From an uncultured Mycoplasmataceae bacterium (GTDB lineage Bacteria > Bacillota_I > Bacilli_A > Mycoplasmatales > Mycoplasmoidaceae): a stretch of DNA of 64,000 nucleotides. Positions 1-64,000 of this stretch are shown here, in pieces (within the stretch, counting starts at the first letter, position 1; every line of letters begins with the position of its first letter). The notes beneath the pieces are model-generated. The model was not told the origin of the DNA. It did no database searches and worked only from the letters and a program-made list of their open reading frames with translations. The translations under genes and the position numbers were made by a program. The stretch is taken from assembly GCA_947041945.1 (NCBI GenBank), contig CAMREV010000005.1, forward strand, positions 3,501 to 67,500, in the 5' to 3' direction.

Positions 1-650
1 TTTTCATTACAAAAGAACTTATATGATTCAATAATTTTATCATGCATTTTATTATCATTTACAAAGCCCTTATATTTTGCTATTTCATTATTTGATAACT
101 CAAATTGTGGTTTTATAAGTATCACAGCATAAAAACTATATTTAAATAACTCAACAATCTTTTCAATAATTTTCTTGCAAGAAATGAATGAAACATCACA
201 AGTTATATAATCAATTTTTTTATCAAATAAATTATTTTGTACATCTTTAAAATTTAAATTCTCATAGTTTTTTATTTTTGGATTATTTTCAAGTTTTTTG
301 TCTAACTGTCCATAACCAACTTCAACTCCATAAATAAAATTTGCACCATTATTAAGACAAACTTCAATAAAGCCGCCGGTTGAAGAACCAATATCTAATA
401 TATTTTTATTTTTTAAATCTATCTTTCAATATTTTACTGCATGGTCTAATTTTATTGCAGCTCTAGATACAAATAATATATTATTTTTAATTTCTATTTT
501 ATCATTTTCATCTACAAAAAAACTTGCCTTATCAATAATCTTTCCGTTCACACTAACTGAATTATTCAATATAAGTTCTTTGGCCTTGTTTCTGCTATTT
601 ACAATTTTGTTTTCAAAAAGAAATAAATCTAATCTAATTTTATTTTTCAT
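1..650 (-). CDS. tlyA: TlyA-family rRNA 2'-O-methyltransferase (S4 domain + FtsJ-like SAM methyltransferase); 3' end runs off the window
   Basis: ORF 426..650 has an S4-type N-terminus. Reading the TGA at 426 as Trp continues into ...NILDIGSSTGGFIEV... (SAM-binding motif, ~361-420). The frame stays open to base 1. Confidence 0.7.
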
Positions 651-683
651 AAAGTAATTATAAAATTTTATATTAATAATTAT

Positions 684-1571
684 TTATTTTTTAAAAAATT
701 CTGAGCCGATCTTTGTTAGTTTTCTTCCCTTGCTACTTTTTTCTATAAATCTTATTTTAAATAAATATGGTTCAATTTTATTTAAAATTGTTTTTTCATC
801 TATATTCAGTGTCTGAGAAATTGTTTTGAGAGAAAGGGAAGATCTATCTTCTAATAAACTCAAATATCTTAAATCTAAATCACTTATTCCCTTTTCATAG
901 ATATTTAATTTTAATAGAATTTTATCAATATCTAATTTAGTACCTTGTTTAAAGTCTGATACTCTTTTATATATTTTTTTTGCAATTCTAGGTGTAAATT
1001 TTGAATGTTCGGCTATTTTTTTTAATTCATAATCACTTAATATTTTTTCTTTATTTTCATTATTTAATATACGAATTATTTCATCATTAGTATAATTATT
1101 TAAATTAATATTTATTCCAAACCTATCTTCAAAGGGGTCAGGTAATATTCCAAGTAATGTAGTGGCTCCAATCAAGGTGAACCTTGGAACACTTAAACAA
1201 GAAATTTTTTGATTTCCTTCTTTCCCTATATTTATATTTATTTTAAAATTATCCATTAAGTTATAAAGGATTTCAAAACAACCTTTATTAATTGAATGTA
1301 TTTCATCAATAAATAATATGTCTCCCTCCTTCAAAAAATATATTGTATTTAATATATCAATCCTTGTTTTTATTTCGGGGCCTTGAATTATTTTTATTGA
1401 AGTATCTAATTCTTTAGCTATGCATTTTGCTAAAGTGGTTTTTCCCATTCCAGGTTGTCCTGTTATTAAAATATGATCAAGTACTTTTTTATTTGTTTTT
1501 GAGGCTCTTATGAAAATTTGAATGTTATTTATAATTTCTTCTTTTCCAATAAAATTTTTAAAATTACTCAT
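684..1571 (-). CDS. ruvB: Holliday junction helicase RuvB
   Basis: Complete ORF with a true TAA stop. It has Walker A GQPGMGKTT and an AAA+ fold with a RuvB-type C-terminal winged helix. Confidence 0.95.
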   Translation of the reverse strand: MSNFKNFIGKEEIINNIQIFIRASKTNKKVLDHILITGQPGMGKTTLAKCIAKELDTSIKIIQGPEIKTRIDILNTIYFLKEGDILFIDEIHSINKGCFEILYNLMDNFKININIGKEGNQKISCLSVPRFTLIGATTLLGILPDPFEDRFGININLNNYTNDEIIRILNNENKEKILSDYELKKIAEHSKFTPRIAKKIYKRVSDFKQGTKLDIDKILLKLNIYEKGISDLDLRYLSLLEDRSSLSLKTISQTLNIDEKTILNKIEPYLFKIRFIEKSSKGRKLTKIGSEFFKK

Positions 1572-2157
1572 GGTTTTTTTCTTTTAATAAGTTTCTTTTT
1601 TCAATTGATATTTTTATTAAGTTTTCTATTGAATCCTTAAAATTTAATTCATTAATTATTTTCTTTATTTCCAATTTATCAAAGCCTAAATATTTTAAAT
1701 ACTCATTCAAATCTTTTCTCATAGATAATTCTTGTGTAGTCAAAAATTCTTTTTTGGTAGAAATATTTTCTATTTTAATGTTTGCAAGAAATAGATCCGC
1801 AATTCTTTTTGATATTTTATTATCTATAATAAAAAAATTTGTATTATTTGTCTTAATGTTGTCAATTAAATCTTTATAATTTATTTTCAAAATATTTAGA
1901 GCATTTTTTGGACCAATTCCATTAATAGAAATGATTTTTTCAAATAAATTCTTTTTTTCAATTGTTTCAAAACCAAAAAACTTGCTATGAATTGTCGAGT
2001 TTAAAAAAGTTTGTTTAACAAAAATATAAAATTTATATTCTTTATTAATTTTATATTCTTCAGTATTGTTCAAATGTATTCTGTAACCAATGTTGTTTGC
2101 TTGCAGAATAATTGAATCTTCTAGTTTGTCTTTTACTTGTCCTAAAATATATTCCAT
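1564..2157 (-). CDS. ruvA: Holliday junction DNA-binding protein RuvA
   Basis: ORF overlaps the ruvB start by 8 nt. It has an HhH-like INGIGPKNA segment and the expected size and position. Confidence 0.85.
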   Translation of the reverse strand: MEYILGQVKDKLEDSIILQANNIGYRIHLNNTEEYKINKEYKFYIFVKQTFLNSTIHSKFFGFETIEKKNLFEKIISINGIGPKNALNILKINYKDLIDNIKTNNTNFFIIDNKISKRIADLFLANIKIENISTKKEFLTTQELSMRKDLNEYLKYLGFDKLEIKKIINELNFKDSIENLIKISIEKRNLLKEKNHE

Positions 2158-2209
2158 TTTATCTCCATATATTCTTTATGGACATAAAAAAAATTAATTT
2201 ATTGAAAAA

Positions 2210-3838
2210 TTAATTTACTTTTTTTATTTCCTTTATTAAAAAGAGAATAGTTTTTTTATAGTTTTTATTTAGATAAAACTGTTCTGCAACATCTATTTTA
2301 TTAACAAATGATTTATTTTTTATTAAAAATTTATTTGAATACATCAATAATTCTTCAGCATAAAATCTTAATTTAATTTCTTTTTCAACATAAGATTTTG
2401 CTTTTATTAATTCTACTTTTTTATCAATAAGCATTTCATAAAATTTTTCATTAAATGCTTTTTTATAATTTCTATTTAACTCGCTTTCAAGATGTTCAAT
2501 AAATTCATAAATATAATCAACTTCATTTGATATTGAATTTGCTGAAATATCATATTCATCTATTGCTCCAATTATTTTAGCAATTGAAAATTTATAATTT
2601 GAGATTTCTTTAACAAAAGAAGAAAAGTTTGAATATTTATCTTCCAAAGATTTTATTACATAATTAATTGATATAAGTCAAGTGTAAATTAGGTTTATGG
2701 TATCATTCAAAAATGAAATATAGGTTTCCGCAGTATGATCATTTGGATTTTTATTATATTTTATTATTTTATATTTATCTAAAAGCTTATTTGTTAAATT
2801 ATATATGTATTTTATTCTTGAAAATATATGCTCATCATTTTTGAAATTTTCATGAATTAAATTAAGAACCGAATAAATATTATTTTCTTCATTCTTTATT
2901 TTAGAAAGTCAATCTAAGATTTGATCAGTATGTTCTGAAGAGAATGAATTAGTTTTAATTGTATATTTTAGTTTTGAATCAATATTATGTATTGCTTCAA
3001 AACAATCTTTTATGTCATTACCAATATTATCAAAAGAAGAAAACTTTAATTCATTTTTAATGTTTTTATATTTGCTTTTTAGTGATGAAAGATTCTTTTC
3101 AACAACAACATTATCTCTTTGTCTGATTGTTTTAATTCCACTTATTAAAAGTTTTTCAATTTCATTAATATTTGATTCAATAAATGAAAGAATTTTATCA
3201 ACTTTATAAGAATTTTTAAATAATTTTATCATGCTTGAAAATATATCATTAATATTTGTTGTAGTATCAAAGAAAGTATTTATATCAAATTCTCTTTTTA
3301 GATCATTCAAATCTTCTATTTCTCTATGAAGCTGCTTAAATTTAATATCCACAAATTCATTGTCATATTTTCTCATCAAATTTGCCTCAAAAAAATGCAT
3401 TGTATCTTTTAAAATTTCAGTGTATTGTATTAAAACATTTGAAATGTTTTCATAAAGAGTTGTACTAAGTTTTATTTTTTCATCATGTTCTCTTAATGAA
3501 GCAAAAATTTGATTTATATCTTCATTAATTATTTTTGAAACTTTTTGTGATTCAAATAAATTAAATTCTCCATTTAATTCAGTAAGGTATATTAAATTAT
3601 TTCTTAAAATATTTAATTTTGAATTGTACTCTGTTTGAAAATCAAAAGACATATTTATTATTGGATTAAAATAACCATCTAATTCGGAAACATTGTTTGT
3701 TGATTCAATTTTAGTTTTAAAATCAATTGTCTCTAAGAAATTAGAAGCTTTTTTAAATTTTATTTCTTTAATTCTAAGATTTCTTTTTCAAATAAAAATG
3801 GAAAAAGAAATTAGCAAAAAAAATAAACTAAGTGCCAT
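2210..3838 (-). CDS. Membrane-anchored coiled-coil protein, EzrA-like (septation ring formation regulator candidate)
   Basis: ORFs 2210..2647 and 2909..3652 share a frame. The junction at 2909 is TGA, and I found no in-frame TAA/TAG in 2648..2908. Upstream extension gives an N-terminal TM segment (..NSIVLMALSLFFLLISFSIFIW..) with ATG at 3838 (alternative GTG at 3871). The product is ~542 aa, TM plus long helical body, with a C-terminal ..AEELLMYSNKF..VAEQFYLNKNY.. resembling the EzrA C-terminus. Confidence 0.5.
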
Positions 3839-3905
3839 TAATACAATTGAATTTAAAAAGTATACATTCACGAACTACCTCAATCAACATAAATTATAAT
3901 TTATT

Positions 3906-4565
3906 TTATAAATTAATTTTAATAGTTTTTTTAGGTTTGCTTTTTATGAATTTAAAATTATCAAATAAGTTAAATAAATGATCAATTGTCTTGTCTAAAG
4001 ATTTAACGATTTTGTACGTATCTAAATAGTTTTTGTTATTAATTTTGTCTGATTTTACATTTAGATCCTTTTGTAAAAAATCCTCATATATTTTTAAAAA
4101 GTTATCTTTTAAATTTAAACTTTTTTTGTAATTTACTTCTGCTTGTTTTTGCTTTAACATTTTTATTACTTCTTGAAAAATATCTAGATAATTTTTAACT
4201 AATTTTTCTAAAGATTTTGTTATTTTTATTTCATTAGAATAAATGTCTAGTATCTTATTTGGATATTTTGATAAAGCTTCCATATCTTTTACAGAATGAA
4301 TCATGCTTATAATAAATCTTAAGTGATTTGCTCTTGGTTGATCCTTTGAAATTATTCAAATGCAATCATCTAAAATGTCTTTATTTTTTTTAACTGATTC
4401 TTCAGTATAAAAAGCAATCTTATCTTTTACTCTTTTATCATTTTTCTTTTCTAAAATATTTGCTCATAAAAATTTATGCATTTTTAATAAGTGTTCTAAA
4501 TTATCAAAAAATAATTCAGATAACTCCTTTTCAGATGAAAGAAGTGTGTTGTAATTTGATGGCAT
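3906..4565 (-). CDS. phoU: Phosphate transport system regulator PhoU
   Basis: ORF 3906..4304 extends in frame through TGA codons to ATG 4565, with no in-frame TAA/TAG. It has a PhoU-like ..RFIISMIHSVKDMEALS.. motif and lies directly downstream of pstB. Confidence 0.8.
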
Positions 4566-4568
4566 ATT

Positions 4569-5402
4569 TTAACCTATCTTTCCATTAATATAATCCTTTG
4601 TTTTTTTCTCAACAGGATTCATAAATATTTTTTTAGTTCTACCTTTTTCAACAATTTTCCCCTCATAGAAGAAAACTGTTTCATTGCTTATTCTTTGTGC
4701 TTGCGCCATTGAATGTGTAACTATTATAATAGTATATTTCTTTTTTAACTTTAATATAAGTTCTTCAATTTTGGATGTAGCTATTGGATCAAGAGCAGAT
4801 GTTGGTTCATCCATTAGTAAAACTTTTGGTTCTAATGCAATTGCTCTTGCAATACATAATCTTTGTTGTTGCCCACCAGATAAACTTTCACCTGAATCAT
4901 CCAAATTGTTCTTAACTTCTTCTCATAGAGCAACATCTTTCAATGCTTTTTCAACTAATTCAGTAAGTGTTTTTTTATCTCTAATACCATGAGATCTAGG
5001 ACCATAAGCAACATTTTCAAAAATTGAAATTGGAAAAGGAGTAGGTTTTTGAAAAACCATTCCTATTTCTGTTCTAATTCTAGTTATTTCAGAATTTTTT
5101 ACTTGAATATTTTTAGATTCAAAAAAAATACTTCCTTCTTGTTTGATTCCTTCTATTAAATCATTCATTCTATTTAGAGATCTTAAAAAACTTGATTTTC
5201 CACATCCTGATGGTCCAATTAGTGATGTAATTTTATTCTTTTTTAAATTGATGTTAATATCAAATAATGCTTGTTTGGAACCGTTTTTATATCAAAGATT
5301 AAAATCAGATACTTCAAAAGAGTTTTCAAAATCAAAATCTTTTTTTACTTCGACAATTTTTGTATTGTTTTTTGAAAATTTTTCTTTGATTTTTTTATAC
5401 AT
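4569..5402 (-). CDS. pstB: Phosphate ABC transporter ATP-binding protein PstB
   Basis: ORFs 4569..4904 and 4923..5168 share a frame that extends to ATG 5402. It has Walker [10 protein letters not shown], signature LSGGQQQR and Walker B LLMDEP. Confidence 0.95.
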
Positions 5403-7368
5403 TTCTTTTCCTTTTTGTAAAAACTAATATTTTATAATAATAATCTTTTAGTTCGCTAGTTATATTTTTTCAATTTGGTATAATAGCATAACCTATAACT
5501 ATTAGTGCAAGCACTAACATTATAGTTACAAATGCTGCTTCATATTGAATATTTTTTGAATCTGGTGTGTTTGAAAATATCTGACCATATATTTGTGTGG
5601 TTAATGATGTACCTGGTCTGTTTAATGATATTTTCTTTGAAGATGATAATCCTGCAGTTAAATATAATGGTGCAGTTTCTGATAAAACTCTTCCTATTGT
5701 TAAAACAATTGAAGTAATAATTCCATTGAAGGCAATTGGCAATATTAGTTTTCTAATTGTTTCAAATTTTGTACTACCTAATGCATAAGAATTTATTCTT
5801 ACATTTTTAGAAACATTTGATAGTGATTGATTAAGAATTCTAGTGAAACTTGGAATTATTACAATTACCATTGTCAAACAACCTGCAATAATTGAGTTCC
5901 CTGTTGAACCTGTATTTGTTAAACCTAGTGTTTCAATAAAGAATAGCAATCCAAACATACCAAATAGGATTGATGGAGTTGAACCTAAACTATCTATGAA
6001 GAATAAAATTATTCTTTTAAACTTTCCATCTTTTGCATATTCACTTAAGAAAATTGCAATGAATAAACAAATTGGAAAAGAAATTATTAGTGTTACAAGG
6101 ATAATTATCAATGTATTTAAAAAAGACTGACCTATTTGATTTTGTCCATACATAAACATTGAAGAAGTTGGTAATGTTGATGCACCTACACCCTTAACAA
6201 AAATATCTCCAAAAATTCAAAATAGAAATGAGAAACAAATAATTATAGAAAATCACTCTCAAAATATTTTATAAAAAGAATAAAAATCTCTTAGCTTATG
6301 ATTATTAATTCTGTCTTTTGTGTAATCAATACATTCACTAATATTGTTTCTAGAATATTTAGATCTAAAAAACATTAAATCAAATAAATAAACCATGTTA
6401 TTTGGAATATACATAATCACATTATGAACTTTATTTTCAAATGCTTTCATTCTTCCGCTATTTTGTTTTTTCTTTCTTGAAAAAATGATAACTATTATAT
6501 TTAATATCATTGCAAATATTAACATTAATAAACCAAATGCATATAAAAGAGGTCTTGTTTGTTCTGGATTTGCATCAGCAAACATATTTTGAGAAATATA
6601 AGCACCAATTGTTTGGCTTGCGGAATTAAATAATTCAAAGAAACCATCATCAAACATTGAATTACTTGGACCTGATTGTAATATCATAGAAACGGCCATT
6701 GATTCACTAATAGATCTACCTAATGCAACTATCACAGCAATCAATATACCTTTGTTAGCTTCTTTTTTATAGACTTTATAAATTGCAGCTGTCTTTGTAC
6801 TTCCCATTGCAATCGGATTAGTTAATAAATTTCTATCAATACTTTCAAGTGTATTAATTGTCATTGCGATTATTGTTGGTAATATCATGAATGAAAGCAT
6901 TATTGATGCAGTAAATACTGAGAATGAATTAATTCCAAAAAGATTATTAAACAAAACACCCAATGAATTAATTGCAAATAAACCAAAAATAACTGAAGGA
7001 ACCCCCGAAAGAACTTCGAATGCTATTCTAAGAGTTTTTCTATATTTCTTATTTACTCTAAAAGTTATAAATATTGCTGTTTTTGTACCTAAGGGAACCG
7101 CAACAATTAAAGCTATTAATGATGTAAGAATTGATATTGTAAATGGTAATCAAAATGAAAATTGAGCAGGAACACCCTCAACAGCTTGACCAAAATTTAT
7201 TGTAAACAAAATGTTTTCAATGCCAAATAAGTGAAAACCTTCACCAGCCTTAACTGAAATAAAAATAATTAAGCATAAAAATAAAACTATTAAAAATGAA
7301 GAAAATATTATTGAACAATTTTTAAAGACAGAGTCTTTTCTATTTTTAATTTTTGATAATCTATCCAT
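5395..7368 (-). CDS. pstA: Fused PstC/PstA phosphate ABC permease
   Basis: Pieces 7150..7368, 6259..6963 and 5470..6159 share one frame. The junction stops at 7150, 6259 and 5470 are all TGA. The true TAA is at 5395..5397 and overlaps the pstB ATG. The product is a multi-TM permease of ~657 aa. Confidence 0.85.
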
Positions 7369-8456
7369 TATTTTGCACCATTATAACCAAGATCAATATC
7401 AGGAACTCAAAAGTTTTTTACTTGACTCATAGTTTCTTTTTGTTGTGGTGTTAATTCAATATATCCAGCATTTTTTATCACATCTTTTGGTACTGAATTA
7501 TTTGAAATTATTCATTCAGCAAATAATCTAATATGTGGTCTATCTGTAGCTAAAGAAACCATCATATTTAGAGGTCTATATCAATCGTAACCTTTTGTTA
7601 TATTTATAGCGTCAATCGTGGTATCTGCTCCATATGTAGCTATCTTAAACCCAGCACCTTCAATTTCTGATTTATTACTATTAATGAAACCTGCAGATAA
7701 ATATATCATTGAACCATTTTTATTATGAGCTTTGAAAAAGCTTCAAGCTTGTGAATTTGATTCAGCAGTTTTGAATGTATTTCTACCATACTGACCATCA
7801 GATAAAGCATTATCAATTTGTTGTTCTTTTATAGGATCTCTTATTTCATCTTTTCAATTTTTAAAACCTGAATCTTTAAAAAATGCATCAGCAGTTCCAG
7901 ATTGTTTTCCGCCACCATCTCTAGCGTAAGGTACAATATTTGTTTTACTTTTAGAACCAATATCAGAAAATGGCACATTATCAAAACCTGCAAATGCTAA
8001 ATATATCTTTGCAATTGTAGCTTGAGTAATATTTAATTGAAAATCAATGTCATCTGATGGTGGTTTGTAAACAACACCCATACCATCTCATGCAATAGTA
8101 ATAGTTTTTATTTTTCTATTCACTCAATCTCTAGCTTCTTTTTGTGCTTTTTCATTTTCTGGAGTAGTAGGTTCAGTTAATGATGCAAATTTAATTTTAG
8201 GATCTTTAGAAGCCATTCCAATGTCTTTTTTACCATTTACTACAACTTGCATTCCTAAACCAGAACCTCCAGCTTGTACAACAACATCAGCATCATAATA
8301 TTGATTTGCAAGTGAAGTCATTAATGGAGATACTGCAGAAGAACCAGCAGCATTTATAGTTGGGAAATTATCAGGAACTGATAAATAGATAATTGCACCA
8401 GCCATTGATGCAAATAATAAAGATGAGATTATTATTTTGATTTTTTTCATTTTCAT
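7368..8456 (-). CDS. pstS: Phosphate-binding protein PstS (signal-anchored)
   Basis: Pieces 8124..8456 and 7854..8081 share a frame joined by TGA. I checked for in-frame TAA/TAG down to the TAA at 7368..7370, which overlaps the pstA ATG by 1 nt. It has an N-terminal hydrophobic signal and the PBP motif ..AAGSSAVSPL.. Confidence 0.8.
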
Positions 8457-8462
8457 ACTTAC

Positions 8463-8514
8463 ATTATAAAAGTAAAGAACATAAATACATTAAAATAAAA
8501 ATAATATACATTAA
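8463..8514 (-). promoter_or_regulatory. Candidate pst promoter: TATAAT plus two direct TTAATGTAT repeats
   Basis: On the minus strand there is TATAAT at 8468..8463. Identical 9-mers TTAATGTAT sit at 8493..8485 and 8514..8506 (21-nt period), and the proximal one lies where a -35 would be. Confidence 0.3.
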
Positions 8515-8530
8515 GAAAATTTAATATATA

Positions 8531-9211
8531 TTATTGTTCTTTTTTTGATAAAAAATAACCTTTATTTCTAACTGAGTATAAATATTTTTGATTTAATTTT
8601 TTCTTAATAGAGGACATAAATACTTCTAAACTATTTGAATTCAAATCATCATATCCTCATATAGACTTAATTAAGAATGATTTTGAAATACATTTTTCAT
8701 CTGCCTTCATTAATTTTCTTATTATTCTGTATTCAATTTTTGTAGTGTTTAAAATTTCATTATTCAAGTAAATTATATTTGAATCCTTATCAACAACAAA
8801 ATCACCATATTTTTCAATATTTGAAAAGTACTTTGAATTAAGAATTTCATACATTCTAATTAATGAGTCTATTTTTGCTTTAAGAATTTTTGGTTCTAAT
8901 GGCGCACTTATGTAATCATTAATACCTCTTCTATATGCTCTTAATATATTTTCTAAAGTAAGTTTGTGACCATAAGCAATAATATGAGTAAATAAATGTT
9001 CAGACTTAATGTCTTTAATCATTTTTAAAGTTGAATCATAGTCTTTGTCTAAAGATAAAACTATTATGTCATAGTAGTTAACTTTAATCAAAGGAGCTGT
9101 TTTCTCAATATCTGAATTATATGTAACTTCATAACCCTCTTCATAAAGCTCTGCTTTTAAAGAAGAAAGAGTTTTTGAATCTTTATACATCATTAATATT
9201 TTAGTTTTCAT
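8531..9211 (-). CDS. OmpR/PhoB-family winged-helix response-regulator-like protein with a degenerate receiver domain
   Basis: ORF 8657..9229 reads through the TGA at 8657 to TAA 8531. ATG 9211 overlaps the metG stop by 11 nt. The C-terminus ..EYRIIRKLM...SIWGYDD...LEVFMSSIKKKL...VRNKGYFL is a typical OmpR/PhoB wHTH. The receiver keeps a ..IIVLSLD.. Asp but lacks the acidic pair ([10 protein letters not shown]) and the conserved Lys (DYISAPL). Confidence 0.7.
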
Positions 9212-10751
9212 TTTTTTCAATTCTTTCAAATAAAATTTTTGAATTATTTACTTTGATGTTATCAATACTATCAAATTTATTAATTTCAATTATAGTAAAT
9301 AAATCTTTTGGAAAACCAAATTGCTCTCATGCTTCTTTTGATTTAGAAACAAGTATAGGACTTATATAGAATATAAGTATTTTTACACTATTTGATAATA
9401 ATGATAGAAAATACATTAAATCATCTATTTTGTTTTCTTTAAATAAATTTCAAGGTTTATTGATCTCAATAAATGAATTAATATTGTTCTCTAAAATATT
9501 AATTTCTTTAACAATTAAATTAACATCTAATGTGTTAATTGTTTTTTCAATTTTACTAGTAAAATCAATAATTGTATTTTCAAATGAAACTAAATCATTA
9601 TTTTCAGTTCTTGAATACTTAGGAATTGTTTCGTTACTATATTTGTTTATTAATCCTAAAGTTCTGTTTATTATGTTTCCAAAATTATTACATAAATCGG
9701 CATTATGAGTTGTAACTAATAAATCTTCTGAAAAAGTACTATCATTTATCATTGATATTTCTTTCATAAGATAGTATCTAATTGAATCAGATCCAAACTT
9801 ATTAATTAATTCAAATGGATCAACAACATTACCAATAGATTTAGACATTTTTCCTTGGCTAGTTATAATTCAACCATGTGAAATTATTTTTGAAGGTAAT
9901 CTATAATTAAGCATTTTTAAAATAATAGGTCAATATATGCAATGGAATCTTGTAATTTCTTTTGAAAGTAAGTGTACTATTTCTGTTTTATCATCGTTTC
10001 AATATTTATCTACAAAACTATCATTACATATTGATAATCCAGAAATATAGTTTAGTAAAGCATCAAGTCAAACATATATCTTATGATTCTTGTCTTCTTT
10101 TATTTCCACACCTCAATTTAAATTATTTCTTGAAATAGAAAGATCTCTAAATTCATCATTTAGGAAATTATTTTTTAACTCAAGAACTCTTGAAGTTGGA
10201 TCAATAACAATTTCTTGATTGTCCAAAACATTAATTATTCATTCTTTAAATTCAGTTGTTTTAAGAAAATATGATTCTTCAGATCTGGAAATTATCTCGT
10301 GGCCATGTTCACAATATTTTTTATCATCTTTTATTACAACTTTTTTATCAACAATATCTTCCTCACACTGAATGCAATAAAGAGATACTCAGTTATCTAA
10401 ATATATAAATTTTTTTGAGTAAAGAGTTGAAAATTTTTCTTGAACAAATTTTTTATGTTTTTCATTTGTTGTTCTTATAAAGAAGTTTGGTTCAACTTGT
10501 AAATCTTTTCAAAGTTTTTCAAATATTAGTGAGTTTTTATCAACCAATTCTTGACATGAAATATTTTCTCTTTTAGCAATTGTTTCAATTTTTTGTCCAT
10601 GCTCATCCATACCAGTAATAAAGAAAGTATCATATCCAATAATTTTTTTATATCTTGAAATTACATCAGCTAAAATCGTTGTGTATGCATGACCAATATG
10701 TGGTTTGCCAGATGAATAGTATATTGGTGTGCTTATATAAAATTTTTTCAT
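9201..10751 (-). CDS. metG: Methionyl-tRNA synthetase
   Basis: Pieces 10509..10751 and 9450..9848 share a frame. It has the HIGH motif (KPHIGHAY) and KMSKS. The in-frame TAA at 9201..9203 was found by hand. Confidence 0.95.
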
Positions 10752-10752
10752 G

Positions 10753-11961
10753 CTATACTCCTTGTTTAATTTTATCTCAATATTTTAAAATTTTGTTTTC
10801 AATAGTGCTATGCTTGGGTGGATTGTAATATTTTTTATTATTCATTTGTTTTGGCAAATAGTTTTGTTTAACTCAACCATTTGGATAATTATGAGGATAA
10901 ATATATTTTCCATTATTATTTTTTCTTATATGAGGAGGAATATCATATTTTTTTCCATTTTCAATATCATTAATTGCTTCTGAAATTGCAGTTGTTGCTG
11001 AATTTGATTTTGGAGATAATGCAAGCTCTAATACAATATAGGAAAGAATATACTTAGCTTCAGGCATTCCAACTTCTTTTGAACTTGAAATTGCATTATA
11101 GACTCTAGAAAGTAAGCTAGGGTTTGCTAATCCAATATCTTCATAGGCACAAATTAATATTCTTCTTCCAATTGTTTGGATATCTGATGATTCTAATAAT
11201 CTTGCAAGTCAATAAATTGCAGCATCTGGATCACTACCCCTAATTGATTTTTGTAATGCAGATTTTAAATCATGAATTTCATCGCCTTCTTTATAAAGTC
11301 TTGAATAATTTCCAAATGGAATATCTAGCACTTCCTTTTCATTTATAATATTTTCTTTATGAATACTAAATAAAATTTCTAATGAATTTATTGCACTTCT
11401 GTAATCACCTAAATTTTTATTAACAATTAAGTCCAATGCTTCTGGTGTAATATTTATTGAATTCTTTTTGGCAATATTTTCTAAACCCTTTTTAATATCT
11501 TTCTCACTTAAAGAGTAAAGTTCTATTAACTTGCATCTACTTCTAATGGCAGGATTTATTACAAAATATGGATTCTCTGTTGTTGTGCCAAAAAGAATTA
11601 AATTTCCTTTTTCTAGGAAACTTAATAAAACATCTTGTTTGTCTCTATTCATTCGATGAATTTCATCAATTATTACTACATAGTTACCTGAAGAAATTTT
11701 AGACATTTCAATTATTTCTTCAAGAACATTTTTTTTATCAAAAGCTGCATTAAATACTCTATATGGTAAATTCATTGTTTTACATATTGATATAGCAAGC
11801 GATGTTTTACCAACTCCTGGTTGGCCATGAAAAATAATTGAAAAAACAAAATTGCTTTTTATCATGTTAGTAATAATTTTATTTTCACCAATTAAGTGAT
11901 CTTGACCAATAATTTCATTTATATTAGTTGGTCTCTCTAAGAAAGAAATTAAACTTTTCAT
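10753..11961 (-). CDS. rarA: Replication-associated recombination protein A (RarA/MgsA AAA+ ATPase)
   Basis: Pieces 11209..11961 and 10873..11067 share a frame joined by TGA, with TAG at 10753..10755. It has Walker [10 protein letters not shown] and a RarA-type C-terminus. Confidence 0.85.
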
Positions 11962-12782
11962 TACTTACTTTTTTTTTCCATAAATGAATCATATAAAGAA
12001 TTTACTTTTGCATTATATTTATAAGCTACCATTTTACATGCTTCTTTAGTTTTAGTTCCTTTTTTTACTAATTTATCTATTTCAAATAACAATGAATTAG
12101 TATCATCATTACTTTCATTTTCGTTTTTAAAAATTATTACAAATTCCCCTCTTAAATCAATTTGAGAAATTATATCTGATATATTGCCAGAATATTTAGT
12201 TTCATTTTTCTTTGTTAGCTCTTTGCAAACATTTATTTTAATGTCACCAAAAACATGTTTTATGTCTTCTAATGTTTCCAATAAATTATGAACTGATTCA
12301 AATAATACCAATGTTGAATTAATTTTTTTTAATTTGAAGAGTTCTTCAATTCTTTTTTGTTTCTTTTTATTTAAAAAACCATTGAAATAAAAATTATTAC
12401 AAGGAAAATCTGACAATAAAAGCGCATGCATTATTGAACATGAACCATTTATTATTATTGGAGTAATATTATTTTTATTTAAATGTTTTTTTATTACATA
12501 ACCTGGATCACTTATCATTGGATATCCTGCATCACTCATTAATACACAATCATCAGTTTCTAGGTATTTCAATATCTTATCTATTTGGCCTGATTCTGAA
12601 AATTCATTGCAAATTATAAATTTTTTATCAGTTATTGGAATGTCTAAATTATTTAAAAGTTTTTTTGTTACTCTTGTATCTTCACATAAGAAAATTTTAG
12701 AAGAAACAATTACTTCTTTTGCTCTAATGCTAATTTCGCTAATGTTACCTATTGGTGTAGCTACAATATAAAAGTTATTCAT
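11961..12782 (-). CDS. rsmI: 16S rRNA (cytidine1402-2'-O)-methyltransferase RsmI
   Basis: Complete ORF with a tetrapyrrole-methylase-type N-terminus ..YIVATPIGNISEIS.. Confidence 0.85.
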   Translation of the reverse strand: MNNFYIVATPIGNISEISIRAKEVIVSSKIFLCEDTRVTKKLLNNLDIPITDKKFIICNEFSESGQIDKILKYLETDDCVLMSDAGYPMISDPGYVIKKHLNKNNITPIIINGSCSIMHALLLSDFPCNNFYFNGFLNKKKQKRIEELFKLKKINSTLVLFESVHNLLETLEDIKHVFGDIKINVCKELTKKNETKYSGNISDIISQIDLRGEFVIIFKNENESNDDTNSLLFEIDKLVKKGTKTKEACKMVAYKYNAKVNSLYDSFMEKKSK

Positions 12783-13302
12783 TACATTCCTTATTTTTTA
12801 AATCTTTATAACTTATGTTTATTATCTTAAGTATATTAAATAATTGTTTATGATTGTAATAAGGTATGTTTAATTTGTTACAAACTTTCAATCTTTTATC
12901 TTTTGTGTTCAAATTTAATAAAAGATATTCATCCCATGTAATTTTTGGTTTTTCTTCTAATGGAGAAAAAAAATTATTCAATGCATCTCTTATTGAATCA
13001 TCTCTTGCTTCAGCAATACCTTTTTTCAAACTTTTAGAATCAATATCATTAATAGTTATAAAAGCATGTTTTAAATCAGGTATTTCTTTTATTAAAATAT
13101 CTCTTATTCTCTTTCCAACTCTATCTGGATCAAGAAAACATATTATCCCTCTTGCTTCATTAATCTTTTTTATTAAATTAATTTTTTGTTTTGTAATATC
13201 ATATCCATTAGTTTCAAATGTTTCTACATTAGGAAAAATTTTTTTAACTTTTTTAGTGTCATTTTTTCCTTCAACTAATATTACTTCTTTAATAGAGTTC
13301 AT
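12775..13302 (-). CDS. rnmV: Ribonuclease M5 (Toprim domain)
   Basis: Complete ORF with ..VILVEGKNDTKKV.. and ..FLDPDRVGKRIR.. Toprim motifs. Confidence 0.8.
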   Translation of the reverse strand: MNSIKEVILVEGKNDTKKVKKIFPNVETFETNGYDITKQKINLIKKINEARGIICFLDPDRVGKRIRDILIKEIPDLKHAFITINDIDSKSLKKGIAEARDDSIRDALNNFFSPLEEKPKITWDEYLLLNLNTKDKRLKVCNKLNIPYYNHKQLFNILKIINISYKDLKNKECNE

Positions 13303-14279
13303 TATTTAATATATTTATTTCAATACTTGTCATAAAGTTTTGAAATAGATTTACCCGTAATTTGTGAATTGATTACTTCTGCAAAAAATCCACTTAAATG
13401 AACTAATTGAATTTTTGGATTTTTAATATTTAAATTATCCTCAATTGTATCAGTAATATACATTTTTTTAAGTTTTTTAGATTTTAATAATTCTTCAAAT
13501 CTACTTATTGCATCATGAGAAAAAACACCATGAGTACACATAACACTTACTGATTTGGCTTTTTTACTTAATAAAAGATCAATTGCTTGAATAATAGTAT
13601 TTCCAGTATCAATCATGTCATCAACTAATATACAATCTTTATTTTCAACATTACCTAATATGTCAAATACTTCAACTTTATTTGGTTCAGGTCTTCTCTT
13701 ATCAATTATAGCCAATGAAACATTTAATTTTGTTGCTATGGTTCTTGCTCTTTTAACACCACCATAATCAGGAGAAACAATGCATAAATCTTTCATTGAA
13801 AAATCTTTTAGAACATTACCTAAAATAATTCCAGATGCTTTTAAAGTATCAACTGGAATATCAAAGAAACCTTGAATTTGTTCTGAATGGATGTCCATTA
13901 ATATTATTTTATTAGCACCAGCATTTTCAATTAAATTTGCAACAAGTTTAGCAGTAATTGGTTCTCTACCTTTTGACTTTCTATCTTGTCTTGCATAACC
14001 AAAATATGGGATAATTACAGTAATTGAATTTGCAGATGCTCTTTTCATTGCATCGATTGCAATAAGTAATTCCATTAAATTGTCATTTACAGGATGAGAA
14101 GTTGATTGTATTAAAAATACATCTTTACCTCTTACAGTTTCTCTTGGTTTTACTAAAATTTCACCATCTGCAAATTTAAAAGTATCAATTTCACCTTCTT
14201 TAATTTTTAATTTTTGAGAAATTTCTTTTGATATTTTTTTTGAATTCGACAACCCATATAATGCAATACTTGTTAGCAT
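13302..14279 (-). CDS. prs: Ribose-phosphate pyrophosphokinase
   Basis: The ORF 13320..14279 'stop' at 13320 is TGA, and the frame continues to TAA 13302..13304. It has the PRPP-binding loop ..VDDMIDTGNT.. Confidence 0.95.
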
Positions 14280-14317
14280 ATTTACTTAATCCTTTTTTTA
14301 AATGAAAAATTTATTAA

Positions 14318-15952
14318 TTAAAAATCTTTGTCATCAAAACTTACAAATTTGCTTGTTGGAGCACTTGGTTTTTTAGAAAATATTTTTCATTTAGATTTAG
14401 GCTTTTTTGCTTCGTATGATTTAGATTCAAAACTTGATTCTTCTTTTTTTGTAGGAATCATGCTTGATTCAAAATCTTCATCATCATTAAATGAAGATTC
14501 TTTTGAGAATATATCGCTTTCTAGTAATTCTTCAGTTTTACTAAACAATTGTGTTTTAGAAGATATTTTATTGATATCATTGCTGTTATCAATTATTTTA
14601 CCCAATTCAAACTTACCAGCTAATAAGATATTAATTTCAGCATTTTCATATTTATCACTGAAAGAAATTCCATTTACTATATTTAAATCATTTGTTTGAA
14701 CTATTTCTTTTGTTGCAGATCTTGCATTTTCTAGAATACTACTTGGAACATTTTCATTAATTTTAAAATTAAAAATTGCATTTTGAGAATCAATGATATC
14801 GATATCTGTATAACCTTTTTCAATTCTCTCTTCAATTGCTTCTTTAATTGAATCTTTTGTATAATCAGAAATTTCAACTTTAACAAATAAGAATCCATTT
14901 TGATTTTTAAAGAAGTTTTTAATATCAGCAAAGTCAATATTAACATCAGCAGCATTTGTAATAATGTTAATAAATTCATCAATAATTACTCTAATGTATT
15001 CATTTGCATCTTCATATGCTTTCTTAATAGATGTTCTCTCTCTATCAGAACTAATAATTCTGTCATTACTTACAGTTGAGAAACCACTACAAATGTATGA
15101 AAGTTTGTCTAAACCAGATAATGCATTTGAATAAGTTTTATTACCTTCAGCACCAATTGATGGTAAGTTAAATAAACCAATTGTTAAAATTCCTAAATCT
15201 TTAGCAATTTGAGCAATTACGGGAGTAGCACCAGTACCAGTACCCTTACCTAATCCTGAAACTAGAATAAGGATATCTGTACCTTCAAGTATTTCTTTTA
15301 TTGATTCAGAGTCACCTTCAGCGGCTCTCTTACCCATTTCTGGATCTCCACCTGAACCATTTCCTTTTAATTCTTCAGAACCCATTAATAAAAGTGATCC
15401 AGCTAATTCAGGAATGTTTTTTAAAGCAATATAATCAGTGTTGATAGCTTTGATTTCAACAAAGCTTGGTCAAGTTCTAGAATTATATACATACTTGATT
15501 ATGTTGTTACCAGCACCACCAACACCTATAATCTTAACTTTAAAGCTTTTATTAAATATTTTACCATCACCCATAGTTTGGATTAAAGCATCACTAGGAA
15601 CATCAAGAATTTTTCCAATGTTTTTAGTTATTGTGATTTTTTGGTTGTTTTCTTTTGGATTTACATGGTTTTCTTCTATAACATCATTATTTCTTCTAGA
15701 AAAATCTTCATTTCTATCAACATTAATTACATTAGAATTTTGAAATTCGTTCTCAGATATTGAGTAATCATGACGAACTTCCTCTTTTTTTTCTACTTTT
15801 TTTTCTTGAAAGCTACTATTTTGCATAGTAGGACGAGCATAAGTGTTATTATTAACTACATTTTTAATTGGAATTATTTCTAAATCCTCTGTATTATTTA
15901 ATATTCTATCAAGATTCTTGTTACTCATGAGTGACTCCAATATTACATCCAT
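14318..15952 (-). CDS. ftsZ: Cell division GTPase FtsZ with long N- and C-terminal extensions
   Basis: Pieces 15470..15952 and 14387..15385 share a frame. The junctions at 15470 and 14387 are TGA, and TAA is at 14318. It has GVGGAGNN, a tubulin signature GLGKGTGTGATP and a T7 loop NIDFADI. An alternative internal start (..MGDGKIF..) would remove the ~130-aa N-extension. Confidence 0.85.
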
Positions 15953-16004
15953 TATTTTTAAATTATATAATAATATAACTAATTATAACAACATATTTTT
16001 ATTA

Positions 16005-17168
16005 TTACTTACTCAACATATTTTGTTTATGAACATATAATAAAGAATAAATTAGTGTGATATATTTTGGCTCTTGAAAAACCATTATTTTAATGTTTTT
16101 ATTGCTAAATTTAACATTAGATATATTTAAATATAAAACATCTGTTTTTTGATAAAGTTTTGCTTGAATATAATGAACTCACTCTTCAAGAATGTTACTG
16201 GCTGAAAGAATGTAAATTTCATCAATTTCTTCACCTTTTTTTGCTAAATCATTGTAAAAAATATTAATTTCATTTGTTAAATTTTGTAATCAATCCTTAA
16301 TAAGAATGTTTATATCACCATATTTAAAAGAACTATAATTTCCAATTTTTTCAGAAATAGATATTTTGAATGGAATAGACTTCTTATCATAAATAAAAAC
16401 ATTTTTGTAAATCTTAAGAATTTTAATCGCATCTTGCTCATTTACATTTGTAATTGATTCTATTTCATGTGTAAGATTTTTAAGTCCAAAATTTATGACT
16501 TCTCTTTTTGTTAAAGACATGTTCTTATAATAGAAAAAACTAGATTTATCATGTCCGATATTAATAAATGCTTTTTTATTTCTTAAATTATTTTCAAATG
16601 CTTCTGGAACAATCATTGAATCAACTACAATTTCATTTATTTTTATTTTCAGCTTGTCAAAAACTCTTATGAATGGTTCAATATATTTCTTTTTAGTAAT
16701 ATAATATTGAGTTTTAAAAATTAAACTAGTACCTTCAATATCAAATGGAATATCTTGATAATGATTTCCATCTAATTCTCAACTATATGTTTTTTTTCCT
16801 AATAAATAATTTTCCTTTAGTTGTAAAGAAGAAAGTGTTAGATTTGATGAAATTTTCTTTCATTTATTAATTGTTAAAAATTTATTAATTTTATATTCTG
16901 GTGATGTTGATGAAATTGTGTCTATATTTTTTGTAGGCAAATTTAGAACAATTTTATTTGGAGGTTGCCCAATATAATTAGTAATTTTTTTTATTTTCTC
17001 TGCAATTGTTTTCTCAAAGTTTTCCGAGTTATGCAATTGTGAGTCAACAATCATTTCATTACTTAGGAACTTATCAATATACATAACTCTTAAGTTATTA
17101 TCAACAATAGATCCAACAAGCATTTTTGTTTCATAGTTACCACAAACAATTATTAAATAAATATCCAT
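16005..17168 (-). CDS. Highly divergent FtsA-like actin-fold protein
   Basis: Pieces 16860..17168 and 16290..16616 share a frame joined by TGA, with TAA at 16005..16007. It sits between rsmH and ftsZ. The phosphate-1/2-like segments (IYLIIVCGNYETK, AFINIGHDKSSF) are weak. Confidence 0.5.
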
Positions 17169-17174
17169 AAAAAA

Positions 17175-18095
17175 TTAACACCTTTCTATACATCTAATTC
17201 TTGCACTTTTTGATCTGCTGTTTGAATCAAAATCATCTCTAATTTTCTTTTTATTTATAACATTGAAATTTTTTAAATTATCTTTAATTGGAACTTCTTT
17301 TGGAAATAAGTTTTTTGATTTTTCAGCAAAAATATCTTTAACAATTTTATCTTCTAGTGAATTGAAAGTTATTACAACTATCCTTCCATTTTTATTCAAT
17401 ATAGATGTAGCAGAATTTAATGACATTATTATTTCATTAACTTCATTATTAACTTCCATTCTTATTGCTTGAAAATATTTTTTTTCTGGATATTTTTTGC
17501 TATAGAGAATTTTTCTATCAATGCTTTCTCTTATTATTTTAACTAAATCATTTGTAAAAAAATCATTATTTGAATTATTTTCCCTAAATTGAATAATACG
17601 ATTACAAAGTCTAATAGGATTTTTATCATTTGCATAATTTCTAAACATTTGAAAAAGTTCATCATATTTATAATTTTTTAAAATAAAATTTGCTGTTTTC
17701 TCTTGTTGTTGGTCCATTCTCATGTCTACAATATTATCACTTAAATAACTAAATCCTCTTTCCTTATTATCAATTTGGGGACTTGAAATACCTAAGTCAT
17801 ATATTATTCCATCAACTTTTTCAATTCCTATTTCATTTAATTTTTTTACAATCTCAGAAAAATTAGATTTTATTATTGAACAGTTTTTGAATTTATTATT
17901 TTCGTTAAAAAAATCTATTGCCTCTTTGTCACGATCAAAGGCAATTACTTTTCCTTTTGAAGAAATCATACTAGCAATCTTAAATGTATGACCACCTCTA
18001 CCAAAAGTACAATCAATATATATTCCATCATCTTTTAAATTTAATGAATCAATTGATTCATCTAATAAAACTGGTATGTGTAATTTATTGCTCAT
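17175..18095 (-). CDS. rsmH: 16S rRNA (cytosine1402-N4)-methyltransferase RsmH (MraW)
   Basis: Complete ORF with ..HIPVLLDE..DCTFGRGGH.. motifs. Confidence 0.9.
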   Translation of the reverse strand: MSNKLHIPVLLDESIDSLNLKDDGIYIDCTFGRGGHTFKIASMISSKGKVIAFDRDKEAIDFFNENNKFKNCSIIKSNFSEIVKKLNEIGIEKVDGIIYDLGISSPQIDNKERGFSYLSDNIVDMRMDQQQEKTANFILKNYKYDELFQMFRNYANDKNPIRLCNRIIQFRENNSNNDFFTNDLVKIIRESIDRKILYSKKYPEKKYFQAIRMEVNNEVNEIIMSLNSATSILNKNGRIVVITFNSLEDKIVKDIFAEKSKNLFPKEVPIKDNLKNFNVINKKKIRDDFDSNSRSKSARIRCIERC

Positions 18096-18098
18096 ATA

Positions 18099-19787
18099 TT
18101 ATTTAGTTACTTTGCTTGGAGAGTTCATCATTAAATCAGTTCCTGAAGAACTTTTTGGAAAAGCTATCACATCTCTAATTGAATTAGAATTTGTAATAAG
18201 CATTAGCAGTCTATCTAGTCCAATTGCAATTCCACCATGTGGAGGAACTCCATATTCAAAAGCTTCCAATAAGAAACCAAATTCTTTTTTATATGTGTCT
18301 TCGTTTATTTTTAAAACTTCAAATACTTTTTTTTGAATTTCATTATTAGTAATTCTGATTGAACCACCACCAATTTCAAAGCCATTTAATACAATATCAT
18401 ATGACCTTGCTCTTGCTTCATGAAAATCTTTTGTAGATTTACCCGAGTCTTCTTCGACTGGTGATGTAAATGGGTGGTGAACAGATACATATCTATTTTC
18501 CTCTTTTGAAAATTCAAATAATGGTCAATTAACAATTCAAACAAAATTGAATCTCGCTTCTGGCTCAATTTTTAAAATATCAATTGTAGCATTTCTTATT
18601 GCTCCAAGTATTTTGTTTGATGTAAAACCATCATTGAAATCAATAAATAATGTTCCTGATTTAAACTTATTTTCATCAAATATATTTTTTATTATTTGAT
18701 CATCTACTTTACCTTCTAAAGAACCATCAACAATTTTTTTATCAAAAACACATGATATCAAACTTTTTGCACCATTGTCCTTTGCAAATTTTTCTATTTT
18801 TTTTAGATCCGTATTATTTATTAGAAAATCATTAACGAGAATAGCTTTAAAAACTTTACCCTTTGAAATCAAATCGCTAAAAATGGTGTTATTTTCAAAA
18901 TGTCTAGTGCAATTAAAAATTTCATACCCATAACCTAGATTTGGTTTATCGTTTCCATATAACTCCATTGCATCATCAAAATTCATTCTTCTAAATGGAG
19001 TTTTTAGATCAACACCTATTGTTTTTAAAAATACATTTTTAAGTAAACCTTCTACAAAATTAAAAATATATTCTTCATTTACTAAAGATAATTCAATATC
19101 TAGTTGAGTAAATTCTGGTTGTCTATCTAGTCTTAAATTTTCATCTCTAAAACATTTAGCAATTTGAAAATATTTCATAAATCCAGAAACCATTAATAAC
19201 TGTTTGTAAATTTGTGGAGACTGTGCTAATGAAAAAAATAAATTATCTTTTAAAGGGACCATATATCCATTTGCCCCTTCAACTGTTGGTTTTGTTAAAA
19301 TAGGTGTTTCGATTTCAATCATTTCCTTTCTATGTAAATATTCCCTAATATTTTGAATAAGATTTGATCTTAAAATAATATTTTTTTGCATACTAGATCT
19401 TCTTAAATCTAAGTATCTATATTTTAGTCTTATTTCTTCTAGACCATCAGTTTCATCTTGAATCAAAAATGGTGTATTTTTTGATAATGATATAATATTG
19501 AAACTTTCTAAAATTATTTCAACATGTCCTGATGGAACTTCATTATTAATTGACTTTCTATTTTTCAAAGTTCCCTTTATTGAAACTAGTGTTTCTTTAG
19601 GAGTAGAATATATTTCATTATAAAACTTATTTTTTTCATCAACAAAGACTTGAACAAATCCAGAAATATCATATACATCTAAAAATATAATAGAACCTAA
19701 TTTTCTAGTTTTTTTTATTCAACCAAAAATCATTATTGGCATATTAAGATTTTCATTATTTGTACATGTTTCAATAATAGATTTCAT
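18099..19787 (-). CDS. aspS: Aspartyl-tRNA synthetase
   Basis: ORF 18537..19568 has class II motifs (..[18 protein letters not shown]..). The C-terminal part, translated by hand through TGA codons (..[20 protein letters not shown]..), ends at TAA 18099. The N-terminal ATG follows an AGGAG SD. The start coordinate is taken consistent with the ORF track (see the rejected note). Confidence 0.85.
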
Positions 19788-19795
19788 TTTTTCTC

Positions 19796-21040
19796 CTATT
19801 CACTCTTCAATTTTTCAATTAGTAAATTTAATTTAACTTTTTCTTCTTTTTGTGTAATTTGATTTTTTATTATAATTTCAGAATTTTCTTTTTCTTTATC
19901 TCCATAAATTAAAATAATTGATGGGTTGTATTTTTCTGAAATTTTAAAATGTTGTTTTAGTTTATCTACGTCATATGATGTAACAACTTTAATACCATTA
20001 ATTCTCATGTCATTTATTATATTAAATGAATCAAAATTATTATTTGTTAGATTTGCGAAATAAACTAAATTTTTTCTTTTATAGTCATCTAAAGAATTTA
20101 ATTCAGCAATATTTATTGTTCTTTCCATACCAAGAGCAAAACCAAAACATGGATAGTCATCTTCTCCTAATTCAGAAAATATTTTTTCATATTTTCCACC
20201 ACCAATAATGGTATTGTTTTTTTCATTTGAAACTATCTCAAAAACAATTCCTGTATAATAGTCCAAACCCCTAACAAGAGATTTGTCCCATTCAAATTTA
20301 ATATTGTTTTTTTCCATAATACTTTTAAATAATTCGATATATTCTTTTTCTTCTTTTGTTAAGAAAGAATCAATAATTGGAGCATTCTTAACAATATCTT
20401 TTTTTGAATCTACTTTATCATCTAATATTCTTAATGGATTCTTATCTATTCTATTTTTAGAGTCATCAGTCAATAGATCAATATTGTCTTTGAAATATTT
20501 CTTTAATTCAATATTTCATTTTTTTCTTGTTTCTTTGTTACCAATGTAATTTAATTTTAAAACTGTATCTTTAATTTGAAGTTTTTCAACAATATTATTT
20601 GCTAATAAAATTATTTCAACTTCATCATAAATACTATTAAGAGAAATACATTCAATTCCATATTGATAGAATTGTCTTTGTCTTCCACTTTGTGGTCTTT
20701 CATATCTGAACATAGGACCAACATAAAAATATTTTAATGGATGCTTTTCCTTATGAAGAATTTTTTCTTCTACTACAAATCTTGCAATTGAAGCAGTACC
20801 TTCTGGTCTCAGTGTTATTTCTCTATTACCTTTATCAGTGAAAGTATACATTTCATTAGCAATCATGTCTGAAGTATCATCTTCATTTCTGCAAAAAAGA
20901 TCTTTGCTTTCAAAGATCGGTGTTTCTACTCTTGTGTATCCATAACTTCAAGAAATATCTTCTAAGAATCTAGAAAAATTAAAAAAGAATTCTGAAAAAT
21001 CCCCATGTATATCAATTGTTCCTCTTGGTTTTTTAAACAT
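19796..21040 (-). CDS. hisS: Histidyl-tRNA synthetase
   Basis: Pieces 20516..20866 and 19796..20473 share a frame joined by the TGA at 20516. ATG is at 21040. It has ..RPEGTASIAR.. and ..FRYERPQSGRQRQF.. motifs. Confidence 0.9.
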
Positions 21041-21049
21041 TGCAACCTC

Positions 21050-22651
21050 TTACTTTTTTTGTTTCATTGATTCAATAAATTTTTCAAAAATAGGATGAAT
21101 TTTGTTTGGTCTAGAAATAAATTCTGGATGAAACTGAACCCCAATATAAAATGGGTGATTTTCATATTCAACTATTTCAACAACACTATCTTTTTTTGAA
21201 AAACCTGAAAAAATTAATCCATTTTTTTCAAAATCAGATATTTTTTCATTATTAAAAATGTATCTATGTCTATGTCTTTCCTCAATATTTTTTTTGTTAT
21301 ATATTTTGCTAGCCAAAGTATTGTCAACAATTTCTATTTCTTTATTACCAAGTCTTAGTTCTCCGCCAAAACTTTTATTTTTATATGTTTTTTCATTGAA
21401 TACAATGTAATCAGATTTTTTGTTAAATTCTTCTGAATTAGCATCTTTTTTTCCCATAACATTAATGGCAATATCCAAACATGTTGCTTGCATACCTAAA
21501 CATATTGCAAGAGTAGGAACTTTTTTTTCTCTACAATATTTTGAAACAAGAATTTTTTCTTTAATTCCTCTTTCACCAAAACCACCAGGTATTAAAATAG
21601 CATTATACATAGAAAGCTTTTTCTCTATATTATCTTTTGTTATTTTTGTAATATCAATTAAATCAATTTCAATCTCAACTCCAACTTTATAAGAAGCAAG
21701 TTTAAGTGATTCAATTACAGACATGTAAGAGTCTGCTAGTCCTGAATATTTACCAGTTATCGCAATTTTAGCTTTATATTTCTTTTCATTTTGAACAGTT
21801 TCCAAAAATTTATTTCATTTTGTTAAAGAACCTTTTTTAAAGTTTTTTATTTGAAAATATTTTGAGATAGATTTTATTATACCTTGGTCATATAACATTT
21901 TTGGAATTGAATATATTGATTTACAATCTTTCGAAACAAAAATATTATCTTTATCAATATCACATGTTCAAGATAATTTTTGAATGGTGCTATCATCTAA
22001 ATCTTTATCTGATCTCATTATTAAAATATTTGGAGTTATTCCTAAATTTCTTAATGACTTCATTGAATGTTGAGTTGGCTTTGTTTTTAATTCATCATTT
22101 GCATTAACTTTTAATATTGGTGAACAGTGTAAAAATAAAATATTTTTTCTACCATAATTTCCTGAAAAAATTCTTAGCGCTTCAATGAATGGTATTGATT
22201 CAATATCACCAATTGTTCCACCAATTTCAATTATTAAAAATTCTGGCTTATTTTTTTTAATTAAGTTTGTTATTCTTTCTTGAATTTTTAGAACAATATG
22301 TGGGACAACTTGAACAGTTTTTCCATCATATTTTCCATTTCTTTCATCCGTGATAACTTCATAATATATTGAACCAGATGTAACTGAAGAAAATTTAGAT
22401 AAATCTCTATCTATGAATCTTTCGTAATTACCTAAGTCAAGATCAGTCTCTGCTCCATCACTGGTTACAAAAACTTCTCCATGTTGATAAGGAGACATTG
22501 TGCCTGGATCCACATTTAAATATGGATCAAATTTTTGCATGCTCACATTGTAGTTGAACTCAGTTAGAATTCTACCAATTGATGAAGCAATGATACCTTT
22601 ACCAAGTGAAGAATAAACCCCACCAGTAACAACAATTATCTTAGTTTTCAT
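21050..22651 (-). CDS. pyrG: CTP synthase
   Basis: Pieces 21968..22651 and 21050..21805 share a frame joined by the TGA at 21968. It has an N-terminal synthetase domain plus a glutamine amidotransferase domain (..LAICLGMQ.., ..HRHRY..). Confidence 0.95.
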
Positions 22652-22707
22652 AAATTTGTCTTTCTAAATATTTTTATTATATATTTTTATTAATAAAAAA
22701 AATCATT

Positions 22708-25125
22708 TTATGAATGAATTTTTTTTGCAATTGGTTTATCTTTTTTATTTATGAAAATTTCATTATATATTTCATCATATTCGCTTACTAATCTTATATC
22801 TACTTTTTTCAATACTTCTTTTGGAATATCATCAATATATCTTTCATCATCCTTAGGAATAAATATTTTTACTACTCCACCTCTTACAGCAGAGATAGTT
22901 TTTTCTTTAACTCCACCAATGATTAAAACTTTACCTCTTAAAGTAATTTCACCTGTCATAGAAATGTTTGTTGGAACAGGTCTATTTGTTAATGAAGAAA
23001 TAATTGCAGTAGTTAGTGTAACACCTGCAGAAGGACCATCTTTTGGAACTCCACCAGTTGGAACGTGTATGTGAATATCATTTTTTTCAAAAACTATTGG
23101 ATCTATTCCATATTTTTCAGCATTTGCCCTTACAAAAGCTAATGCTACTCCGGCAGATTCTTTCATGGTTTCTTTTAAATTACCAGTCACTTGAATTTTT
23201 CCTTTACCTTTATAGAAAGTAACTTCTATTGGTAATAAATCTCCACCATAACTTGTATAAGCCATACCATTAACGATTCCAGCTATTACATTATCATCTT
23301 TTGCAGTATAGTCAAAAATTTCCTTTTTTAAATAGTACTTAACTCTATCTTCTGTTATACAATCTTTACTAATTTTACTTTTTAATTTACTAACTAAGAA
23401 TTTTCTTGAAATTTCTCTTATTTTTCTTTCAATTTCTCTAACACCAGCTTCTCTAGTATATCTTTTTAGAATATAATTTATACCTTCTTTGCTAAAGCTT
23501 AAATTACCATCAGTAATCTCTGATTCTTCCAATATTTTAGGTATTAAATGTTTCTCACAAATTGATAATTTTTCATTGTCAGTATAAGAATCTAATCTAA
23601 TTATTTCTAATCTATCTCTTAGTGGTTCAGGAATATTTTCTTCATAGTTTGCAGTTGCAATAAATAAAACATTTGATAAATCATAATCCTCTTCAATATA
23701 GTTATCACTAAATCTTGAGTTTTGTTCAATATCTAATATATCAAGTAATGTCGAAGATGGATCTCCTCTTTGATCACTACTTAATTTATCAATTTCATCA
23801 AGTAAAAATAATGGGTTAATAACACCAGCTTTTTTCATTTCTTTTATTATTCTACCAGGCATTGAACCAATATATGTTTTTCTATGCCCTTTTATTTCAG
23901 CTTCATCTCTCATTCCACCAAGTGAAACTTTTACAAACTTTTTATTCAAAGATTCTGCAATTGATCTTGCTAGTGAAGTTTTACCAACCCCTGGAGGACC
24001 AACTAAACAAATTATTGAACCTTTTGATTTTGCTGAGTTCATTCTAATTGCAAGATATTCTATAACTCTTTCTTTTACTTTTTCAAGTCCATAATGATTT
24101 TTTTCAAGAACTTTTTCAACTTTAAGAATATCTTTTACATCTTCTGTCTTTTGTCATCAAGGTAGATCAACAATTCAATCAATATATGTTTTTATTAATG
24201 ATGTTTCATTTGAGTTTGATGAAACTTCCATTCTACTTATTTCAGAAAGAAGTCTACTCTTTATATGTTCTGGATATGGGTTATTTTTAATTTTTTCTCT
24301 TAGTTTATCAGCATCATCTTCTTTTGAAGTTATATCACCCAATTCTTCTTTAATAGTTCTTATTCTTTCTCTTAAATAAAATTCTTTTTGTTGTTTAGAA
24401 AGGTTTTTATTTATTTTTTTAGAAATATCAGCTTCAATTTTTTGAGAATCAGATTCTGGGATTGATTGTGCTAAAAACTTATTCAATCTTTCATTTGGAT
24501 TTAATAACTCTAATAACTCTTGTTTTTCACTAAAAGTACTAGAAAGTAATGAACAAATAAAATCAATTGAATCAGTCGAAATTGAATCTTTTTTAAATTT
24601 CTTTTCTACTTCTTTAAAATTAATATTTTTATCTTTTAATAAATCTTCCTTTAAATCTTCAAATAAATTTAATGCAATTTTTTTATTTTCTTCTGTTAAT
24701 TTTATTCTTGTTTCAAATGGAACATATTGAATCATATCGTATCCATCTTTTGATTCAATTTTCTTCATTTGAATTCTAGAAATACTTGATAAAGATATTT
24801 TTAAATTATCTTTGTCTTCCATTTTATCAATTGTTACCTTACATAGAGTTCCTATTGAATAAATATCAGAATTTTTAGGTGTATCTAAACTTGGATCCTT
24901 TTGAGATAAAATAACAATCATTCCATCATAATTAGCAATAGCTTTTTTTACAGCTTTTACAGATTTTGATCTTCCTACCTCAATTTTTTCAACAACTCCA
25001 GGAAATAAAATAATTCCTCTAGTTACTAAAAGTGGTAGTACTCTTTTATCAGGAGTAGTTTTTTTTGTTGTTATTTCTTTTTTATCATCCTTTTTTGTTG
25101 GACTTTTTATATTTTTTTTACTCAT
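22708..25125 (-). CDS. lon: ATP-dependent Lon protease
   Basis: Pieces 24175..25125 and 22708..24042 share a frame joined by the TGA at 24175. It has Walker A GPPGVGKTS and the protease catalytic region ..PKDGPSAGVT.. Confidence 0.95.
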
Positions 25126-25148
25126 AATATTAATCTATACTTTCTTTT

Positions 25149-26456
25149 TTATTTAGTTGCATTTTCAATTAGAAAATTTATTGTTTTACTAAAAACTAAT
25201 TTTTCTCTTAAAATTTCTAAAGTTTCTTCAGGTAATTTCTTTAAATCTTCTAACTTCATTCCTTCACTTTTAGAAATATCTTCTAAATATGAATCAAATT
25301 CTTTATCTGAAACAGCAATGTTTTCTTTTTCTGAAATCTCAATAATTGCATATTTTATTTTTACATTATCAACTGCTTGTTTTTTAATGTCATTATAGAA
25401 AGTGTCTTTGTCTTGATTTGAAAATTTTAGAAAAGTATCAATATCAATCTTTGAAGCTGAAAGCATATTTTTGTATTCGGATTCAATTGTTCTTGCTTCT
25501 TGTTCTACAGAAAAATTATCTTCATGACTCAATTCACTCATATCCGCAATTTCTTTGAAAAGCTTAACTTTTAAATCTTTTTCTACTCTATCTTTTTTTT
25601 CTTTTTCCATTTTTGTTTTTAAAAATGTGTCAAATTCTTTTGTTGTAGAAACATTATCTATTTTTAAAGATTTTACAAAATCATCATCATATTTTGCAGA
25701 TTTCTTATGCTTTATGTCATTTATTTTTACATTAAAAACAACATCTTTTCCTGCAACTTTTTTTTCATGATAATCTTTAGGAAATTTTAAATCTAATTTT
25801 TTTTCTTCACCTAATTTAATACCAATCATTTTTTCTTCAAATCCCGGAATAAACTGATTAGATCCTATTTCTAATTCATAATTTTTACTAGAACCTTTTT
25901 CCATTTTTTCATTATCAATTAATCCTTCAAAATCAAAAATTACAAAATCACCTTTTTCAATTTTTTTGTTTTCTTTTGGAACTAATTCAGAGTTTCTGTT
26001 TAAATATTTTTGTTTTTCATCATTAATTTCTTTTTCTGTTATTTCTTTATCTGCTTTAAAAGATATTTTCTTATAATCACCGATTTTAACAGTTGGTATT
26101 TTTTTGAATACAAATGATAGTGAAAGTTTTTTTTCATCTACACTATCCACATTTAATGTAGGTTTTTCATTTAATAAAGAATCTTCTAATTCAAGAAATT
26201 GTTTTTCTGCAATTAAAAATCTATTGATATTGTGAACTTGCATGTTTACAGCTCTTTCAATTATTTCCCCTTGAGAAACAAAGCCTTTAGCTTTTTCAGT
26301 ATGTGCTGGAGTTCCTGGTCTAAAGCCTCCAGGAATTTTTAAATTTTTTGCTAAATTTTTAAATGCCTTTTCTTGCATTTTACTTCATTCAGGATTTTCT
26401 ATATCAATTAAAAAAGAAATTTCTTTTTCATTGTTATTTACTTTGACTATTTTCAT
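25149..26456 (-). CDS. tig: Trigger factor
   Basis: ORF 25149..26378 extends through TGA to ATG 26456. It has the ribosome-binding ..GFRPG.. motif and an FKBP-like middle domain. Confidence 0.9.
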
Positions 26457-26505
26457 TTTATAAACCTCTATCTAATAAGGAAATTATAATTTAAAATAAA
26501 CAAAA

Positions 26506-26958
26506 TTATTTAATTATTAATTTAAATTTTGATAAATATTTAACATATTTATTTGTTCGAGGTGTTAATTCAATTTTAATGCTTATTTCATCATTTGATA
26601 ATACCTTGAAAAATATATTTGAATATAGTTCATTAAATGAATACTTTATGCTTTTTGAATGATTAACTATTTCTTCTACTACTAAAGGTAGATTTTTTTT
26701 AATTAAGTAAGAATCAAAATATTTCAAATAACCATTTACTGAATTTTCAATTTTTATTAATGAATTAATATTGTCATTTTCCAAAACTTCCTCTTCAAAT
26801 GAAATGTTTTTTATTTCAAGATCATTGTTTTCTAGTAAGTTTTTATTTGGATTTGGATTTATTACAAATGATAAAAAAACAGAAAGAGATGTAACAAAAA
26901 TTATTGAACTTAATGATAAAATTATGGCTTTTCTTTTATTAAATTTTTTCATAATCAT
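26506..26958 (-). CDS. Hypothetical membrane-anchored or secreted protein (150 aa)
   Basis: Complete ORF with an N-terminal basic stretch plus a hydrophobic helix (KRKAIILSLSSIIFVTSLSVFLSF). It is the last gene of a 3-gene unit. Confidence 0.6.
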   Translation of the reverse strand: MIMKKFNKRKAIILSLSSIIFVTSLSVFLSFVINPNPNKNLLENNDLEIKNISFEEEVLENDNINSLIKIENSVNGYLKYFDSYLIKKNLPLVVEEIVNHSKSIKYSFNELYSNIFFKVLSNDEISIKIELTPRTNKYVKYLSKFKLIIK

Positions 26959-27973
26959 TTATCTCATTACTTTCTTCTTCATAATTTACTCATGAAGAAT
27001 CATTAATGTTAAAATCATTTTTTAGTGATATAAAATAATTTTTTCCAAGAACATTTAAATTAAAGTTTACAGTGTAATATCCAAATGTTTTAAATGGAAA
27101 AATTAATCCTAAATTATTTTCAACTTTTTCAAATTCTTTTAATTCAAAGTTATATAAATATCCATAGTTTAAAAACATGTTGTAAACATTATTAATAACA
27201 GCAGACTCAAATTGTTTAATTGAGATTTTTTTTGTTCCATTTTTTTCATAATTAAATTCAATTTCAAATTTATTTATTGAAATATTTATGTTTTTTGTTT
27301 TAATTGAAAAAAGTTTATAAAATCTTTCATCATCATAATAATTTGGCAAAGAAAAATCTATAGGTATTGTTTCACTTTTTCTAAAACCATTTGAATCAAA
27401 ACAGCTTGATATAGGAACATTATATCTTCCTGATTGTTCAACAATTAATGTATTTGAATATTCAAAGAATGCTTCAATATTTTTTGATCTAACTTCATAG
27501 AAAAATTGATTTAAATCTTCATTTGTTGAAACAAATCCATATTCATTCAATATTTTTACATCAATATCAAAATCAAAATTTATTTTTATGTTTTCTTTTA
27601 AAATGCTTCTATTAAAATATGAATTTTCAGAAATATCTATTTCTAATGTGGCTTTGTATTTTTTTGCAAGTTCTTTTGGATAATTTGATATGTTTTCTGT
27701 AATTTCTGTATCAACTTCATAAATAATAATATTTCCTACTTCTTGACCAGGAAAACTAAGATTCATTAGTAATGTGCCAATTGGTAGTTTACTTTTAGAT
27801 ATAGCATTAATTTCAAACTCAAAAAATAACTTTGTATCATTATAGTTTATTTTCGATTTAACATATGTAACATCAAAGAATTTTTTCAATCAATTGTGCT
27901 CATTTTTAGAATCAAGTTTTTCTAGATAATAATCATTTGCTATTTCATTTATATAGATTTGATTGTTTATCAT
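26939..27973 (-). CDS. Hypothetical protein (344 aa), no recognisable motif
   Basis: ORF 26990..27889 extends on both sides through TGA codons (27890, 26990). ATG is at 27973 and TAA at 26939. It overlaps both neighbours. Confidence 0.6.
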
Positions 27974-28278
27974 TTTCAAAAATCCATAAAATTATTTGAA
28001 GCTCTTCTAAGTTTTCAGTAATAAGTTGAAATTGAATAATTTAACTCTTCTTTTTCTTTATTGTCAATGAAAATATTTTTTAATATTCATCTATCTTCTT
28101 TATCTAGTTGTTTTAAGATTTTATCTATAAAAGAAATGTATTTGTTATATTCCTCTAATTCTTTTATTGTGATTTTATCTCCTTTTTTATTTATGTAATC
28201 GTAATTTTCTATCATTAGCTTATTTCTTCTGTATAAATAGAAAACCTCTCTTACCTCTTTTATTATATTATTTGTCAT
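27967..28278 (-). CDS. Small sigma-70 region-4-like / ArpU-like HTH protein (103 aa)
   Basis: ORF 28087..28278 reads through TGA codons to TAA 27967. The C-terminus ..DRWILKNIFIDNKEKEELIIQFSTYYWKLRRASNNF.. resembles region 4.2 of sigma-70 or phage ArpU regulators. A strong SD (AAGGGGGA) lies upstream. Confidence 0.45.
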
Positions 28279-28416
28279 TTCTTCCCCCTTTATATAAAAT
28301 GTATAATAATTTTTATATATATAATTTAATTTAAAAAACTTTAAAAATCAATGGTAAAAAAGGGTACAAAATAAAAAAAATTAAAATTGTAAATTTTAAT
28401 TTTTTATTTTATCATT

Positions 28417-29340
28417 TTAGTAGTTTTTTTGCAAAAAACTTAGAAAAGCAATCATTGCTGCATTATCACATGAGTATTTTTTTTCTGGAAAAATGTATAT
28501 ATTATTAGAAGTACTTATTTTATTTCTAAAATATTTATTTGCAGAAACTCCACCACCAATAGATATTATTTTACTTTTAGTTTCTCTTGAATAGTGCTCT
28601 ATTTTTGAAATTAAATATGTAATTGCTCAATATTGAAAATTAGATGCTAATTCAATTTGATTAACTTTTTCGGATTGCTCTATTATTTTTTTTATTTTGC
28701 TTTTTATTCCTGAAAAAGAAAAGGGTTCTGTTGCAAGAGGTATTCTATATTTTTCTGTAATTGAATTTTCATTAAATACTTCATCAATAGAAGGTCCACC
28801 AGGATATGGAAGATTTAAATATCTTCCTATCTTATCATAAGCTTCTCCCAATGCATCATCGCTAGTTGAATTCAAAACTTCTATTTTTGTGGGACTTGAA
28901 ACTTTAAACAATGATGTTGTTCCGCCAGAAACAATCAATGAAATAAATGGATATTCTATTTTTTCTGAATTGTTTATAAATGGACTAAATATATGAGCAT
29001 GAATGTGATCAATTTCCATTAACTCTACATTTAAATATCATGAAAGTGTTTTCGCGAATATTTTGCCTATATGTAAACAAGTTGGTAAACCAGGATTTGA
29101 TGTGTATGAAATTAAATTAACATCACTTATATTTATCTTTGATTCATCTAGCATTTTATTAAATGAAATCATTATATTTTTAACATGTTCTCTGCTTGCA
29201 ATTTCAGGAATAATTCCTCCAAATTCAGCAAGTTTTTTTTCTGATGAAATAGTTATGCAAGATATTACTTGATCATTTTTTAATAGTGATAAACTTGTAT
29301 CATCACAACTTGTTTCAATTCCAATTATATAATAATTCAT
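28417..29340 (-). CDS. tsaD: tRNA N6-adenosine threonylcarbamoyltransferase TsaD
   Basis: Pieces 29038..29340 and 28627..29019 share a frame joined by TGA, with TAA at 28417. It has ..GIETSCDDTS.. and ..HIHAHI.. motifs. Confidence 0.9.
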
Positions 29341-30611
29341 TAGAGACTATTCTTTGTAAATAAATATGCAATTAACATATTTGATTTTTGCAAATTTGTT
29401 ATTGTGTCTTCTATTTTATTTAGTGGATTAGTTGTAGGTATTTTGAATGCAGCAATTGCTCTTTCAAGTAAAGAAGGATCTTTTGTTAAAGAAGAAAAAT
29501 AACCTGTTGGATCTGATGCATAATCATACAATGCCTTAACGGGAGAAGTATACATAACAAACTTGAAATTTGAAAATGCAAGGCTTTTTTCATCTATTAC
29601 TTTTTCAGTAATTCCGTTTAAAGCTATATCGCCTATCATTTTATAAATATTTGTTCTATTGGCAACACTATTTTTATTAATAACAATCATGTCTAATGCT
29701 AAATTTGATCCAGTTGTTGGTCTTACAAAATCCACTTTAACATTTTTTGGATCATCTCCACCAAACATAGAGTAAATTACATCACCATTATACATAAACC
29801 CAAAACTTGAACCATTAGGATGAGCCAAATCATTAAGAACATTTCCTGAATCAGAATTAAATATCATTTGATTATTCTTGAAAAAACTGGTCAAGAATGA
29901 GAAAACCTTTTGAAAATCTTTAATACTATTTTCATTTAATAATGGATTTACATTATTATTTGAATCTTGAACTAATTTTCCTAAACTATATATTGTTCTA
30001 GGATCATCAATAGAAATACCTCTTGAAACATTTGTTGAATTTGGATCATTTATTAGTTTTTGTAGTTCAACTAGCACTTCTTTTCAATTATTAAAATTAT
30101 TTAGATTTGTAAATTTTAATTTTTCGCTTTTATAACCTAAAATAAAATCTTGTAAAAAGTATGGGATTGCATAGTCCAAAAGATTGTCATTTGCTCCATC
30201 TCCATCAAAATCATATCCCAATAATATTGGATGAATTTCAGGAATAAATAAATTTAAAGCTTCTGTTGAATTCTTAATTTGCACACCACTAAATATTATA
30301 TTTAAATCTGATCATCTAATTTTTTCTAATTCATTTCTTTTGATTAGTTCGATCACAGCATAAGAAGAAGAAACTGCAATATCATAATTATTTTTAAATT
30401 CTCTCAATAAAGCTTCATTGTTTTTATATGATTTAAATTCAGCATTATGTTGTCTTGAAACTTCATTAATTACATCAGGACTCATATAACTTTGAAAATT
30501 ACCAAAATAAATTTTATTACCACTAAGACTGCAAGAAGCAAGCAATGGTATAGATAATGCTGAAATAACTAATGTTGAAATTCCCAATAAGGTCTTTTTA
30601 AATTTTCTCAT
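29340..30611 (-). CDS. potD: Spermidine/putrescine ABC transporter substrate-binding lipoprotein (PotD-like)
   Basis: Pieces 30312..30632, 30084..30284 and 29340..30077 share a frame joined by TGA. It has a lipobox LLASC after a signal peptide and lies downstream of potABC. Confidence 0.75.
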
Positions 30612-31443
30612 TTTTTCTACCCTTTTTTTCAATATGAATTTTTCTTACCATCATTATAATTGTGAAGGTTAATGAAATAATTACTATTATTGCACCAAAA
30701 GTTACTATTCATGCTTTTATACCTTTATTTGATTCAAAAATTGTTGTGCCAATTGTCGAAAAGTTTCCATTAACCAATGAAGTGATAATGAAATCATCAA
30801 AACTTAATGTTGTAACCAATACAAAGGCTGTAATTATTGAAGATCTTAAAAATGGAATAACAATATTAATATATGTTTTAAATTTTGATCATCCAAGATC
30901 CATGCTTGCAAAAATTAAAGATGCTTTAAACTTTGACATTCTTGGATAGATTGCCATTATTGCATATGGAGTACAAAAAGAAATATGAGCTACAACTACT
31001 GTAAAGTAGCCAAAGTTCTGTCCAAGTGATAGTCAAACTAATGAAAATAAAACAGAAAGGGTAACCCCAGAAATAATATCAGGTATTGCAATATCAAATT
31101 TAGTAAAGTTCAAAAATGTATTTTTAATTCTTGTATTGCTCCCTCATATTCCTAATGAAGTTACTAAGGCAATTATTAATGAAACTGGAACAACAACAAT
31201 TGAAACTAAAATCGAATTCATAAAAGCATTTAAAAATTCATTATTTTTAAATATTTCTATATAATTTTCACCTGTCATTTGATTAAAGTTATCAAGAATA
31301 TTTCCTCTTGAACTTTGACCAGCAAAACTAAGCAATACTATAAAAATTAAAGGAGTATAAATTAAAAAAATAATTATATAAATGTATCATTTTTTTCAAA
31401 AATTTATCATGCTTGTTTTATCAAAACTTATTCTACTAAACAT
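30598..31443 (-). CDS. potC: Spermidine/putrescine ABC permease PotC
   Basis: Hand translation through several TGA codons includes ORF 31144..31335. ATG 31443 follows a GGGAGG SD, and TAA is at 30598. The product is a multi-TM permease. Confidence 0.8.
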
Positions 31444-32285
31444 TATTTTTTTCCTCCCACAAAGTTAACTATTTTTTTAGGTATAAAGTAGCACAATAAA
31501 TATATTCCCATTATTAGTAAACTCATTACAATACTAATTGATGAAATTCTTGCTAGTGCAATATTACTACTATTTGAATCCAAACCTAAATCAAATATTC
31601 AGTCTCCAATTAAACCACCATCATTTGAATTATTTACAAATGATGTAATTCCCGTTGCAGTTAGTGAAGGTAAGAATACCAAAAAAGTACCCATTAGTAA
31701 ACCCGGAAGAATATATGGTATGACAACAAAAATTAAAGTTTGAAATGAATTTCTTCCCAAATCTTTACTAGCAAGTAATAAATTTTTAGGCATAGTTTCA
31801 GCAATATTTAATATTGATAGAATAAATATTGGCAAATTTAAATACACCAATGTAATAATTGTGTATATCTGTCCAAATGTACTATTTGGCATTCCATTTG
31901 CTGTATCAAAAAATGTTTTAATACCAATTATTTTTATTAGCATACTTAATCACATTGGAGCAGTCAACACTATTACAACCAACGTTTTAAAAATACTTGA
32001 ATTTATTTGAGACAGAAATAAACCAAAAGGCATTCCTATTAACATGCACAAAATTGTAACTGTTATTGCTATTCCAATTGATATCAATATTTTTTCTCAA
32101 ACAGCTGAACCTAATCAATTTCAGTTATCTTCTACAGGAATATTTGTTCCATCAGTATTTACATTTGGTGTTAAAGAAATTACAATCAAAATAATTGAAG
32201 GAATTATTAGAAAAAATAATAATAAAATTGAAAACGGAATTAACTTATTGAAATTTTTATTTCATGTAAACTTTTTCTTATTCAT
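31443..32285 (-). CDS. potB: Spermidine/putrescine ABC permease PotB
   Basis: Includes ORF 31599..31943. ATG is at 32285, and the TAA at 31443..31445 overlaps the potC ATG by 1 nt. Confidence 0.8.
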
Positions 32286-33885
32286 TTTCTTCACCCATTA
32301 AATGCATATCTTCGATGTCTCAACTTAGATAAATATTTTTTCCTACTTCTATTTTATTTATCGATTCAACATTAAGTTGAATATTGTTTCAAATACATTT
32401 TGCTTCTCATAGTAAGCCTTTGTATGTAATAGATTCAACTTTTGCTGATATTAATGCTTTGTTTTTTTCAACAATATCAAAATCTTCTGGTCTAATCATT
32501 ATTTTTACATCTGATTTTATTTTGAAATTTTTATATTCACTTGAATATTTAAAGTTTGTTCCATTTATGTCTACTGTAAGATTTTTATTAATTTTTCCAC
32601 TTAAAATATTTGCTTGTCCAATGAACTTAGAAACTCATACATTAGATGGTCTATCATATATTTCCTGAGGAGTTCCAATTTGCTTAATTTCTCCAGAATC
32701 CATTACAACAATTTTGTCAGATAAAACCAATGCTTCTTCTTGATCATGAGTTACTAATATAAAAGTAATACCAAGTTCTTTATGCAGTCTTTTTATTTCA
32801 AATTGCATTTGCTTTCTTACTTTTGCATCAAGCGCACTTAATGGTTCATCTAAAAGTAAAATCTCTGGTTCAATTACTATTGCTCTTGCAAAAGCAACTC
32901 TTTGTTTCATTCCACCAGATAGGTTTTGAGGTAATAATTTATTTTTACCTTCAAGACCAACAAGCTTAATTACTTTTTCAACTTCAATTTTTATTTCATC
33001 TTTTGTAATTTTTCTAGTTAATATTTTTTTCTCTAATCACTCAGCTTCTTCGTCTGGATAATTTTGTCAATATGAAATTCAGTAATCTAAGTCATTATAT
33101 TTATTTTCTAAAACTTCAATTTTTATTCTTAGTTCTTCAGCTAATCTAAACTTCTTTTTGTTTTTAAGAAAATCTATAATTAATACTAGTTCATCTTTAT
33201 TAGTATCAATTTCTTTAGAAGAATATTTTATAAATTTGTTTATTCCTAATTTAAATAAAGCACCATTTATTGCTTCATAAAATTTTATTTTCGTTGGAAT
33301 ATATGAATAAATATCTTTGTTAAAAATTTTTTTAAAATCGCTTTCAATTTTTTCAATTTTTTTGTCAAATTCTTCATGAGAAATTTTACTCAATGAAAGT
33401 AGAGTTTGATCATTATTAATTTTTATATTTATTTTTTCTATTTCTTTTCTTAAATGTAACTGACTTTTTTCAAGAGATTTAATTTTAGATTGTGATTTTT
33501 TCAAGTATTCTTTTACTTTTTTATCAACTTCCTTATATACATCTTTAGAAAGATTTTCAATTGGTTTTCTCATGATTTTTAAACCATATGAAATGTTTTC
33601 TTCAACATTCATATTAGGAAATAATGCATAGTCTTGAAAAACTGTTACACTTGATCTTCTTTGGATTTTTAAATCTTTAATATCTATATTATTTGTTAAT
33701 ATTTTTCCTGAGTCTGGATTTTCAAAACCAGCCAATAATTTTAATAATGTAGTTTTACCACATCCTGAAGGTCCTAACAGGGTAACAAATTCACCTTTTT
33801 CAATTTCCAAATCAAAATTTTTAATTACATAATTTTCATTATATTTTTTTGATATATTTTTTATTTGAAGTAATATTTTTTTCAA
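32278..33885 (-). CDS. potA: Spermidine/putrescine ABC ATPase PotA with a large internal insertion
   Basis: Pieces 33079..33885 and 32635..32910 share a frame. It has a TTG start after an AGGAGAG SD, Walker [11 protein letters not shown]-loop VFQDYALFP, signature LSGGMKQR and Walker B LLLDEP. TAA is at 32278. Confidence 0.9.
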
Positions 33886-33908
33886 TACTTTTACTCTCCT
33901 ATTAAAAA

Positions 33909-34736
33909 TTATTTTTTATTTATTACAAAATTGTTCATTGAATATGCAAATGAGTTTCTCTTAGTAGTTACTTCATCTGCTAATTCAATAAGTTTTTCTG
34001 ATGATGGTTTTATTCCAATTTTATAACCAACTTGTTCAAACATTGTAACATCATTATTTGAATCTCCAAATGCAACTATATTTTCTTTGTTTATATTATA
34101 TTTCTTTGCTATGAATTTGATTGCTTCACCTTTGTTGCAATCTTTATTGGTTATTTCTATTGCCCTTTTAGAAGTTTGAACATAATCAATTTCACCAGAA
34201 AATTCTTCTCCTAGTGCTTTTCAAGCTTTTTTTATTTTGTTTTTATTAAAAGATAAAAATAATATTTTAAGAGTATCATTTTTGAAACAATATTTTTCTT
34301 CATTCAGCTCCATTATTTTTCCATAATTGAATTTAGCAACGATTTTTCTTGCTGGCAATTTTTTAGTGTATATATATTTATTTTTTATTCCATCAATTGA
34401 ATATATTCATATTGCAATATTAACTTTTTTTTGTATTTCAATTATTCTTTTGAAAATTTCATCTGACATGCATTGAGAAAATACAATTTCTTTTTCTTTT
34501 AAATCATAAATTAAAGCTCCATTTAAAGAAACTATAAAATCATTATCTGTCTTTGTATAATTCTCTATAATTTTGTTATAAACTAGAGCCGAAACTAATC
34601 ATCTTCCAGTACAAATAAAAACTTTGCCACCAAGATCTTGATAGTTTTTAATAGATACTAAAGATTTTAAACTGATTTTCCCATTATAGTCTAGTAAAGT
34701 ATGGTCTAAATCTATTGCTGCTCAATGATATTTCAT
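33909..34736 (-). CDS. Cof-type HAD-superfamily phosphatase
   Basis: Absent from the ORF track because TGA splits it into pieces under 60 aa. Hand translation gives MKYHWAAIDLDHTLL.. (DxDxT motif I) and ..GDSNND.. (motif IV). It spans 276 codons in frame from ATG 34736 to TAA 33909. Confidence 0.75.
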
Positions 34737-34830
34737 ATTAATTCCTATTAAAATAAGTATGCTTATTTATAACACTTTTTTTTATTAAAAATTAGTTTTT
34801 TTATAATAAAAAAATATAATAAATATACAT

Positions 34831-35466
34831 ATGAAAATATCAGTAAAAAAAATATCTATTTCAGCAATGCTTTTATCACTGGCAGTAATCTTTAATTACA
34901 TTTCAACTTTTATTCCTTTTTTTGCATTTGCTTTTCTAAATGTAGATTTGTCTATCGCTTTTGTTTTGCTTTCTTTTCACTTAATTGGTTATTGAAATTC
35001 ATTTTTTATTTGTTTTGCAATAGGTTTATTTAGTATTGGATGGTCTACAACTGGTGTTATTGGCCCTGCAATATTAATTATTTCTAATTTAGCTTTTATT
35101 ACAATATATTTTCTTTTTTCAAAATTGATTAGAGGACAAAAATTTCAAATATTAAATTTATTCAATGCAATAATAGCCAATTCTATATTTCTTGCTTTTC
35201 TTAATGGAATTTTTTTCACTCCATTATTTCTTTATGTTTTCACAGATGTAAAAACAATCAACTTCATAGAAATTTCAAATAACTATAATAGCGGGCTTTG
35301 ATTCGAAAAGTTGAAAATTTATTTTATGTTTATTCCAAATTATTGATTGGGAACATTTTCTTTATATGTTTCATTTAATTTGTTTAAATTCTTAATTGGT
35401 GGAATTGCATTTATAATTTTAAAAAATATGATTGAAAGAAACGATCTTTTGAATAACAAAAGTTAA
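34831..35466 (+). CDS. Multi-pass membrane protein, ECF-transporter S-component-like
   Basis: Absent from the ORF track because of 3 in-frame TGA codons. Hand translation from ATG 34831 to TAA 35464..35466 gives 211 aa with about 6 hydrophobic helices and no in-frame TAA/TAG. Confidence 0.5.
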
Positions 35467-37319
35467 GATATTTTAAGTTTTATGTAATTTCTTAATTCAT
35501 TAATAATGTCAAAAGACTGGTCATATATTTCCGATATTGTGCAAATCTTTTTGTTTTCAATGTTTGAAATATTTTTCATAACTTCATTTTCATAATTCTT
35601 TTTAACATTTTCTATGACTGTTGAATTCTCAATAGTTTTTAAAACATCTTTGTATGAATAGTTATTATCTATTTCATAAAGCATGTTTAAAATATTTTTT
35701 ATTTTTTTATATTCCTTATGATGTTTTTCAAGGTTCATATAATTTAATTTTGTTTTAAATAGAAAAGTTGTTTTTGGATTTATAGCCATTAAAACTAATA
35801 ATGTTTTTTCCAAATTTATCATCTTATCTTCATTTATCTTTTCAAAAGCAATATAGTTATTTTCTGTTTTTTTCGTTTGAGTAAGTGTATGATAATTTTC
35901 TCTAGCATAATTATTTTTATTAAGAGGATTTGTTATTGCTTTTGGGATTTCAAGATATTGCTCTTTCTTTAAATTATCTATATGAATATTATTACTCTTA
36001 TTAGAGTCTATTTTTCCAATTTTGCTTTCTATTTTTGTCTTAATATCTCCAAAAACTAAACCCGTTTTATCTGCTAAAATTTTTGAATAATATGAGATTA
36101 AATTTAAGTCTCCATTTTCAGCAATAAAGTCTTCTAATTCATTTATTAAAGAAAGCTTTTCATTTATATTAACTTTGATTCCATTTGGAAAGTGTTTGTT
36201 GATTAAAAATTCAGAAACAGTAATATTGTTTACTTCTATTTCATGAAAATATCTTTTATTGCCTTGTATTAAAGAATCTATATCTTTATATTTTTCAAGA
36301 TAATTATCAAAAGTCATTAAAACCTTTTCCGTTGGTTTTAAAATTTTTGATATGTTCATTGTAGCTTTGAAACCAGGTTCATCATTATCTAATGCCAAAA
36401 CTAATGTTTTACAAGGCTCTTTACTTAAAATATTTAAATGGTTATTTGTAAAACTAGTACCCATTAGGCCAATTACATTTTTATAACCCATTTTATACAT
36501 TGAAATTACATCAAAAAATCCTTCTACTAAATAAATTTTTTCTAATTCATTATTTATTACATTATGCATGTTGTAGAATAAACTATCTTTTTTAAAAAAT
36601 TCATTTGATTTTGAATTCAAATATTTAACATTTTCATTTTCTGAAAGCGTTCTTCCAGAAAAACCAACAATGTTGTTAAACTCATCACTAATTGGAAAGA
36701 TAATTCTATTAAAAAAGAAATCTCTATATTCATTTTGTGGGTCTAAATAAACAAGACCGCTTTGCAATAAATCATTCTCTTTTCATGTTTGATTGCCATT
36801 TTTGTCTTTTCTAGTTAAATACTTGAAAAGACTATCTTTTGAAAAAGGAGCAAAACCAATATTAAAATATCTTATTTGATTATTATCTATTCCTCTTGAA
36901 TATAAGTAATCAAGTGCTTCTTTATTTTCTTCATTGTAAAGCATTCTATTAAAGAAAAAAGATGCTTCTTTATTTAGTTTTAAATAGTTTTCTTTTTTTT
37001 CATTTCTAACAATATTTAAATTACTAATATTTATATTTTTAAAATTAGATTTTTCTGCAACAAATTTTATTGCACTTAAATAATCAATTTTCTTTATTTG
37101 CTGAACAAAAGAAATAACGTCTCCACCTTTATTACATGAAAAACATTTATACATTCTTTTTTCTGGAGATACATATAGTGAAGGTTTAGTATCTTGATGA
37201 AAGGGGCAAAGTCCAAGATAGTTTGCACCTTTTTTTGTAAGATTTATATATTCACTAATTATGTTTACAATATCAGATGATCTTTTTAATTCATCAATTA
37301 CGTTTTTATCTATGTACAT
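35463..37319 (-). CDS. dnaG: DNA primase
   Basis: Pieces 36783..37319 and 35463..36767 share a frame joined by the TGA at 36783. It has a zinc ribbon CPFHQDTKPS..CFSC and a Toprim domain ..VEGFFDVIS.. Confidence 0.9.
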
Positions 37320-38697
37320 CTTTAATTCTTAATTCTTCTAAAAATTTATCTATTTTAATTGTTTCTTGGTTCATTGTGTCTCTATTTCTTATTGTTATAG
37401 TTTTTTTGTCATTTTCAATTGAATCAAAATCAAATGTAATACATTCATATGTTCCAATAGCATCTTGTCTTCTATATCTTTTACCAATTGAACCAGCTTC
37501 ATCATATGAACATGAATAACCATAAGAAACTATTTTCTCATAAAGTTCTTTTGCTTCATTTTTTAATTTGTTTGTTAGAGGTAAAACGCAGAATCTGTAA
37601 GGTGCAATTTTTTTATCTAATGATAAAAAAATTCTTGAATCGTCTTCTATTTCTTGAACTTCATATGCATCAATTAAAGCAGCATAAACTAATCTGTCTA
37701 ATCCCATTGAAGGTTCTATAACTGATGGAAAGTATTTTTTGTTATTTAATTCATCAAAATATTCAAGATCTTTCTTTGAATGTTCAGAATGATTTTTTAA
37801 ATCAAAATTTCCCCTGTTTGATATTCCGCATAATTCGCTTCATCCATGTGGAAAATCAAAAAATAAATCTACTGTCTTTTTTGAATAGTGTGCAATTTCA
37901 TCTTTGCTATATTCATTTTGTTTAATTTTATCTTTTGATATTCCTAATTCCTTGATTATGAAATTTTCCATATCCTGTAAAAGACTATCGAAATCTTTAT
38001 CTTCATTTTCCAAATTAGTAAAATATTCTAATTCCATTTGTTCAAATTCTCTTGATCTATAAATAAAATTAGAAGGAGTAATTTCATTTCTAAATGATTT
38101 TCCTATTTGAGCAACACCAAAAGGAATTTTCTTTCTCATTGTTCTTTGAATATTTTTAAAATTAACAAAAATACCTTGAGCTGTTTCCGGTCTTAAATAA
38201 ACAGTTGATTTTTTACCCTCAGTGGTTCCAATATAAGTTTCAAACATTAAATTAAAATTTCTGATTTCTGTTCAGTCGTTGTTGTTACAGTTTGGACAGT
38301 TTATTTTATTTTCAGCAATAATTTTTTTCATATCATCAAAAGTATTATTTTCATTTACTATTGAATCATTTAAAAAATCATTAATAAGTTTATCAACTCT
38401 AAATCTATTTTTACATTTTTTGCAATCAATTAATGGATCTGAAAAATTATCTAAATGACCAGATGCTTTTCAAACACTTGGATTGCAAATTATACTAGAA
38501 TCTAAAGGTACAATGTTAGTTCTTTTTGTCACAAAATATTCTCATCAAAGATCTCTTATATTTTTTTTAATTAATGAACCTAATGGACCAAAATCTCAAG
38601 AATTTGATAAACCACCATATATTTCAGAATTTTGAAAAAAATAACCAGTAGCTTTTAAATGGTTGACTATCTCATCTTGCGAATATTTTTTCTTCAT
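37306..38697 (-). CDS. glyQS: Glycyl-tRNA synthetase (class II, GlyQS type)
   Basis: Pieces 37840..38247 and 37306..37707 share a frame. ATG is at 38697. It has ..[11 protein letters not shown].. and ..[10 protein letters not shown].. motifs. It overlaps the dnaG start by 14 nt. Confidence 0.9.
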
Positions 38698-38790
38698 ATT
38701 TTTACCTTTTTTCATAATAATTATATTGAAATATATGAAAAAAACATAATCAAAAAATGATTATGTTTTTCTAAAATTAAAATAAAATAA

Positions 38791-39153
38791 TTATTTTATT
38801 TCGATTGTTGCACCAGAACCATCAAATTTCTTTTTAAGTTCTTCAGCTTCTTCAGGTTTAATACCTTCTTTTACTGGTTTAGGAGCTCCGTCAACTAATC
38901 CTTTAGCTTCCATTAATCCTAATCCTGTAATTTCTCTTACTATTTTAATAACAGCTACTTTGTTTGCACCAGCACTAGCTAAAATTAAACTTACTTCAGA
39001 TGGAGCTTCAGCTGAAACAGCTGCAGCTGCAGCTGCAGGAGCTGCTGCTGAAACACCAAATTCAGTTTCAATACTTTCTATTAATTCTTTAATTTCTAGT
39101 AAGCTCATTTCTTTTAATGCAGCTACTATATCTTCTTTTTTCATTTTACTCAT
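38791..39153 (-). CDS. rplL: 50S ribosomal protein L7/L12
   Basis: Complete ORF with an Ala-rich hinge and a conserved C-terminal domain ..[12 protein letters not shown].. Confidence 0.95.
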
Positions 39154-39174
39154 TTTTAATCTCCTCTTTTATTT

Positions 39175-39657
39175 TTATTTTGTTTCTTCAATAGCTTTTA
39201 ATGCATATAGAAAACCTCTAATTGGTGAAGTTAAACAAGATAGTAACATCGAGTATAAACCTTCTCTATTAGGTAATTTAGATATTGAGATTGTTTTCTC
39301 AGCATCAATAAATTTGTTTTCAATTACACTACCTTTGAATTTAATACAATTATTTGTCTTAGACAAATTATGAATTATTTTTAAAGGAGCTATTTCATCT
39401 GAGTTACCAAAAGCAATTGCGTTTGGTCCTACTAATTCTCCAAACCCATCTATTCCAGCTTTTTTTAGTGATCTATTTAAAATGTTGTTTTTAATTACAT
39501 GTAAATTTGCATCACTTTTTAGCATTTCTTTTCTAACGGCTGTCATATCAGGAGCATCAATGCCTTGATATTCAAAAATTAAAAAAGAAGAAGATGTTTT
39601 CATTAAATCAGCAATTTTGCTAACTTCAGATTCTTTAAATTGAATTATTTTTTTCAA
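39175..39657 (-). CDS. rplJ: 50S ribosomal protein L10
   Basis: Complete ORF with a TTG start after an AAGGA SD, directly upstream of rplL. Confidence 0.9.
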   Translation of the reverse strand: MKKIIQFKESEVSKIADLMKTSSSFLIFEYQGIDAPDMTAVRKEMLKSDANLHVIKNNILNRSLKKAGIDGFGELVGPNAIAFGNSDEIAPLKIIHNLSKTNNCIKFKGSVIENKFIDAEKTISISKLPNREGLYSMLLSCLTSPIRGFLYALKAIEETK

Positions 39658-39868
39658 AACTTTTCCTTTCTTTTTTCTACAATATCCAAATAAAAACTAT
39701 CAATAATTAAAGTGATAGTTTTTATATTAAAAAAATATAAAACCTCGATAACATTTTTAAAAGTAAATTAATACTTCGTTATTGTCTTTGGCATATTGCA
39801 TTTATATTCTATCATAAAAATTTTTAATAATATCTATATTAGGCATTTATTGATATAATATTATATAT

Positions 39869-39942
39869 GGTACCTTAGCCAAGTGGTAAGGCAAAGAGCT
39901 GCAACCTCTTCATCATCAGTTCAAATCTGATAGGTACCTCCA
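39869..39942 (+). tRNA. tRNA-Cys (GCA)
   Basis: A cloverleaf was folded by hand. The acceptor is ggtacct/aggtacc, the anticodon loop is ctGCAac, the T-loop is ttcaaat, and the 3' CCA is encoded. Confidence 0.85.
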
Positions 39943-39947
39943 TATAT

Positions 39948-40024
39948 GCATCTTTAGCTCAATTGGATAGAGCATTTGTCTACGAAACAAAAGGTTATAG
40001 GTTCAAGTCCTGTAAGGTGCGCCA
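39948..40024 (+). tRNA. tRNA-Arg (ACG)
   Basis: Cloverleaf with acceptor gcatctt/aaggtgc, anticodon loop ctACGaa and encoded CCA. Confidence 0.85.
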
Positions 40025-40157
40025 TTTATAATAAACAATACTATTAATTATATATTATCGATTTTTTTATTTATATAATTTGATATAATAATTAAGTTAT
40101 AATAATGAATTAATTTCATATATAATTATTTTGTTTTTTTAAATACAAATAAACATT

Positions 40158-40234
40158 CGGGAAGTAGCTTAGCTTGGTAGAGCACTTGGTTTGGGACCAA
40201 GGGGTCGCAGGTTCAAATCCTGTCTTCCCGACCA
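40158..40234 (+). tRNA. tRNA-Pro (TGG)
   Basis: Cloverleaf with acceptor cgggaag/cttcccg, anticodon loop ttTGGga and encoded CCA. Confidence 0.9.
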
Positions 40235-40241
40235 TTTTTAT

Positions 40242-40318
40242 GGCAGGGTATCTCAGTTGGTTAGAGAACTCGGCTCATACCCGGGGTGTCGTGGGTTCAA
40301 GTCCCACTCCTGCTACCA
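40242..40318 (+). tRNA. tRNA-Met elongator (CAT)
   Basis: Cloverleaf with anticodon loop ctCATac. It occupies the Met position of the conserved Mollicute/Bacillus tRNA cluster order. Confidence 0.75.
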
Positions 40319-40324
40319 ATATTT

Positions 40325-40400
40325 GGAGCTATAGCTCAATGGTTAGAGCCCCCGACTCATAATCGGTAGGTTACAGGTTCGAGTCCTGTTAGCTCCACCA
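40325..40400 (+). tRNA. tRNA-Ile2 (CAT, presumably lysidine-modified) or second tRNA-Met
   Basis: Cloverleaf with acceptor ggagcta/tagctcc and anticodon loop ctCATaa. The Ile assignment rests only on cluster-order analogy. Confidence 0.6.
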
Positions 40401-40453
40401 ATTTAAAAAAAACAAAGAAAATTAATATTTATTGTTAATATTAATTTCAAAAT

Positions 40454-40546
40454 GGAGGATTACCCAAGTCCGGTTGAAGGGGTCAGTCTTGAAAACTGAA
40501 AGGCGGCGTGAGTCGCGCGGGGGTTCGAATCCCTCATCCTCCGCCA
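40454..40546 (+). tRNA. tRNA-Ser (TGA)
   Basis: Class II tRNA with a long variable arm, anticodon loop ctTGAaa, acceptor ggaggat/atcctcc and encoded CCA. Confidence 0.9.
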
Positions 40547-40553
40547 TTTATAT

Positions 40554-40629
40554 CGCGGGATAGAGCAGACGGTAGCTCATCAGGCTCATAATCTGAAGGT
40601 CGGTGGTTCGAGTCCACCTCCCGCAACCA
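40554..40629 (+). tRNA. Initiator tRNA-fMet (CAT)
   Basis: The 5' cgcggga and 3' tcccgca leave a C1:A72 mismatch typical of bacterial initiators. The anticodon loop is ctCATaa. Confidence 0.8.
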
Positions 40630-40633
40630 ATTT

Positions 40634-40709
40634 GGTCCTGTGGTGTAGTGATTAACATGCCTCTCTGTCACAGAGGAGATCGCGGGTTTGAGTCCCGTCA
40701 GGACCGCCA
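40634..40709 (+). tRNA. tRNA-Asp (GTC)
   Basis: Cloverleaf with acceptor ggtcctg/caggacc and anticodon loop ctGTCac. Confidence 0.9.
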
Positions 40710-40714
40710 TTATT

Positions 40715-40790
40715 GGCTTCTTAGCTCAGTCGGTAGAGCAACAGATTGAAAATCTGTGTGTCGACAGTTCGATTCTGTCAGAAGCCACCA
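40715..40790 (+). tRNA. tRNA-Phe (GAA)
   Basis: Cloverleaf with acceptor ggcttct/agaagcc and anticodon loop ttGAAaa. Confidence 0.9.
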
Positions 40791-40802
40791 TTAAAAAATT
40801 TA

Positions 40803-40838
40803 AATTCTGCTCATAAAAAAATGAGTAGAATTTATTTT
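40803..40838 (+). terminator. Rho-independent terminator after the tRNA cluster
   Basis: Hairpin attctgctcat / atgagtagaat with an A-rich loop, followed by tttatttt. Confidence 0.6.
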
Positions 40839-40860
40839 AAAAAATCGCAAAGGAAATAAT

Positions 40861-41847
40861 ATGATAAAAATAGCATTTGATATAATGGGATTTGAAAATG
40901 ATATTACCGAAGCAATAAATGCTGCTAGAAAGTTTGTTAAGAAATATTCAGATACACAAATTATTCTTGTTGGAAATCAAGAAGAAATTGAAAAAGTGAT
41001 TAATCAAAATGATAAATTTGAAGTTATTAATGCTTCAGAAGTTATTAGTCAAACAGACAATCCACTATTAGCAATAAGAAAAAAAGATTCATCAATGTTG
41101 AAAGCAATTAAGATGGTTAAGGACAACCTAGCTGATGCTGTTGTTTCACCTGGTTCAACACCTTGTTTTGTATCTATAAGTTATTCTAATTTTGGTATGA
41201 TTGAAAATATTTCTAAGCCTGCTTTTAATCCTACTTTCCCATCTGCAAATTTAAAAGGTTTTAATATGCTTGATGTTGGAGCAAATAAAATTTGTGATGA
41301 ATATGATTTAGTTAACTTTGCACTAATGGGACATGTTTATGCGAAATTAGTTAGACAAATAGAAAATCCTTCAATTAAATTACTAAACATTGGTACAGAA
41401 GATTATAAAGGATTAGACATTATTCAAAATGCTCACAAGATCTTAAAAGATGAGAAAAGAATTAACTATCAAGGATTTATTGAATCAGGAAAACTTCTTC
41501 TTGGAGAGACTGATGTAATTTGTACTGATGGTTTTACTGGAAACATTTGTTTGAAAGCAATGGAAGGTTCTTTAAAAATTTTATCTAATGAAATAAAAAG
41601 AAATTTATTAAAACCATATAATATTTTGGGAGCAATTTTTTCTTATAATGCATTTAGAAAAGTAAAGAATACTTTTGATTACAAAAACTATGCAGGAGCA
41701 TTAGTTTTAGGTTTAAATAAAATTGCAATCAAAGCACATGGTAGTGCAGATGAAAAAGAATTTATGAGTGCTTTAGAATTAGCAAGAAATTCTGCAAAAT
41801 ATAATATTGTTGAAGAAATTAAAAAATTTATAAATGAAAAAAAATAG
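40861..41847 (+). CDS. plsX: Phosphate acyltransferase PlsX
   Basis: Complete ORF with PlsX-type motifs ..DVGAN.. and ..TDGFTGNI.. Confidence 0.95.
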   Translation: MIKIAFDIMGFENDITEAINAARKFVKKYSDTQIILVGNQEEIEKVINQNDKFEVINASEVISQTDNPLLAIRKKDSSMLKAIKMVKDNLADAVVSPGSTPCFVSISYSNFGMIENISKPAFNPTFPSANLKGFNMLDVGANKICDEYDLVNFALMGHVYAKLVRQIENPSIKLLNIGTEDYKGLDIIQNAHKILKDEKRINYQGFIESGKLLLGETDVICTDGFTGNICLKAMEGSLKILSNEIKRNLLKPYNILGAIFSYNAFRKVKNTFDYKNYAGALVLGLNKIAIKAHGSADEKEFMSALELARNSAKYNIVEEIKKFINEKK

Positions 41848-42553
41848 AAAAGAAATAAAATTACTTTTAAGTTTACTTAAAATAGATTGCAATGTAAAAA
41901 TTGATACTTTCATTGAGGCTCTAACTCATAAGAGCTATAGAAATGAAAACATAAATGTTAAAAAAGATTACGATAGGCTAGAAATATTAGGAGATTCAAT
42001 TGTTCAAAAAATTGTAACCGAATATTTATTTGAAAACTATCCTGAAAAAAATGAAGCTGACATCACAGATGATAGAAAACTAATAGTTCAATCAGAAACA
42101 ATGAAAAGGGCAACTAATCAATTAGAACTTATTGATTATGCTTTTTTAGGAAATGGTGTTGATCATGAGAAGGGTACAGATAATATAAAATCTGATTTAT
42201 TCGAATCTTTAATTGGAGCAGTTTATCTTGAATGTGGAGAAGAGAAATGTAAGGAAATAGTTATAATGACTATCATTGATTATTTCTTAAAAGATGATTT
42301 GAATTCTTCTATTGATTTCAAATCTAAATTTCAAGAATTGATCCAATCAAAAGAATCTAATAAAAATAATAAAAGTAATTATATATTTTATAAATCAATA
42401 GAAGAAAGCAATAACTTTAAAGTAACACTGATTGTTAAAAATGTTGTGTATGGCGAAGGTAATGGAAAAACTAAAAAGAGTGCAGAACAAGAAGCAGCAA
42501 AAGATGCTTTGTCTAAATATATTAATTTGGATGAAAATAAAAAATACAACTAG
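41834..42553 (+). CDS. rnc: Ribonuclease III
   Basis: Complete ORF that overlaps the plsX end. It has the RNase III signature ..ERLEILGDS.. (here DRLEILGDS) and a C-terminal dsRBD ..GKTKKSAEQEAAKDAL.. Confidence 0.9.
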   Translation: MKKNRKEIKLLLSLLKIDCNVKIDTFIEALTHKSYRNENINVKKDYDRLEILGDSIVQKIVTEYLFENYPEKNEADITDDRKLIVQSETMKRATNQLELIDYAFLGNGVDHEKGTDNIKSDLFESLIGAVYLECGEEKCKEIVIMTIIDYFLKDDLNSSIDFKSKFQELIQSKESNKNNKSNYIFYKSIEESNNFKVTLIVKNVVYGEGNGKTKKSAEQEAAKDALSKYINLDENKKYN

Positions 42554-42580
42554 AATAATCTAGTTGTATTTTTTATTTTG
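42545..42580. terminator. Bidirectional hairpin terminator between convergent rnc and the rRNA operon
   Basis: Hairpin tacaactag-aataat-ctagttgta with T-runs on both strands. It includes the rnc stop codon. Confidence 0.6.
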
Positions 42581-42687
42581 AGTAGCATTTACCTATTCTC
42601 ACTTTTGGGCTACCTTCGGCTCCATAATGCTTAACTTCTGTGTTCGATATGGGAACAGGTGTTTCCATTACGATATTGACACTACAC
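42581..42687 (-). rRNA. rrf: 5S ribosomal RNA
   Basis: The reverse complement contains ..cctgttcccatatcgaacacagaagttaagc.. (conserved 5S loop B/helix III region). Length is ~107 nt and the ends are approximate. Confidence 0.8.
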
Positions 42688-42694
42688 AAAAAAG

Positions 42695-42718
42695 ATAGTT
42701 CTCTGAAAACTGAATATT
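42695..42718 (-). promoter_or_regulatory. 3' half of the 23S rRNA processing stem
   Basis: atagttctctgaaaactgaatatt is the reverse complement (23/24) of 45776..45799. Confidence 0.7.
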
Positions 42719-42747
42719 ATTTTACAATCAATCTAACTTATAAATTT

Positions 42748-45633
<2,886 letters not shown>

Positions 45634-45775
45634 ATGATATCTTCAATTAATATTTGTTAAATTTTTTAACATTTGTTTTTTGTTAGAGTGTTTTTTGCTA
45701 TAAAAATATTCTTGATTTTACAATCAAAAATTCCTTATAGTCTTTATTTTTAAATTAGACTAAAAAGATTGTTAA

Positions 45776-45799
45776 TAATATTCAGTTTTCAAAGAACTA
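45776..45799 (-). promoter_or_regulatory. 5' half of the 23S processing stem / boxA-like element in the ITS
   Basis: The transcript reads ..atagttctttgaaaactgaatatt.., matching the Gram-positive boxA-like TGTTCTTTGAAAACT motif. It is complementary to 42695..42718. Confidence 0.7.
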
Positions 45800-45819
45800 T
45801 CTTGAGAGAAAATACTCTC

Positions 45820-45837
45820 AAAACTAAATAGAATCTG
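45820..45837 (-). promoter_or_regulatory. 3' half of the 16S rRNA processing stem
   Basis: aaaactaaatagaatctg is the exact reverse complement of 47450..47467. Confidence 0.7.
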
Positions 45838-45930
45838 ACCATAAAATTTCTTATACTTATACAAGCAATATTTTATGGATTTTAATAATGTACACTAATT
45901 AAAGTGTTAATTTTGTAAATTAACTCCATT

Positions 45931-47445
<1,515 letters not shown>

Positions 47446-47449
47446 TTGA

Positions 47450-47479
47450 CAGATTCTATTTAGTTTTCAAAGAACTTTC
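47450..47479 (-). promoter_or_regulatory. 5' half of the 16S processing stem plus a boxA-like element in the rRNA leader
   Basis: The transcript reads gaaagttctttgaaaactaaatagaatctg. The last 18 nt pair with 45820..45837. Confidence 0.7.
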
Positions 47480-47531
47480 TATGCTATTTTTTACAAAATA
47501 ACATAACAAAATTGCTCTCATATTTATGATA

Positions 47532-47560
47532 ATTTTACATTTTCAAAAATACAAAAGCAA
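47532..47560 (-). promoter_or_regulatory. Candidate rRNA operon promoter
   Basis: On the minus strand: TTGCTT (47560..47555), a 17-nt spacer, then TAAAAT (47537..47532). This is only one of several AT-rich possibilities. Confidence 0.3.
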
Positions 47561-47625
47561 AATAATTATATAGTATATGTCCAATATTTCAAATTTTTTA
47601 AAAAATTTCTTATATATACAATTAA

Positions 47626-48915
47626 TTATATTATTTCGGCCACAACGCCATCAAGAGTTACTTTCTTAATTTTAACTCTTTTTAATTGACCAGTTAAATC
47701 TTCTTTTGTTTTAACTAATACCTTAATATACTCAGAAGAGAAACCTTCTTGAAAGGAAGTTGAACAAGATTTTTCAAAAACAACATTAGTTTCTTTGCCT
47801 ATAAAAGATTTGACTATTTCTTTTCTAATATCATTTTTAAATTGAGTTATTTCCTTTATTCTTCTTTTTTGTGTATTTGAATTTAGGCATTTTAACCTTG
47901 ATGCAGCTGTCATTTTTCTTTTTGAATATGGAAAAATATGCATATCTAAAAATCTAATTTTTTTTAATCACTCAATTGAGTCTAAATGATCTTCTTCAGT
48001 TTCAGTAGGGAAGCCAACAATGTAGTCTGTAGTAAAAGTTGAGTTTGGAGATTTTTCTCTAATTTTACAAACAAGTTCATAAAATTTCTCACTACTATAT
48101 TTTCTATTCATTTCTTTTAAAACTTTATTTGAACCTGACTGTAAACATATGTGTCATTGTTGACAAAATCTTTCTGGATTACTTGTAACTATATTAACTA
48201 TTTCATCAGTGATTTGAAATGGTTCAACTGATGAAATTCTTATTCTAAAATTACCTTCAATTTTATTTATTTCATTAAGCAGATTTTCAAAATTATGTTT
48301 TCCATCATCATAGCCAGCAGTGTTAACTCCAGTAATAACAATTTCCCTATAATTTTTCTTAAGTTCTTTTATTTCCTTTATTAAAATATTTAAATCTTTA
48401 GATCTTTGTTTGCCTCTTGAAAAAGGAATAATACAATATGAACACATAAAATTACATCCATCTTGTATTTTAATAAATGCTCTTGTTTGATTTGTGAAAT
48501 TTATATCTTCATTTTTTTCAAATTTATTATTCAAGAATAGATTTTCAATTTTATTAATTCTCTCTCTTTTCTTTTCAAATTCTGTAATTAGTTCATAAAC
48601 ATCATTCTTATATTTATTTCCAATTAAAATATCAATGTTGTACTTTTCTCCAATATCACTATTCATTTGTGTGTAACAACCTGAAGCGATCACAATTGAA
48701 TTGGGGTTGTACTTTCTAGCTCTTTTTATTATATTAATTGATTTCTTATCTGCCTTTTCTGTAACAGTGCAAGTATTAATAATATAAATATCAGAAAAAC
48801 TATCAAATGGTTTCTCTATGTAACCATTAATTAATAATTGATTTCGCATTGAATTGGATTCAAAGATATTAACTTTGCAACCTAGTGTATAAATAGCAAA
48901 TGTATTACTTTGCAT
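47626..48915 (-). CDS. mtaB: Radical-SAM methylthiotransferase, MtaB/MiaB family
   Basis: Pieces 48154..48915 and 47626..47943 share a frame joined by the TGA at 48154. It has an N-terminal UPF0004 Cys triad (..LGCKVN..NTCTVT..SGC..), a radical [11 protein letters not shown] motif and a C-terminal TRAM-like domain. Confidence 0.8.
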
Positions 48916-49435
48916 TTTCTATTTTCTCACTATTAGATTTTGGTTCTTCAACTTTTTCATCTTTTTTTGTATTTTCACCATTTTTTCTTTTTTCAGTGTC
49001 AACATTTACTTTGAAAATAAAGTATTGATGAAATCCAACACCAATTAAAGAAATTGCCAAAACAATACAAATAAGAATTATTGCAAGTGAAGAATTAGTA
49101 CCTCATTTTTGATACATAGAAAAAAAAGTGATAAATGAAAGAGAAAAAATCATATTAGTTAAGTTGATATAGATTGAAATTCAATCATAAAATATTCAGT
49201 TCTTAGACATGTGCATTCTTATCAAAGAATATTCTCTTGTTAAAAGAATCATATAGATAGTTGAAGTAATAGCAGATATAGATGAAAAAACAATAATAGG
49301 TAGTATTTGACCTAAAATATTATTTGATTTATTTGCAACAAAAATTATCGATATCATTACACCTAATACTATAGAAAGAGATGAAGCCTTATATAATACA
49401 TCTAATAATACTTTTGTAATGTTATTATTTTTCAT
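48905..49435 (-). CDS. Hypothetical integral membrane protein (176 aa)
   Basis: ORF 49196..49435 extends through TGA codons to TAA 48905. It has about 4 hydrophobic helices and a charged C-terminal tail, and overlaps the mtaB start by 11 nt. Confidence 0.55.
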
Positions 49436-50126
49436 TTTTATTTCCTATATTAAAAGTCAAAATTGAAGCTAAGTAAATAGCAGCAGTTTCGCTTTTCAAA
49501 ATTGTGTTTGTCAATTTTAAAAATGAACAGTTTTTCCTTAGAATTTCTAATTCTCTTTCAGAAAATCCACCTTCTGGCCCGACAATTAAATTAATTTTAT
49601 CATTATATTTTATATCATCAAATAAATTTTTCTCACTTGCATCTTGATATGCAAGTATATTAAATTTGTTATTTTCTATTTCTTTAATTAACTCATTAAA
49701 ATTAATTGAATTGTTTATTTTTAAATCAATATGTCTATAACATTGTTTTGATGATTCAGAAATTATTTTATTTAATCTTTCAAAATTAAGTTTGATGTTT
49801 TTTTGGCTTCTCTCAAAAAAAACTGGTGTGATTGATTTACAATTTATTTCATTTAATTTTCTTAAAGCTAGTTCAAAATTACTTTTATCTATTACACCCA
49901 AAAAAATATTAATATTTAAAACATCATTACTTAGAACGTGCTTGCTTACTATTTCTAATTTTAATTTATCTGTTGATTTAATAATTGTCTCATATTCATT
50001 TAAATCATCAAAACAAGAAAGTTTATCACCTATTTTTTTTCTCAATGATTTTTTAATGTGCAATTCATCTTCTTCAGATAAGAATATTTCATTATTTAAA
50101 ATTTTTGAAATTTTAAACTTCGGCAT
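49425..50126 (-). CDS. rsmE: 16S rRNA (uracil1498-N3)-methyltransferase RsmE
   Basis: Complete ORF with the ..LIVGPEGGFSEREL.. motif. Confidence 0.85.
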   Translation of the reverse strand: MPKFKISKILNNEIFLSEEDELHIKKSLRKKIGDKLSCFDDLNEYETIIKSTDKLKLEIVSKHVLSNDVLNINIFLGVIDKSNFELALRKLNEINCKSITPVFFERSQKNIKLNFERLNKIISESSKQCYRHIDLKINNSINFNELIKEIENNKFNILAYQDASEKNLFDDIKYNDKINLIVGPEGGFSERELEILRKNCSFLKLTNTILKSETAAIYLASILTFNIGNKNEK

Positions 50127-50496
50127 TTAACATCCTATCTAAAATAAAATTAATAAATTTATATGACTTTTCATCACTATAATTTTTTGATGTAACAACT
50201 GCTTGATCAATTATGATTTTTCTGTCTATTTTAGTAACTTCATATTCTGAATAAGCAGAAATGATTATTGATAAATCAATTTCAGAAACTCTATCTCAAT
50301 TTCAATTATCATTTAAGTTTGATACTATAATTTTTTTAATTTCTGAAAAATTGTTAATAGCATATTCAACTACATTATATATATCTTGATCATTTTTTAT
50401 TTCATCAGGAATATTATTAAAATCAAAATCATTTTTCATTAGGCAAGAATAAATATATTGGAATACAATTATTCTTTTTTCTCATTGTTTAAGCAT
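50113..50496 (-). CDS. nusB: Transcription antitermination factor NusB
   Basis: Not in the ORF track because of TGA splits. Hand translation gives 127 aa from ATG 50496 to TAA 50113, with ..NWDRVSEIDLSII..IIIDQAVVTSKNYSDEKSYKFINFILD.. matching NusB. Confidence 0.75.
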
Positions 50497-50498
50497 AA

Positions 50499-50783
50499 TT
50501 ACCTAAGAATAATATTAACATAGAAATCATTTATTTTAAGTTCTGAGCTTAAGATAAATAAAATTTCTTTTTTTAGAGAGTCAATCTCACCAATAATGTC
50601 TTTATTTAAATTTTCATTAATATAAATGTACATTTCATTATTATCATCTTTATTTAGAAATGAATCAATACTAATATTTTTATATTTATAATTTGAACTT
50701 TCAATATATTCTAAAATATACTTAGTAATTGAATCAACTTCAATATATATTGAGTCATTATTTTTATTAAATATTTTATACAT
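50499..50783 (-). CDS. Small Asp23/Gls24-like protein (position-based call)
   Basis: ORF 50499..50810. The ATG at 50783 gives an 8-nt overlap with the efp stop, and an alternative ATG lies at 50810. It occupies the slot between efp and nusB that Firmicutes fill with an Asp23-family gene. Confidence 0.45.
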   Translation of the reverse strand: MYKIFNKNNDSIYIEVDSITKYILEYIESSNYKYKNISIDSFLNKDDNNEMYIYINENLNKDIIGEIDSLKKEILFILSSELKINDFYVNIILR

Positions 50784-51348
50784 TTTTACTTCTTCCAATA
50801 TATTCACCATTGCTTGTGTTTATTATTACATTTTCACCAGTTTTAATGAATTGAGGAACATTTATTTCATAGCCAGTTTCAAGAACAGCTTTTTTTAGTG
50901 CAGCTTGTGCAGTGTTACCTTGAACTGCTTCTTCAGCAAACTCAATTTTTAATGTAACTTGATCAGGTAAGTATATTCCTAAAATTTCAGATTCATATAT
51001 CATTATGTTAAATTCTAAACCTTCAACTATAAAATTCTTTTCTCATTCAAGTTTGTTACTAGGAATTTCATATTGTTCAAAATTTTCTAAATCCATGAAA
51101 ATATAGTTAGAACCATCTACATAAGAAAAAGAACATTTCTTTTTTAATACATTTGCTTGCTCTAATTTTTCACCAGTTAATACTTCAACTGTAATTGATT
51201 GATTTCTAAGATTTTTAACTTTACACTTTACTATTCCTTCTCTCATTGCAGTTTTATTAAAAGAATTTTCTATTACTAAATAGATATTGTTTTTATATAA
51301 AAAAGTATGTCCAGGTCTTAGATCTTTTGCATGTATTATTTGTGCCAT
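50776..51348 (-). CDS. efp: Elongation factor P
   Basis: Pieces 51043..51348 and 50776..51003 share a frame joined by the TGA at 51043. It has an EF-P KOW-like N-terminus and ..VPQFIKTGE.. Confidence 0.95.
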
Positions 51349-51382
51349 TTTTTTTCCTTGTAGATATGCTATTCATATTATA

Positions 51383-51416
51383 AAATAAAAAATAAATAAT
51401 TACTATTGTAATTATT
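51383..51416 (-). terminator. Rho-independent terminator closing the coiled-coil two-gene unit
   Basis: The minus-strand RNA forms AATAATTAC-AATA-GTAATTATT (9 bp) followed by TATTTTTTATTTT. It overlaps the TAA of the 404-aa gene. The efp -10 (TATAAT, 51382..51377) follows. Confidence 0.55.
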
Positions 51417-52626
51417 TATCTAAATCTGCTTTTGTTATTTTTGGTGATTTATGTTCTACAATTTCAAAGAAATGAGATTGTTTTCTTTTTCTTCCATTAT
51501 CAAATTTTTTAACTGATTCAGTTCTTGGTGGGAATGGAGAAGGATTTTTAACTAATGGAGCTGCTGCTACTTTAGTTTCAGATACATTTAAATTATTGTT
51601 TAATAATTCTCTTAATCTTCTATTTTCTTCTTCTCTTAATTTTAATTCATTCGCAACATTATCAACTGGAGTAGACATTCTAATTCCTAATGGTTCAAGT
51701 CCTTTTTCTAAAGAAGAAATTCTTGTTTCATATTCATCTCTTAATAATTTTAAAGCTTTGTTGTTGATAATATCAGAAATATCATTTTCATTTACATGAG
51801 ATTTATTAATAACATTTTGAGATAATCTTCTAATTTCTTTTTCTTGAGCTTCAATTATGTTAGTTAACTCAACTAATCTTTGATTATTTGCTAATCAAGC
51901 TTTTTGAGTAACTTCAGATTGGCTGTTTAATTTAGATACTTCATCTAAAGCAAGTTTTTTACTTTCATTTTCGATGAATGAACTTATATCATCTTTTGTA
52001 TAAGTTTGTATCCCATCTGCAGCTCTTATTTTCACAATTTTTGTTTTTGGTAGCTCACCATTAAAGTAGTCGTATTTCATATCTTCATCTCCGTTTTTAT
52101 ATTCGTAAATTCCATCATCCTCTAATGAAAGATTTTTTTTTTGGAATTCTTCTTCTCAATTTAAATTATAATGCAATGGTTTATTATTTTTTAAGAAATC
52201 TTTAGAATCATTAGTTAATTCATTTCTATTAACAAAGTTTAATTCTTCTTCAAGAAAAGAGTCAATATTCATATTAACTTTTTTCAAATTATCTTTAAAT
52301 AATAATTTTGACTTTTCTTGAATTCTATTACTAGAATCTTCTAAACCATTTGAGTTAGGATTTTCTAATTGAATTAATCTATTTTCTATTGAAGAAAATG
52401 ACTCTTTATTTTCCATAAAATTTCTATCAATTTTATTCGATAAGTAATCTAGATTGATTATTAGTTTTTCATAAATATTGTTAATATTGCTATCCAAATT
52501 TGTCATGAAATTATCTAGTTCGTTATCAGAAAAATTTTTAGAGTCAATTTGATTATCACCAGATAAATGAATATCAAATTTTTCTTTGTTCAATAAGTTA
52601 GAAATATATTGACTTCTGTATCTCAT
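51412..52626 (-). CDS. 404-aa coiled-coil protein, paralogous to the modules of the upstream giant gene
   Basis: Pieces 52156..52626, 51895..52080 and 51412..51678 share a frame. The junctions at 52156 and 51895 are TGA, and I found no in-frame TAA/TAG between them. It has an ATG with an AAGGA SD, a true TAA at 51412, and the boundary motif ..QKAW-LANNQRLVEL.. Confidence 0.7.
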
Positions 52627-52666
52627 TTTTTTTCCTTAAATTTTCTTAAGCACTATATTATATTGA

Positions 52667-55600
52667 TTATAGCAATCTTTTCTTATGATTTGCTATTAAT
52701 TTTTCGATTGCTTCTTTTTCTTTTTGATTAAGATTTGCATCTTTTTGACTTGTATTAATTTGATTAGCTTCTTTGAAACCTTTTTCATGTTCAATAATGA
52801 TATCTTCTAGTAAAGATATTCTTTGAACATTTTTTAATCAAGCTCTATGTGATTTATTTAATTCAGAATTGTTTTCTTCAAAAATTTTCACAAATGTTCT
52901 TAATTCTGCAGCAATAATTTCTTCTGAATATTTTAAAATTAATTTTTTAATTTCTTCTTTATCTTTTAAATTATCATCAATTTTGAAATCAATATTTTTT
53001 AAAGTCTCATCAATTCTTTTGTGAAGATTTACATCAATTTCATTAGTTATTTGAAGTATTTCTTTGTAAAGATTTTCTGCTGAAATTTCTTGTTTTTTAG
53101 TAATTTCATTTATTTGATTTGAAATAAAAGTATTTTCACTTTCAATTGAACTTATTTCACTTTCTAATTTTGAAATGTTTTCATTAATTTTTGAAATATC
53201 ACTATTTTCACCAATATTAGATAGTAAATGTGTTTGTTTTTCAATTTGTTGTTCTAATTCTGATATTTTTTTATTATTAATAACTCATAAATTGTAAACT
53301 TTTTTAATTTCATTTGAAGAAGTATCAGCATATTTTTTAAGATCAATAATGTTATTATTGTTGAATGCAGAAATATTCATTACTTCATCAATTAAAGATT
53401 CAATTTTTAAATTACAATTTCAAATTTCATCAAATATTAATTGATTAATTTTCACATTCTTATTATTTAGTTTATGAATAATATTTTTAACTTCTTCTTT
53501 TATTTTTCTATCTTCTTCTGATAAAATTAAAAGTTCTTTTTTGAATGGTAGATTATTAATTTCTTTTGTAACAATACTATAAACTATTTCTTCAATAGAT
53601 TTAATAATGTCTGTTTCTTTAATAATTTTTCTTGGATCAAGATTTATAGAAATAGCATCAATTTTATTATCAATTTCATTAATAATTTCTTTAATGTTAT
53701 TTTCAAAATCTTTTTTGAAATTAAATAGATTATCTTCTAAAATTAAATTTTTATTTTTTAAAGATTCAATTTCATTATTAATAGATCCGTCCATTTCAAG
53801 AATATCTAATAAATTTTCTTGTAAAGAATTGTTTTTGTAATCTAAGCTATCGATATCATATCTTTGTTTTTCTAATTCATCTTTTAACATATTATCTAAT
53901 GATTTTAATTTTTCATTATTTAATAATCAGTCTTTTTGAATTCTTGATATCTCTTCTGAGATACTATCATTGATATGAGCAAGTTCATTTATTTTTTCTA
54001 AACCTTCTTTTTTATCAAATTTTTGATTAACATCTTCTACTAATTTTTGAATTCTTTCATTTGCTAATTCATAGTTGTTATTAACTAAGCTATGAATTAT
54101 ATCAATTGATTCTCTATTTTCGCTTATGTTAACTGTAGCATTTTCTAAAAATTCCATTGAATTTTTATATACTAAATCAACTTTAGAATTAAAGTCTTCA
54201 CCAATTTCTTTTTTAACATCAGAAACTAAATCATCCATTTTATTTACAAGAATAGTTTTTTGATTTTTAAGGTTTTTTTCAATTTTAGAATTATCCTTCA
54301 TGATTTCCATGATTTCAAATTTTAAATTTTCATCAACTTTAATTAACTCATCCATTTTTCTTTTTAAGTCTGGAGATGGTTCATAATCACTATTCATGTT
54401 AGTTAATTCACTTGATTGGTTTTCTAATAAATCTATGAAAGAAGTTAATTTGAAATTATTTAATAATCATAATTTTTTATTTTTTTCAATTTCATTATTT
54501 ACTGAAACATTAAGTTCTTTTAAGTCAGCAATTTTATGATCTAAATCAACACCAGAAACTTGAATATCAGAAGATAATTTTTCTTCTAATAATACAATGT
54601 TGTTATTGCAATTATTTAAGTCTTCACTTAAGAATTTATTCATATCTTCAAATTTAGATGCAGATTCTTCGCTAGCTACTCTTAAACTATCAACTAATTC
54701 CAATGTTTCTTTTAATAAGCAATCTATTTTTTCAGAGAAATCATCAGTTAAAGAATCAGATAAGTTTTTAATTTCTGTATCTATTTTATCACCAATTTCT
54801 CTTTCAATAGAGAACATTTTTTCATTTACATCAGATTCCATTGTTTTGATTCTGTCTTTAATTTTAGATTTTTCAGATAATAGTTTACTTTTGATTGAAT
54901 CAGTTTCAGAATATATAGATTCAATTTCTTCTTTTATATTTTTTTCAGATTCAAAAAGCTCTTGAATTCTATCAAATGATAAATTTCAAACTTCTTCACT
55001 ACTTCTACTTAATGATCTTAATTCTTCAGATTGAGATAATAATATTTCTTCTAGAGAAGTTAATTTCTTATTATTAGTTATTCATGAATCATAGATTTTT
55101 TTAATTTCATACATTGAAGTATCATTGTCTGATCTTAATTGTTCAACTTTTTCAACTAATGGTTTAAATTTAGGATCTTCTTCTGGAAGTAAATTAATTT
55201 GCTCATTAATTTCAAATAAATTATTATTTACTTCTAGAACGAAGCTATTAACTTCTTCTTTTAATTTGTTAATTTCTTCTGAGTTATTTTCAGCGAATGA
55301 ATGAACTTGGTTGATGATTTCTGTCATTTCAGAATATAGAGAAGAAATTTTTTCGTTGATATCTGTAGAAACTTTTGAAACCTTTTCATCAATTTCACTT
55401 GAAAGGATTTCTTTTGAAGCAGAAATTTCTTTAGATAAATCATTTTGTATTTCTTCAATTCTTTCAAGAACTTTTTCTTTTTCAGTTGTTAATTTTGTAT
55501 GAATAGCGTTAGTTTCAACATAGAATGATTCAATTTCTTCTTTTATAGTTTTTTCAGATTCAAAAAGCTCTTGAATTCTATCAAATGATAAATTTCAAAC

Positions 55601-58600
55601 TTCTTCACTACTTCTACTTAATGATCTTAATTCTTCAGATTGAGATAATAATATTTCTTCTAGAGAAGTTAATTTCTTATTATTAGTTATTCATGAATCA
55701 TAGATTTTTTTAATTTCATACATTGAAGTATCGTTGTCTAATCTTAATTGTTCAACTTTTTCAACTAATGGTTTAAATTTAGGATTTTCCTCTGGAAGTA
55801 AATTAATTTCCTCATTAATTTCAAATAAATTATTATTCACATCAACTACAAAAGTATTAACTTCTTCTTTTAATTTGTTAATTTCCTCTGCATTGTTTTC
55901 TGTGAATGCATTTATATCATGAATGATTTCTGAAATTTCAGAATATAAAGCTGTAATTTTTTCTTCAATTTCAGAAGATATCTTAGCAACTTTAGTATCA
56001 ATATCATTCATTACTTTTTCTTCAGAAGCATTTATTTCAGCTAATAATTTTTCCTCAGAGCTAATAATTTCAGCTAATACTTTTTCTTCAGAAGCATTGA
56101 TTCCTTTTAATAGATCATTGTTAATTAAATCTATCTTATTGTGAATTTTATCTTTTTCTTCAGTTAATTTATTTTTAATATCTTTATTTTCAGTATAAAT
56201 ATTTTCAATTTCTTCTTTTATAATTTTTTCAGATTCAAAAAGTTCTTGAATTCTATCAAGTGAAATATTTCAAACTTCTTCACTACTTCTACTTAATAAT
56301 CTTAATTCTTCAGATTGTGAAATTAATAGTTCTTCTAGAGAAGTTAATTTTTTATTATTATTTTTTCAAACATTTGTAATCTTTAAAATTTCTTTATTTG
56401 TGACTTCAGAGAATACTTTTAAATCATCGATTTCACTAATCATTTTTTGGAATCTTGGATCTTCTTCTGGTAATTTATTAACTAAGAAATCAATTTCAGA
56501 AATTTTAGAATCTACTGTCATTAAGCTTAGTCTTGTGAAACTATCTAAATTAGCAATTTCTTCTACCAATTCATTTTGTCCATCACTTAATTCATTAATA
56601 ATAGAAAGCATCTCTTGGTAAATTAAATCGATTTTCATTGCAGTGTCATTTTTAACATCTTCAATTTTCTTATCAGTTTCAGCTAAAACATTGCTTTCTA
56701 AATCACTAATAATATTTTGGATTTCATTTTTATCTTCATCAGTTTTTTGTAAAATTTTAATTTCAGATGAAGCTAAAATTTCTTTTAATTCACTTGCTTT
56801 TTCATTAAGAGCTTTTTTGTTTTTAGAAGATTCAATAATTATTTGGTTTTTAATTGTTTTGTTTTCTGTATAGATTTTCTCAATTTCTTCTTTTATTTTA
56901 TTTTCAGAAGTATGAAGTTCATGAATGAAATCATAAGCATCAGCTAAATTTCCTTCAGTGTAATCACCTAATTCAAGAATATCTTGACCTTGTTTATCTA
57001 GTTTTACTTTTAATGAATCTATCTTTTTATTGTTTTGTTTAATTAATTCAAAATTTTCTTGCATTTGATCAACTGATACTTCTGAGTATTCAAATAATTT
57101 TTTAATGTCTTCAGATATTGCAGTGAATTTTTCATTATGGTCAGGAATTGATTTAATTAAATTTTCTAATACTAACATTTCATCTTTATTACTTTGAATT
57201 TTGTTAGCAAAAGCTATTTCTACATCAGAAATTTTTTCTAATGTTGAAATATTTTCATAATGAATGCTTGAAATTTGTTCAATTAAGTCATAATTCATTT
57301 GCATTAATTTATCATCAATTTTTTCTTCAGATAAAACAATTTTAGAATCAATAACACTTTCTTGATCAGCAATCTTCTTATCTAGCTCAGAAGTTAATGC
57401 AACTAACTTTTCATTTAATTTTTCTTTGTTAGCTTCGATTTCATCTTTGAAACCTTTATTTTCGGTGTAAATTTTTTCAATTTCTTCTTTTATTTTATTT
57501 TCAGAAATATGAAGTTCATGAATTAAATCGTAAGCACCAGCTAAATTTCCTTCAGTGTATTCACCTAATGTAAGAATCTGTTGACCTTGCTTATCCAGTT
57601 TTACTTTTAATAAGTCTATTTTTTTATTGTTTTGTTTAATTGACTCAAAATTTTCTTGCATTTGATCAAATGATACTTCTGAGTTTTCAAATAATTTTTG
57701 AATGTCTTCAGATATTGCAGTGAATTTTTCATTATGGTCAGGAATTGACTTGATTAAATTTTCTAATACTAACATTTCATCTTTGTTGCTTTCAATTTTG
57801 TTAGCAAAAGCTATTTCTACATCAGAAATTTTTTCTAATGTTGAAATATTTTCATAATGAATGCTTGAAATTTGTTCAATTAAGTCATAATTCATTTGCA
57901 TTAATTTATCATCAATTTTTTCTTCAGATGAAACGATTTTAGAATCAATAACACTTTCTTGATCAGCAATCTTCTTATCTATATCAGAAGTTAGTGCAAC
58001 TAATTTTTCACTTAGTTTTTCTTTGCTAGCTTCGATTTCATCTTTGAAACCTTTATTTTCAGTGTGAATTTTTTCAATTTCTTCTTTTATAGTTTTTTCA
58101 GAATTAAATAATTCATGAATTCTATCAAATGAAGTTGAAATAGCACCTTCACTACTTGAAGCAATGAATTGAATTTCTTCTGATTGAGCAACTAATATTT
58201 TCTTTAAAGATTTACTTCTTTCTATATTCTTATTCAATTCATCATGTAAATGCATAATGTGGTCAGACTGTTCTTTATTTTCATCACTTAATCTTGCAAT
58301 AGCTTCAGTAACTTCAAGGTAGATAGGGTTATCTCTAGAAATTCCACCTCTGCTTTTTAAGTCTTCTATTTCAATTTGTAAATAATCAAAAGTTTTTAAA
58401 GTATCATTTTCAATAATTGAAATTTGTTGATTTAAATCTTGGTTATTTTCATTTAATTCATTAATTAAATTCATAACTTCATTATGAAGTGTAATTAATT
58501 TAGAATCGATGTTTGTATTGATTTCATCAATTTTTGAATCGGTATATGAAAGCATTTCAGATTCAGTTGAAGAAATTTTGTTTTCTAATTCTTCATTTAA

Positions 58601-61600
58601 GATTCTAATTTTGTTTTCTAAATTTTGTTTTTCTTCTGATAATTTTTTCTCTAATTTGCTGTTGATTGAATTAATTGAAAGTATTTCATTTTTGATTGAA
58701 CTCTCACTTTTATAAAGTTCTTCAGTTCTATTGAATAAATCACTGAAATTCATTTCAGAATTATTTACTAATGATAATATTTCCTGAGATTTATTTTCTA
58801 ATATTTTTTCTAAACTACTAATTTTTTCATTATTAGTTTTTCAAGCATCAATACAATCTCTTACTTCATTTGTAGTTTGGATTGTTGAAGTTTTGATTTC
58901 TCTAATAGTTTCAAAAAGTCTAGCAAATTTTTCATCATGTTCAGGATCTAAATGAGTGAAGTGTTCTAATTCAGCAATTTTTGAATTAACTTCAAATAAG
59001 TTTAATGAAACACCTTCATTAACAATTGATATTTCCTCAAAAGAAGTTTGGTTTTCTTTCTTCAATTCATCTATCATATTAATTGTTTCTTCATAAAGCT
59101 TGATCATTTTGTTATCAGTTTTTTCTGTAACTTTATTATCTAAATCAACAATCATAGTGTCGATGTTTGTAGAAACATCTTCAATTTTACTTTCTAGATT
59201 AGTTTTTTCTTCTTGTAATTTGCTTTCTAGTAAGCTGTTGCTTTTAAGAATTTGTTTAATTTGATCTTTTATTTTATTTTCATTTTCATATAGAACATTT
59301 ATTTTATCAAATGAATCATCAAAAGCCTCACCAGTTAATGATCTAAGGTTTTGAATTTCATTTGCTTGGTTACCTAAAACATCTTCAAGAATTTCTAATT
59401 TCTTATTATTTTCATATCATGAATTGTAGATGTCTTCAATTTTAGAAATTGCTTCAGTATTGAAACTTTTCATTTCATTTACTCTATCAATTAGATCATC
59501 AACTCTTTCATCTCTACTTGGATCAATTACAGTATTCTCAATTAAAACTTGTAGTTCTTCAATTTTTGTATTTGATTCATTTAATTTTTTTGAAAGATAT
59601 TTGTTTGTTTCTTCAATTTCAGCTCTTGTATTTTCGTTTTCAAATTGAATACTTGAAACTAATTCTAAAGTTTCATTATATAAAGCCTGAAGTTTTTCAT
59701 CAGTTTCTTGTTGAATTTTATTATCTAAGTTATCTAAGTTACTTAAAATATCATTAATTTCATGGTTAACAACTTCAATTTTATTTTCTAAGATTGAAGA
59801 ATTAGAATCTAATTGAGTTTCAAGTGTGATTATTTTTTCAGTTATTTCACCAGAAGTTTTTTCCATATGAGCAATAGATTCACCAGTTAAGTTATCTAAA
59901 TCATATTGAATTTTTTGATCAAATGAGTCAATTAATGAATGGAAGTCAGTATAAAGAATATTGATTTTTTCATCAATAGCTTCTTTTTCTGTTTCTAATG
60001 ATTTTTCAATTTTTTCATTATTTTCTCTAATAGTGTTTAATTCAACTTTGAATTCTTCACTTGTAGATTTTAAATCATCAATTTGTTTTAATGAAGCATT
60101 AATGTCCCTATGTTCACTACTTAAGTTCATTTTACTAATCTCTTTAGTATTGCTTAGGATTTTTTCTTTTAATGATTCAATTTTTTCATTATTTTCATCT
60201 CACATTAAATGAGTTTTTTTAATATCTTTTTTATGTTTTTCTATAGAGTCAAAAATATTTTCTATATTATGGGCATTTTCATCATAAATAGCAAATTGAT
60301 CACTAGAAAGTCTTCCCATTTGTTCATCAAAAGAATCGAATCTAGATTCAACAGACATAAATAGATCTTCAAATCTTCTTTGAGATTGGATCATTTCATC
60401 TATTATATCAGAAGTAATTTTATTCATTTCTTCCATTGATTTAGAAAGGTTTGTATTTCATTCACTAATTGATTCTTTATTTTTTTCATAGAAATCATCT
60501 TTTAGTTCAGTAACTTTATCTAGAAATTCTTTTCTAAGGTTCGCATATTTAGTTTCATTTTCAGAATGAGATTCTTCAATAGAAGACAAAATAAGTCTTT
60601 CACTTCTAGCAGAAGACTCAGCAATTTTATAATCTATTTCATTATCTCTATCATGAATAATATTCAAGATATTGTTTTCAAGATCATATAATTTGGCGTT
60701 GATTTCATAGTTGATTTGTTCTACTCTTTCGTAGATCATATCTAATTTAGATTCATCTATTCTTACAACCCTTTTATTATTTTTATAATTTTCCATTTCA
60801 TCACCTTCTACTTCTTCCCATTCATCCCAAGGAACTTCCTCTATATAATTTTGATTATTATTTAGTGTTTTTTTTGTTTCAACATTTGCATTTTGATTAT
60901 TGCTATTATTAATTATTAATTCTTTTAATCTTTCAATTTCATCATGATACTTGTCATTGTTATTGTCATTACCATTATTATTTTTTTGTTTGATCAGTTC
61001 CTTTAAGGAATTGATTTCATTTAAATAAGAATTATCTGAATTTTTATTTATTAAATCAAGTTCATTTTTGAATTGATTATTATTGACACCGACAATATCA
61101 TTTAAATTAAATAGCATTTCTTTTATATGGCTTATTTGCTCATTAATATAAGATAGTTGATCTTGAGATTCAGCGTTAAGGTTATATGTTTCATTTAATA
61201 TATGACTTGTGTTTTGATAATCATTATCAAGTAGTTCTTCTCTAAGTTGAGTAGCAACATTCATTATCTCATTTAAATTTTCATTATTGCTATATAGTAA
61301 TTCTTCTCTAAGGTTAACTAGTAGGTCATTGTATATTATTGAACTTTCATCGACTTTGTCTAATATAGTGTAATCCATATTAATTGAATCTTCACTAGTA
61401 AAGTGCATTCTATTCTCTAAATCATCAAGTCTATTATGCAATTCAGCTGTTTTGTATTCTGTGTTTTCTAGAATGTTATCATTGCTATATAGTAATTCAT
61501 CTCTCAATGTATGAAATGAATCATCAAGTTTATTATGCAATTCAGTTGTTTTGTATTCTGTGTTTTCTAGAATGTTATCATTGCTATATAATAGTTCATC

Positions 61601-62671
61601 TCTAAGTGTATGAAATGAATCATCAAGTTTATTATGCAATTCAGCTGTTTTGTATTCTGTGTTTTCTAGAATGTTATCATTGCTATATAATAGTTCATTT
61701 CTTAATGTATTAAATGAATCATCAAGTTTATTGTGTAATTCAGCTGTTTTGTATTCTGTGTTTTCTAGAATGTTATCATTGCTATATAATAATTCATTTC
61801 TTAATGTATTAAGTGAATCATCTTGTCTCATAGAATTTTCTTCAACTCTATCTAAGATACTATAATCCATTGATATTAAGTCTTGATTTGTATTATCAAT
61901 TTTATTTTCTAAATTACTTATTTTATTATGAACAGCAGAACTTAAGAAATTTGTAGTATTGATTGTATTGTTTTTTAAACCCTCTTCAATTGTTTGAATG
62001 TAGTTAAATAAATTTTGAGTATTTTCATCATTAACTTTTGTTAGCTCATTATATAGATATTCGGTATTGTTACCACCTGAACTCATGTTTATAGCTTCAT
62101 ATAATGAATTTTGACTTGCATAAATTTCTTCTCTTAGAGAACTTAAAGAATCAAAGAAGTTATAGCTTAAATCCCTTTGTTCATTAATACAGTTTGATAT
62201 GTTGTTTTCTAAATAGTTAAGAGCACTATATAATTGCTCAGAATTTTTATTATTAGTATCAATAATTGTACCTATTTGATAGCTATCAACATTATTATTA
62301 GCAATACTGTCAATTGTGCTCTTATTTACACTAATTTCACTTTTTAAACTTGAAATTTGATTTAAAATGTTATTTAATTGAGAATTCAATAAAGCATTAT
62401 CTTGTTGGATAACTGGCTGAGCTACTGTTGCAGGTATATATGTTGGTTGCGAAGGCAAAGAACTTCAAGAAGAACTTGAAGCATTTCCAGAGTGAAAGAT
62501 GTTATTTCTTATATCCATTAGTTGGTTAGAAATTTTACCTTCTACATCTGTAATAAGATCATAAAGTTGCTGATTTCCACTATTACTTACTTCTGTGATT
62601 TTATTAAAAATTAAATCAAGTTCGTCTGAAAAAGTGGAGTAATTACTATTATTTTGTCTTTTCTTAGCCAC
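52667..62671 (-). CDS. Giant modular coiled-coil protein (~3,334 aa), hypothetical; candidate cytoskeletal or scaffold protein
   Basis: Eleven ORF-track pieces (62465..62671 down to 53420..53890) all have start coordinates congruent mod 3. Each junction (62465, 60458, 60200, 59417, 58841, 56366, 55691, 55082, 54467, 53927, 53420) is a single TGA. I checked the gaps by hand and found no in-frame TAA/TAG until TAA 52667..52669. An upstream in-frame TAA lies at 62684. It has a GTG start with an AAAGGG SD and no signal peptide or TM segment. Confidence 0.8.
54955..56365 (-). repeat. Near-identical coding module repeats (period 609-675 bp) inside the giant gene
   Basis: A block encoding ..KKLTSLEE(I/L)L.SQSEELR.LSRSSEEVWN.S.DRIQELFESEK.. 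occurs at ~54955..55081, ~55555..55690 and ~56230..56365. A block encoding ..EINKLKEEVN.FV..VNNNLFEINE.INLLPEE.PKFKPLVEKVEQLR.DNDTSMYEIKKIYDSW occurs at 55082..55327 and 55691..55936. Confidence 0.85.
56865..58140 (-). repeat. 597-bp (199-codon) in-frame tandem duplication inside the giant gene
   Basis: The marker caatttcttc ttttat recurs at 56881, 57478 and 58075. The protein shows two near-identical 199-aa units (..KGFKDEIEA.KEKL.EKLVALTS..DKKIADQESVIDSKIV.SEEKIDDKLMQMNYDLIEQISSIHYENISTLEKISDVEIAFANKI..) plus a partial third. Confidence 0.9.
61421..61816 (-). repeat. 4 x 99-bp (33-codon) in-frame tandem repeat inside the giant gene
   Basis: The unit start atcatcaag recurs at 61421, 61520, 61619 and 61718 (partial at 61817). 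It encodes DDS(L/F)(N/H)TLR(N/D)ELLYSNDNILENTEYKT(A/T)ELHN(K/R)L four times. Confidence 0.9.
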
Positions 62672-62747
62672 TAATAACCCTTTTTATCACTAAATTTTTT
62701 ATCTAAAATTTACACTATATACACTAATAATAATATATTTTTTGCAT

Positions 62748-62775
62748 ATTTTAGCATAAAAATAATTTAATTCAA
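62748..62775 (-). promoter_or_regulatory. Candidate promoter of the giant gene
   Basis: On the minus strand: TTGAAT (62775..62770), a 16-nt spacer ending in TGc, then TAAAAT (62753..62748, extended -10). It lies ~75 nt upstream of the GTG start, just downstream of the rplQ terminator. Confidence 0.4.
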
Positions 62776-62776
62776 T

Positions 62777-62808
62777 AAAAAAAAGCAATTTATTAATTGC
62801 TTTTTTTT
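62777..62808. terminator. Hairpin terminator after rplQ (symmetric, A-run/T-run on both sides)
   Basis: aaaaaaaagcaatt-tatt-aattgctttttttt. It overlaps the rplQ stop codon. Confidence 0.65.
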
Positions 62809-63166
62809 AAACTAATGAAATGATAGCTTTTTCTGTATTGTCACCTTGTCTTTTACCAAGTTTTAATACTCTAGTGTATCCACCATTTCTATCTTTGTAT
62901 TTTTTTCCTAAATCATTAAATAGTTTTTTTAATAATTCGTCGCTAGAAAGATTTTTAGTATCTAATAATATTGCAGCAGCTTGTCTTCTAGATGCAAGAG
63001 TATTTTTTTTAGCTAAAGTAATTATTCTATCTACATGTTTTCTAGTTTCTTTAGCCTTAGTTAAAGTAGTAATTATTTCACCATATGCTATTACATCAGA
63101 AACTTGCTGTCTAATTACCATTTGTCTTCAAGCGGTAGTTTTACCTTTTTTATTTATATAAGACAT
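62807..63166 (-). CDS. rplQ: 50S ribosomal protein L17
   Basis: ORF 62807..63121 extends through TGA to ATG 63166 (MSYINKKGKTTAWRQMVIRQQV..). Confidence 0.95.
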
Positions 63167-63172
63167 GTCTAA

Positions 63173-64000
63173 TTACCTTTCGTCTTTAAATGTTAAATTT
63201 CTATCTTCTATTTTCTTAACAATTTCTTTTAAAGATTTTTTACCAAGATTTCTAATTTTCTCAATTTCAAGTCTAGTCATGTTAGTGATTTGATGAATTG
63301 TTTGAATACCAGCTCTTTTTAAACAGTTGAAAGATCTAACAGATAGATCTAACTCTTCAATTGGAATTGATAAGAAATTATTGCTAGTTTGTTCAGAATC
63401 ATCTCTCATTGTATTGAATTCAGATATTTTTTTATTGATCTCAACTAATGGAGAATAATGATCTATTAATATTTTACTTGCTAATGCTACTGCATCAGAA
63501 GGTGAAATAGATCCATTTGTAACTACTTCAAGAGTTAATGCATCATTAGTATCACTTTTAGAAGTTTTAATTTCTTCTATTGAATAGCTAGTTCTAATTA
63601 TTGGAGAAAAGTTTGAATCAACAGCAATTATACCAATTGAATTAATTAGTTCTTTATTTTCTTGAAAAGATTTAAAACCTCTACCAACAGTTGCATATAA
63701 ATCCATGCCAAATTTTGTTCCTTCTGTAACAGAACAAATATATAAGTCTGGATTTAAAATTTTAAATTCAGCCGGACAAATTATATCTTTAGCAGTAACA
63801 ATACCACCTGTAGATTTTATTTGCATTACTGGTCATTTTTCAATTTTAGTATCTTCTAATGAATCCATAGATGAAACATCTTCTTGGAATTTAATAACTA
63901 ATTTTTTTAAATTTAAAGTTAAATCAGTAACATCTTCTTTTACACCTTTAATAGCTTGGAATTCATGAGGAGCATTTGGAATTTTAATTGCAAAAAGACT
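63173..64000 (-). CDS. rpoA: DNA-directed RNA polymerase alpha subunit; 5' end beyond the window
   Basis: ORF 63173..63826 has an alpha-CTD (..LDLSVRSFNCLKRAGIQTI..). The frame continues upstream through TGA to the window edge. Confidence 0.95.

Follow-up and report, generated by a model that had tools for sequence, protein, structure and literature searches.

An orphan OmpR/PhoB-type regulator with a degenerate receiver, encoded between metG and the pst operon in part of the Mycoplasmoidaceae

The window analyzed here, a stretch of 64,000 nt from an uncultured member of the Mycoplasmoidaceae, carries on its minus strand a gene for a response regulator-like protein (hereafter, the regulator), which lies between metG and a set of genes for phosphate uptake. 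In order of transcription, the locus is composed as follows:

9201..10751, minus strand: metG, methionine-tRNA ligase, the upstream gene in the transcription unit of the regulator (TIGR00398, 461 bits, over the cut-off)
9201..9211, minus strand: last 11 nt of metG, shared with the start of the regulator gene; an overlap also present in most orthologous loci
8531..9211, minus strand: regulator coding sequence, 226 aa (ATG at 9209-9211, stop codon TAA at 8531-8533)
7368..8456, minus strand: pstS, phosphate-binding lipoprotein family (TIGR02136, 67 bits, below the cut-off but the only match; supported by synteny)
5395..7368, minus strand: fused pstC-pstA permease gene (TIGR02138 and TIGR00974, both over their cut-offs)
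4569..5402, minus strand: pstB ATPase gene (TIGR00972, 388 bits, over the cut-off)
3906..4565, minus strand: phoU (TIGR02135, 63 bits, the best and only match, below the cut-off)

An earlier reading made from the sequence alone (the sequence-only reading) had placed this gene 11 nt inside the end of metG and directly beside pstS-pstCA-pstB-phoU; both statements hold, the first from the coordinates of metG and of the regulator ATG at 9211, and the second from the TIGR matches combined with synteny. The regulator was translated with genetic code 4 (table 4), which reads a single in-frame TGA as Trp, and its start was set to the ATG at 9211 instead of an upstream TTG at 9229, because the N-terminus MKT(K/N)IL is common to all orthologs in the alignment. 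The overlap with metG suggests that translation of the regulator may be coupled to that of a housekeeping gene. Among the neighboring products, PstS stands out: it shares only 68-69% of its residues with the orthologs of sister genomes, compared with 83-95% for PstCA, PstB, PhoU, MetG and the regulator. As a surface lipoprotein, it appears to evolve fast, and the host immune system may exert pressure on it.

The protein can be divided into three parts on the basis of alignments, secondary structure, Pfam, AF2 and Foldseek:

8900..9211, minus strand: pseudo-receiver core, residues 1-104, from beta1 to beta5
8819..8899, minus strand: alpha5 and interdomain linker, residues 105-131, EPKILKAKIDSLIRMYEILNSKYFSNI, the best-conserved part of the protein
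8534..8818, minus strand: winged-helix DNA-binding domain (Trans_reg_C), residues 132-226

The C-terminal half matches Trans_reg_C (PF00486) with 47.7 bits against a cut-off of 26.2 (residues 154-221, profile positions 4-77 of 77), and residues 11-114 match Response_reg (PF00072) with 28.1 bits, slightly below the Pfam cut-off of 30.2. These are the only receiver and the only Trans_reg_C domain that Pfam finds in the whole genome. In an AF2 model built with the family alignment as input (pLDDT 85), a (beta-alpha)5 domain is joined through a long alpha5-linker helix to a winged helix, the latter with a helix-turn-helix and a beta-hairpin wing; in the alpha2-alpha3 loop of this DNA-binding domain, W185 is invariant and G186 almost so. 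Foldseek matched the model to full-length structures of the OmpR/PhoB family at a probability of 1.00, with the DNA-bound form of CosR, an orphan atypical regulator of Campylobacter, as the top match (TM 0.64), and with HP1043, RitR and GlnR also listed. Pfam, AF2 and Foldseek thus agree with the first description of the protein as an OmpR/PhoB winged-helix output domain fused to a receiver-like domain. Of the NCBIfam models, that of PhoB ranks first (TIGR02154, 75.1 bits against a cut-off of 296.2), with the PmrA, RprY, RpaB and PhoP models ranking closely after it; NF053854 and NF007546 reach 69.9 against 270 and 44.8 against 471, respectively. Considering how far these scores lie under their cut-offs, the regulator is a generic member of the family and not the equivalog of any named regulator. 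Membership in the PhoB or PhoP equivalogs was rejected on the same grounds, as the curated equivalog cut-offs were not reached.

To read the catalytic positions of the receiver, we used a HMMER alignment to BasR/PmrA and a MAFFT alignment with two canonical response regulators, which agree with each other. Four of the five catalytic positions are replaced: the acidic pair after beta1 has become Y9/K10, S53 stands at the end of beta3 where the phospho-acceptor would be, and G81 and A103 take the places of the Thr/Ser that normally ends beta4 and of the Lys that normally ends beta5. The switch aromatic Y100 is retained. The losses of the acidic pair and of the conserved Lys had already been recognized from the sequence, and both are borne out by these alignments. 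The same reading had seen a possible phospho-acceptor in the motif IIVLSLD; that aspartate is D55, which sits two residues downstream of the acceptor position and varies between D, T and N among orthologs. Across the family, the acceptor position is occupied by Ser or Glu (Glu in the M. muris-type orthologs and in that of genus g8), and the first acidic position is an almost invariant Tyr. The conserved Lys is kept by the g8 ortholog only, the most divergent one, which also retains one acidic residue, so that the family appears to show a graded degeneration of the receiver from a canonical ancestor. According to the alignments and the AF2 model, the protein combines a receiver-like fold with the absence of the acceptor Asp, as is the case for atypical response regulators, and it has none of the residues expected of a canonical phosphorylatable receiver at the acidic pair, Asp, Thr/Ser and Lys positions. 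Judging from these residues, the pseudo-receiver would keep its fold but be incapable of phosphorylation on aspartate.

No histidine kinase had been noticed in the 64-kb window, and a search of the genome for HisKA and HATPase domains had been proposed. We therefore extended the search to the whole assembly (661 kb in 12 contigs, about 90% complete, 25% G+C). Profile searches of these 661 kb gave zero HisKA matches, the HATPase_c matches were GyrB and ParE only, and phmmer --max with three genuine kinases as queries gave a best E-value of 0.065, all in line with the original observation. The same holds within the genus: each of six genomes (the source and five others, in assemblies 83-91% complete) has exactly two HATPase_c matches, GyrB and ParE, and this agreement offsets the incompleteness of any single assembly. 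At this level of completeness, then, the regulator has no cognate histidine kinase in its genome; the genome does carry one gene for a Hanks-type Ser/Thr kinase (Pkinase; G000 C3:40800-41525). As the assembly is estimated to be 90% complete and consists of 12 contigs, one could still suppose that the regulator is an ordinary phosphorylatable response regulator with a kinase encoded in the remaining 10% or so of the genome. We give this scarcely any credence: the regulator has other residues in place of the acidic pair, the acceptor Asp, the Thr and the Lys, the HATPase_c matches are limited to GyrB and ParE in six out of six genus genomes, and a complete M. muris-type genome encodes an ortholog with Glu at the acceptor site.

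Two further observations were made during these searches. Besides GyrB and ParE, some Malacoplasma genomes contain one or two extra, weak HATPase_c-like matches of 16-28 bits (G024:C1:862287-862553, G050:C1:297731-298021, G058:C5:30267-30503 and G042:C21:2937-3176, with a second one in M. muris G024 at C1:478955-479194). In addition, one member of the Mycoplasmoidaceae from genus g3 (G014, locus L030, 8477-10208) encodes a kinase of the HAMP-HisKA-HATPase_c type downstream of a fully canonical response regulator (87.9 bits for Response_reg), and complete two-component pairs therefore do exist in the family, albeit rarely. Apart from these rare canonical pairs, our surveys of the family and the class agree with the view, from which the sequence-only reading had started, that two-component systems are almost absent from the Mollicutes.

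A degenerate catalytic site and a Pfam receiver score below the cut-off could also be expected of a functionless, decaying relic of a lost two-component system. This explanation is refuted by an analysis of selection. Among five genomes of the genus, at dS values of 0.4-1.4, dN/dS was 0.00-0.06 for the pseudo-receiver, 0.00-0.05 for alpha5 and the linker, and 0.01-0.05 for the DNA-binding domain. All domains of the regulator are thus under strong purifying selection, and the gene is not decaying; moreover, in all 11 genomes that carry it, from three genera, the reading frame is uninterrupted, and the non-catalytic surfaces are highly conserved, leaving the relic explanation next to no probability. 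Between genera, 67-78% of the positions are identical in alpha5 and the linker, whereas the DNA-binding domain reaches 42-57% and the receiver core 33-43%. The conserved stretch takes in beta5, alpha5, the linker and the strands at the start of the DNA-binding domain; so strong a conservation is unusual for the linker, which in general varies. Active proteins of the OmpR/PhoB family dimerize through their alpha4-beta5-alpha5 face, and most characterized pseudo-receiver regulators are constitutive dimers that use this same face (PMC12632262). Taken together, we identify the protein with high confidence as a selected orphan regulator of the OmpR/PhoB type, which has a pseudo-receiver and no kinase.

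The spacer between the regulator and pstS contains the following elements:

8500..8535, minus strand: hairpin with a 15-bp stem and a 6-nt loop, including the stop codon of the regulator (-10.8 kcal/mol, z = -3.05)
8514..8506 and 8493..8485, minus strand: two TTAATGTAT 9-mers, 21 nt apart, a repeat considered as a candidate operator
8463..8468, minus strand: TATAAT, a -10-like box conserved in five of the six genus genomes

The hairpin is followed by a U-rich tract at about 8488-8499, and together they look like an intrinsic terminator between metG-regulator and pstS. In the six genus genomes, four pairs of the stem have changed on both sides and still pair, one of them reading CG, UG, GU, AU or UA. 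At the Malacoplasma loci, unrelated and stronger hairpins with T-runs are found in the same place (down to -19.4 kcal/mol, z = -6.2), and in all lineages the regulator stop is followed by a hairpin and T-run and then by TATAAT before pstS. The G-U wobbles, and the fact that stems from different genera have no sequence relationship, speak for an RNA hairpin as the better reading of the inverted repeat; a palindromic operator within the genus is the less favored reading. Since a hairpin and then a TATAAT box lie between them, metG-regulator and pstS-phoU look like separate transcription units, and the regulator may be encoded just upstream of a promoter that it could control. The TATAAT box lies 6 nt before the first ATG of pstS (8456) and 12 nt before the second (8450), and it is this second ATG that is conserved in six of six genus genomes. 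No Shine-Dalgarno sequence is present, and considering this together with the closeness of the TATAAT box to the start, the pstS mRNA is probably leaderless or has a very short leader. Of the two TTAATGTAT copies, the proximal one is located at the -35 position, and the distal one coincides with the 3' arm of the hairpin. The six genus genomes share the TTAAT cores at constant spacing, whereas the full 9-mers vary, and the chance of finding some 9-mer repeat in an AT-rich spacer of 74 nt is estimated at roughly 0.1, i.e., not rare. The repeat is a candidate operator, for which chance and the constraints of hairpin and promoter are indistinguishable. By eye and by alignment, no operator motif shared across genera was found upstream of pstS.

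Next to this local arrangement, the distribution of the regulator gives an indication of its history. A word-indexed search of 5.8 billion proteins returned only 11 close relatives, the named ones being annotated as “response regulator transcription factor” in Mycoplasmoidaceae MAGs and in Malacoplasma muris. In a profile search of 1.84 billion representatives, two clusters scored over 300 bits and one scored 164, and from 141 bits downward the matches merge into generic OmpR background; the distant relative at 164 bits (P0016) has Glu at the acceptor site and is encoded on a contig of 758 bp, and so has no gene context. Orthologs (41-94% identity) are present in 11 of the 121 genomes of the family and limited to three genera: six of the nine genomes of the source genus, four genomes of the Malacoplasma genus and one of a third genus. 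Among 399 genomes of the class, we found zero orthologs outside the Mycoplasmoidaceae, and the other families of the Mycoplasmatales are essentially without any OmpR-type match. In a tree of pstCA and pstB, the carriers fall into three separate clades, and the non-carriers (the M. penetrans group, one Ureaplasma-type genome and a divergent branch of the source genus) are nested among the carriers or sister to them. As the carriers share one slot and the non-carriers keep metG beside pstS, repeated loss of an old gene is the simplest history, and the pattern points to the regulator as such a gene, probably lost several times.

Its deeper ancestry is less clear. The nearest canonical relatives in the Bacilli are a mixed set of ordinary pairs of response regulator and histidine kinase (P0020, P0021 and the top genome matches) that do not adjoin pst. 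The family could not be traced back to PhoP, as this mixed set also includes WalRK-like units of response regulator, histidine kinase and htrA beside rarA. Such units, which are encoded divergently from rarA in Bacilli family f20 (L063-L065), are the best-scoring canonical relatives of the regulator; rarA is also located two genes upstream of the regulator in the source locus, and its proximity in both settings may hint at a shared origin or be due to chance.

The slot itself is highly stable. The order metG-regulator-pstS-pstCA-pstB-phoU was found in all eight extended related loci (17-kb regions from three genera, 41-94% identity), and in genus g8 the regulator has stayed beside pstS even though the genes upstream of metG differ. 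A Ureaplasma-type genome (G001, 751,679 bp, locus L054) has the same prs-rnmV-rsmI-rarA-metG-pstS-pstCA-pstB block as the source, without the regulator; here, a spacer of 87 nt takes the place of the regulator gene between metG and pstS, and in M. penetrans (G012, locus L051), too, metG directly precedes pstS. The pst operon and PhoU are present in 105 of the 121 family genomes, compared with about 11 for the regulator. Considering that most pst-bearing genomes do without it, the regulator is not required for pst expression, and by the same counts the presence of PhoU is no evidence for a coupling between the two. What ties the regulator to pst is their conserved adjacency, which appears to be partly frozen synteny.

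We therefore weighed the possibility that the protein is a general or differently targeted regulator, comparable to the essential HP1043/HsrA or CosR, with its regulon elsewhere in the genome and its position beside pst a frozen ancestral gene order. The syntenic block from prs to metG and pstS, which persists in Ureaplasma-type genomes lacking the regulator, is what would be expected in that case, and so is the terminator-like hairpin that stands between the regulator and pst. In addition, CosR, RitR and HP1043 are among the closest structures, and the genome has very few other transcription factors, with its one Trans_reg_C protein being this regulator. On the other side, the adjacency of regulator and pstS has survived in g8 with different genes upstream of metG, an essential global role is hard to reconcile with the repeated loss of the gene (in M. 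penetrans, in Ureaplasma and in some members of its own genus), and local regulators commonly adjoin their targets. On balance we regard this explanation as unlikely, yet as the most serious of the alternatives.

Comparison with characterized proteins indicates that the regulator belongs to the known class of atypical response regulators, among which ChxR of Chlamydia trachomatis offers a close parallel: it is likewise an orphan in the reduced genome of a host-dependent bacterium and consists of a receiver fold and a winged helix. Like the M. muris-type and g8 orthologs of the regulator, it has Glu in place of the acceptor Asp, and it acts as a phosphorylation-independent dimer (PMC3960148, PMC12632262). 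Orthology between the two is not detectable, as the regulator family stands alone in the profile search of 1.84 billion representatives. Furthermore, ChxR autoregulates, binds direct repeats and has no link to pst, whereas the regulator has no defined site and does adjoin pst. HP1043/HsrA of Helicobacter pylori and CosR of Campylobacter jejuni are also orphan OmpR-type regulators with degenerate receivers from small, AT-rich genomes, and they are among the best structure and sequence matches (CosR 8uvk, TM 0.64; HP1043 2hqr, E-value 3.8e-12). Identity to the regulator is just 22-23%, both are essential global regulators in contrast to a gene that has been lost repeatedly, and CosR retains the conserved Lys where the regulator has A103. 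Membership in the HP1043/CosR clade was rejected in view of this low identity and of the island that the regulator family forms in the profile search.

PhoB of Escherichia coli and PhoP of Bacillus subtilis share the architecture of the regulator, the gene of which adjoins pstS-pstCA-pstB-phoU, and the W-G motif that has a role in the activation loop of PhoB is retained in it. Unlike these two, the regulator has neither a PhoR nor the residues for phosphorylation. Equivalogs of PhoB and PhoP respond to phosphate limitation and bind Pho-box repeats in the -35 region of pst and other Pho genes; in the spacer upstream of this pstS, the two TTAAT cores are a candidate operator only, and no Pho box was recognized. 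A last parallel is RitR of Streptococcus pneumoniae, which also combines an aspartate-less receiver with a winged helix and is among the top PDB profile matches (5u8k). The linker of RitR is functionally important, and that of the regulator is its best-conserved segment; RitR is switched by a disulfide of a linker cysteine (PMC12632262), whereas the linker of the regulator has no cysteine.

For a degenerate regulator without a kinase that keeps a conserved position beside pst, control without Asp phosphorylation appears to be the only tenable reading. The sequence-only reading had suggested as much, and the lost residues, the missing kinase and the conserved pst-adjacent position all support it. 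Dimerization and DNA binding without Asp phosphorylation may be inferred from the absence of the Asp and of a kinase and from the conserved alpha4-beta5-alpha5 face. Our preferred explanation is that the protein is a kinase-less, presumably dimeric regulator of the ChxR/HP1043/CosR kind that probably controls the pst promoter. Its position makes the pstS promoter the most likely target, a view that we hold at slightly better than even confidence. In such a scheme, translational coupling to metG would keep the regulator at a low, growth-linked level, and the unphosphorylated protein would dimerize through its highly conserved alpha4-beta5-alpha5 face. The dimer would then bind AT-rich sites within the 74-nt spacer upstream of pstS and activate or tune the separate promoter of pstS-pstCA-pstB-phoU; the retained W-G motif in the activation loop would be compatible with a contact to the sigma factor. 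Constitutive dimers with an OmpR-type architecture and a pseudo-receiver have precedents in ChxR, HP1043 and GlnR (PMC12632262, PMC3960148, PMC5253667). As for the input, if there is one, the regulator may respond to a ligand bound in its remodeled pocket, to a protein that interacts with it (PhoU or PstB, for example) or to phosphorylation by the one Hanks-type kinase of the genome; alternatively, its activity may simply follow its own abundance.

Two of these inputs make up an explanation of their own, in which a Pho regulator would receive its signal from something other than a partner kinase, either through direct binding of PhoU or PstB, the speculative suggestion of the sequence-only reading, or through phosphorylation by the Hanks-type kinase, e.g., at S53. 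This concerns the input only and is compatible with our preferred explanation as well as with that of a general regulator, so its probability, which we judge to be low and a little below that of the latter, is not to be summed with theirs. The acceptor position is S or E family-wide, the Glu of the M. muris-type and g8 orthologs being phosphomimetic-like, the genome holds one Pkinase gene, and the unusually conserved linker and alpha5 would fit a partner-binding surface; moreover, Ser/Thr kinases are known to act on OmpR-type regulators, the aspartate-less RitR among them (PMC4395418, PMC4601284). Set against this, genes for PhoU and Pkinase are widespread in mycoplasmas without the regulator and show no co-variation with it, and an alternation of Ser and Glu is equally expected at a site that simply lost its function. 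More speculatively, and with distinctly less confidence, the Pho response may have been rewired without any kinase, with the pseudo-receiver itself as the sensor. As a first option, inorganic phosphate or a phosphometabolite would be bound in the remodeled pocket (conserved Y9, S12, S/E53, Y80 and H82); as a second, the regulator would dock directly on PhoU or PstB via its unusually conserved alpha5-linker surface. If this were true, the state of the transporter would be read straight into pst transcription.

In the literature, we found no relevant description of a Mollicute response regulator linked to pst. A census from 2015 reported aspartate-less receivers to be absent from the Mollicutes (PMC4395418), which the regulator contradicts; the census probably missed this family because its receivers score below the Pfam threshold. 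A second, unrelated OmpR-like protein of about 240 aa, also without a kinase, is encoded at a conserved place after prfA-prmC-tsaC-rpiB in other genomes (L029 7537-8259, in the M. penetrans-type G012; L031 7872-8588; L062 3718-4440, in G053 of the source genus) and absent from the source genome; Pfam sees only its Trans_reg_C domain and does not recognize the N-terminal half as a receiver. Another family of the Mycoplasmatales (G514, L061 6767-7477) has an OmpR-like protein of 236 aa with a degenerate N-terminal half, encoded between a recO-like gene and pgi, away from pst. Kinase-less regulators of the OmpR type thus seem to be a recurrent, under-noticed feature of the Mollicutes.

Textbooks cite mycoplasmas as bacteria in which signal transduction is almost absent and transcription factors are very scarce. 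Part of the Mycoplasmoidaceae, as seen here, has lost the kinase of a two-component system and retained its output half, which is under strong selection. How pseudo-receivers are switched on and off is the main open question of the field (PMC12632262), and with its graded degeneration and its fixed locus beside a well-understood operon, this family offers a compact system in which to address it. In cultivable relatives, such as M. muris and iowae-like species, the regulator flags a likely regulator of phosphate uptake.

Follow-up and report, generated by a model that had tools for sequence, protein, structure and literature searches.

The stretch of DNA analysed here (the window, 64,000 nt) carried a giant gene and a smaller partner gene among the housekeeping neighbours rpoA-rplQ, efp and nusB. 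Read in the direction of transcription, the locus comprised:

62777..62808, minus strand: intrinsic-terminator-like hairpin 3' of rplQ (A-run, GCAATT-AATA-AATTGC, T-run)
62748..62775, minus strand: promoter-like site (TTGAAT-16 nt-TAAAAT, with a TG extended -10)
62672..62747, minus strand: 5' leader of ~75 nt, near-invariant across orthologues, its 3' end being the ribosome-binding site AAAGGG (62683..62678)
52667..62671, minus strand: coding sequence of the giant protein (GTG start 62671..62669, 3,334 codons, TAA stop 52669..52667)
60326..62671, minus strand: N-terminal head, aa 1-782, without Pfam match
61420..61822, minus strand: 99-bp tandem repeat, 4.1 copies, encoding the 33-aa unit DDSFxTLRxELLYSNDNILENTEYKTAELHNKL
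52820..60325, minus strand: module array, aa 783-3284, with 12 full modules of 180-225 aa and 2 partial ones (module HMM)
56012..56102, minus strand: 33-bp tandem repeat, 2.8 copies, encoding the 11-aa unit SEEKVLAEIIx within a long helix, polymorphic between strains
52670..52819, minus strand: C-terminal tail, aa 3285-3334, ending ...EKEAIEKLIANHKKRLL
51412..52626, minus strand: partner gene, 404 aa, 47 kDa, 40 nt downstream of the giant gene

Machine translation with table 4 from the GTG at 62671 gave 16 in-frame TGA codons, 2 TGG and zero TAA/TAG, with the nearest in-frame stop upstream being the TAA at 62686..62684. At a random expectation of ~0.077 TAA/TAG per codon, estimated from the base composition of this strand of the window, 3,334 codons would stay open by chance with a probability of ~e^-267. 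Trp was encoded near-exclusively by TGA in all long genes of the window, every one of which ended in TAA or TAG. Orthologues also interchanged the two codons: W615 was TGG in the window gene and TGA in four orthologues, W618 was TGG in four and TGA in one, and the remaining TGA sites were conserved Trp positions. The giant ORF is one real protein-coding gene, carried by a mollicute that reads UGA as Trp, in agreement with a preliminary description that had joined about a dozen small ORFs at TGA codons into one gene of ~10 kb. The merge is not an unrecognised one, and that description did not mention that the identical 3,334-aa protein (P0001) is already recorded in NCBI and ENA as a single unnamed or "hypothetical" gene. 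Standard-code ORF tracks break up mollicute genes, and the table 4 public records already have this one right.

The predicted hairpin downstream of rplQ appears to separate the ribosomal operon from the giant gene. Two-sided changes preserved pairing in its stem among five orthologues, and a terminator consensus scanner did not list it, as the stem has fewer than three G-C pairs. The TATGCTAAAAT block of the promoter-like site was near-invariant in orthologues, with a single G-for-C change in L004. Consensus folding of the leader gave A/U-rich predicted pairing only, and convincing covariation was not found there. No terminator-like site was seen in the 40 nt between the giant and partner genes. 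The giant gene may use its own promoter-like site and is probably co-transcribed with its partner.

The giant product has a calculated mass of 388 kDa, a pI of 4.57 and a net charge of -303, and its composition (E 13.8, N 11.4, I 11.0, L 10.5, K 9.8 and S 9.4%) matches the E/K/N/I/L/S richness noted previously. Hydropathy and motif checks agreed with the earlier view that signal peptide, lipobox, TM helix and enzymatic motif are lacking: no TM segment was present in the 3,334 aa (maximum Kyte-Doolittle 19-aa window of 0.76), the N-terminus MAKKRQNNSNYSTFSDE lacked a hydrophobic core and was not signal-like, the first 40 aa contained no lipobox, and a P-loop/Walker A motif ([AG]x4GK[ST]) was absent from the giant protein. 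The head was conserved at its N-terminus and contained a Pro/Gln linker at aa 70-90, the 33-aa repeats and an Asn-rich stretch. It also bore an acidic PWDEWEE motif (aa 614-620) and was highly conserved over ~aa 622-661 (RIDESKLDMIYERVEQINYEINAKL), with residues 637-661 invariant in 6/6 aligned sequences. At the other end, the tail ending ...L[IV]xNHKK[RY] was retained in distant relatives.

Modules were delimited by chunked BLAST of protein pieces together with a module HMM. A copy of the signature motif described below, at aa 3277, marks a third, C-terminal partial module, and the resulting count of 12 full and 3 partial modules is close to the 13-15 related modules originally proposed. Each module was built from a Pro-containing turn, a helix of ~55 aa, a 3-residue turn and a helix of ~135 aa, with the short helix bearing the signature W-x2-N-N-x-K-[LI]-x2-L-E. 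Most module pairs shared 21-34% identity, rising to 48-81% where both copies belonged to one module type; each module was conserved individually between species, and several module lengths (192, 203, 214 and 225) differed by multiples of 11. The short helix was heptad-phased, with autocorrelation peaks at lags 14, 21 and 28, and the long helix had a mixed 7/11 periodicity, with peaks at lags 7, 11 and 18 (also lag 22). Hydrophobic periodicity peaked at 3.6 (3.6-3.65) and not at 3.5, and ~10% of 28-aa windows exceeded the 99% shuffled null for a strict heptad. The heptad-like sequence noted previously was therefore upheld for the short helix of each module, but not for the long helix with its 7/11 mixture or for the overall peak of 3.6. 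AlphaFold2 modelled a single module as two helices (H14-66 and H70-203, pLDDT 90) and two modules as helices of 56, 137 and 57 aa (pLDDT 78.5), all models comprising helices only with breaks of 3-7 residues between them, at pTM values of 0.34-0.40 that do not separate a helical-bundle rod from an intermolecular coiled coil. As modelled, the architecture of the giant protein is modular and all-helical.

At least four other MAG species of the Mycoplasmoidaceae shared the gene order rplQ, giant gene, partner of ~400 aa and efp, at protein identities as low as 39%, and the giant and partner pair was kept in three further, more distant lineages with different neighbours. The partner always adjoined a giant-family ORF, even where the neighbourhood differed. 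It carried one copy of the signature motif (QKAWLANNQRLVELTNIIEAQEKEIRRL), which within the window occurred in the giant and partner genes only; this one short motif (13.6 bits) made up the similarity between the two proteins. Its C-terminal tail was basic and aromatic (RKRKQSHFFEIVEHKSPKITKADLDK), with a pI of 10. The 404-aa partner gene did not appear in the preliminary description. When 1.84 billion representatives were searched exhaustively with an HMMER profile, the W-x2-NN family was confined to an uncultured clade; the other matches checked among the top 99 lacked the signature and were non-mollicute in composition. A profile search with the partner alignment gave no additional lineages. 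Contigs were also scanned with two short peptide patterns (at least five matches; if Trp is back-translated as TGG, the Trp-bearing pattern would overlook TGA-encoded copies). Module number was ~10-11 in P0052, 12 in the window protein and 13 in P0048, and the P0061+P0063 orthologue reached ~28-30 modules in ~6,350 aa.

Across its full 10 kb, the giant gene differed from a 96% allele by 182 synonymous and 104 non-synonymous changes (dN/dS 0.12), and it is under purifying selection. Five orthologues kept the GTG start and the first 50 aa, and the same full-length frame was recovered in dozens of independent assemblies from at least five species. Length variants among strains were all in-frame changes of repeat number; the 99-bp repeat varied between 2 and 5 copies, and for the 33-bp repeat, alleles of 3302 and 3291 aa differed by 11 aa. 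Internal repeats of the gene shared 76-94% DNA identity. The GC content was that of the surrounding genes, which, along with the gene order conserved across species and the dN/dS of 0.12, argues against the accessory-looking insert initially seen here; a mobile or accessory island was rejected for the same reasons.

Searches for known relatives returned little. Pfam gave sub-threshold coiled-coil noise only for the whole protein, head fragments and partner, NCBIfam had no match for the giant protein, and the single PHROGs match was to a family of unknown function (20 bits). Profile searches of the PDB with the module or partner alignment returned a generic helical mix of ApoA-IV, chemoreceptors and viral fusion helices, the best, though weak, match being ApoA-IV (3s84; E 6e-9 over 82 residues). 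Foldseek gave 0 matches for the single-module model and, for the two-module model, axonemal doublet-microtubule chains at E>=0.075 and TM~0.3, which is not significant. These sequence, profile and fold searches, of the kind that had been suggested, found no specific link to spectrin, EzrA, SMC, HMW2 or apolipoproteins. EAGR_box, P30 and P1/MgpC had no Pfam match in the giant protein, and the neighbourhood showed neither EAGR-box nor adhesin genes. We rejected membership of the Apolipoprotein family (PF01442; 18 bits against a cut-off of 90), an SMC/Rad50/MukB-like ATPase (no Walker A and no SMC_N/AAA Pfam match; a Rad50 coiled-coil match in one orthologue scored 20 bits against a cut-off of 1087), a mycoplasma lipoprotein or membrane adhesin (no signal peptide, lipobox or TM anchor) and a phage tape-measure or tail-fibre protein (one 20-bit PHROGs match, core housekeeping neighbours).

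Our best reading, to which we assign a probability of about 0.5, is that the giant protein is a cytoplasmic structural rod or scaffold with an adaptor partner; we infer that it lies in the cytoplasm, is rod-shaped, self-assembles, binds the partner and acts as a scaffold. A cytoplasmic location is presumed for this very acidic protein because it has no signal. There it would form an elongated rod, filament or scaffold, perhaps a cytoskeletal spacer or "ruler", in a wall-less cell. Conserved Trp and Asn residues on core a/d positions of the short helix would fix the helix-helix register, and the 47-kDa partner may bind the rod and connect it with, for example, the membrane or nucleic acid. Module-by-module orthologous conservation despite differing module number fits a position-specific scaffold. 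Several observations count against it: homology to characterised cytoskeletal proteins was not detectable (Pfam, PDB, NCBIfam and the exhaustive profile search), Foldseek matches were not significant, pTM values of 0.34-0.40 fit either tertiary packing, the partner resembles the giant protein in one short motif only (13.6 bits), the polymorphic 33-aa tandem repeat is a type of feature frequent in surface antigens, and published descriptions of salmonid mycoplasmas report neither a terminal organelle nor a cytoskeleton.

Alternatively, the protein might be an intracellular helical-repeat protein outside the cytoskeleton: an 11-mer amphipathic (apolipoprotein-, perilipin- or LEA-like) membrane or lipid coat or stress protectant, or a nucleoid or macromolecule tether. 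The 3.6-3.65 periodicity, the lags of 11, 18 and 22 in the long helix, module lengths in steps of 11, a polymorphic repeat with an 11-aa unit, matches below threshold to apolipoprotein A-IV and Pfam Apolipoprotein, and the basic tail of the partner (pI 10) would all suit such a role. We nevertheless consider it unlikely, as the Apolipoprotein score was 18 bits against 90, the PDB matches were mixed helical proteins, and a net charge of -303 disfavours binding to anionic membranes or DNA. High pLDDT and the conserved aromatic/Asn core suggest a folded rod, not a disordered protectant, and there are no ATPase heads as in SMC/Rad50.

Giant repetitive mycoplasma proteins are often surface proteins. 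A repeat protein that is displayed on the cell or released from it without a classical signal peptide, with a role like that of large repetitive mycoplasma membrane proteins (as an adhesin, variable antigen or host-interaction factor), would account for 33-aa and 11-aa in-frame tandem repeats that differ in copy number among near-identical strains, and for the restriction of the giant protein to one lineage of a host-associated symbiont. This is improbable given that 3,334 aa contained no signal peptide, lipobox or hydrophobic segment and that, to our knowledge, Mollicutes export is essentially Sec-dependent only. The dN/dS of 0.12 and strict module-by-module conservation oppose diversifying selection, and the modules are old and diverged (mostly 21-34% pairwise), not homogenised like typical variable antigens. 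A non-functional origin, either as a repeat assembly artefact or as a decaying pseudogene whose small ORFs are the true units, is effectively refuted. Repeats of 76-94% identity could mislead short-read assemblers, and exact copy numbers are maybe unreliable, but the full-length frame occurred in dozens of independent assemblies of at least five species, with no TAA/TAG in 3,334 codons and a dN/dS of 0.12. TGA and TGG interchanged at Trp sites, and the housekeeping genes of the window all used TGA for Trp, both of which speak against a non-functional origin.

The host is most likely a Mycoplasmoidaceae species from the fish gut, on indirect consistency. Salmonid-gut mycoplasma genomes measure ~0.6-0.7 Mb (PMC8121932; PMC8192413), and if the host is one of them it spends ~1.5% of its genome on the giant gene. 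Proteins encoded by genes so costly, under purifying selection and with a dedicated partner, are rarely dispensable. The gene call itself is not new, and the giant protein represents an uncharacterised family for which Pfam and NCBIfam have no model; none of its relatives has been solved and none of its hosts cultured, and for that reason the family is missing from discussions of the mollicute cytoskeleton, which currently centre on machineries of the M. pneumoniae and M. mobile types. The defined module, signature motif and partner gene are a concrete starting point for a family model and for mining metaproteome and cryo-ET data of fish-gut mycoplasmas.

Among known systems, the giant protein resembles the spectrin, alpha-actinin and EzrA rods in its tandem helical modules, perhaps joined via a long continuous helix, with short turns between antiparallel-capable helices, in the conserved Trp of the short helix and in repeats individually conserved along the rod. 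However, the giant module has ~200 aa (180-225) against 106 aa for a spectrin repeat. It was modelled as alternating helices of ~56 and ~137 aa with turns of 3-7 residues, and might or might not pack as a three-helix bundle like that of spectrin (pTM 0.34-0.40, Foldseek not significant); Pfam Spectrin (PF00435) had no match at E<=1 in the giant protein, which also lacks the TM anchor of EzrA. Like crescentin, FilP, Scy and Ccrp, it is presumed to be cytoplasmic and is non-enzymatic and helical with a non-canonical periodicity; Scy has long repeats containing hendecads. Those proteins self-assemble into structural filaments, as we presume the giant protein may do, but it shares no sequence similarity with them, is three to ten times larger, is strictly modular with Pro-containing turns, and is limited to one uncultured mollicute clade. 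With exchangeable apolipoproteins (PF01442) it has in common an 11/22-residue amphipathic helical periodicity punctuated by prolines, though the ApoA-IV match covers part of the long helix only and is compositional in nature, and the heptad short helix, Trp/Asn core and extreme acidity differ from a class A lipid-binding helix.

A possible functional precedent is HMW2 (MPN310/MG218), a cytadherence accessory protein of M. pneumoniae and M. genitalium; in M. pneumoniae this coiled-coil protein of 1,818 aa acts as a length-setting scaffold for a cell structure (PMC8191905). Profile search detected no sequence relationship between it and the giant protein, which is longer at 3,334 aa and is made of ~200-aa helix-turn-long-helix modules with W-x2-NN-x-K and mixed 7/11 periodicity in place of 11 heptad coiled-coil segments. 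HMW2-type heptads over most of the length were ruled out by the ~10% of 28-aa windows that passed and the peak at 3.6. The HMW2 gene lies in the locus P65-HMW2-P41-P24, and the giant gene between rplQ and efp with a dedicated conserved partner gene. Both proteins are very large, signal-less and mainly alpha-helical, and come from wall-less Mycoplasmoidaceae members. More speculatively, and with considerable doubt, the giant protein and its 47-kDa partner might constitute a previously unknown two-component cytoskeleton of fish-gut-type Mycoplasmoidaceae, in which position-specific modules of ~200 aa, from ~10 to ~30 per species, would set the length of an internal structure, and the partner would dock via its Trp/Asn-core helix and anchor by its basic aromatic tail. 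The length of the giant family differs between species by whole helical units, which recalls length-setting by HMW2, and a two-component cytoskeleton, if real, would mean that the "molecular ruler" principle known from HMW2 had arisen independently here.

Read on the minus strand with translation table 4 from the GTG at 62671, the giant gene runs uninterrupted for 3,334 codons to the TAA at 52669..52667, and the closest in-frame stop on its 5' side is the TAA at 62686..62684. Under table 11 the same frame is cut 16 times, each time at TGA, so that the dozen small ORFs, which the preliminary description had already taken for one gene, arise from reading mollicute DNA with the standard code. From the base composition of the strand we estimated a TAA/TAG rate of ~0.077 per random codon, which gives p ~e^-267 for an open frame of 3,334 codons, so the frame is not attributable to chance. 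UGA is read as tryptophan in this uncultured organism (window G+C 25.6 %): in every long gene of the window Trp is encoded almost exclusively by TGA, and translation stops at TAA or TAG. Within the giant gene, the window has TGG at codon 615 where four orthologues have TGA; at codon 618 four carry TGG and one TGA; and at the remaining TGA codons Trp is conserved in orthologues with as little as 39-54 % protein identity. The GTG start is well supported, being used in all five orthologues after a purine-rich, RBS-like stretch (AAAGGG in the window), with 51 conserved residues preceding the first ATG. The gene call is correct but not new, as public databases already hold the single ORF: the identical 3,334-aa protein (P0001) is one gene in NCBI and ENA, full-length calls exist there for dozens of 93-96 % variants as well, and named orthologues are annotated "hypothetical protein [Mycoplasmoidaceae bacterium]".

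The gene had been described as an accessory-looking insert, a view that is not supported, because the order rpoA-rplQ-giant-partner-efp-(94 aa)-nusB is the same in four other MAG species and the G+C of the gene matches that of its neighbours. Features of the locus and its surroundings, in window coordinates, are as follows.

62777-62808, minus strand: rplQ terminator, an A/T-rich hairpin with a T-run
62672-62747, minus strand: 5' leader of the giant gene, ~75 nt from the promoter-like site to the GTG
61420-61822, minus strand: 99-bp tandem repeat (33-aa unit), 2-5 copies, differing among near-identical strains
56012-56102, minus strand: in-frame 33-bp tandem repeat (11-aa unit), copy number differing among near-identical strains
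50499-50810, minus strand: conserved ORF of ~94-103 aa between efp and nusB, syntenic in related MAGs
48905-49435, minus strand: multi-pass membrane ORF of 176 aa, syntenic in related MAGs
42580-47446, minus strand: complete 16S-23S-5S rRNA operon, beside the tRNA cluster
39869-40790, plus strand: cluster of nine tRNA genes, adjoining the rRNA operon

On the 5' side of the giant gene, rplQ ends at 62807, and the stem of its hairpin carries changes on both sides with pairing kept among orthologues. A consensus scanner passed over this hairpin because its stem is poor in G-C pairs, but the paired changes support it; in a genome this rich in A/T, terminators are missed by the standard rules. The hairpin is followed by a promoter-like sequence, TTGAAT-16-TG-n-TAAAAT, and by a leader that is nearly invariant among orthologues with 39-96 % protein identity, the 39 % orthologue included. 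Conservation of this leader is far above that of the coding sequence and it may be regulatory, with predicted pairing that is A/U-rich and without convincing covariation. The partner ORF begins 40 nt past the giant stop, and no terminator-like site was seen between the giant gene and efp. The ~94-103-aa ORF had no family match, and the sole family match of the 176-aa membrane ORF was a weak one to DUF5453. A local increase in G+C to about 0.40 is due to the rRNA operon.

The partner gene lies at 51412-52626 on the minus strand and encodes a 404-aa protein of 47 kDa, whose last 60 residues have a pI of 10. Its invariant blocks comprise MRYR, NWxxEF...LSLEDDGIYEY..G.EDMKY..NGELPKTKIVK, TQKAWLANNQRLxELTxIIExQExEIRRL and a tail, RKRKQKxFFEIxEHxSPKITKADLDK. 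It matched no known family, and no homologues were found beyond the clade. Within the window the signature motif occurs only in the giant protein and the partner, whose similarity is limited to the signature helix (13.6 bits). Partner homologues with 40-50 % identity lie on three further contigs with other surroundings (trmB, suf genes), and in all three a very long ORF, cut off where the contig stops (at least 578, 1,732 and 2,518 aa), stands directly 5' of the partner. Each of these ORFs has the giant-type module with the W-x2-NN signature, and they end in ...NHKKR on two contigs and ...NHKKY on the third. Since the partner always stands beside a giant-type ORF, even among differing neighbours, it is the pair of genes, and not the locus, that is conserved.

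Compared with a 96 %-identical allele (L010), the giant gene shows 182 synonymous differences and 104 non-synonymous ones (dS 0.109, dN 0.013, dN/dS 0.12), and it is functional; dN/dS for most of the small neighbours is similar, at 0.05 (rplQ), 0.18 (partner) and 0.20 (94-aa ORF), and it is 0 for efp and 0.34 for nusB. Giant alleles of 3258, 3291, 3302, 3334 and 3367 aa differ in length in step with in-frame repeat copy number. Because internal module duplicates of ~600 bp share 76-89 % DNA identity, short-read assemblies may get copy numbers wrong, which leaves the existence of the frame unaffected; the 99-bp and 33-bp tandem repeats may likewise be over- or under-counted.

The giant protein (388 kDa, pI 4.57, net charge -303) contains no hydrophobic segment (19-aa Kyte-Doolittle maximum 0.76), and searches for a signal peptide, lipobox or P-loop found none, bearing out the earlier observation that export signals and TM helices are absent. 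Its head (aa 1-782) comprises a conserved N-terminus, a Pro/Gln linker, the 33-aa variable repeat, an Asn-rich tract and an acidic PWDEWEE motif; in six sequences of 54-97 % overall identity, 33 of 40 positions are invariant at ~aa 622-661, and aa 637-661 completely so. The array that follows (aa 783-3284) comprises 12 complete modules and 2 partial ones, 180-225 aa in length, with the consensus order of an LPEEDPKF turn, a ~55-aa helix carrying W-x2-N-N-x-K-[LI]-x-S-L-E, a 3-residue turn and a ~135-aa helix opening SFDRIxELxxSExxIKEEIE. AlphaFold2, given an alignment of 25 module sequences, predicted a single module with pLDDT 90 and helices at 14-66 and 70-203; a two-module construct (pLDDT 78.5) gave helices of 79, 56, 137, 57 and 70 residues with breaks of 2-7 residues, and with pTM at 0.34-0.40 these models leave relative helix packing undefined.

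The description of the protein as a heptad-like coiled coil was right only in part. It holds for the short helices, which are heptad-phased (autocorrelation peaks at 14, 21 and 28), but not for the long ones, because their spacing is mixed (peaks at 7, 11, 18 and 22) and several module lengths are multiples of 11 apart (192, 203, 214, 225); hydrophobic periodicity over the protein peaks at 3.6 residues. The long helices look like near-straight bundle helices or like a coiled coil of non-canonical type. If the signature is read in heptads, W would occupy position a and the invariant N position d, with the next L/L/I at a/d/a, suggesting a buried Trp/Asn layer of the type that fixes inter-helix register in coiled coils. 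Pairs of modules mostly share 21-34 % identity, rising to 48-81 % between copies of one module type, so the array is not homogenised. As the modules have diverged within the protein, yet each is well conserved with its own orthologue in other species, they may have position-specific roles.

When the module profile was run exhaustively with HMMER against 1.84 billion representative proteins, few true relatives were recovered, namely the close orthologues, an ENA protein of 1,790 aa and two partials from one MAG. The NCBI MAG "partial" proteins P0061 (MGL5630323.1) and P0063 (MGL5630652.1) overlap end to start (TDEIIRKEIQEFDKNL...) and are therefore the two parts of a single gene that was split between contigs; joined, they would form an orthologue of ~6,350 aa with ~28-30 modules, a size that would rank with the largest proteins of bacteria. 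In the ENA protein (P0062) the modules are preceded by a helix-turn-helix-like sequence of the LysR type, MYNIEQLKMFVYAVELGSFSGSARHLGKVQSAVSQGISNLE, at the start of the protein; this arrangement probably stems from a chimeric contig or an erroneous gene call and not from a genuine fusion. The other matches checked among the top 99 lacked the signature and were non-mollicute in composition, the few with a named source being eukaryotic; they reflect coiled-coil similarity of a general kind. When 185,579 species genomes were scanned for sequence patterns, the family turned up in five Mycoplasmoidaceae MAGs only, a lower bound because one scan pattern includes Trp, and no match in Pfam, NCBIfam, PHROGs, PDB sequences or PDB folds was significant or above curated family cut-offs. 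The many near-identical ENA assemblies, with ~25 % G+C and two ~96 % sub-lineages, fit the dominant salmonid-gut Mycoplasmoidaceae (PMC8121932, PMC12341145).

The giant protein is large, conserved and equipped with a dedicated partner, and its most likely role, to which we assign a probability of about 0.5, would be that of an internal structural rod or scaffold, a reading reached by elimination and from the HMW2 analogy. The helical repeats could instead serve a non-cytoskeletal intracellular role, for example as an 11-mer amphipathic coat or tether, which we consider unlikely. A surface or secreted variable protein is less probable still, given the complete absence of export signals and the purifying selection on the gene. 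That the gene is an artefact or pseudogene is extremely improbable. For a rod or scaffold, standard helix geometry gives an estimated ~12 nm per module with the short helix folded back along the long one, or ~150 nm for 12 modules, and ~30 nm for a fully extended module; variation in module number between species might tune rod length.

The giant protein belongs to a taxonomically narrow, uncharacterised family that is set apart by its module, its signature motif and its partner gene. In M. pneumoniae, HMW2 is a helical protein of 1,818 aa whose length sets the size of the attachment organelle (PMC8191905). The preliminary interpretation is supported in part: the protein is all-helical, modular, signal-less and non-enzymatic. 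The cytoskeletal parallel with HMW2 that was drawn there would hold at most by analogy, as would a likeness in working to spectrin or intermediate-filament-like rods, and no hallmark of these families that was examined places the giant protein among them. In the role we infer for it, the family would add to the giant helical structural proteins of wall-less bacteria.
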